A stretch of DNA of 36,354 nucleotides from Calditrichia bacterium (GCA_050633245.1 JBOEGD010000006.1:331-36684), one strand, 5' to 3'. Shown: positions 1 through 36,354, counted from the first letter of the stretch. The notes: generated by a model from the letters alone, not told the origin. Numbers and translations: made by a program.

Positions 1-110
1 AGGCAGAAAGGCAATAAGGCAGTGAATACTCGCATCTTGCTTCTCGCAATAATCTCTTTGCCGTGTGTTAGCTGCCGTCTTTACATTGCCGTTTTTTCAC
101 CCGCTCGCCC
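1..110 (-). repeat. Intergenic repeat element (GGCAA/TTGCC-rich), inverted relative to the copy at 11931-12055; truncated at window start
   Basis: Reverse complement reads GCGAGCGGGTGAAAAAACGGCAATGTAAAGACGGCA...TGCCTTATTGCCTTTCTGCCT, matching GCGAGGCACGTGAAAAGACGGCAATCAAAAGACGGCA...TTGCCTTATTGCC at 11933-12055. Confidence 0.7.
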
Positions 111-129
111 ACTCTCCCACCCAATAGTC

Positions 130-157
130 TCTCTGGTCTCTGATCTCTGGTCTCTGT
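130..157. repeat. 7-nt tandem repeat (TCTCTGN)x4
   Basis: tctctgg tctctga tctctgg tctctgt, immediately after the stop codon of the 159..773 gene. Confidence 0.85.
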
Positions 158-158
158 T

Positions 159-773
159 CTACTCCGTTTTCACAAAAATATAGCCGCCCTTTTCAGCGCC
201 CCACACCTGCTCATCCTTATCATTATAGCCTCTATCCCAGCTAACCAGTTTGTCAGGGTAAATATCGGCTATTGAGGTAGCATAAGTCGCATCATACAGC
301 GTGCTTCCACATTCTTTGTCAACAGTGCTACCGGAATAGTGCCCATTTGCATAGCGCAAGATCACCGCGCAGCCTTCACGTATCCTAAGCGAATCCAGTC
401 TGAGTTCCGTAAAGCGTTCTGTGTCTTTCCAGGCTCCGATAAATCTATCGTCATCGGGAATGGTATAAATCTCGCTGCGGATATGATCTGATTGCAAAGT
501 GACATGGTACATGCGTTGACGATACGGCTTGTCCAGATAGTTTCCGACAGCTTGCTCAACATAGAACCAGTAGCCGGGCAGATCCGGCCAAACCCGCTTC
601 ATTTCGAGCCGAATATCGCGAAAGTCTGAGTCGGCTTCCGATTGTGCTGCGCTACTAAACGATCCTTCCATCCACCTAGCCAACTCATCGAGGTTTCCCG
701 AGTCTAGCTTTTTGGTGGCAGCACAGCTAAAGAATGCAGCTGCGGCAATAAGGAGGATTAGAATGTTCTTCAT
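159..773 (-). CDS. CpcT/CpeT chromophore-lyase family lipoprotein
   Basis: WFYVEQA...PYRQR, GCAV and SWDRG...QVWG motifs of the CpeT family; N-terminal signal peptide ending AFFSC (lipobox-like). Confidence 0.8.
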   Translation of the reverse strand: MKNILILLIAAAAFFSCAATKKLDSGNLDELARWMEGSFSSAAQSEADSDFRDIRLEMKRVWPDLPGYWFYVEQAVGNYLDKPYRQRMYHVTLQSDHIRSEIYTIPDDDRFIGAWKDTERFTELRLDSLRIREGCAVILRYANGHYSGSTVDKECGSTLYDATYATSIADIYPDKLVSWDRGYNDKDEQVWGAEKGGYIFVKTE

Positions 774-802
774 ATACTGCTCCAGTAACGTTGTTATGTT
801 CT

Positions 803-2851
803 CTAACTCTGGTCTTTTTTAGCTACCAACGTCAAAATGACATAATTAGCAACAACGACATTATCCTGATTATAGATTTCAACAAACCACTCGACCACAC
901 CCTGACGCGGCTCTTCCTCACGCGGCTCCTTCTCGGTTTTGCGCATGCAGGTAATTTTCAAATGAATGGTATCACCAATATAAGTAGGCTCGATAAACCG
1001 CAGCTTCTCCATACCGTAATTTGCCAAAACCGGCCCCTCTCCCGGCCAGACAAATAATCCAGCCGCAGCCGAAACAACAAAGTAACCATGAGCGACGCGT
1101 TTCTTAAACACATGATGTTTCTCGGCCGCAATTTTATCGGTATGCGCATAAAAATAATCACCGCTGATTCCGGCAAAGTTCACAATGTCTGCTTCGGTAA
1201 TGGTTCGTCTGTGTGTGGTAAGTGTTTCCCCTATTTCCAGTTCCTCATAGTATTTTTGGAAGGGATGAATGCGATCGGTCGGCTGTGCCGCGCCCGGCAT
1301 CCATTCCTGCGAAATCTGGGTAAGTGTTGTTGGTGAACCTTGCAATGCCGTGCGTTGCATGTAGTGCATTACGCTGCGAATACCCCCAAGCTCTTCACCA
1401 CCACCGGCTCGGCCCGGCCCACCATGAACCATGTGCGGCAGCGGTGAACCATGTCCTGTAGATTCGCCGGAGCAATATTCATTAACCACCATAATGCGTC
1501 CATGATAAGCAGCCGTTCCCAATACTACATCACGTGCAACTGCGTCGCTTCCGGTAAAGAGTGATCCTACCAAGCTGCCCTTGCCCATTTTAGCCAGTTC
1601 GACGGCCTCATCAACATTTGCATAAGGCATGATGGTATTTACCGGCCCAAAGGCTTCCAAATCGTGAGGTGTTGTGTTTTTAAACGGTTGGTCGCAGTAC
1701 AGCAATGTGGTCGGGAAAAAGGCACCTTTTTCCGGATCTGCACCTACGACATCAAAGTCTTCCATTTTGCCATAAACCAATTCTGCATCGGCACTCAGCT
1801 TTTCTACTACTGAGCGTACTTCGTTGACCTGTCCACGACTAACCAATGGCCCCATACGCACACCTTCTACCGCCGGATCTCCAAGCGTCACTTTGTCCAG
1901 TCGCGCCTTCAGCGCATTCATAACATCAGAAATCATGTTTTGCGGCACGATAGTGCGACGAATAGCGGTACATTTTTGTCCGGCTTTAACCGTCATCTCC
2001 CGGGCAACTTCTTTAATAAACAGATCGAATTCCGGTCTGTCAGGAGTGGCATCGGGGCCGAGAATGCTGCAGTTCAGCGAGTCTGCTTCCATATTGAAGC
2101 GCACCGAGTTTTGAATAATCGCCGGTTGGGTCTTTAGCATATGTCCGGTTTTGGCAGAGCCGGTGAGCGTAACGACATCCTGGCAATCGACATGCGAGAG
2201 CATATCTCCAAGGCCTCCGCAAACAAGCTGCAGCGCCCCTTCCGGCAAAATTCCCGACTCGATAATCGAGCGCACAACTGCTTCGGTAAGATATCCGGTA
2301 GATGTTGCCGGCTTAATAATCGCAGGCATACCTGCAAGTAATGTTGGCGCCAATTTCTCCAGCATACCCCAACAAGGAAAATTGAATGCGTTAATATGAA
2401 TTGCCGTTCCTTCAAGCGGGACGCAGATATGCCGTCCGACAAAAGTGCCGCCTTTGGATAGAGCTTCCATATTGCCTTCAACAAGAAATGGCTGATCTGG
2501 TAATTCACGTCTTCCCTTACTGGCGTAGACAAACAGCGTCCCAATGCCACCATCAATATCGATCCAGTTATCGGCCTTGGTAGCGCCTGTCATTGCAGAA
2601 ACCGGATAAAATTGTTTGCGGCGTTCGTTCAGATACATTGCCAACGCTTTTAGCATTCGGCCGCGCTCATGGAACGTCATTTTTCGCAGTGCATGACCAC
2701 CTACTTTGCGTCCATATTCCAGAACACCTTTATAATCCATACCTTCGCTGGTAACGTCACCAATTTTTTCACCGGTAACGGCATTGAAAACTTCGCGCTC
2801 TTTGCCACTTCCGTCAAACCAGGCACCTTGCACATAACTCTGAATGTTCAT
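803..2851 (-). CDS. paaZ: Bifunctional oxepin-CoA hydrolase / aldehyde dehydrogenase PaaZ
   Basis: ALDH domain (HINAFNFP, GQKCTAIRR, EAFGP) fused to a C-terminal MaoC domain; paa operon context. Confidence 0.96.
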   Translation of the reverse strand: MNIQSYVQGAWFDGSGKEREVFNAVTGEKIGDVTSEGMDYKGVLEYGRKVGGHALRKMTFHERGRMLKALAMYLNERRKQFYPVSAMTGATKADNWIDIDGGIGTLFVYASKGRRELPDQPFLVEGNMEALSKGGTFVGRHICVPLEGTAIHINAFNFPCWGMLEKLAPTLLAGMPAIIKPATSTGYLTEAVVRSIIESGILPEGALQLVCGGLGDMLSHVDCQDVVTLTGSAKTGHMLKTQPAIIQNSVRFNMEADSLNCSILGPDATPDRPEFDLFIKEVAREMTVKAGQKCTAIRRTIVPQNMISDVMNALKARLDKVTLGDPAVEGVRMGPLVSRGQVNEVRSVVEKLSADAELVYGKMEDFDVVGADPEKGAFFPTTLLYCDQPFKNTTPHDLEAFGPVNTIMPYANVDEAVELAKMGKGSLVGSLFTGSDAVARDVVLGTAAYHGRIMVVNEYCSGESTGHGSPLPHMVHGGPGRAGGGEELGGIRSVMHYMQRTALQGSPTTLTQISQEWMPGAAQPTDRIHPFQKYYEELEIGETLTTHRRTITEADIVNFAGISGDYFYAHTDKIAAEKHHVFKKRVAHGYFVVSAAAGLFVWPGEGPVLANYGMEKLRFIEPTYIGDTIHLKITCMRKTEKEPREEEPRQGVVEWFVEIYNQDNVVVANYVILTLVAKKDQS

Positions 2852-2862
2852 TGAAGCTCCTG

Positions 2863-3465
2863 TTATTTTGCTGATTTCTGCTTCCAGTTCTCATAGCGCA
2901 TCTTCTGCCGCTTGCGATCGGCGGGCACTTCCCGTAGCGGTGCGCATGGTCGCAGAGTGGCGTGTAGATCAGCCGGTAAATTTTGATATATCTTTGTGCC
3001 TTCTGTTTTCCAACCTATCATTTCATCAGTCACGTCTTTTATTATTTTTGCCGGATTGCCGACGATGATTTTGCGTCTCGGCACCTGCATACCTTCCGGA
3101 ACAAAACACAGTGCGCCTACAATACATTCTTCCCCAATACTAACATTATCCATTATCACGGAGTTCATCCCAACCAGCGAATTGCGACCAATTTTTGCCC
3201 CGTGAATAATGGCGCCGTGTCCGATATGAGCAGACTCTTCAAGCAGAACCGTTACGCCGGGGAACATATGAACCGTGCAATTCTCCTGCACATTGCAGCC
3301 ATCAGATATTATTACCCCACCCCAATCGCCGCGAATGGCGGCGCCGGGTCCGATGTAGACATTCTTTCCGATGATGACATTACCGGTTACCGTAGCATTT
3401 TCATGCACATACGCAGATTCGTCTACGACTGGTCGAAAACCATCAAATTCAAATATATTAGCCAT
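2863..3465 (-). CDS. paaY: PaaY / gamma-carbonic-anhydrase-like hexapeptide-repeat protein
   Basis: IRGDWG, NVQENCTVH and HIGHGAIIHG motifs; start taken at MANIFEF (3465). Confidence 0.88.
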   Translation of the reverse strand: MANIFEFDGFRPVVDESAYVHENATVTGNVIIGKNVYIGPGAAIRGDWGGVIISDGCNVQENCTVHMFPGVTVLLEESAHIGHGAIIHGAKIGRNSLVGMNSVIMDNVSIGEECIVGALCFVPEGMQVPRRKIIVGNPAKIIKDVTDEMIGWKTEGTKIYQNLPADLHATLRPCAPLREVPADRKRQKMRYENWKQKSAK

Positions 3466-3466
3466 A

Positions 3467-4678
3467 TTACACGCGCTCAATAATTGCTGCCATGCCCTGC
3501 CCTACGCCGACGCACATTGTAATTAGTGCATAGCGGCCATTCTTTTCATGCAAATCGATTACGGCACTGCCTAGTAACCGTGCGCCGGACATTCCCAATG
3601 GGTGTCCGATTGCAATCGCGCCACCATTCGGGTTAATACGGGGATCGTTATCCTCTAAACCAAGTTCGCGAGTACATGCAAGACTTTGAGCAGCAAATGC
3701 TTCATTCAGTTCGATGATACTGATATCATCAATTGTTAAACCAGCCTTTTTAAGCGCCTGCTGTGAAGCCTTAACCGGTCCCATTCCCATAATGCGTGGT
3801 TCAAGTCCGACAACTGCCGAAGAGACAAATCTTGCACGTGGTGTCAGATTGTTTCGTTTTGCCCCCTCTTCCGAGGCAAGCAAGACTGCACAGGCACCAT
3901 CGTTCAGCCCGGAAGCGTTTCCAGCCGTAACGCTTCCTTTGCCGTCGGTTCGAAAAACTGCTCTTAACTTTGCCAAGGCTTCCACACTTGTCCCAGGACG
4001 AATAAACTCATCCTCTGAAAAGATCAGAGGGTCCATTTTTCGGCGTGGAATTTCAACCGGAACAATCTCCTTTGCAAGTCGTCCACTTTCACGAGCTGTA
4101 GTGGCTTTTTGTTGAGACCAAACGGCAAACTGATCCTGATCTTCGCGGTTGACTTTGTATTTCTCGGCAACATTTTCTGCTGTTACTCCCATACCATCTG
4201 TGCCGTACATAGAATGCATCTTCTTATTAACAAAGCGCCAGCCAAAACTACTGTCATGAAATTCAGCATCGCGTCCGAAGGGTTTGGAGGCCTTGGAGAT
4301 GACAAAAGGTCCGCGCGTCATATGCTCCATACCGCCGCCGATATATACATCGCCATCACCGAGCTGAATTGCGCGTGCTGCATGCACACAAGAGCTAAGT
4401 CCGGATGAACAAAGTCGATTAACCGTTTCCCCAGGCACCGAGTACGGCAGTCCGGCCAAGAGCAACGCCATACGTGCCACGTTCCGATTGTCCTCACCAG
4501 CTTGGTTGGCACATCCAAGAATGACGTCTGTGATATCTTCGGGGTTCAAAGAGGGGTTTCTTTTTACAAGCTCGGTAATTGGCAGTGCAGCAAGATCATC
4601 GGCGCGCACCGGCGCCAACGTTCCACCAAATTTGCCGATCGGTGTGCGAATCGAGTCTATGATATATGCGTCTTTCAT
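3467..4678 (-). CDS. paaJ: 3-oxoadipyl-CoA thiolase (PaaJ/PcaF)
   Basis: GCANQAGEDNRNVARM, NRLCSSG, NEAFA, GHPLG and CVGVGQG thiolase motifs. Confidence 0.93.
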   Translation of the reverse strand: MKDAYIIDSIRTPIGKFGGTLAPVRADDLAALPITELVKRNPSLNPEDITDVILGCANQAGEDNRNVARMALLLAGLPYSVPGETVNRLCSSGLSSCVHAARAIQLGDGDVYIGGGMEHMTRGPFVISKASKPFGRDAEFHDSSFGWRFVNKKMHSMYGTDGMGVTAENVAEKYKVNREDQDQFAVWSQQKATTARESGRLAKEIVPVEIPRRKMDPLIFSEDEFIRPGTSVEALAKLRAVFRTDGKGSVTAGNASGLNDGACAVLLASEEGAKRNNLTPRARFVSSAVVGLEPRIMGMGPVKASQQALKKAGLTIDDISIIELNEAFAAQSLACTRELGLEDNDPRINPNGGAIAIGHPLGMSGARLLGSAVIDLHEKNGRYALITMCVGVGQGMAAIIERV

Positions 4679-5088
4679 TGATGAAGCTCCTTTTTCATGC
4701 GATAGACTGTGCCACTAAATAGCGCAACCTTCACATTGTCCTGATTTACAATTTCAATCCGATACACACCAATTCTGCGCGAACGGCTTTCTTCTGTTGC
4801 AGTTGCCGTTAGCACATCACCCGGGTAAACAGGTTTTAAATAGGACATATGCGTTTCTAATGCCACGCTCAACTCACCATAACTATTTGCCGCAAAAGCA
4901 AATGCACTGTCCGCCAGCGAATAGGCTATGCCACCATGTCCGGTGCCAAAGCCATTCAGCATTTCATCGCGAATAGTAAGCCGCAGCACGGCCTTGCCCT
5001 CAGAGATATCTTCAATAGAAATGCCGAGCCACTGACTAAACGGATCTTTAGCTAATAGTTTTTTTATAGTATCGACAGGATTTGTCAT
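4675..5088 (-). CDS. paaI: Hydroxyphenylacetyl-CoA thioesterase PaaI (hotdog fold)
   Basis: MLNGFGTGHGG...LADSAFAFAANS motif. Confidence 0.92.
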   Translation of the reverse strand: MTNPVDTIKKLLAKDPFSQWLGISIEDISEGKAVLRLTIRDEMLNGFGTGHGGIAYSLADSAFAFAANSYGELSVALETHMSYLKPVYPGDVLTATATEESRSRRIGVYRIEIVNQDNVKVALFSGTVYRMKKELHQ

Positions 5089-5100
5089 CCAGCTACCGAT

Positions 5101-6276
5101 TTAAGAGTAAAAGGTATGTCCCTCACGCACCAGGCGCTTGAGAAGTGGATTTGCACGATAGCGATCTTCGCCATATTCATCCTGAAGCGCGTTAAGCCTT
5201 GCCAAAACAGCGTCTAAACCAATTTCATCCGCCCAGGCAAGCAACCCCTTTGGATAGTTTACACCTTTTGTCATTGCAAGGTCAACGTCTTCCCTGGCCG
5301 CAATTTGCATAAAAACCGCATCCGCAGCTTCATTAATGAGCATAGCAACAACGCGATCAACAATTTGCTGTCCCAGCTTATTATTGGTGTCCGGAATGGC
5401 AGGTGCAGCACCGTCGGCATAATCATAAAACCCGCGTCCACTCTTCTTACCAAGATATCCGGCTTCTACCATACGCTTTTGAGTGAATGATGGCTTAAAC
5501 CGTGGATCGTAAAAAAAGGCCTCGAACACCGTTTCGGTAACGGTGAAGTTAATATCTATTCCTATCAAATCCATAAGTTGAAATGGTCCCATCCGGAATC
5601 CGCCGATTTCACGGAGCGCCCAATCTATGGTTGCAGCATCGGCGATCCCTTCTTCGAAAATGCGAATCGACTCACCATAAAAGGGTCGCGCCACTCGATT
5701 GACGATAAAACCGGGCGTGTCTTTCGCAATCACGGTCGTTTTACCCCAGTCGTCGATCAACGCGCGGGTGTTTTTCGTTAGTTGCGAGTCGGTAGCGATG
5801 CCGGGAACAATCTCTACAAGCGGCATCAATGGGGCCGGGTTAAAGAAATGCACACCGATCACGCGCTCGGAGTGCTCGCAGGCACCGGCAATAGCTGTTA
5901 CTGCAAGCGAGGATGTATTTGTCGCGAGAACTGCGGTCGGGGCTGCGAATGACTCAATCGTCTTAAAAATTGTCTGCTTCACATTCAGATTCTCAACAAC
6001 TGCTTCTATGAAAAAGTCGGCATTTGCGACTTCGGTCAGATTCGGGTGAAAGCTTATGTTGCTCAAAGCTTGCGTCATCTCATCAGATGTCATGCGCCCT
6101 TTTTCAATAAGGCGTGCAAAAATGCGTTTATAGTCCGATAGTGCGCTATCTAAAGCAGCAGAATTCGAGTCGACTAAATTCACCTTTTTTCCACACGTTG
6201 CGGCAATTTGAGCAATACCACGTCCCATGGTACCGGCACCGATTACGGTTACCGTCTTAACATCTGAAGGCTTCAT
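5101..6276 (-). CDS. paaH: 3-hydroxyacyl-CoA dehydrogenase PaaH
   Basis: GAGTMGRGIA Rossmann motif, NTSSL, HFFNP, PGFIVNR; start taken at MKPSDV (6276) rather than the longer ORF call. Confidence 0.92.
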   Translation of the reverse strand: MKPSDVKTVTVIGAGTMGRGIAQIAATCGKKVNLVDSNSAALDSALSDYKRIFARLIEKGRMTSDEMTQALSNISFHPNLTEVANADFFIEAVVENLNVKQTIFKTIESFAAPTAVLATNTSSLAVTAIAGACEHSERVIGVHFFNPAPLMPLVEIVPGIATDSQLTKNTRALIDDWGKTTVIAKDTPGFIVNRVARPFYGESIRIFEEGIADAATIDWALREIGGFRMGPFQLMDLIGIDINFTVTETVFEAFFYDPRFKPSFTQKRMVEAGYLGKKSGRGFYDYADGAAPAIPDTNNKLGQQIVDRVVAMLINEAADAVFMQIAAREDVDLAMTKGVNYPKGLLAWADEIGLDAVLARLNALQDEYGEDRYRANPLLKRLVREGHTFYS

Positions 6277-6286
6277 ATTTTTTCCG

Positions 6287-7072
6287 TTATTTGCCGTGGA
6301 AGACCGGTTTGCGTTTTGCGAGGAAGGCGCGCACGCCTTCGCGATAGTCATCTGTTGAGCCAGCTGCGCCCTGAAGTTCTTCTTCAAGGTCCAACTGCTG
6401 TTCAAGCGTGTTGTTCATAGCTTGATTAATAGCGTGCTTTGTGAGTCCCAGGCCGCGAGTTGCCATTTTGGACAGTCGAACAGCAAGATCATTTACATCT
6501 GTGCGGAACGTTTCTTCAGAAGACACCTTATAAATCATTCCCATATCGTAGGCTTCAGCCGCCTTAATTTTTTCGCCAAGCATCATCATTGCTGTTGCTC
6601 GTGGGAGGCCAACCAGCCTGGGAAGAAAGTAGGTACCGCCACTATCCGGAATGAGACCAATATGGCAAAATGCCTGTAGAAAAGAAGCTCTTTCTGAAGC
6701 GATGACAAAGTCACAGGCGAGCACAATATTTGCGCCCGCACCGGCGGCAACGCCATTCACGGCACAGATGATCGGTTTCTCAAGGTTTCGAATCGCCTTA
6801 ATCGTTTGATTGTAGCTTTCGCGGACGATATCGCGAATATCGGGCCATGGTTTTTCGGCAGGAGCAACTTCATCAAGATCCTGGCCCGCACAAAAGGCAC
6901 GCCCCTCAGCAGTAAGTACAACTGCGCGCACGTCAGTCTCTTCACATCGTTTCAGAGCATTTTGCAATTCTTTTGCCATTAACATATTAAAACTATTTAA
7001 AACATCAGGTCTGTTCAGCGAAATTGTTGCGATATTTGCAGCTAAGTCAAATCGGATAAACTGGTAAGCCAT
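6287..7072 (-). CDS. paaG: 2-(1,2-epoxy-1,2-dihydrophenyl)acetyl-CoA isomerase PaaG (crotonase family)
   Basis: FCAGQDL, AAGAGAN and GLIPDSGG motifs; start at MAYQF with upstream GGGAGA RBS. Confidence 0.9.
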   Translation of the reverse strand: MAYQFIRFDLAANIATISLNRPDVLNSFNMLMAKELQNALKRCEETDVRAVVLTAEGRAFCAGQDLDEVAPAEKPWPDIRDIVRESYNQTIKAIRNLEKPIICAVNGVAAGAGANIVLACDFVIASERASFLQAFCHIGLIPDSGGTYFLPRLVGLPRATAMMMLGEKIKAAEAYDMGMIYKVSSEETFRTDVNDLAVRLSKMATRGLGLTKHAINQAMNNTLEQQLDLEEELQGAAGSTDDYREGVRAFLAKRKPVFHGK

Positions 7073-7088
7073 AGTTCTCCCGGTTGGG

Positions 7089-7583
7089 CTAAATACATTT
7101 AAAATGTTCGAAGGGCTGCTGGCAATTATCGCAATAATGCATTGCCTTGCAGGCTGTTGAACCAAATTCACTTTTCAGATGCGTCTTGTCAGAATCGCAG
7201 AATGGACAACTAATAATTCGGTGTGTTCGCTTAAACGGATCAAGTGCTGCGGCATCAACCTTTCCAGGTGGCGCAATGCCATATTCCTTCAACTTGCGTT
7301 TGGCCTCGTCACTCATCCAATCAGTGGTCCACGCAGGAGAAAATACCGGCTTAATCCGCACATTTTCATATCCCTTTTCTTTCATGCGGATAAGGATATC
7401 CTCTTCCATTACCTTCATCGCAGGGCAGCCGGAATACGTTGGAGTTAGCGATATAACGATTTCATCTGTGGTAATATCAATGTCGCGAACAACACCAAGT
7501 TCGATCAAACTGATTACCGGAATTTCCGGATCCATAACCTCTTCCAGGCAGCGCATTATTTCTGCTTTATTGCGATCAGGCAT
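7089..7583 (-). CDS. paaD: Phenylacetyl-CoA epoxidase subunit PaaD
   Basis: DPEIP, TPTYSGCPA, WTTDWM, CPFC...STACKAMHYCDNCQQPFEHFK. Confidence 0.95.
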   Translation of the reverse strand: MPDRNKAEIMRCLEEVMDPEIPVISLIELGVVRDIDITTDEIVISLTPTYSGCPAMKVMEEDILIRMKEKGYENVRIKPVFSPAWTTDWMSDEAKRKLKEYGIAPPGKVDAAALDPFKRTHRIISCPFCDSDKTHLKSEFGSTACKAMHYCDNCQQPFEHFKCI

Positions 7584-8347
7584 TACCAGGAGGCTCCGGG
7601 ATGTGAGCGGGGAACAATCTGCATTTCAGCAAGCAGCAATCCGAGATGTTCCGTATGTATTCCTTTTCTGCTTCCGCGAAGCATTCCGGGTATAATTTCC
7701 GGAACAATCAGCGTCGCCTCTTTGAGCGTGTCGAGAACAGCTTTCTCCCACTCGTTTCTCAGAGATCCACTTGTAACAATAATTTTATCCTTCGAAAGCG
7801 CTTCTTCCAACTCATCAGTTTCAAACATCTCATCTGTGAATGGCCAAAGGTCATCCAGCGCATCCTGCATACGAGCATGACTTTCTTCTGTACCGTCACC
7901 AAGCCGAATGACCCATTCACGGCTATGTCGCAAATGGTAACGTACTTCCTTCAAAGATTTGGTTGCTAGACCTGCAATCGTTTCATTGCTACTTTCTTGT
8001 AAGGCCAATAGCTGGAAATAACTGTACGCGTCGAAAAGGAATTGTCGAGTTATGGTATAAGCAAAATCTATGTTCGGCTGTTCAAGTAAGAGTAAGTTTC
8101 GAAATTCCGTGGTATCGCGGAAATAAGCCAGCTTATCGGCATCTCGTCCCTTGCCTTCGGCTTCACCGGCAGCGGTAAGGAAACCAATGGCCTGACCCAC
8201 CAAATCGAGCGCCACATTGGTCATAGCGATATCTTCCTCAAGAACCGGCCCATGACCACACCATTCGGAAAGTCGATGTCCAATGATTAATCGATCGTCT
8301 CCCAGGCGCAATAAGTACTCAAATATATGTTGTGAAGAAGTTGTCAT
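7583..8347 (-). CDS. paaC: Phenylacetyl-CoA epoxidase subunit PaaC
   Basis: LSEWCGHGPVLEEDIA, KEVRYH, RLGDGTEESH. Confidence 0.96.
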   Translation of the reverse strand: MTTSSQHIFEYLLRLGDDRLIIGHRLSEWCGHGPVLEEDIAMTNVALDLVGQAIGFLTAAGEAEGKGRDADKLAYFRDTTEFRNLLLLEQPNIDFAYTITRQFLFDAYSYFQLLALQESSNETIAGLATKSLKEVRYHLRHSREWVIRLGDGTEESHARMQDALDDLWPFTDEMFETDELEEALSKDKIIVTSGSLRNEWEKAVLDTLKEATLIVPEIIPGMLRGSRKGIHTEHLGLLLAEMQIVPRSHPGASW

Positions 8348-8359
8348 TAGATTGGGCTC

Positions 8360-8665
8360 CTAGGCGCCTTTAATTCCACGTGGCACCTTGTAAAAATGGG
8401 GATGGCGATAGGCTTTTTCATTACCAGGTTCAAAAAATGGGCCATCATCTGAAGGCGTTGTTGCGGTAATAGCATCGGCGGGAATAACCCAGATGCTTAA
8501 CAGGCGACCGCGACGCGCATAAACATCTCGCGCATTTTGCAAAGCCATTTCGGCATCCGGTGCATGCAAACTGCCGGCATGTTCATGTGGTGCGCCCTGT
8601 TTTTCTACAACAAAGACTTCCCAGAGTGGCCATTCATCAGTAGTTGCTTCAGGTTTATCGCTCAT
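8360..8665 (-). CDS. paaB: Phenylacetyl-CoA epoxidase subunit PaaB
   Basis: WPLWEVFV, GSLHAPDAEMALQNARDVY, YRHP; start could also be 8668 or 8671. Confidence 0.95.
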   Translation of the reverse strand: MSDKPEATTDEWPLWEVFVVEKQGAPHEHAGSLHAPDAEMALQNARDVYARRGRLLSIWVIPADAITATTPSDDGPFFEPGNEKAYRHPHFYKVPRGIKGA

Positions 8666-8690
8666 CATCACTCCGCTTTAATCGGTGGCA

Positions 8691-9635
8691 TTAGGCCACT
8701 TTAGTTTTACGTAAACGCTGCTTTTCCGCATAGGCTTGAGCTGCTTCTCGCACCCATTTCCCTTCCGAGTGGGCTTTTCTGCGGGCGCGCATCCGCTGCT
8801 TATTGTAAAATCCATTGCCCTTAATCGTCGTAAAAAGCTCAGACCAATCAATTTCGCCGAAATCGTAATCGCCAGTTTCTTCATTGAGCTTCAAATCGGG
8901 ATCCGGCAGTGACAGATTAACGGCATTTGCTTGCGGCACGGTCATGTTTATAAAACGCTGTCTGAGTTCATCATTACTTTTCAGCTTCACCTTCCAACGC
9001 ATCAGCTCGGCGCTATTTGGAGAGTCTTTGTCAGAAGGGCCGAGCATCATTAGTGTTGGCCACCACCAGCGATTTACCGCATCCTGAACCATTTTCTTTT
9101 GCTCGGGAGTACCGGTAGCGAGACCGGCAACAATTTCGTACCCCTGTCGCTTATGGAAGTTTTCTTCCTTACAAATACGCAGGTTTGCACGGGCATAGGG
9201 GCCGTATGAGCATTTTGCGAGCAGCGTTTGGTTAATGATTGCCGCACCATCAACAAACCAGCCAATAATACCGATATCTGCCCAGGAGAGCGTTGGGTAG
9301 TTAAAAATGCTGGAGTATTTGGCCTTGCCGTTGTGCAGCTGATCGATCAACTCCTGACGGCTAACACCAAGCGTTTCTGCGGCACAGTATAGATACAGAC
9401 CATGACCGGCTTCGTCCTGCACCTTGGCAATTAGCGAGAGCTTGCGACTTAATGATGGCGCGCGGGTAATCCAGTTGCCTTCCGGCAGCATACCAACTAT
9501 TTCAGAGTGGGCGTGTTGCGATATCATGCGAATTAGCTGCTTGCGATAGCGTTCCGGCATCCAGTCTTTCGGCTCAATTTTCTCACCAGCGGCAATGCGC
9601 GCTTCAAACTCGGCTAGTTTCTTGGGATCTTCCAC
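8691..9635 (-). CDS. paaA: Phenylacetyl-CoA epoxidase catalytic subunit PaaA
   Basis: [16 protein letters not shown] and KEENFH di-iron motifs; GTG start with GAGGAG RBS. Confidence 0.97.
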
Positions 9636-9638
9636 GAC

Positions 9639-9971
9639 TTACTCCTCTCGGGATGTATGCTCATCTACTCCGCTATCCGATGCTTTTTGCAATTTCTTCA
9701 TAAGCATTTCGGCGGGAGTTAAATACTTTTTATCGTTATTACAGGGCTTACAGCACGCCACGATATTACCTTTGGTGCTTTTACCGCCGCGTGCCATGGG
9801 AACAACATGATCCATGGTAAGCTGATCGGCAGGAAATTTACCTTCGCAATAATGACAGATACCTGCTACCAGCAGATCTTTCCACCAGCGTGATTTGCGC
9901 ATTTCACGTGCCTTCTGCTTTTCACGAGCAATGTGCTTTTTATCGCTTTTTATGTCTATCCAGTCACTCAT
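9639..9971 (-). CDS. Small HNH endonuclease family protein
   Basis: CHYC...TMDHVVPMARGGKSTKGNIVACCKPCNNDK; start taken at MSDWID (9971). Confidence 0.88.
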   Translation of the reverse strand: MSDWIDIKSDKKHIAREKQKAREMRKSRWWKDLLVAGICHYCEGKFPADQLTMDHVVPMARGGKSTKGNIVACCKPCNNDKKYLTPAEMLMKKLQKASDSGVDEHTSREE

Positions 9972-10035
9972 TATCTTCTCATAATAATCTGCGAAACCGC
10001 AGATGTCAATCGATTGTATTGCGGACATTCAAAAA

Positions 10036-10064
10036 AAACTAACAACTGTTAGTTTGACTTTCAA
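10036..10064 (-). promoter_or_regulatory. Sigma70-type promoter of the HNH-paa operon overlapped by a TetR/PaaR-type operator
   Basis: Minus strand TTGAAA-N17-TAGTTT; perfect palindrome AAACTAACA-ac-TGTTAGTTT (10036-10055), resembling the CNAAC-N4-GTTNG PaaR box. Confidence 0.7.
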
Positions 10065-10070
10065 TATATA

Positions 10071-10649
10071 TTATTTTTTCAGTCCATCAAGCAAACATTG
10101 GTGCATAGCGTTTTCCAACTCTGCAAAAGGCATGTTACTATTTTTGCGATACCAGGAATGCAGACCATGCAACGTAGACAAGATAGAAAACATGGCAATT
10201 CGCGGGTCGAGCTCAACGAGATCACCTTCCTGTAACGCCGTTTGCAGAATGTCGACAAACTTATTTTCATAATCGGTTCGAAGTGTCAAAAATTCACCTT
10301 GAGCCGGCTCTTCAAGGTAGATCCACTCACCGGTAAGCAGCCCGATCGGCTTGGTGTGTTCTACGGTTAAGCGGACGTGAAGACTGATTAACTGTTCCAA
10401 CTTGTGTAATCCGCTATCTTGGGACGTATAGATTTGAGACATACCGGCCGTAAAAAGTTCGGCAATCTGCATAAGCAACTCACGCAGCAGCTCTTGCTTT
10501 GAAGCAATATGATTGTAGAGACTTGCCGCCTCGATGCCTACTTTCTCAGCAAGATCGCGCATGGAAGTAGCACGGTAGCCTCTTTCACGAAAAAGCTCAG
10601 CGGCTTCGTCGAAAATAACATCTTTGCGATTGCGTATAGTCGATTTCAT
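10071..10649 (-). CDS. TetR/AcrR regulator (PaaR/KstR2-like)
   Basis: N-terminal HTH GYRATSMRDLAEKVGIEAASLYNHIASK; adjacent to the paa operon. Confidence 0.92.
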   Translation of the reverse strand: MKSTIRNRKDVIFDEAAELFRERGYRATSMRDLAEKVGIEAASLYNHIASKQELLRELLMQIAELFTAGMSQIYTSQDSGLHKLEQLISLHVRLTVEHTKPIGLLTGEWIYLEEPAQGEFLTLRTDYENKFVDILQTALQEGDLVELDPRIAMFSILSTLHGLHSWYRKNSNMPFAELENAMHQCLLDGLKK

Positions 10650-10668
10650 ATCAGGCGAACATTCTTTT

Positions 10669-11808
10669 TTATATCACGATCATTGACAACAACAACCCCA
10701 TTATTGAGCCAATAGCAACAATCCAAAGTGGACTCAATTTAAGCCAGAAAACGGCAATTGCGCCAAATACCGCGATAGTAATGGACTGCCAATCGACAAG
10801 TGTTGTGGCTGCCAATTTTAACGTAATTCCTGCCATCAGGCCAAGCGCACATACGTTTACAGCATCCAGGAATCTGCCCATCCAAACCGAATTGCGCATT
10901 TTCGGCACCAGTGGGTTTAAAAGAGCGACAAAAACGAACGACGGCAAGAAGATGCCCAGTGTAGCTGCGACTGCGCCCCACCCACCATCCACCAGATAGC
11001 CGACAAAGGTTGCCGTTGAAAGAACCGGTCCAGGTGTAAACTGTCCGATGGCCACGGCATCGAGCAATTCCTGTGCATTCAACCACCCCAGATTATTCAC
11101 GAGTTCGGTTTCGAGGAATGCGATGAGCACATAACCACTGCCAAACAGAATAGATCCGATTTTTAAAAAGGCGAAGAATACCGAGACCGTGGTAATAATC
11201 GCCGGCGTAGCTACATCGGTCAGGCTTTCTACGGGAGCAGCGAGCAACATATATCCAGCCTTGGGCGATTGTCGATTATCCCAGAGTGAAAGCAGCAGCA
11301 TGCCGACCAGGCCACCACCGACAACAACCAGGAATGGATTTGTCCCCATTAGCGCAATGACAACAATAATAGCTCCCAACACTGCCAGAGGCACACTTTT
11401 TAGTGCTTTTTTGCCCAGCTTAAAAACGGCATTCGCAATCAACAGAATAACGGCCGGTTTAATACCCATCAGCAAAGGTTCAATATTGGGAACACTGCGA
11501 TAGGCCACGTAGAAGTATGCCAAAATAAATGTCAGTGTAATTGCTGGAATCAGAAAGCAAATTCCGGCAACGGCAAGCCCGGCAAGTCCGGCACGATGGT
11601 AACCAACATGGATAGCCATCTCGGTAGAGTTTGGGCCGGGAATAAGATTTGTTGCTCCCATTAGATCCAGAAAATGCTCACGGGTCAGCCATTTTCTGCG
11701 GGTAACAACCTCTTCTTCCATCATGGCAATATGTGCAGCGGGTCCGCCGAATCCGATTACGCCGAGCTTAAAAAACAATGCTGCGAGTTCAGTCAGTTTG
11801 TTCTTCAT
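10669..11808 (-). CDS. chrA: Chromate efflux transporter ChrA
   Basis: GFGG...PGP motif in both halves (FGGPAAH/IPGPNS and FGSGY/TPGPV). Confidence 0.92.
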   Translation of the reverse strand: MKNKLTELAALFFKLGVIGFGGPAAHIAMMEEEVVTRRKWLTREHFLDLMGATNLIPGPNSTEMAIHVGYHRAGLAGLAVAGICFLIPAITLTFILAYFYVAYRSVPNIEPLLMGIKPAVILLIANAVFKLGKKALKSVPLAVLGAIIVVIALMGTNPFLVVVGGGLVGMLLLSLWDNRQSPKAGYMLLAAPVESLTDVATPAIITTVSVFFAFLKIGSILFGSGYVLIAFLETELVNNLGWLNAQELLDAVAIGQFTPGPVLSTATFVGYLVDGGWGAVAATLGIFLPSFVFVALLNPLVPKMRNSVWMGRFLDAVNVCALGLMAGITLKLAATTLVDWQSITIAVFGAIAVFWLKLSPLWIVAIGSIMGLLLSMIVI

Positions 11809-11930
11809 GTTCCTGTTTCTATATTTGGGTTAGAAATACGGGTTCTTGGAAAAATAAGATAATGTGGGAAATAAGGCAACAGCGAAGAGAAAGCGTGCAG
11901 GGAACACAGAACTAACTCAGAACTCAGCTA

Positions 11931-12084
11931 GAGCGAGGCACGTGAAAAGACGGCAATCAAAAGACGGCAAACATTATCGAAAGAAGTAAATTGCCTTATT
12001 GCCTTATTGCCTTATTGCCTTATTGCCTTATTGCTTTTCTGCCTTATTGCCTTATCACTATTTTGAACTTTGAACTTTGAACTT
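11931..12084 (+). repeat. Intergenic repeat element with 8-nt tandem repeat (TTGCCTTA) and 7-nt repeat (TTTGAAC)x3
   Basis: AAAAGACGGCAA twice; about 8 TTGCCTTA-type units at 11991-12054; TTTGAAC x3 at 12062-12082. Confidence 0.85.
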
Positions 12085-12293
12085 CTTCTGTTTTTAGCCA
12101 TCTGTTTTATTTGATAGCATTTAACTATTTCGTATATTTACCGATAACGGGATAGTCTATTGGTATTTGCCAATTCCGAATTGCTTCATATATCCCAAAC
12201 TGCAAGCGCTTTAGTGGCCTCAAATAAGAGGCGCTGACGAAATATTACTATTCATCTTCCATATTGCTTTTATAAAAATCAAAGGAACATACT

Positions 12294-13571
12294 ATGTCCA
12301 GGGTTGTGTCAATGATTCTCGCTGGTGGCCAAGGCTCCAGACTTTATCCGCTTACAAAATATCGCTCTAAACCAGCCGTCCCTATCGCAGGCAAGTTTCG
12401 TCTGATTGACATCCCCATATCAAATTGCATACACTCTGGCTATCGCAAGGTTTTTATCGTTACTCAGTTCGCAGCGGAATCGCTGCATAGACATATTGGT
12501 ATGACCTATAGGTTCAGTGTTTTTTCCAAAGATTATATTACTATTTTGTCGGCGCAGCAAACCCTTGATAATCGCGATTGGTATCAAGGTACTGCGGATG
12601 CAGTTCGTCAAAACCTGAACTTTGTACAGGATGAAGGCGAATATATTTTGATTCTCTCTGGGGATCACCTCTACAATATGGATTATAGCAAATTTGTTGA
12701 TTATCACATTGAAAAGGGCGCAGATATTACCATCTCTGTGGTACCGGTAGATCGAAAACGTGCCGGACAATTCGGCGTTATGAAGATCGATGAGAATTGC
12801 CAAATAACGACCTTCCATGAAAAACCAACGGATGACGATCTTTTAGAAGACCTCGAGGTTCCACGGTCTGTTTTTACTGATCAAGGTGTAGACCCAAGAG
12901 ATAGAACCCACGTAGCATCTATGGGAATCTATGTATTCAACAAAAAGGTGCTTCAGGAACTGCTTAACGGCACTTCACACTCAGATTTCGGTAAAGAGGT
13001 CATTCCTTTTGCCATCTCCAGCAAGAAGGTATTCTCTTACTTTTATGATGGTTATTGGGAAGATATTGGAACTATCGGAGCCTTCTTCGAGGCGCACTTA
13101 GATCTTACGCGTTCCCTGCCGAATTTCAACTTTTACGATGAGAAGAATCCTATTTTTACACATCCTCGTTTTCTACCTGGAAGTAAGGTGCTGAATGCTA
13201 CCACAGAAAACACAATTCTATGTGAAGGCAGTATTGTTAATCCATCAAAGATATCAAATTCCATTTTAGGAATTCGTTCGAAGGTAGGTAACAATTCTCT
13301 AATCGATCAGGTGGTCATGATGGGTGCAGACTTTTATGAAACGCCTGAACAAAAGCTTCAGAATGAAAAAATGGGGATTGCGGATATCGGCATTGGAGCG
13401 AATTGTGAGATCCGGCGAGCCATAATCGATAAGAACGCTCGTATCGGAGATAACGTCAAGTTAATTAACGCGCGTAACGTGATGCAGGAAGAAGGCAAGG
13501 ATTATACGATTCAAGACGGCATAATCGTTATCGCCAAGAACACGCACATTAAGAAAGATACTGTGATTTAG
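12294..13571 (+). CDS. glgC: Glucose-1-phosphate adenylyltransferase
   Basis: ILAGGQGSRLYPLT, KPAVP, WYQGTADA, SGDH, YWEDIGT. Confidence 0.97.
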   Translation: MSRVVSMILAGGQGSRLYPLTKYRSKPAVPIAGKFRLIDIPISNCIHSGYRKVFIVTQFAAESLHRHIGMTYRFSVFSKDYITILSAQQTLDNRDWYQGTADAVRQNLNFVQDEGEYILILSGDHLYNMDYSKFVDYHIEKGADITISVVPVDRKRAGQFGVMKIDENCQITTFHEKPTDDDLLEDLEVPRSVFTDQGVDPRDRTHVASMGIYVFNKKVLQELLNGTSHSDFGKEVIPFAISSKKVFSYFYDGYWEDIGTIGAFFEAHLDLTRSLPNFNFYDEKNPIFTHPRFLPGSKVLNATTENTILCEGSIVNPSKISNSILGIRSKVGNNSLIDQVVMMGADFYETPEQKLQNEKMGIADIGIGANCEIRRAIIDKNARIGDNVKLINARNVMQEEGKDYTIQDGIIVIAKNTHIKKDTVI

Positions 13572-13750
13572 CGCTGCAAAAATCGTTTAATCAGATAAGC
13601 AAACAAAGCGGCATCATCGATAAACCCCAGGGGTCCTAATAAGGCCTCAGGGAGCAAATCAATCGGTGAGACAAGATACAAAATGGTCAGTATCAGGATG
13701 CCCCAAATGCTCTTCGGCTTTTCTTCCTGTTCAATCTTTTCTGTTTTCAA
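13568..13750 (-). CDS. DUF1232/YkvA small membrane protein
   Basis: YLVSPIDLLPE...LGFIDD signature. Confidence 0.85.
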   Translation of the reverse strand: MKTEKIEQEEKPKSIWGILILTILYLVSPIDLLPEALLGPLGFIDDAALFAYLIKRFLQR

Positions 13751-13782
13751 TTAACTCTCCACTTCTATCTCTTCCCAACAAG

Positions 13783-14712
13783 TTATTTTAATGGCTGTAG
13801 CCGCGCTGTAATTTCAGCTCGTTCTTTCTCCATCCAAGGTGGCAGGCAAAGAAATGTTCCTAATGATTCTTCAGATTCATCAATGGTAAACCCCGGCGGG
13901 TCTGTTGCAATCTCGAACAAAATTTGATTGGGTTCCCGAAAATACATCGCATTAAAATAATAACGATCCAGAATTGGCGTTACCCGGGCTCCGGAACGCA
14001 TCAGCGGTTTGCGTAAGTCGAGCTGATGCCGATCTGTTTCGGCACGAAAAGCAATGTGATGAACTGTTCCAAGTCCGGAACTTCCGCTAATTTGCTCAGG
14101 CTCTTCGACAATATCAACCCATGTTCCCGGTTTCGATTCTCTCAATTCATAACGCGTGCGATTTCTTTCTTCAGCAGAAACCTTAAAATAGAGCAATGCT
14201 TCGAGCAATTTTCGGCTGCGGGAGCGATCTTTCATAACCAGGCTAATGCTGTGTAAGCCCGTTATGGCCATCTCCGACCGCAAATGGCTATCTGCCCAAC
14301 TCAGGCGTTCATCGTCTGAAGCAATCAGCTGTAGCTTTAAGCCATCCGGGTCTTCAAAAGAGAGAACCTGTTCACCAAATCGTGTAACCGGGCCTTCAAA
14401 GGGAATATCATTTTTAGATAAATGTGCGATCCATTTATCGCCGGAGTTTGCGGGTATGGCGAAGGCAATACCATTGGCTTGCCCACTACCGCTTCTTCCC
14501 TTGCGTCCGTCTGCCCCCCAAATAAAAAACGTCAGGAGTGTTCCCGGAGCACCGACCGCGCTACTATAGTACAGGTGATATTGCGATGGATCATCAAAAT
14601 TTATCGTCGTCTTTATCAGACGCAGACCAAGGATCTTGCGATAAAATTTCAGATTAGTTTGCAAGTCGCCGGCAATGGCGGAAACATGATGGATTCCAGT
14701 TACTCCATTCAT
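13783..14712 (-). CDS. VOC/glyoxalase-family ring-cleaving dioxygenase (MhqO-like)
   Basis: GIHHVSAI, KTTINFDDP, GTVHHIAFR, DRYYF, EIATDPPGF; start at MNGV. Confidence 0.9.
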   Translation of the reverse strand: MNGVTGIHHVSAIAGDLQTNLKFYRKILGLRLIKTTINFDDPSQYHLYYSSAVGAPGTLLTFFIWGADGRKGRSGSGQANGIAFAIPANSGDKWIAHLSKNDIPFEGPVTRFGEQVLSFEDPDGLKLQLIASDDERLSWADSHLRSEMAITGLHSISLVMKDRSRSRKLLEALLYFKVSAEERNRTRYELRESKPGTWVDIVEEPEQISGSSGLGTVHHIAFRAETDRHQLDLRKPLMRSGARVTPILDRYYFNAMYFREPNQILFEIATDPPGFTIDESEESLGTFLCLPPWMEKERAEITARLQPLK

Positions 14713-14720
14713 AGTGCCCC

Positions 14721-15278
14721 CTAGAGCGTCCACTTACTATTAGAGATCGTTTCAACCAGAGGACGTCTGGAACGCGGCGCAAGTTCTCGTTCTTTTAGCG
14801 GATCACTAAGATGTTCTGAGTCCCCCAGATAGCCAACAGCAATGAAGGTTACCGGTTGAAAGCCGTCGGGTATCTCAAGAACTTCGATCGTTTTGTCTGC
14901 ATAGAATCCCGCCATTTGATGCAGATACAAATCCATGGACGTTGCCTGAAGTGACAGGTTTCCCACTGCAAGTCCCATATCGTGAAAGGCATGACCATTC
15001 GGCTTATCATTTCTACTAAACCTGCTGCTGACAACCGTCGTGACGAGCATACCAGCTTTTGATGCCCAAGGTTGGTTTCCGGGCTTCAAACAGTTAACCA
15101 TTTCATTGAACAGCTGCTGATCGGGTGTCGCATATAGAAAGCGCCATGGTTGTTCATTGTTGGCCGATGCGGCCCATCGGGCGGCTTCAAAGAGCAACTC
15201 TATTTTTTTTGGCTCTATTGGCTTGTCGGAAAACGCTCTCGGGCTCCAACGTTTGCTAATAAGAGGATGTAGTTCCAT
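14721..15278 (-). CDS. Nitroreductase family protein
   Basis: RWSPRAF, AASANNEQPWRF, HQMAGF. Confidence 0.92.
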   Translation of the reverse strand: MELHPLISKRWSPRAFSDKPIEPKKIELLFEAARWAASANNEQPWRFLYATPDQQLFNEMVNCLKPGNQPWASKAGMLVTTVVSSRFSRNDKPNGHAFHDMGLAVGNLSLQATSMDLYLHQMAGFYADKTIEVLEIPDGFQPVTFIAVGYLGDSEHLSDPLKERELAPRSRRPLVETISNSKWTL

Positions 15279-15301
15279 TTTGTCTCCATATTCTATACAG
15301 A

Positions 15302-16039
15302 CTATTCTTGCTTTGTGCTATCATCAGAGGCCGTTTCCATCCCTGCGGTTTGCATTAGCTCCTGCAGAAGGGAAATAGTGCTATCGCTATCAGCCAACTG
15401 TAATTCAAGGCGGGAAAAATTCCAGGCATTCTTCTTCAAGCTTCCTTCCACCAAAATTCGACCGAGGCCTGAGTCCCCTTTTACCGGAATTGTCAGAGTC
15501 GCATCTCCTGTTTGAAACCAGGGACCATGTTGTTCTACGTTTAGCTCGCCCGTTACCGCTCCTTCCAGAATTAAACTATCACCAATTAGCCGTTGAGAAG
15601 CATTCGCTCGCTGCGCAAGGAAGAGTGCATCTTTTACTACAGGCGAATCGGGTGGAACTGGCGGTGACAACTGCGATAGAAGGCCACCAAGCCCGCCAAC
15701 CACTACCAGGGCAATGGCAATCATTTTCCAATTGATGCGTCCTTTGGTATAATCGGGCTTTCCACGCTCGGCATAGTTCGGATCCGTTTGTCGGCGATCA
15801 ATTTCCTCATCCAGCTGTTTTAACATCTCTAAGTCGGTATCGCTATCTTTAAACATCTTTTTGCGCATTCTTAAGAGCTGACGCGTCGGGTAGTCTTCGG
15901 GCAAGAACTGGCCTTCGCGCAGTTCCAGAAACTTCAGAATAGACTGTTCTCGTTCAGGATAAAGTCCCCTATCCAGACGATTAAGTGCTTCATGCAACTC
16001 ATTAATTGTATACTTACTATAGTCCGGTACTCTATCCAT
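15302..16039 (-). CDS. Membrane protein with C-terminal Coa1-like (cytochrome oxidase assembly factor) domain
   Basis: One TM segment, then ...LIGD...GDATLTIPVKGDSGLGRILVEG...W pattern resembling Coa1-family beta-rich domains; start MDRVPD (16039) with AGGAGA RBS. Confidence 0.55.
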   Translation of the reverse strand: MDRVPDYSKYTINELHEALNRLDRGLYPEREQSILKFLELREGQFLPEDYPTRQLLRMRKKMFKDSDTDLEMLKQLDEEIDRRQTDPNYAERGKPDYTKGRINWKMIAIALVVVGGLGGLLSQLSPPVPPDSPVVKDALFLAQRANASQRLIGDSLILEGAVTGELNVEQHGPWFQTGDATLTIPVKGDSGLGRILVEGSLKKNAWNFSRLELQLADSDSTISLLQELMQTAGMETASDDSTKQE

Positions 16040-16418
16040 TTGTATTCTCTCCTGCCTGCAGTTCACTCCATGTATCAAACGCTCGTCGCAAGTGTGGAAT
16101 TGTAATCGAACCACCAACGACCAGCCCTATAGAAAGCGTCTCTTCCAATTCGTTCGTTTCAACACCTTCTTCATAGCATCGTACAATATGATAGGCAATG
16201 CAGTCGTCACAACGCAACACCAAAGACGCGACTAATCCGAGTAGCTCTTTTGTTCTTACCGGTAACGCCCCATCTTGATACGCTTGATGATCAAGATTAA
16301 AAAAACGCTTCGTTGTTAAACCGGCTTGATTGAGCACAACGTCATTCAGGCGTTCACGCTCTGCCCAAAACTCTTTTACCTTGCCGCTTAAAGATACTTC
16401 TCGCTTACTCTCCGACAT
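16032..16418 (-). CDS. Carboxymuconolactone decarboxylase / AhpD-family protein
   Basis: KELLGLVASLVLRCDDCIAYH CxxC motif. Confidence 0.9.
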   Translation of the reverse strand: MSESKREVSLSGKVKEFWAERERLNDVVLNQAGLTTKRFFNLDHQAYQDGALPVRTKELLGLVASLVLRCDDCIAYHIVRCYEEGVETNELEETLSIGLVVGGSITIPHLRRAFDTWSELQAGENTNG

Positions 16419-16430
16419 GATAATCCTTAT

Positions 16431-18623
16431 TTAGTTCGTTCTTAGCATAGAGATCATTTGTTGAATATCGCTTGTAGGCAACCCACAGGCATAGTTACGG
16501 CAAACAAACGCAGTCGTTTCATTCTTTTTCAGTAGGAGGTCTTTTGTAAACGGCGCAAGGCTGGCCAAACGCTCTGCATTCTCATCTGTTTTCAGCAAAA
16601 TGACTGCATGTGGCATAAATCGTTTTTGCACTTCACGCAGCATGTTTTGTGTGCTTTCTTCGGTAGGATCACCGGCAATGACGATCTCAGATGATTCATC
16701 AGAGGCAAACATAAGCGCCATCATACTCATACTTTGGGCAGACGGATAGCTGGAGATTGTTTTTGCAAATGCGTTTGCGGTATTTTCTGCAAGTCCGTCA
16801 AACCCGGTATTCCCGGTTATTTTTGACAACCGCAACAAATTTAACATCATAACAGAATTGCCGGATGGAATTGCACCGTCATAAATATCTTTTTTGCGCA
16901 TAAGTAGCTTCTCTGCAGAATTTGACGTGAAGAAGAATCCACCATTTTCCTGATCATAAAAGTCTTCAATTACGATTTTCGTTAACTCATTCGCCGCCTC
17001 AAGATAGTTCAAATCAAAGGTGCTCTCATAAAGCTCTAACAGGCCCCAAATCATAAAAGCGTAATCGTCTAGAAAACCGGTGATAGCAATCTCACCCTCA
17101 CGGTAGCGATGCATCAATCGCCCGTCTTTCAAGCGCATGGTAGACAACACAAAATCGGCTGCCGACTTTGCAGGTTCCAAAAACAGATCGGAATCGAATG
17201 CTCTATGCGCCTTGCAACTTGCCGCAATCATCAGCCCATTCCAGTCCGTTAAAATCTTATCATCTTTCAGCGGATGAATTCGCTTTTCACGCACGTCAAA
17301 CAGAATCTTACGTGCTTCTTCAAGTTTTTTAAGCAATTCAGTTTCAGCAAGATTCATTTTTACAGCAATATCTTCCGTCGTACCTTGCAGATGCGGGATA
17401 TTGGTACCAATTTTATGTCCGGTAGTTTCCTCAAGAAAATTGCCTTCAGCTTCAAAGTTATGTGCAGCTGTATAAAGAGATGCGGTTTCATTGCCAAGGA
17501 CATCCTGAACCTCGGCTTCACTCCACACATAAAACTTTCCCTCTTCGCCTTCGCTATCTGCATCCTCAGCAGAATAAAAACCGCCATTGCTATCGGTCAT
17601 ATCCCGAGTAATATAAGTTATAATCTGCTCGGCCGTTTGGCGATACACCCCGTTATTTTTAACCTGAAAAGCTTCTGCGTAGGCCATAAGCAGCATTGCC
17701 TGATCGTACAGCATTTTCTCGAAGTGCGGAACCAGCCAACGTTGATCCGTAGAGTAACGATGAAATCCAAATCCGACATGATCATAAATTCCGCCGCGCC
17801 GCATCATCGTTAAGGTTCTATCGACCATTTCAAATGCTTTAAGCTCAGGGTTCTTTTGATGCATGCGTAATAAGAACATCAAATTATGCGGCGTCGGAAA
17901 CTTGGGCTTTTCACTGAAGCCGCCATACACATCATCATACCGTGCTGCAAATTGCTCAAAGGCAGTTTGAGCAAGGTTCTCGCCCAATTGGCCATCACCC
18001 GCTACATTTTGAGAGCGTTGCAGTGCGATAGCAATTTCAGCGGCAGAGTCAGTTGCCTTCGCACGTTCATTATGCCAAAACAATTTAATTTTAGGGATCA
18101 TGGACTTCATGCCCATTCGTCCAAAGCGATCTTCTTTTGGAATATACGTTGCTGCAAAAAATGGCTTTTTATCGGGTGTCATTACAATGGTAAGTGGCCA
18201 ACCGCCATGTCCGGTAAGCATTTGGCAGACAGTCATGTAGATGTCGTCAACGTCGGGACGTTCTTCACGATCGACCTTAATGTTAACAAAAACATCATTC
18301 ATCAATTTTGCAACGGTGGTGTCCTCAAAGGATTCGTGCTCCATCACGTGGCACCAATGGCAGGTTGAATAGCCAATCGACAGAAAGATCGGTTTATCTT
18401 CTGCGGCGGCCTTTGCAAATGCTTCCTCACCCCAAGGATACCAATCTACCGGATTGTGGGCATGTTGAAGCAGGTAGGGGCTTTTCTCTTCAGCCAGTCT
18501 ATTTGTAAAGGGGTGCTTCATTGATTTTCCTTCTGCGTGTTGCTGATTCGAACGACAACTGCCAGCGAGGACAAGAACAATAATGAATAGGATGCGTTGA
18601 GCATTCTGGTGAAGCGGAACCAT
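16431..18623 (-). CDS. Thioredoxin-domain protein YyaL/SPATA20 family
   Basis: [37 protein letters not shown]; alternative start at MKHPF (18521). Confidence 0.93.
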
Positions 18624-18806
18624 TATTGTATCCTTGTCTAGTTAACTAAAATAGATGGAAAAAGGTATAGAAATGCGGCGGCTTATCCAATGAAAATGAT
18701 TCGCTGAATTACAGAAATAACATATAATTTTCCGAAGTGATGTAGTAAATGACAATAGCAGTATAGTATTTCAACCAGAGAAACAAATCCAATTCGAGGG
18801 AACTAC

Positions 18807-19508
18807 ATGCAACCGATGCGTCTTCAATCTCTATTTCTAATGCTTGCAACAATACCATTATTACTAAGCTGTGCTCCAGGTTTTAAAAGTTTCCACCAGA
18901 ACTCCCCACTGCTGCTATCAGAAAGCAACAATGACTCACTAACTGTTCGCTATAGCTTCCAGCCGTTTAGCAGTTCGCCGAAGTTTGCAACAAAAGCAGC
19001 AAAAGATCAGTTGGCAGCTTTTTATATCGAGATAACAAACCTTTCGGATTCAACGATTGAAATTCTTCCCAACAGTTTTGCAATGCACTCGAGGAAAAAG
19101 AAATTGTCACCAACTCCTACAGAGCAGCTGGTTACGGAATATCGCTCAAACAGCGCAGTATATATGCTGTGGAGCTTCTTTTTTATAACCTATTGGGACG
19201 AAGACAGTTTTATACCCATTCCAATCGGCTTTCCCATTGGTCTTGGCCAGATGGCGCGTTCGGATAGCTATAACAAAAAGATGAGGGCTGAGTTTGATCA
19301 AAATAGCTACAAGAATGTACCTATTCCTCCCGGCGGGAGCACATCCGGACATTTGTATTTTCGCAATTTAACCGATCACAAATGGACTTTGAGTTTTGAT
19401 TATGAAGTAACGGGCGAGAGGAGAGAAAGTGAGTTGGTAATCAGCCGCTCGGCGATGGCACCGGTGATGACGGAATGGAGAAGAAGGCGATTGCATCCGG
19501 TGAGGTAG
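18807..19508 (+). CDS. Hypothetical lipoprotein
   Basis: Lipobox LLSC; GAGGG RBS; no recognisable family. Confidence 0.7.
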   Translation: MQPMRLQSLFLMLATIPLLLSCAPGFKSFHQNSPLLLSESNNDSLTVRYSFQPFSSSPKFATKAAKDQLAAFYIEITNLSDSTIEILPNSFAMHSRKKKLSPTPTEQLVTEYRSNSAVYMLWSFFFITYWDEDSFIPIPIGFPIGLGQMARSDSYNKKMRAEFDQNSYKNVPIPPGGSTSGHLYFRNLTDHKWTLSFDYEVTGERRESELVISRSAMAPVMTEWRRRRLHPVR

Positions 19509-19610
19509 CAACATTTTGTGAAACACGTAACTTTTCCCGATCGATATACATCTGATTGAAGAGAGACAAGTGAGCTGATTTATCAGAGAGACACACAATC
19601 AGGAGGTGTT

Positions 19611-19967
19611 ATGAATAATATTATTTCGATTGACGATTTTAACAACATCACTAAGCAAAGTGAAAGTAAACCTGTTTTTCTATTTAAGCATTCTACGCGA
19701 TGTGGCGTATCTGCTGCTGCATGGCAGGAATTTGATGCCTTTATGAGCGAGATTGCTGCAGGTGATAACTCTGTAGATTTTTCTCGGGTTCTGGTTGTGG
19801 AAGATCGGCCAACATCATTAAAAATCGCTGAAACAACGAAAGTTCCTCATCAATCCCCTCAGGTTATGTTGATTCGCAAAGGCAACGTAGTTTGGCATAC
19901 CTCACATTGGGCAATAACCAAATCGAAGTTACATGAAGCGTTGTCAACATTTGCAGAGAGTGTCTAG
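19611..19967 (+). CDS. ytxJ: Bacillithiol-system redox-active protein YtxJ (DUF2847)
   Basis: LFKHSTRCGVS and HQSPQ motifs; AGGAGG RBS. Confidence 0.9.
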   Translation: MNNIISIDDFNNITKQSESKPVFLFKHSTRCGVSAAAWQEFDAFMSEIAAGDNSVDFSRVLVVEDRPTSLKIAETTKVPHQSPQVMLIRKGNVVWHTSHWAITKSKLHEALSTFAESV

Positions 19968-19979
19968 CTTCTACAAGGT

Positions 19980-20573
19980 TTATGCTGCATCGGAGTAATG
20001 GGTCGCCAAACGAGATGCTTTGCTCGGCTCCGATGCTTGTTTTTTCGGTTTTACGGCGAATACGCCAATAAACCTGCGTAGCAAGATTATCGGTGACGCG
20101 GCAATCAGTCCCACTCCACGTAGAACTTTCACTGCCGTGCCCGGTGCAGCTCGTTTATCAACGACCTTACTACCCCATTGAAAGTTTTTTTCCAAAAAAC
20201 CCTGCCTCAGATGTAGCAAGTCCTGACAAACATCGATAAATTCCTGCGGCTCACAACTGTATCGAAAACAGTCTACTGCACCGGCACTGCGAATTATCTG
20301 ACGGTCAGATGGTGACATGTAGCTGGTAAAAAACACAAATGGTATTCCTTTAAGTTGCTTATTTCGCTGAACCGCTCCCAATAGATTATGACCGCTCATA
20401 CCGGGGAGATTCATTTCGCAAACAATGAGATGCGGCATTCTGCCAAGTCGAAACCATTGTGCTGCTCCGGCAGCATCAGGCCGCGACACCACCAAATCGT
20501 TTTCACGAATGGCATTTTTTATCATTAATTTAACAGATTCTGTTTGGCCAATATGCATAACAACTTTTTGCAT
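19980..20573 (-). CDS. Atypical response-regulator receiver protein
   Basis: PHLIVCEMNLPGMSG...IPFVFFTS...AGAVD receiver fold, with Glu in place of the phosphoacceptor Asp. Confidence 0.75.
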   Translation of the reverse strand: MQKVVMHIGQTESVKLMIKNAIRENDLVVSRPDAAGAAQWFRLGRMPHLIVCEMNLPGMSGHNLLGAVQRNKQLKGIPFVFFTSYMSPSDRQIIRSAGAVDCFRYSCEPQEFIDVCQDLLHLRQGFLEKNFQWGSKVVDKRAAPGTAVKVLRGVGLIAASPIILLRRFIGVFAVKPKKQASEPSKASRLATHYSDAA

Positions 20574-20788
20574 GACTCCTCCTTTACACGTGTCTGCGAA
20601 ACTTGGATACTTCTCATAAGCTCTACTATGTAGATATCAGATATCGTGCCAACCTGGAAGAAGAGTGCATCGTTGATTCTAAAGCGACGAATAAAGACAT
20701 TTAGGCCACTTTTTGTCGAGATGCTTTACAAAAACAAAAGCAAAGCAGAACTAAAGGTGGGAAAAATTTTCTCAGTGTAAGGTGGGAT

Positions 20789-21553
20789 TCAGGAAAGAAT
20801 ATCTGCAATTGCCTGCATAAAGCCTTCAGGCTTCTCGGCGTGAACCCAATGGCCGGCTCCCTCAACGGTACGAAAATCTGCGGCGGGAAAGTGTTCTAAA
20901 ATAGCAGAGTGGTCAGCAGGAGTGATATAGTTCGATTTGCTTCCATTTATAAACCGGGCAGATCCGGGGAATTGCGTTAAAACAAGAGGAGCTGCGGTAA
21001 GTGCGTTCAGGTTTTCAGTGAGAACCGGGAGATTCATTTTCCAGGCAAATCCATTCTCTTCCGTACGGCGAACATTTTTTAAAAGGAAACCACGCAGTCC
21101 GGCATCTGGCAACTTGGCAGAGAGTGCGGTATCAATCTCACCGCGACTTTGAAAGTCACCGAGTTCAAGACTTGATAATGCTGTAAAGATAGTGTCAAAT
21201 GCGCCTGAAGGATATTGCTTGGGAGCAATGTCTAAAGAGATCAACTGTTTTACCGCGGATGGATACTTCATAGCGAAGGTCATAGCGGTTTTACCGCCCA
21301 TGGAGTGCCCAATTAGCGTTAATCGCTCTAACTGCAATTTTTGAACATAAGCATAGAGATCATCTGCCATTAACTCATAGCTCATCTCGGTACTATGTGG
21401 AGAACGACCATGATTACGCTGGTCAATAAGATGAACCTGAAACGTTTCAGCCATTCGTTTGCCGAGGGTAAACCAATTATCGGAAGATCCCAACAGGCCG
21501 TGCAGAATGGCAATCGGTTCTCCAGACCCTATAGATTTAGCAAACAATTCCAC
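20789..21553 (-). CDS. Alpha/beta hydrolase, YbfF-like esterase
   Basis: LHGLLGSSDNW, DQRNHGRS, GHSMGG, GHWVHAEKP. Confidence 0.9.
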   Translation of the reverse strand: MELFAKSIGSGEPIAILHGLLGSSDNWFTLGKRMAETFQVHLIDQRNHGRSPHSTEMSYELMADDLYAYVQKLQLERLTLIGHSMGGKTAMTFAMKYPSAVKQLISLDIAPKQYPSGAFDTIFTALSSLELGDFQSRGEIDTALSAKLPDAGLRGFLLKNVRRTEENGFAWKMNLPVLTENLNALTAAPLVLTQFPGSARFINGSKSNYITPADHSAILEHFPAADFRTVEGAGHWVHAEKPEGFMQAIADILS

Positions 21554-21555
21554 GC

Positions 21556-21948
21556 TTACATGCCTATGCTCTGTAAAACGCCGGGTACCGGCAATCTATC
21601 TTCGTAGGAGCCCCCGATCGGGTAATAGTATGCGACTCGATCTTCATCTGAACGCCAGCAAAGCACTATGGATTCACCATTTATTTCAGAGGGATATTCC
21701 ACTAAAGCCACATCGGCATTATGCTCACGGTAGGCGCAGCCTAAATCTGCAAGCTCATCTTTAAACTGATCGATCCAGCTTTTTTCCTGTCGATAGTCTG
21801 GTTCCAGCGGCGCATATTCACCATGCTCCTGCAGCAAAAGCTGTAATTGGCGTTCACTTTTCAATATATCCTCAACAATACGTCGCACTAATGGCAGCGT
21901 ACGAGTTGCACTTTCAGCAGTAAATTGAATATCTATTTCGTAACTCAT
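21556..21948 (-). CDS. DUF2203 family protein
   Basis: FTAESATRTLPLVRRIV...LVEYP...LCWRSDE...Y pattern; start MSYEI (21948) with GAAAGGAG RBS. Confidence 0.8.
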   Translation of the reverse strand: MSYEIDIQFTAESATRTLPLVRRIVEDILKSERQLQLLLQEHGEYAPLEPDYRQEKSWIDQFKDELADLGCAYREHNADVALVEYPSEINGESIVLCWRSDEDRVAYYYPIGGSYEDRLPVPGVLQSIGM

Positions 21949-21967
21949 ATTGCTCCTTTCGTTTTGG

Positions 21968-21996
21968 AAGATGTGAAGGAGTTTTTTCGTAGTCAA
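21968..21996 (-). promoter_or_regulatory. Candidate sigma70 promoter of the DUF2203-esterase operon
   Basis: TTGACT-N17-CATCTT on the minus strand, just upstream of the RBS. Confidence 0.45.
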
Positions 21997-22022
21997 GAAG
22001 AAGTTTAATTGCACAAAAAAAA

Positions 22023-22083
22023 GGAGGTATCTCTACATAGACCTCACGTAATGTGAGAGCGCCCCTGGTGTAGAAATACCTCC
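22023..22083 (-). ncRNA. Structured repeat unit 1 (putative ncRNA), followed by U8
   Basis: 15-bp outer stem, inner stem CUCAC/GUGAG, invariant CAGGGGCGCUCU; A8 at 22015-22022. Confidence 0.65.
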
Positions 22084-22136
22084 CTAAAGCTGTCTTTAAT
22101 ATCGGCAAAAATGGTGAGAGATTTAGGGCGAATTAC

Positions 22137-22199
22137 GGAGTCGTTCTCGCCTATTGTCCTGCGTTACCGCAAGAGCGCCCCTGTGGCGAGAACGACTCC
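22137..22199 (-). ncRNA. Structured repeat unit 2 (putative ncRNA)
   Basis: Perfect 15-bp outer stem GGAGTCGTTCTCGCC/GGCGAGAACGACTCC; same core. Confidence 0.65.
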
Positions 22200-22230
22200 T
22201 TCAAAAAAAGCAATAGTGGTACTTAAATAC

Positions 22231-22293
22231 GGAGGTGTTCCCGCTTATTGTCCTGCGTTATCGCAAGAGCGCCCCTGTAGCAGGAACACCTCC
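22231..22293 (-). ncRNA. Structured repeat unit 3 (putative ncRNA)
   Basis: 15-bp outer stem with one G-U pair on the minus strand; same core. Confidence 0.65.
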
Positions 22294-22364
22294 TATTCAA
22301 AAATTAAGTATGCGCTAAATTCTGTTTGAGACCTGGCAAGCAAAAATCAGTTTTAAAAAATTAA

Positions 22365-22427
22365 GAAGGCGCCTTCGCTAAAAACCCTGCGTTACCGCAA
22401 GAGCGCCCCTGTAGCAAAGACGCCTTC
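22365..22427 (-). ncRNA. Structured repeat unit 4 (putative ncRNA)
   Basis: 16-bp outer stem with two G-U pairs on the minus strand; same core. Confidence 0.65.
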
Positions 22428-22483
22428 ATTATTATATCAAAATTGAGTTGATTTTCATTTATGAGATGTGTTGTAAAATTGTC

Positions 22484-22545
22484 GGAGGCACCTTCACTAA
22501 AACCCTGCGTTTTCGCAAGAGCGCCCCTGTAGTGAAGGTCCCCCC
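22484..22545 (-). ncRNA. Structured repeat unit 5 (putative ncRNA)
   Basis: 16-bp outer stem (one G-U pair, one mismatch); same core. Confidence 0.65.
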
Positions 22546-22613
22546 GAACTTAACATATCGCTGAAAATTGTATGTATGAGATCTTAATTCTTTACATTCC
22601 GGAGACAAAAAAT

Positions 22614-22676
22614 AGAGGCGCCTTCGCTAAAAACCCTGCGTTACCGCAAGAGCGCCCCTGTAGCAAAGACGCCTCT
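22614..22676 (-). ncRNA. Structured repeat unit 6 (putative ncRNA)
   Basis: Inner 59 nt identical to unit 4, outer 2 bp changed compensatorily; begins 8 nt after the aquaporin stop codon. Confidence 0.65.
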
Positions 22677-22684
22677 GTATATTT

Positions 22685-23305
22685 TTATACTTCGTCTGGA
22701 TTAAACACTTTAAATAAAATGGCCGCAAGTGCTCCACCCAATAACGGACCGATAATGTAGACCCACACACCACTAATCGATGAGCCGCCCTGCGTCAGAT
22801 CGAAAAGAGATGGGCCAAAAGCCACCGCCGGGTTAATTGCACATCCGGAAATATTACCAATCGCATACGCTGAAGCCGTTATTGTGAGTCCAATGGCAAG
22901 GCCATAAATATAGTTGCCTTCAAGTGCCTTCGTAGTCGCAGTATTTAAGACGACAGAAGCAAGAACAAATGTAAAGAGAATCTCTGCGACCAAAACCTTA
23001 GCGACTCCTACACCAGCTCCTGCAGCAACGGTAAATCCTTTTCCTTGAAACCAGTACGCGAGAACAGCGGCGGCAAACGCTCCGGCAACCTGTGATATCA
23101 TGTAGCCAGGCACATCCTTGGAATCCATTTTCCCTCGCATTAAGACAGCTAGCGTCACAGCGGGATTAAAATGCCCCCCGGATACATGGCCACCCACGTA
23201 AACCATAAGCATAAGCATTACACCAATAGCCAACGGATTTCCTGATAATGCGATGACAAGAACGAAGAACAACGTTCCGACAAACTCCATTAGGTAATTT
23301 TTCAT
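22685..23305 (-). CDS. Aquaporin / MIP family channel
   Basis: SGGHFNPAVT and AINPA motifs, multiple hydrophobic helices. Confidence 0.95.
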   Translation of the reverse strand: MKNYLMEFVGTLFFVLVIALSGNPLAIGVMLMLMVYVGGHVSGGHFNPAVTLAVLMRGKMDSKDVPGYMISQVAGAFAAAVLAYWFQGKGFTVAAGAGVGVAKVLVAEILFTFVLASVVLNTATTKALEGNYIYGLAIGLTITASAYAIGNISGCAINPAVAFGPSLFDLTQGGSSISGVWVYIIGPLLGGALAAILFKVFNPDEV

Positions 23306-23840
23306 CTCTTCTCCTGCTAGTAATTAAACAGCATTCAATTAACCCTGTCCTTCTCCTGTCATGTTTTAAGACTTGTAACGCATAAGAAAGTCACACAAAA
23401 GTTAAAAGCGATCCTAAATTCTATAAAAACAGCAACATTCAACACACTGTTTTTAAAGTTAGTAAAAATAATGAAGAATGGAATTTTGAATTTTGGTGTT
23501 ATTTGAACAATGTTTAGCAGAAGATAATAAATCATTTACAAATTTACAAAAGCAGTTAGCGTATTTTTATAGCTATTTTCGCATATATTATCACAACAAG
23601 ATTCTTTGCTCTTATCTATATCAAAATTAACTTCTGTATTATACAGAGTGGGATAAAATTACAGAGCCATCTGAAGGTGATCTGTCGCCCTTGTTTCGGA
23701 TGCTGTAGATGTGAAAACATGGTCCAATAATTCACTTACAGAATAGTTGCCAAAACGACTGCTTACGCTGTAACACGTCTGTTATCATTTTGAAACACAA
23801 GGAAAACAATTAACGGCAAAACTAACCATAGAGGAATACT

Positions 23841-25517
23841 ATGAAGTTTGGATTAATTTACTTTATCCTGCTCTCAGGAAGCGTCTGTGCAGATGAAATA
23901 GCTCGTGGAACCGTCTTTGAAGACCTAAACGGCAATGCGCGTTACGATGCAGGAGAACCCGGAGTAAAAGATGTTCGGGTATCAGATGGCAAGCAGGTTG
24001 TTCTAACTGACGCAAAGGGTCAGTATAATCTCTCGATCGCAAATGAAACCGTTCTGTTTATTGTCAAGCCCTCTGGCTATGCTGTGCCGACAAATGGATA
24101 TCGTCTGCCACAGTTCTACTACATTCACCAACCGGACGGATCACCGGAAGGTTTACGCTATAAGGGAATTGCGCCTACCGGAGACCTGCCAAAGCAGATT
24201 AACTTTCCCTTAAAAAAAGTAGTTGAGCCAACCTCGTTTGAGGCGATTCTTTTTACAGACCCACAACCAATGACCGGAGCAGAGGTCGATTATATCAGGG
24301 ATGATGTCGTTTCTGAGCTGATTGGCACCACAGCCAAATTTGGTATGACGCTGGGCGATATACTTTATGATGACCTCGCGCTATTCCCCCGCTATCTCAG
24401 TATCGTTTCGCAGATCGATATTCCCTGGTATAATGTGCCGGGCAATCACGAGATGAATTACGACGCACCAAGCGATAAGTATTCGCTGGAAACGTTCAAG
24501 CGATACTTTGGCCCTCCGTATTACGCCTTCGAGTATGCAAACAGCTATGTCATTGTTTTGGACAATATTGAATATAGCGGCACAAAGACAGATAACCCAC
24601 TCGACGTGCGGGATGAAGGAAGTTATATTGCGCGCTTTACCGAGCCGCAATTAGAGTGGTTGAAAAATGACCTGCAGTATGTATCGAATGACAAGCTGAT
24701 TCTCGTAACCATGCATGCTCCGTTAACTTCCTACACTGGCGATTCAAAAAGCACCAGCGTCTACACCGGCAATCGCCGTGAGTTGCTACAGCTGCTTTCC
24801 GGTCGCAAGCATCTTTATGCCGTAGCAGGCCACACGCATACTACCGAGCATCATTATTATGGTAAAGAAGAAGGCTTTGATGGACCGGGAAAATTCCATC
24901 ATCATATTCTTTCTACCGTTTCGGGCAGCTGGTGGAGCGGTCCACTCGATGAGCGCGGCATACCTGTAAGCGTGCAGCGAGACGGAACACCAAATGGCTA
25001 TCATATTCTGGAAGTAAGTGACACTGACGTGAAAATGCGCTACAAGGCTGCTGGTAAAGCTGCTGATTATCAGATGCATATTTTCTTTGATGTTGCCTAT
25101 CATCGCTATGAGGCGGAAGGACTCCGCGACTATCGGCCGGGTGCTCATCTTGATGGTCGCATGTCGATTGACGAAGCACGCGCTGCACAAATTGTGGTTA
25201 ACTTATTTGATGGAGGGCCTAAATCCAGCATTGAATTTTCGCTAAACGACAGTTCCCCTATCAAGATGACTAAAAGTTTTCGGCCAGACCCAATGCACCG
25301 TGAACTCTTTTTGCGCAATAAGGGTATGAGTAAGCCCTGGGCGAAAAGCGTTCCTTCATCACACATTTGGATTGCCGACCTGCCTAGAGACATTTCCGTT
25401 GGCACACACACCATCACCGTAAAAGCGACAGATGAGTTTGGCCGTAAGCATCACGCACATGCAATCCTTGAAATTAGCGGGAGTAGTGGGAATGATGCAG
25501 GTGAGCGAGGTTGGTAG
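23841..25517 (+). CDS. Secreted calcineurin-like metallophosphoesterase
   Basis: Signal peptide; GTVFEDLNGN N-domain; TDPQ, LGD, PGNHE, GHTH, WWSG and DGTPNGY motifs. Confidence 0.9.
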   Translation: MKFGLIYFILLSGSVCADEIARGTVFEDLNGNARYDAGEPGVKDVRVSDGKQVVLTDAKGQYNLSIANETVLFIVKPSGYAVPTNGYRLPQFYYIHQPDGSPEGLRYKGIAPTGDLPKQINFPLKKVVEPTSFEAILFTDPQPMTGAEVDYIRDDVVSELIGTTAKFGMTLGDILYDDLALFPRYLSIVSQIDIPWYNVPGNHEMNYDAPSDKYSLETFKRYFGPPYYAFEYANSYVIVLDNIEYSGTKTDNPLDVRDEGSYIARFTEPQLEWLKNDLQYVSNDKLILVTMHAPLTSYTGDSKSTSVYTGNRRELLQLLSGRKHLYAVAGHTHTTEHHYYGKEEGFDGPGKFHHHILSTVSGSWWSGPLDERGIPVSVQRDGTPNGYHILEVSDTDVKMRYKAAGKAADYQMHIFFDVAYHRYEAEGLRDYRPGAHLDGRMSIDEARAAQIVVNLFDGGPKSSIEFSLNDSSPIKMTKSFRPDPMHRELFLRNKGMSKPWAKSVPSSHIWIADLPRDISVGTHTITVKATDEFGRKHHAHAILEISGSSGNDAGERGW

Positions 25518-25528
25518 ATTGTGGAGGA

Positions 25529-25712
25529 ACGGGCAGAAACGGTGAGAAGAGAAAGGCAGAAATGGGCAGAAAGGAAAGGCAGAAACGGTGAGAAAGGAAT
25601 GGCAGAAAAGAAAGCCAGAAAAGAAGGGAAGAAAAGAAGGGAAGAAAGGAAAGCCAGAAACGGTGAGAAAGGAATGGCAGAAAAGAAAGCCAGAAAAGGA
25701 AAAAAGAATAAG
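25529..25712 (+). repeat. Purine-rich low-complexity repeat (GGCAGAAA / GGTGAGAA units), left flank of the four-helix-bundle gene
   Basis: Repeated ggcagaaa(t/c), acggtgagaa and aagccagaaa; internal ~40-nt duplication. Confidence 0.85.
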
Positions 25713-25802
25713 GAATTCAGAGACAGTGATTCAGAAAAGATTCTCATCGCGCTGATAGGCAAGCTAGAAGAGAACTGTTGTTTCGATAGCGAGCAAGAGA
25801 TT

Positions 25803-26177
25803 TCAGCCTCTGGTTGAATTCATTAATCGCGTTAGCATCATAAACGATCGATACAATCGAGTTCTTATTTCGCCATCAAGTTCTGAATCGATAAACCCTG
25901 CTCTGCGAGATATTTCGAGCTGGGTATCCAATTCCACCAAAGACGAGCGCGATATTTCGAAGAACCGCCTCCTTTCCTTACTTGATTTGCGCGAGGCTCC
26001 CTCTGAAATATTTGACACCACAGATGTGCAGGTTTTACGAAGATGGGCTGCAAGACCATAAGTCTCTCGTTTTGGAAAGCTTACAGTTAAGACAAAAATA
26101 AATTCAGTTAAATCCATAGCCTCTTCCCAAACCTTTAGGTTCTTATGTCCCAACCGTAGATACAATGTATTCTCCAA
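25803..26177 (-). CDS. Four-helix-bundle protein (23S rRNA IVP / bAvd-like family)
   Basis: HKNLKVWEEAM...FPKRETYGL...SVVSNISEGASR...FFEISRSSLVELDTQL. Confidence 0.9.
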   Translation of the reverse strand: MENTLYLRLGHKNLKVWEEAMDLTEFIFVLTVSFPKRETYGLAAHLRKTCTSVVSNISEGASRKSSKERRRFFEISRSSLVELDTQLEISRRAGFIDSELDGEIRTRLYRSFMMLTRLMNSTRG

Positions 26178-26273
26178 TTAACTCATCTACAATTTATTAT
26201 AAAAACATAAACTTTTTTTGAAAACTTTATGTCTAATCCCTTTGTCCGGTTTCCATAGTCAATGCTTCTCACA

Positions 26274-26378
26274 TTCTCTTCTCACCTTTTTTCTGACCAT
26301 TTCTCACCATTTCTCACCTTCGTCTCTGCCCATTTCTGCCCATTTTTCTGACCATTTCTCACCTTCGTTTCTGACCTT
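26274..26378 (-). repeat. Pyrimidine-rich low-complexity repeat (CCATTTCTCA / CCATTTCTGC units), inverted counterpart of 25529-25712
   Basis: Reverse complement gives ggtgagaaat, ggcagaaatgggcaga and ggtgagaagagaa, also present in the left flank. Confidence 0.8.
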
Positions 26379-26485
26379 GTCCGCTGCACGCCGCACCGCC
26401 TGAATTATTTTAAACATATTTGGGAGTTTCTCCGTAATATGATCCATCGCGTGGATAAACAACGATCACCAACCTGGAGAATATT

Positions 26486-27241
26486 ATGTCGACGAGGTTA
26501 CGTTTTGTTATCCATTTTTTGTTTGTCACGGCCATCTTACCGGTAACAATGGGCTTTGCTCAACAATGGTCCTGGCCGGATAGCCTGCAAAACATGCAGG
26601 TGCTGCCATCCGACTGGACGGGCAAGCGACTCAGTCCGGTCATGCGTGGGTTTACTCGCGCACTGGGGGTTCGCTGCTCTCATTGCCATGTAGGCGAGGA
26701 GGGTAGGCCATTGACTACATACGATTTCGTTTCGGACGAAAATCCGAACAAAGACCGTGCACGAGAAATGCTTCGAATGTTAGGAGACATCAATGATCAT
26801 CTTAAGAAGATTGAGCCCAGTGGCGTGGAGCGTGTAAATATGTGGTGCCATACCTGTCACAACGGCAAGCCAAGACCGATAACCCTGGAAGATCAGCTCA
26901 AAGAAACTTATGGAATTGCCGGCATCGACTCCACAATTTCTCTTTATCATGCACTGCGCAAACGGCATTATGGGCGAGGGCGTTACGATTTTGGCGAAAG
27001 AACGCTAAATGTCTTTGGCTACAACCTGCTGGCGCAGAATGACACCAGCGCCGCAGTAAAAACCTTTGCCCTAAACGTAGAGATCTATCCGGAATCTGCG
27101 AATACCTGGGACAGCCTGGCAGAGGGCAATATGCTGGTCGGGAATAAAGAAAAAGCAATTGAATATTACAGAAAATCACTTGAACTAAACCCGGACAATG
27201 ACAATGCTAAAAAGATGTTGGAAGAACTTAAGAAACAATAA
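26486..27241 (+). CDS. Secreted diheme c-type cytochrome with C-terminal TPR
   Basis: Signal peptide; CSHCH and CHTCH heme motifs in a PufC-like context (RALGVRC); C-terminal TPR (ANTWDSLAE...YYRKSLELNP). Confidence 0.85.
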   Translation: MSTRLRFVIHFLFVTAILPVTMGFAQQWSWPDSLQNMQVLPSDWTGKRLSPVMRGFTRALGVRCSHCHVGEEGRPLTTYDFVSDENPNKDRAREMLRMLGDINDHLKKIEPSGVERVNMWCHTCHNGKPRPITLEDQLKETYGIAGIDSTISLYHALRKRHYGRGRYDFGERTLNVFGYNLLAQNDTSAAVKTFALNVEIYPESANTWDSLAEGNMLVGNKEKAIEYYRKSLELNPDNDNAKKMLEELKKQ

Positions 27242-27246
27242 TATTT

Positions 27247-28125
27247 ATGTGGAGAAGCGTTGTGTCCTCATTCAATACTAAAACAATTCAAGCCACTGAT
27301 GGCTACCCACTTGCTGCGAGATTTTACACACCCACCGGAACGGCAAAGGCAGCCATTTTTATCGCCTCTGCAATGGGAGTAAAACAGCGCTACTACGAGA
27401 GCTTCGCCGAGTGGTTGGCAACTCAGGGGTATATGGTTCAAACTTTCGACTATCGTGGCATTGGCGACAGCCTGAACGGTAAGCTAAAAGATGTTGAAGC
27501 AAATATTGTGGATTGGGCCGAGAAAGACTGTAGTGCCGTGCTTAAAGAGCTGACGCAGCAGGCGAAAGGCATTCCAATTTACTGGATTGGTCATAGTTTG
27601 GGAGGGCAGCTTTTTCCTCTTATCTCGAACGCGGACCAAATTTCCAAAATGATAACAGTAGCTGCAGGAAGTGGCTACTGGCGTGAGAATGCCCCTTCGC
27701 TTCGCCGAACGGTTTGGTGGCTCTGGTATGTGATGGCCCCACTATCGATTAAGCTCTTTGGTTATTTTCCGGGACGACGTTTGCGCAAGGTGGGTGATTT
27801 ACCAGCCGGGGTCATGAATCAGTGGCGTAGCTGGTGCTTAAACAGTGAATATGCACCGGGTGTGGAGGGCGAACCGGTGCGTTCCAAGTTTGAGGCAGTT
27901 CACATTCCCATCACCTCATTGTCATTCAGCGATGACCAATATATGTCCAAGCGTAATGTTGAATCGCTGCATGGTTTTTACAAAAACGCCGCGGTAAGAA
28001 TGAAGCGCATCGCACCTCAGGAAATCGACGTAAAATCTGTCGGTCACTTTGGTTTTTTTAAAGATCGTTTTAAAGATTCTCTGTGGGAAGATTTTTTGCT
28101 GCCAGAGCTATCGCTGGAGTCTTAA
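27247..28125 (+). CDS. Alpha/beta hydrolase
   Basis: ATDGYPL, FDYRGIG, GHSLGG nucleophile elbow, GHFGFF. Confidence 0.88.
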   Translation: MWRSVVSSFNTKTIQATDGYPLAARFYTPTGTAKAAIFIASAMGVKQRYYESFAEWLATQGYMVQTFDYRGIGDSLNGKLKDVEANIVDWAEKDCSAVLKELTQQAKGIPIYWIGHSLGGQLFPLISNADQISKMITVAAGSGYWRENAPSLRRTVWWLWYVMAPLSIKLFGYFPGRRLRKVGDLPAGVMNQWRSWCLNSEYAPGVEGEPVRSKFEAVHIPITSLSFSDDQYMSKRNVESLHGFYKNAAVRMKRIAPQEIDVKSVGHFGFFKDRFKDSLWEDFLLPELSLES

Positions 28126-28136
28126 GACAGACAGAG

Positions 28137-28691
28137 TTATTGGCGAGTTTTTTCGATGAGGTATTTCAGAACTCGCCCGATATTTTCCGCATCATCATGT
28201 CCGCGATGCTGAGTTCCTTCAAAGCGCATTCCCAGGGAGGACATCAGTGCACCGAGTCCAGACTCTGATTTTCGCCCAAGAAGAATCGCTGCCAGCGTCT
28301 TCACATTTAGATGACCCTGTCCAAATGGATACGTCACATTTAGGGCCTCACAACTTTTCATCATCATAGTACGGTCGTAATCGCCATAGCTTGCCCACAA
28401 TCGTTTCTTCCTCTTATACTCTTTGGCGAGCACATCACAGGCTTGCTGAAGAGACATAGCAGCTTCTACCATATCCGGTGTGATGGTCGTGAGTTCAGTG
28501 CAAAATGGACTCACTTGCGAACGCGTTGGTCTAACTAATAAACTGCGTTTTCCGGTGAGTTCAAGCGAGGTGGAATCTAACAGAATCAAGCCGATCTCAA
28601 TAATATCGGAGATCTGCCCTGTTGGTGGTTAGCCCTTCCAGCAGGTAGCCTCCAAATCTATAATTACAATTTTGTCCGTTAATTTTGCCAT
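28137..28691 (-). pseudogene. DEDDh 3'-5' exonuclease (ERI-1/KapD-like) with in-frame TAA at codon 21
   Basis: ATG at 28691 with GAAGGA RBS gives MAKLTDKIVIIDLEATCWKG*PPTGQISDIIEIGLILL..., in frame with ORF 28137..28589; ExoI DLE motif lies before the stop (28629-28631), HRGHDDA ExoIII motif near the end. Confidence 0.8.
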
Positions 28692-28852
28692 AATTTTCCT
28701 TCGTATATGTTTTAAACAGAGAGGTAATTTCTGGCATTTCTTCTTATAGTAGTCCGAAACAACCGCTCTTTCACTGTCATTTGACATGCGTATTTAGTAT
28801 TATCCTTTAGTGCTCAAACGACTCCAAATCTATTTCCCTGGTGGTGAACCAC

Positions 28853-30652
28853 ATGAAAAAACAATCTTTATCATCTTTTCAATTCATTTCACCTTTTCCA
28901 TCTTTTTGGTCTTTTTGGTCTTTTCCATCTTTTCCATCTTTTCCATCTTTTCCATCCATGTTCTTTTTATCCAGTTCATCCCTTTTATCCATGTGCATGT
29001 TCTTCTGCACAGCTCTTTTCGCCCAGCAAGAAGCGACCTATACCAATCCCATCATCCCCGGTGGCTATCCCGATCCATCCATTTGCCGGGTAGACAGCAC
29101 CTATTATTTGGTAAATTCATCCTTCGAGTATTTTCCGGGTTTGCCAATTCACCAAAGCATCGATCTGGTTAACTGGCAGCTGGTTGGTTACGGATTACAT
29201 CGCGAGGAGCAGGCGACCGGAGTAAATAATCTGGTAAACGTGCAGTCTAATGGCGGCATTCATGCGCCAACGATTCGTCATCATAACGGCACGTTTTACA
29301 TCATCACAACCAACGTCTATCACCCTCCCGGTGAGAATGCCAAAACACAGTTCATTAATTTCATCATTACCGCTACGGATATTCGTGGACCGTGGAGCGA
29401 TCCGCATGTGCTGGAAGGTGCACCCGGCATCGATCCGGACATCTTCTTCGACACAGATGGAACAGTTTGGTACGCCGGCACGCATTCACCTGAAAACCCA
29501 ACTTTCCCAGGTGAGGGTGAAATTTGGCTGCAGGAGCTTGATCTTAAAAACTGGAAGCTAACCGGTGAGCGCTATTTTCTGTGGCGTGGTGCCTGCGGCG
29601 GAACCTGGGCAGAGGGTCCGCATATTTATCGCCGTGACGGTCGCTACTACTTGATGGTTGCCGAAGGCGGCACCAGCTTTAATCACGCCGTAATGATTGC
29701 TGTGAGCGATGAGCTTCGCGGACCGTATATTTCCAATGCGCGCAATCCGATTCTCACCGCTCGCCACCTCTCCTACGACTATTGGGTGAACAGTATTGGA
29801 CACGCCGATTTGATCGAGCTGCCGGATGGGCGCTGGTATGCCGTAGCACTTGGCATTCGCGGGGACATGCAACGAAAGTCTAATATGGGAAGAGAAACGC
29901 ATCTGATTCCGGTGCAGTGGGAGCGCGAGCCATTCTGGTGGAAGGAAGTAAAGCATGAGTGGCCGGTGGCATCGCCAATAACCGGTCGTGTGGAAAAAGC
30001 GTATCCTCTCCCCTACTCCGATCAGCCGCAATTACGCAACGATGCGTTTGTAGATAATTTTGAGCATAGCGAGCTAAACCTGGAATGGAACTTTCGGCGC
30101 GTGCCGCGTGCAAACACCTATTCACTTACCACTCGTCCCGGCTACCTCCGTTTAAATAGCAGCCCTGAGATTATTGAGGAACGCGGCCGCTGTAGCCTGA
30201 TGGGCATTCGACAAAAGGAAACTGACTTCGAATATGTCGCAAAAATGGAGTTTGATGTAAATCAGGAAAATGTAGAAGCGGGAATTAGCCTGTTCCAAAA
30301 GGATGATAACTACTTCACCTTTTTGATCGGTAAGAAAAACGGGCAAACTAAACTAAGCCTCATGCTGGCAGAGCCTTCTGCAGAACCGATTGTTTTAAAA
30401 CAACAAGCATTGTCGTCATACAGCGAGAAGATCACGTTCAAAGTGCAGGCATCGCAGGATCGATACACATTCAGCTACTCCACCGACGATGGCCGAAGCT
30501 ATAAGAAGTTCGCTGACGCTCCCAGTCAACACATTCTCAGCAAGGCCTATACCGGCGCCTACCTGGGTGTATACATCACCTCAAATGGTAAACAAGCTAC
30601 TGCTCATGCAGACTTTGACTGGATAAACTACAGAGGCTTTCCGAGAAATTAA
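28853..30652 (+). CDS. Glycoside hydrolase family 43 (beta-xylosidase/arabinofuranosidase-like) with C-terminal beta-sandwich domain
   Basis: NPIIPGGYPDPSI, IDPDIF, EGPH and GHAD motifs; exact start uncertain. Confidence 0.92.
   Translation: MKKQSLSSFQFISPFPSFWSFWSFPSFPSFPSFPSMFFLSSSSLLSMCMFFCTALFAQQEATYTNPIIPGGYPDPSICRVDSTYYLVNSSFEYFPGLPIHQSIDLVNWQLVGYGLHREEQATGVNNLVNVQSNGGIHAPTIRHHNGTFYIITTNVYHPPGENAKTQFINFIITATDIRGPWSDPHVLEGAPGIDPDIFFDTDGTVWYAGTHSPENPTFPGEGEIWLQELDLKNWKLTGERYFLWRGACGGTWAEGPHIYRRDGRYYLMVAEGGTSFNHAVMIAVSDELRGPYISNARNPILTARHLSYDYWVNSIGHADLIELPDGRWYAVALGIRGDMQRKSNMGRETHLIPVQWEREPFWWKEVKHEWPVASPITGRVEKAYPLPYSDQPQLRNDAFVDNFEHSELNLEWNFRRVPRANTYSLTTRPGYLRLNSSPEIIEERGRCSLMGIRQKETDFEYVAKMEFDVNQENVEAGISLFQKDDNYFTFLIGKKNGQTKLSLMLAEPSAEPIVLKQQALSSYSEKITFKVQASQDRYTFSYSTDDGRSYKKFADAPSQHILSKAYTGAYLGVYITSNGKQATAHADFDWINYRGFPRN
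28893..28956 (+). repeat. 9-nt tandem repeat (TTTCCATCT / TTTTGGTCT) within the GH43 5' end
   Basis: Encodes FPS-FWS-FWS-FPS-FPS-FPS-FPS. Confidence 0.85.
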
Positions 30653-30870
30653 ACACCTACCTGCCATATGAACAAGAGAGTGAGTTAACATCTAGATGAC
30701 GATAGAAAATATCGTGCTGAGCCGAGTCGAAATGCACATTTTCATAAAACCGGCTATCGAACACATGAAGACAAAGGCACTTGTTTGAATTAAGTGCACA
30801 GCAAATCGCGACCATTTTCATCACCATTTTGGCCCGATTGTAAAATCATTCACTAGATAGTTTTTTTCTC

Positions 30871-30899
30871 TTGACAGCCTACCCAGATATACCTATATT
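30871..30899 (+). promoter_or_regulatory. Sigma70 promoter of tRNA-Lys
   Basis: TTGACA-N17-TATATT. Confidence 0.8.
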
Positions 30900-30920
30900 G
30901 TGCGACTTGAAACGAAGTAC

Positions 30921-30993
30921 GGGCCCATAGCTCAGCTGGTAGAGCACCGGACTTTTAATCCGTTGGTCGCAGGTTCGATCCCTGCTGGGCTCA
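30921..30993 (+). tRNA. tRNA-Lys (TTT), CCA not encoded
   Basis: Acceptor stem GGGCCCA/TGGGCTC, D arm AGCTCAGCTGGTAGAGC, anticodon loop CTTTTAA, T loop GGTTCGATCC. Confidence 0.97.
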
Positions 30994-30994
30994 C

Positions 30995-31030
30995 AAAAAA
31001 GGCTATCTCAAAATTGAGATGGCCTTTTTT
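30995..31030. terminator. Bidirectional intrinsic terminator
   Basis: AAAAAAGGCTATCTCA-aaat-TGAGATGGCCTTTTTT. Confidence 0.88.
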
Positions 31031-31083
31031 GTATTGGATAGAATGGACTCGGAAAGAAATACATTGCGGTAAAAATTGGGCAC

Positions 31084-31422
31084 TTACAGTTCAGGAACTT
31101 CTTCCAGAGCATAATAAACTGGTTTTTTCCTGGAGCGAAACTTTTCTACTTCTTGATCCGCTCCGACGGATTCTCCTCCGACTCTTAAGCACGCGTCGCA
31201 ACGATCTGCGAGAGCAAGCGATATTGGCATCATCAACTCTTCATATGAAACTTCACCCGCAACTTCGATCATAGGAAGAGCATTATTTACCCCGATAACC
31301 GGAACGTGTCCTTTCCTAAAGACTTCAACAGCATACCTATTCATGACTTCAAGATTCTCCTTTCTTTCTTCTTCAGAAACCGTTCCAGACCGATACGGAC
31401 CGGCGATCATTATCCATAACAT
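31084..31422 (-). CDS. DUF4406-like protein (nucleoside deoxyribosyltransferase-like fold)
   Basis: IMIAGPYRSG, GHVPVIG, CDACLRVGGESVGADQEV. Confidence 0.8.
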   Translation of the reverse strand: MLWIMIAGPYRSGTVSEEERKENLEVMNRYAVEVFRKGHVPVIGVNNALPMIEVAGEVSYEELMMPISLALADRCDACLRVGGESVGADQEVEKFRSRKKPVYYALEEVPEL

Positions 31423-31658
31423 GCCAATTGCTCCCCTCTCTTAGATCTATAGAAACTTATAAATTTTGAGCATATCTACTATCCGAAGTCTAACCATGCA
31501 ATCTTTCATAACATAGAAACCAGAACAGTCTATTATCGTTTAAGAATAACCCTATTTTTTTGACTTCTCAATTAGTTAGAGTGTTTTATTTGTAATTACC
31601 CTGCTTTCATCTGACTTTCTTTTGATCCTCTACTCGCATATTCGATCCTCCTTAGCTC

Positions 31659-31704
31659 ACAAGAAAAGGCTTTTTTCGCAAATGCGAAAAAAGCCTTTTC
31701 TTGT
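31659..31704. terminator. Perfect 22-bp inverted repeat, probable terminator of the ABM gene
   Basis: ACAAGAAAAGGCTTTTTTCGCA-aa-TGCGAAAAAAGCCTTTTCTTGT. Confidence 0.8.
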
Positions 31705-31726
31705 TTCCAGAGATAAACAATTTCGA

Positions 31727-32377
31727 TTATCGCTTCATAAAAGCCAGCACGTTAAATTGTTGAATTCCTGCCAGCACACCCTGCCGCCAACCACCGACGA
31801 TAAGATCTTCTGCATTCTCCTGCAGCGCAGCGGCGGCAGCGCCGGCAAAATGGGCATCAATACCCACCTGATCTGCGAAAAAGTCGATAATCCCAAACTC
31901 CCACTCATCGATTTGTAATCCAAACCAGTAGAGCGTTTGAGGCTCGGTATCAGTAACTACTTTTGCTCCAATAGCCAGAAGGTCGACCAGATCCTGCCCC
32001 CTACCCTCCTTTGCTCTTAAGGGAATCCATGTAGCAAGCCTAACATTCCCTTCCACTGCCGAAACTTTAGACCCAACAATTTTTGCGTTATGAATATTGG
32101 GCACAACACCATCGTCCCACCAACCCTCTATCAATGTTGAAGCATTTTCATTGAGAGCTGCTGCAACTTTACCGGCGAAATGAGCTTCCCGCGCAGACTC
32201 ATTTGGAAATGTGTCGAAAATGGCACAGTGGTTTAAGTCAAAGGATTGAAGCGCTGCCCATAAGAGCGTTTCGGGCTCTGTTTTCTGGACGATCTGAGCC
32301 CCTTGTTTAAGGAAGGCTGCCAACGCATCTTCTTGTCCGGCAGATGGTTTTAACGTGATATAACTTGACTGTTTCAT
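31727..32377 (-). CDS. Tandem ABM (antibiotic biosynthesis monooxygenase-like) domain protein
   Basis: Two homologous halves (EPETLLW...FDTF...AHFAG and EPQTLYW...IDFF...AHFAG); start MKQSS (32377) with GGAGA RBS. Confidence 0.8.
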   Translation of the reverse strand: MKQSSYITLKPSAGQEDALAAFLKQGAQIVQKTEPETLLWAALQSFDLNHCAIFDTFPNESAREAHFAGKVAAALNENASTLIEGWWDDGVVPNIHNAKIVGSKVSAVEGNVRLATWIPLRAKEGRGQDLVDLLAIGAKVVTDTEPQTLYWFGLQIDEWEFGIIDFFADQVGIDAHFAGAAAAALQENAEDLIVGGWRQGVLAGIQQFNVLAFMKR

Positions 32378-32579
32378 TGTATTTTCTCCGTGGTTTTGAG
32401 AAGTGTATAGTGCCATCTCTACAAATTAAATTGATCGAACAGTCTGCGCAGAGCGCGGCAGGTCAGGTGGAAAAGACCGTACGTATCTTCCCCACAAAGC
32501 CGTGGCTATTCGAAGTTTATTAAATGAACAACGAGATTAAGAACAGATGGTAAGCAGCGCTATATGTATTTCACTCTGG

Positions 32580-33422
32580 TTAACGTCTCAGAGATGGTTT
32601 GATGGGAAATTGAATTTCTACCAGCGCTTTATCTTCTTCTTGCTGGTTAGGAAGCGTTAGATACAACTTGCGCACTGCCCCGAAAAGCTGATAGTCATTT
32701 TGTTCAACCCATTTACCAAGGGCTGCATAGGCGTGGAATAAGATGTGGTTCTGTTCATGCTGCACCAGTGTGGCCACCTGTTTCACTTCGGGCAGTTCGC
32801 GAAGAGACAGAGTATCCGTTTCAGTAAAGGGCACCTGCACATCTTTCGACTTTTCGAGAACCATGCCGGCCCCAACATCAACATTTTCAGTTCTAAAACC
32901 GTCATAGTGAAAGATCGCTGCAAAGTGCTTTAACGACTTTTTTCCAATTGCATCTTCGACTCGCTGGCTAACGCCACGAACAAAATCGGGGCCTTCATCA
33001 AGCAGACGAAGCCGGTAATTCATGGCCAAGAATGGCTGCGCTGGAACATGCTTAACAATGATTTCCAAATTTTCGAGGCTGCCCTCCGCCTCGATTTGCA
33101 GCAGCCGTGCTTCGACCCGATGCAATCGCATTTTTTCAGCCTGAATCAGCTGCTCACTCTGCAGCTTTTGATTGGTCAATAAATGCCGCATTTCACTGGT
33201 CGATATATCGTTTTCCAGCACCTGACGCGCCTCTTCCAGCGACAGTCCCAAATCTTTTAACGCCAAAATACGATTCAGCTGAGGAAGCTGCGAGGCACTA
33301 TAGTAGCGGTAACCAGTCCATTCATCGACTTGAACAGGCTTAAACAAATCAATGGCATCGTAGTGACGCAAAAGATTATCTGATACCTGAGCAATCTGAG
33401 AAAATTCGCCAATCTTGAACAT
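32580..33422 (-). CDS. MerR-family regulator with GyrI-like effector domain (BmrR-like)
   Basis: MFKIGEFSQIA...LRHYD...TGYRYY...LKDLGLSL; GGAGG RBS. Confidence 0.92.
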   Translation of the reverse strand: MFKIGEFSQIAQVSDNLLRHYDAIDLFKPVQVDEWTGYRYYSASQLPQLNRILALKDLGLSLEEARQVLENDISTSEMRHLLTNQKLQSEQLIQAEKMRLHRVEARLLQIEAEGSLENLEIIVKHVPAQPFLAMNYRLRLLDEGPDFVRGVSQRVEDAIGKKSLKHFAAIFHYDGFRTENVDVGAGMVLEKSKDVQVPFTETDTLSLRELPEVKQVATLVQHEQNHILFHAYAALGKWVEQNDYQLFGAVRKLYLTLPNQQEEDKALVEIQFPIKPSLRR

Positions 33423-33462
33423 CTATATCGACCTCCGCACTTCATTTTCGTTTATTATATAA

Positions 33463-33493
33463 AGTATAAGCCTTCGTGTTACACAAGAGTCAA
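33463..33493 (-). promoter_or_regulatory. MerR-type promoter with 19-bp spacer
   Basis: TTGACT-cttgtgtaacacgaaggct-TATACT with a GTGT-A-ACAC dyad in the spacer. Confidence 0.75.
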
Positions 33494-33917
33494 GGAGATA
33501 CTTTGATTTTTTCAATTATCGTCATATGGACAAGTGCAATTGGAGTGGTCATTTTGAAATCGGTTCTGAACCACTCTAAGGGCCACTCTACAGACATATC
33601 AATCACCAGACTTACAGCTACAACACATTGCTGTAACCAATAGAGATAATGCTTTTTATGATTAGCTTTTACAAAAAAGGCATCATTTAAGTGTAAGCAT
33701 GTACAAGTAGAATGAGCAAGCCTCGCTATCTATAACCTCATTGTCACTATTCCCTTGGTTCTACACAGAAAATTTTATTATCTTTCACAATAGTACAACA
33801 TACATAATACTCCCCTTCGATTTTCCAAGCTAATTTAGGCCTGACTGTCAGACGCATGCATAATCTGATTTGATAAGGCAAAATGTGTCACTCTATTAAA
33901 ATGGGTGGTGAATTTAG

Positions 33918-36354
33918 ATGAATCAAAAATCGCAAAATTCCGACAAACACGTTGACATTGGCAAGGATGCGCAGAACAGTCCAATAATTAGCGGTGACTC
34001 GAACCAATTTGAGAGTCATAATCATATTCACAATTATAATACACCTCCCCAAGCCCCCGCGCCTGCCCCTAAAAGTTTAAAAAATCACTCTACATTTCGC
34101 GAATTTAGAGAAACTTTAGTCAGGTTTATTTTAGATATTTTTCGCCGTAAAGAACGTCCCTACCGATTCACGCTGTTCACTATAGTTGGATCGATACTCT
34201 TCCACCCGGCCGTAACGCCAAAAGTTTTTGCCAACATTTTTTTCCATTCCGATGTTATATGGGAACATTATAGAATAGTTTGGTTAGTAGCGGTAATGGT
34301 TTCAAGCGTAACAGTAGTGCTATTACTCTCAAATCAATTAGCGAGAAACCGCAAAAAATCTGTTGAAACATTTCTGGAATCAAGAGCAATTAAAGGCTTA
34401 CGTCCCTTTACGATGGAAGACGCAGATCTTTTCTCTGAATTACAAAGAAAAGAGAGCTTAGAAGAATGTATTCAAGCACTTGTTCATCCTGATTTTCGTT
34501 TAGGGGTCTTGTATGCCGATTCTGGATGCGGAAAGACATCATTTCTTCAGGCTGGTATTCAGCCAGCCATTTCAAAACCTCAGGCTTCTTATTTATGTCT
34601 ATATGTAAAGGTTTCGGATGAATATCCATCACTGACATTGGCCAAAGAATTAGCTAACAATGGGTTTAACATAGCCGAATCAGATGAACAAGACATCATT
34701 CAGGGTTTGGATACCTTCGGCAAATTAAACGAAAAAGTTTTCGTTATCCTTTTAGATCAGTTTGAACAATTTTTTGTACACTTCCCACGATCATCAGAAC
34801 AGCAAGATTTCATAAACATTCTGGATAATTGGTTACAAAAATCAGAATCCTCCAATGTCAAATTGCTCTTCAGTATTCGCGGAGATTACATTCACAAGAT
34901 TCTCCGAGTTCTAAAAGCACTTAATTTTAGCATTGGACCACAAGAAAATTTCCAGTTGGAGAAATTTAGCCCTGAAGAAGCAGCTAAGATATTCGAGGTG
35001 ATTGCAAATAACTCTGATCTTAGTTTTAACAAAAGCTTTGTTGAGTCAATGTGCGCAGAGGAGCTTGCTTCACAGCTTGATGGGACAATCTCCCCTGTTG
35101 ATATTCAGATTCTTTCATGGATGATATACTGTAGTAAGAGTGAATCCGAACGAGGATTTACACAATCTATTTATGAGCGCTTAGGCGGAATTGAAGGCCT
35201 ACTGGAAAACTACCTTTCCAAGGCTCTGGATATGAGTGGAGGAGAAATCGAACGAGACATCTCACTCAAGGTACTAATATCTCTTACTGATTTAGATGGT
35301 GACGTCCGGGCAGGAATACTAACTCAGGGAGAAATTCAACAAAAATTAGGACATGCGTTTGAGCTTGAAAACATTGCCCAACAACTTTCCTGGTTATCCT
35401 CAAGCAAGGTTCGACTTATTACTCCCTCGAAAAGGAACAATGAAACGGCTTTCGAATTGGCACATGAACGCCTGATTCCAGCAATTAGGCGTCTAGCCAA
35501 TAAAGAATTAACTGAAGTAGATCAAACGAACAGACTCCTCGATCGACGCCTGAATGAATGGATTGGCAATAACAAACATTCACGCTACCTTTTGACATGG
35601 TCTGAACTTAGGTTGATTAAACGCTTGACACCATTTATAACTTGGGGAAAAAGGAAGCAGCAAAAATTAAGTCTGGTAAGTGCCAGCAAGCTTAAAATAC
35701 GAATGCTTTTATCGCCGGTAATAATGCTAATTATTGCAAGTATAGCAACGTGGATCTGGTTAAAGTCAGATATCGGGCGAAACTATATTATTGAACAAAG
35801 CCTGGTACAGGCATATGATCAGATCAGTACAAATGGACCGCATAAAGACATTGTTCGTGCCTTTATTACCAACAAGGATTTTGATGCAGCCATTCAATAT
35901 ATCACGAGAATACCAACTCAGACGTCAAAGACTAAAGCTTTAATATACTATTCTAATGCAACACTAATATTAGGAAAACACACCCATGATAAATCAACGA
36001 CTGATTTAATCCTTCAAGTAATGAGACTGACTGAGGGAATGGACCTGGAATCCGACAGGTCTATGGTATTTCGTTCTATAGCCAGCGCGGCTGCAACCCT
36101 TGGCGACTCCCTTCAGCACAAAAAAGCGTTTGCTATTCTGGAGTCACTTATTCCAGTAACAAATAAGTGGGAGAGTGAAGAATACAAGTATCGGGTATTT
36201 CGCTCCATTGCCAGCGCGGCTGCAACCCTTGGCGACTCCCTTCAGCACAAAAAAGCGTTTGCTATTCTGGAGTCACTTATTCCAGTAACAAATAAGTGGG
36301 AAAGTGAAGGATACAAGTATAGGGTATTTCAATCTATTGCCAGCGCGGCTGCAA
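33918..36354 (+). CDS. Membrane-associated STAND (nSTAND1-like) NTPase with C-terminal TPR-like repeats; 3' end outside window
   Basis: Hand-translated open frame from ATG 33918 to window end: AIKGLRPF, Walker A ADSGCGKTS (34515-34541), Walker B VILLDQFEQFF, SIRGDY, LGGIEG, FELAHERLIP; hydrophobic segments before and after the NTPase. Absent from the ORF track because it has no stop codon. Confidence 0.88.
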   Translation, partial: MNQKSQNSDKHVDIGKDAQNSPIISGDSNQFESHNHIHNYNTPPQAPAPAPKSLKNHSTFREFRETLVRFILDIFRRKERPYRFTLFTIVGSILFHPAVTPKVFANIFFHSDVIWEHYRIVWLVAVMVSSVTVVLLLSNQLARNRKKSVETFLESRAIKGLRPFTMEDADLFSELQRKESLEECIQALVHPDFRLGVLYADSGCGKTSFLQAGIQPAISKPQASYLCLYVKVSDEYPSLTLAKELANNGFNIAESDEQDIIQGLDTFGKLNEKVFVILLDQFEQFFVHFPRSSEQQDFINILDNWLQKSESSNVKLLFSIRGDYIHKILRVLKALNFSIGPQENFQLEKFSPEEAAKIFEVIANNSDLSFNKSFVESMCAEELASQLDGTISPVDIQILSWMIYCSKSESERGFTQSIYERLGGIEGLLENYLSKALDMSGGEIERDISLKVLISLTDLDGDVRAGILTQGEIQQKLGHAFELENIAQQLSWLSSSKVRLITPSKRNNETAFELAHERLIPAIRRLANKELTEVDQTNRLLDRRLNEWIGNNKHSRYLLTWSELRLIKRLTPFITWGKRKQQKLSLVSASKLKIRMLLSPVIMLIIASIATWIWLKSDIGRNYIIEQSLVQAYDQISTNGPHKDIVRAFITNKDFDAAIQYITRIPTQTSKTKALIYYSNATLILGKHTHDKSTTDLILQVMRLTEGMDLESDRSMVFRSIASAAATLGDSLQHKKAFAILESLIPVTNKWESEEYKYRVFRSIASAAATLGDSLQHKKAFAILESLIPVTNKWESEGYKYRVFQSIASAAA
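36064..36354 (+). repeat. 129-bp (43-aa) near-identical coding tandem repeats
   Basis: GCCAGCGCGGCTGCAA recurs at 36081, 36210 and 36339. Confidence 0.95.

Follow-up and report, generated by a model that had tools for sequence, protein, structure and literature searches.

The window analyzed here, a stretch of 36,354 nt from a Calditrichia bacterium (GCA_050633245.1, JBOEGD010000006.1:331-36684; host genome of 6.35 Mb in 59 contigs, 45% G+C), carries on its minus strand, at 22015-22684, an array of six hairpin units between a MIP-family aquaporin gene (aqp) and a gene for a DUF2203 protein. The units are 61-63 nt long, start at 22023, 22137, 22231, 22365, 22484, and 22614, and are separated by AU-rich spacers of 53, 31, 71, 56, and 68 nt; these are the starts and lengths given by the preliminary description, whose account of the array was right on every point checked. 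In the following list, which runs in the direction of the genes, units are named W6 to W1 and assigned to types I-IV, and R1 denotes a covariance model built from the six window units (a second model, R2, was built from 15 units).

22685..23305, minus strand: MIP-family aquaporin gene aqp, from the ORF list (Pfam PF00230, E 9.9e-39; NCBIfam MIP/aquaporin Z).
22685-22687, minus strand: aqp stop codon, followed 8 nt later by the first hairpin unit (W6).
22614..22676, minus strand: unit W6, type I, with a 16-bp outer stem and the loop CAGGGGCGCU (86.7 bits with R1; fold -36.2 kcal/mol, z -5.8).
Within 22614..22676, minus strand: W6 inner hairpin CUUGCG-GUAA-CGCAGG followed by U5, flagged as terminator-like; the tail AUUUUUUG lies beyond the unit.
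22482..22547, minus strand: unit W5, type I (core 22484-22545), with a stem extendable to 18 bp.
22458-22431, minus strand: TGnTATAAT-like site just upstream of W4.
22365..22427, minus strand: unit W4, type I, 94% identical to W6, of which it is a recent duplicate.
22320..22360, minus strand: spacer block ahead of the type II unit, UUUUUGCUU...GGUCUCAAA, kept in alignments across three arrays.
22231..22293, minus strand: unit W3, type II, with the 5' arm GGAGGUGUUCCUGC, identical in its orthologue in the metagenome array L071.
22137..22199, minus strand: unit W2, type III, with a perfect 15-bp stem and without a U-rich tail.
22015..22083, minus strand: unit W1, type IV (22023-22083) with U8 (22015-22022), the terminal unit, with the inner hairpin CUCAC-AUUAC-GUGAG.
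21949..22014, minus strand: DUF2203 leader, conserved in three arrays, with TTGAYT-N17-CATCTT and CUCCUU...AAGGAG.
21556..21948, minus strand: DUF2203 gene, 130 aa (Pfam PF09969, E 1.8e-18; synteny).
20789..21553, minus strand: gene for an alpha/beta hydrolase (esterase), which comes directly after DUF2203 in the conserved cluster.

A response regulator gene follows the hydrolase in this aqp-DUF2203 cluster. All units share one plan, in which a stem of 15-16 bp surrounds an asymmetric internal loop and an inner hairpin of 5-6 bp. The 5' side of the loop, CAGGGGCGCU, is 10 nt long and invariant; the loop-closing pairs C14-G50, C27-G42, and U28-G41 are invariant too, the closing U-G being kept in all type I-III units. 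Across the six units, the outer stems measure 15-18 bp at 89-100% complementarity, and pairwise identity is 54-94%. The 12-mer AGAGCGCCCCTG on the plus strand, which is CAGGGGCGCUCU on the minus strand, is present in 6/6 units; with up to one mismatch allowed, it occurs six times in the window, always exactly and always within a unit, compared with a mean of 0.04 in shuffles, none of 100 of which reached six. The preliminary description had pointed to this invariant core, to an inner hairpin that covaries between five copies and copy 1 (our W1), and to a U8 at the end of copy 1, and each was recovered, the inner hairpin as CUUGCG/CGCAGG in five copies and CUCAC/GUGAG in copy 1, and the U8 as precisely eight U directly after the unit on the minus strand (plus-strand A-run 22015-22022).

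The outer stems, which had likewise been described as covarying, changed on both sides at 11 of 16 pairs among the six window units, and 93.9% of the cells pair; 0/500 shuffles were as good, and partner columns that had been slid out of register pair at 44-50%. When folded on the minus strand, the units reach -30.0 to -37.8 kcal/mol (z -5.3 to -6.7), compared with -22.0 to -33.7 kcal/mol on the plus strand, and the minus strand folds better in all six cases. The array as a whole folds at -268.5 kcal/mol, as against -193.4 ± 6.4 kcal/mol for shuffles (z -11.7), with all six hairpins kept, and in types II-IV most of the loop is predicted to be free of pairing. We found no support for loop-loop kissing between the cores, as the self-duplex of the core (-16.1 kcal/mol) was matched by 12.7% of shuffles.

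The array was then compared with known families and with other genomes. Rfam 15 yielded only a tRNA (30921-30993) in the whole window, and within 21900-22800, at E values up to 10, it gave four matches, the best of them at E 1.5 and 16.8 bits against a gathering score of 200, so that no array match lay above the gathering threshold. In the 6.35-Mb host genome, R1 found only the six units, at one locus and in one orientation (150 of the 713 candidates were scored), and the 12-mer, with up to one mismatch, had 17 sites, namely the six of the array and 11 scattered singles. No array units were found with R1 in 60 relatives, nor with R2 in the 85 other genomes of the phylum, where stricter filters were used and 62 candidates were scored per genome; the exact 12-mer is not clustered in any of these 85. 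Single 12-mer sites in 13 other genomes of the phylum lacked a hairpin context (best E 0.099). In genus g11, a lookalike of the type II stem near DUF2203 falls within a coding frame of 454 aa on the opposite strand, and we dismissed it as chance. Viral contigs, plasmids, and phages contained no match to the array. A Pfam search of the 13 ORFs between 16.4 and 30.7 kb detected neither a cas nor an integrase, reverse transcriptase, or toxin family, and PADLOC gave no match on six ORFs. These searches bear out the earlier statements that the array belongs to no known family (no Rfam, REP/MITE, CRISPR, or type III antitoxin match) and that no cas, integrase, reverse transcriptase, or toxin gene lies beside it. 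Of the four observations that would have spoken against the preliminary description, three were looked for, and none was made.

Homologous arrays were nevertheless recovered from metagenomes. A first, stricter pattern had no match in the genome or metagenome contig collections. A pattern of two cores (exact 11-mers) spaced 95-125 nt apart, which diverged arrays would escape, returned 29 genome loci and 31 metagenome loci, of which the covariance model accepted 2/60, L071 and L096; the other 58 were chance matches (best E 0.2 with the covariance model). L071 is an array of five units on a 1.59-Mb contig, and L096 has four units. All three arrays sit between aqp and DUF2203 on the coding strand, and in L071 the same hydrolase and response regulator genes follow DUF2203. 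The units of the three arrays correspond as follows.

Type I: W6, W5, and W4 in the window; A1 and A2 in L071; B1 in L096.
Type II: W3 in the window; A3 in L071; B2 in L096.
Type III: W2 in the window; A4 in L071; B3 in L096.
Type IV, terminal, with a different inner hairpin and always followed by U8: W1 in the window; A5 in L071; B4 in L096.

Types I-IV keep the same order in all three arrays, and U8 follows the terminal unit in 3/3. Since the four types are shared in order, the ancestral array comprised four units, and the amplification of type I came about independently. Units of L071 and L096 are 90-100% identical (98-100% in the first three types), and we therefore counted the two as one lineage, so that the covariation rests on paralogues and one orthologous comparison. 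With the 15 units of the three sources, 12 of 16 outer pairs changed on both sides and 93.8% of the cells pair; the covariation score was reached by 0/500 shuffles, and slid controls were 44-50% paired. The covariation thus held up among homologues once the two metagenome contigs had been added. With a covariation-backed fold in homologues from more than one genome and in two independent lineages, the array is a new structured-RNA family.

The two strands differ in how the stems pair. Across the 297 stem cells of the 15 units, the gene-sense strand shows 256 Watson-Crick pairs, 34 G-U, 1 C-A, and 6 others; in the six units of the window, the minus strand has 12 G-U, 0 C-A, and 1 other mismatch. 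Since the 34 G-U pairs would be mismatches on the opposite strand, this asymmetry points to an RNA in the aqp/DUF2203 sense and argues against a double-stranded DNA element. The array is an RNA structure read from the minus strand, as had been proposed from the six copies of the window. A repeat acting purely at the level of DNA (REP/MITE-like, a cruciform, or a binding site for a protein) could account for the palindromic units, for an invariant 12-bp box that could be an operator, and for the array being an insertion relative to the family relatives. It would not lead one to expect 34 G-U against 1 C-A in double-stranded DNA, nor six copies at a single locus in a single orientation, with no match in any of the 85 further genomes from the phylum or in phages, plasmids, and viral contigs, and no transposase or integrase near the array (Pfam, 13 ORFs). 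This explanation is already disfavored, and we regard it as scarcely credible.

Sequence divergence between the lineages provides a measure of selection. The four flanking proteins are 63-66% identical between the window and L071, and at four-fold degenerate sites the two are identical at 70/235 positions (∼30%), which implies that these sites are saturated. Over the same interval, unit columns are identical at 273/349 positions (78%) and spacers at 190/329 (58%). W5 is 90-92% identical to its orthologues (L071 units 1-2 and L096 unit 1), and 13/16 stem pairs are the same in W3 and A3, while four compensatory double changes separate W2 from A4 and five separate W1 from A5; even the young duplicates W6 and W4 differ by two compensatory double changes, at two stem-base pairs. 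CAGGGGCGCUCU is identical in 15/15 units, along with C14, G50, A40, and G41. The array is therefore a selectively maintained, conserved structured RNA, and the earlier proposal that selection keeps both the fold and an exposed G-rich motif is upheld by a core unchanged in all 15 units, compensatory stems, and saturated four-fold sites. Together, covariation, strand asymmetry, and conservation at saturated divergence make the array well supported as a structured RNA. The spacer block ahead of type II has no conserved fold (consensus only -0.69 kcal/mol) and could be a candidate internal promoter or processing site.

Relatives indicate how the locus arose. DUF2203 was found in 14/15 family relatives, where it occurs without the repeats, and aquaporin lies beside it in 3 of the 14 relative loci (L028, L036, and L032), with -1, -4, and +18 nt, respectively, from the aqp stop to the DUF2203 start. 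Since the two genes overlap or lie close together in these relatives, the array, about 0.63-0.73 kb in size, is by comparison of gene order a lineage-specific insert into a formerly coupled aqp-DUF2203 pair, or operon. It thus shows a tandem RNA that was inserted between translationally coupled genes and long kept, with one unit type amplified in one lineage. In the DUF2203 leader, CUCCUU/AAGGAG may form a putative hairpin that sequesters the Shine-Dalgarno sequence; the consensus fold has 10 pairs, none covarying, and for that reason the hairpin is unproven.

The neighboring proteins offered no obvious partner for the RNA. No recognizable RNA-binding domain was found in the neighbor genes, and the C-terminal part of the neighboring response regulator has no Pfam family match, ANTAR included. 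DUF2203 has no sequence match in the PDB; its AF2 model (pLDDT 88) shows a helical hairpin and a small beta domain, for which there was no Foldseek match at E <= 0.001, and VIA gave generic coiled coils only (Z <= 7.8). An Atlas search with DUF2203 returned other DUF2203 clusters only, and in the literature the protein appears as an entry in a proteome list.

We next consider how the array would be transcribed. The first unit begins 8 nt past the aqp stop in the window and 29 nt past it in L071, which leaves no room for a promoter, and we infer that the array is part of the aqp transcript. A sigma-70-type scan of 21500-23700, which is applicable here since the host tRNA promoter is canonical (TTGACA-N17-TATATT), gave two sites compared with 4.1 expected; on the minus strand within the array there is only one, before W4. 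A scan for an ECF-like promoter pattern gave 86 matches, 21 of them apparently intergenic, with a highly degenerate pattern. The anatomy of the array thus points to cotranscription with aqp rather than to six independent sRNA genes. Three polyA RNA runs under the same species label had 0 reads on 21556-23305, a result that has no bearing on transcription of the array. Since an RNase E/G homologue is present in the genome, processing of the CcsR kind is possible, by which single hairpin RNAs might be released from the array. CcsR1-4 themselves derive from a 3' UTR, from which single hairpin RNAs are released by processing (PMC8034643).

At its 3' end, W1 combines a 15-bp stem of -30 kcal/mol with U8, as do the terminal units of L071 and L096 with theirs, and judged from its sequence W1 looks like a putative intrinsic (Rho-independent) terminator. 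Upstream, type I units have U-rich tails, and the inner hairpin with U5 was flagged as terminator-like in all three; type III units lack such a tail. Stems of -30 to -38 kcal/mol with several U-rich tails could mean that termination or mRNA stabilization alone may explain the array. A purely cis-acting stack of hairpins and terminators, with no trans-acting partner, would end and stabilize the aquaporin mRNA and insulate DUF2203. Such a stack is consistent with the position directly after the aqp stop codon, with the tails after type I and the U8 after type IV in all arrays, with the terminator-like elements of the three type I units, and with a conserved leader that belongs to DUF2203 itself; moreover, the genes are translationally coupled in relatives (-1, -4, and +18 nt), so that the insert clearly uncouples them. 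However, neither termination nor stabilization needs a 12-nt core that stays the same in 15/15 units despite turnover in stems and at four-fold sites, nor are four to six copies needed, and the absence of a U tail from type III units also speaks against it. We consider this explanation, taken on its own, unlikely.

A further possibility at this end of the array is that the units are tandem ligand-binding aptamers, riboswitch-like, which tune read-through into DUF2203. An internal loop that is asymmetric, set between two helices, and closed by invariant pairs does resemble an aptamer, and the terminal unit is itself a putative terminator upstream of DUF2203. On the other hand, there was no Rfam riboswitch match and no evident alternative antiterminator pairing, 15 perfect stem pairs would terminate whatever the ligand, and the units start within the aqp 3' end. 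We also know of no riboswitch with four to six copies, and the aptamer explanation seems to us very remote.

The placement of the invariant residues is more telling. Because the internal loop that holds the core is closed by pairs that do not vary, a site for a protein or ligand is a better fit than a classical seed; and since it is the loop side and the closing pairs that are invariant, and not the stem, the pattern is typical of a protein recognition site and less likely to reflect a small ligand. The presence of four to six copies per transcript suggests multivalent binding or titration. We put it at about an even chance that the array shares one transcript with aqp and that a single partner common to all units, probably a protein, recognizes their invariant internal loop. 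Under this model, the array would be transcribed on the minus strand as a 3' extension of the aqp mRNA, within an ancestrally tight aqp-DUF2203 operon; each unit would repeat the recognition site of one and the same trans-acting partner, most likely a protein that binds RNA; and the array would act as a multivalent binding or titration RNA, either intact or once endonucleolytic cuts in the AU-rich spacers had yielded stable hairpin RNAs of ∼65-90 nt. The last unit (type IV with U8) would end the transcript and set apart DUF2203 with its own conserved leader.

A seed or a ligand pocket would account for the invariant loop equally well. In the first case, the units would be sibling base-pairing sRNAs, one of the two roles suggested by the preliminary description (the other being protein titration), produced from the aqp 3' UTR or from internal promoters, with CAGGGGCGCU pairing to C-rich mRNA sites (AGCGCCCCUG). 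In line with this, most of the invariant motif is predicted to be unpaired in types II-IV, the architecture recalls the 3' UTR-derived CcsR1-4, a TGnTATAAT-like site directly precedes W4, and a conserved spacer block lies ahead of type II. Outside the array, the complement of the 10-mer occurs five times genome-wide, and two sites flank one gene for a LuxR-type response regulator on contig C12: the 10-mer complement lies 18 nt before the ATG, beside the Shine-Dalgarno sequence, and an exact complement of the 12-mer lies 3' of the gene. The best family matches of this regulator are paralogues, at most 42% identical. However, five nonarray sites compared with three for a reversed control 10-mer are no clear enrichment, an internal loop between two helices is an unusual position for a seed, invariance of the closing pairs, U-G included, would be unnecessary for one, and no Hfq was found in the genome. 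Sibling sRNAs are in our view a rather doubtful explanation.

A protein partner also calls to mind CsrA. One csrA gene is present, beside grpE-dnaK and not in a flagellar locus, the array units are multicopy hairpins, and the loop ACAGGGG loosely resembles the ACA-GGA core consensus of CsrA sites. A CsrA sponge of the CsrB/RsmZ kind is nonetheless highly improbable. GGA occurs nine times in the 733-nt array compared with 9.8 expected, and 0/9 are unpaired in the MFE fold; the core has GGG in place of GGA, and the apical loops are GUAA, AAAA, AUAA, and AUUAC. FliW, a protein antagonist of CsrA, is present as well, and CsrA sites are degenerate, as opposed to a 12-nt invariant motif.

A more far-reaching reading is less likely than not. 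It holds that the array is a multivalent decoy or scaffold RNA of a new kind, in which four to six 10-nt G-rich internal-loop sites on the tail of the aqp mRNA capture an RNA-binding protein or, alternatively, that the loops act as seeds on the mRNA of the LuxR-type response regulator with its two complementary sites. If the decoy or scaffold version is true, expression of a water channel would be coupled to a posttranscriptional regulon. If the loop is a protein site, RNA and protein would form a new recognition pair, and the array would be a sponge-like regulator that falls outside the Csr paradigm; a loop that is a seed would extend 3' UTR-derived sibling sRNAs to a new phylum. In either case, the array is a structured RNA family without an Rfam model in a poorly studied phylum (86 species genomes searched), small and dominated by uncultured members, for which we know of no described riboregulator. 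No paper among those listed in the literature search connects aqpZ to such hairpins. Three sources in two lineages make a narrow range, which limits the immediate impact.

Several known systems resemble the array in part. REP/BIME elements (e.g., malE-malF) are also stable intercistronic hairpins in an operon, likely protecting the 3' end of the upstream mRNA. REPs occur as hundreds of dispersed copies in both orientations, whereas the six copies of the array all sit at one locus, face the same way, and share an invariant loop; membership among REP/BIME or MITE elements was rejected because the covariance model found only six units (150/713 candidates scored) and single 12-mers are scattered. 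Nor is the array a CRISPR, since the spacing of 94-134 nt is irregular, the repeat stems differ, and no cas gene lies among the 13 neighboring ORFs. With type III toxin-antitoxin loci (ToxI-like) it shares tandem RNA repeats, a terminator, and a protein gene on the same strand. ToxI repeats, however, are near-identical, contiguous units of 34-36 nt that are cut by the adjacent toxin, whereas the array units (54-94% identical) differ in their stems and are separated by spacers of 31-71 nt. Moreover, the gene that follows them encodes DUF2203, which has no PADLOC or Pfam toxin match and occurs free of repeats in relatives. We therefore rejected a type III antitoxin, as the units are neither contiguous nor near-identical and no toxin match lies downstream.

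CsrB/RsmZ and the array are alike in carrying many copies of a short motif on hairpins of one transcript, in a genome with csrA. The CsrB/RsmZ motifs are unpaired GGA, in contrast to the array, with GGA neither enriched (9 vs. 9.8 expected) nor unpaired (0/9, MFE) and a 12-nt invariant internal-loop motif instead, and membership was rejected on these grounds. Sibling sRNA families (Qrr, LhrC, and others) consist of related small RNAs with a conserved common region, some of them in tandem (PMC4211561). Siblings of the Qrr/LhrC type have their own promoters and terminators and single-stranded seeds, whereas there is no statistical support for unit promoters in the array and its core forms part of an internal loop. 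The array comes closest to the CcsR1-4 ("cuckoo") RNAs of Rhodobacter sphaeroides and other Alphaproteobacteria, which share with it an architecture of gene, tandem homologous hairpins directly downstream of it with a conserved exposed motif common to the units, and terminator. CcsR units consist of two hairpins with CCUCCUCCC in the apical loops, as opposed to one long stem with a G-rich internal loop, and neither the array nor either strand of the window contains CCUCCUCCC. CcsR RNAs are also linked to a DUF1127 gene, whereas the neighbors of the array are a MIP aquaporin and DUF2203, and the array belongs to another phylum and has no sequence or Rfam similarity to them. Lacking both CCUCCUCCC and a DUF1127 gene, it was not assigned to the CcsR/cuckoo family. 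Overall, the array is best regarded as a new family of structured RNA whose general kind is already known.

The hairpin array comprises six minus-strand units (W6 to W1) lying between the aquaporin (aqp) and DUF2203 genes. In the family relatives G006, G009 and G003 (loci L028, L036 and L032), aqp and DUF2203 are translationally coupled, the aqp stop and DUF2203 start being separated by 1-nt and 4-nt overlaps or by an 18-nt gap. Since the two genes are coupled in these relatives, the aqp-DUF2203-hydrolase cluster predates the array. The AlphaFold2 model of DUF2203 (pLDDT 88, pTM 0.80) predicts a long helical hairpin at residues 12-69 together with a small beta domain of four strands; searches with Foldseek and VIA gave no informative match in the PDB.

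Window 21556-21948, minus strand: DUF2203 gene
Window 25803-26177, minus strand: 23S rRNA intervening-sequence protein family gene (PF05635), isolated, with no rRNA gene close by within the window

Outside the array, the source genome holds only five 10-mers complementary to the invariant 12-nt loop core of the units. Complementary sites flank a response-regulator gene on contig C12: AGCGCCCCTG lies beside the Shine-Dalgarno (SD) sequence, 18 nt upstream of the ATG, and the exact 12-mer AGAGCGCCCCTG immediately 3' of the gene. Elsewhere in this genome, csrA is a single gene directly downstream of dnaK-grpE and not part of a flagellar locus, and fliW is on contig C14.

Contig C12, about 111888-112700 (L007/L113): LuxR/NarL-type response-regulator gene, 214 aa
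Contig C7, 192407-192565 (L110): csrA

We also considered promoter-like sites. A canonical TTGACA-N17-TATATT promoter precedes the window tRNA gene and shows sigma-70-type -35/-10 boxes to be in use in this organism. The DUF2203 leader, strongly conserved in all three arrays (window and metagenome contigs L071 and L096), carries TTGAYT-N17-CATCTT and CUCCUU...AAGGAG, a candidate pairing that could cover the SD sequence. Because no covariation was seen across these three leaders, a promoter or anti-SD role stays putative. Within the array, an extended -10-like site ends 3 nt 5' of W4, a lineage-specific duplicate, which could thereby have its own transcript. The spacer block 5' of the type II unit (W3), UUUUUGCUU...GGUCUCAAA, is kept in sequence without a conserved fold; it loosely resembles an ECF-type promoter, AAACT/GAATC-N16-17-GTCTCAAA, a pattern whose degeneracy made it uninformative in a genome scan.

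Window 30860-30993, plus strand: tRNA gene (71.3 bits) and promoter
Window 21949-22014, minus strand; L071 2976-3050; L096 269-352: DUF2203 leader, conserved across three arrays
Window 22431-22458, minus strand: extended -10-like site, ATGAAA-16-TATAAT with TG in front
Window 22320-22360, minus strand; L071 about 2640-2690: type II spacer block, conserved in sequence, with its loose ECF-type likeness
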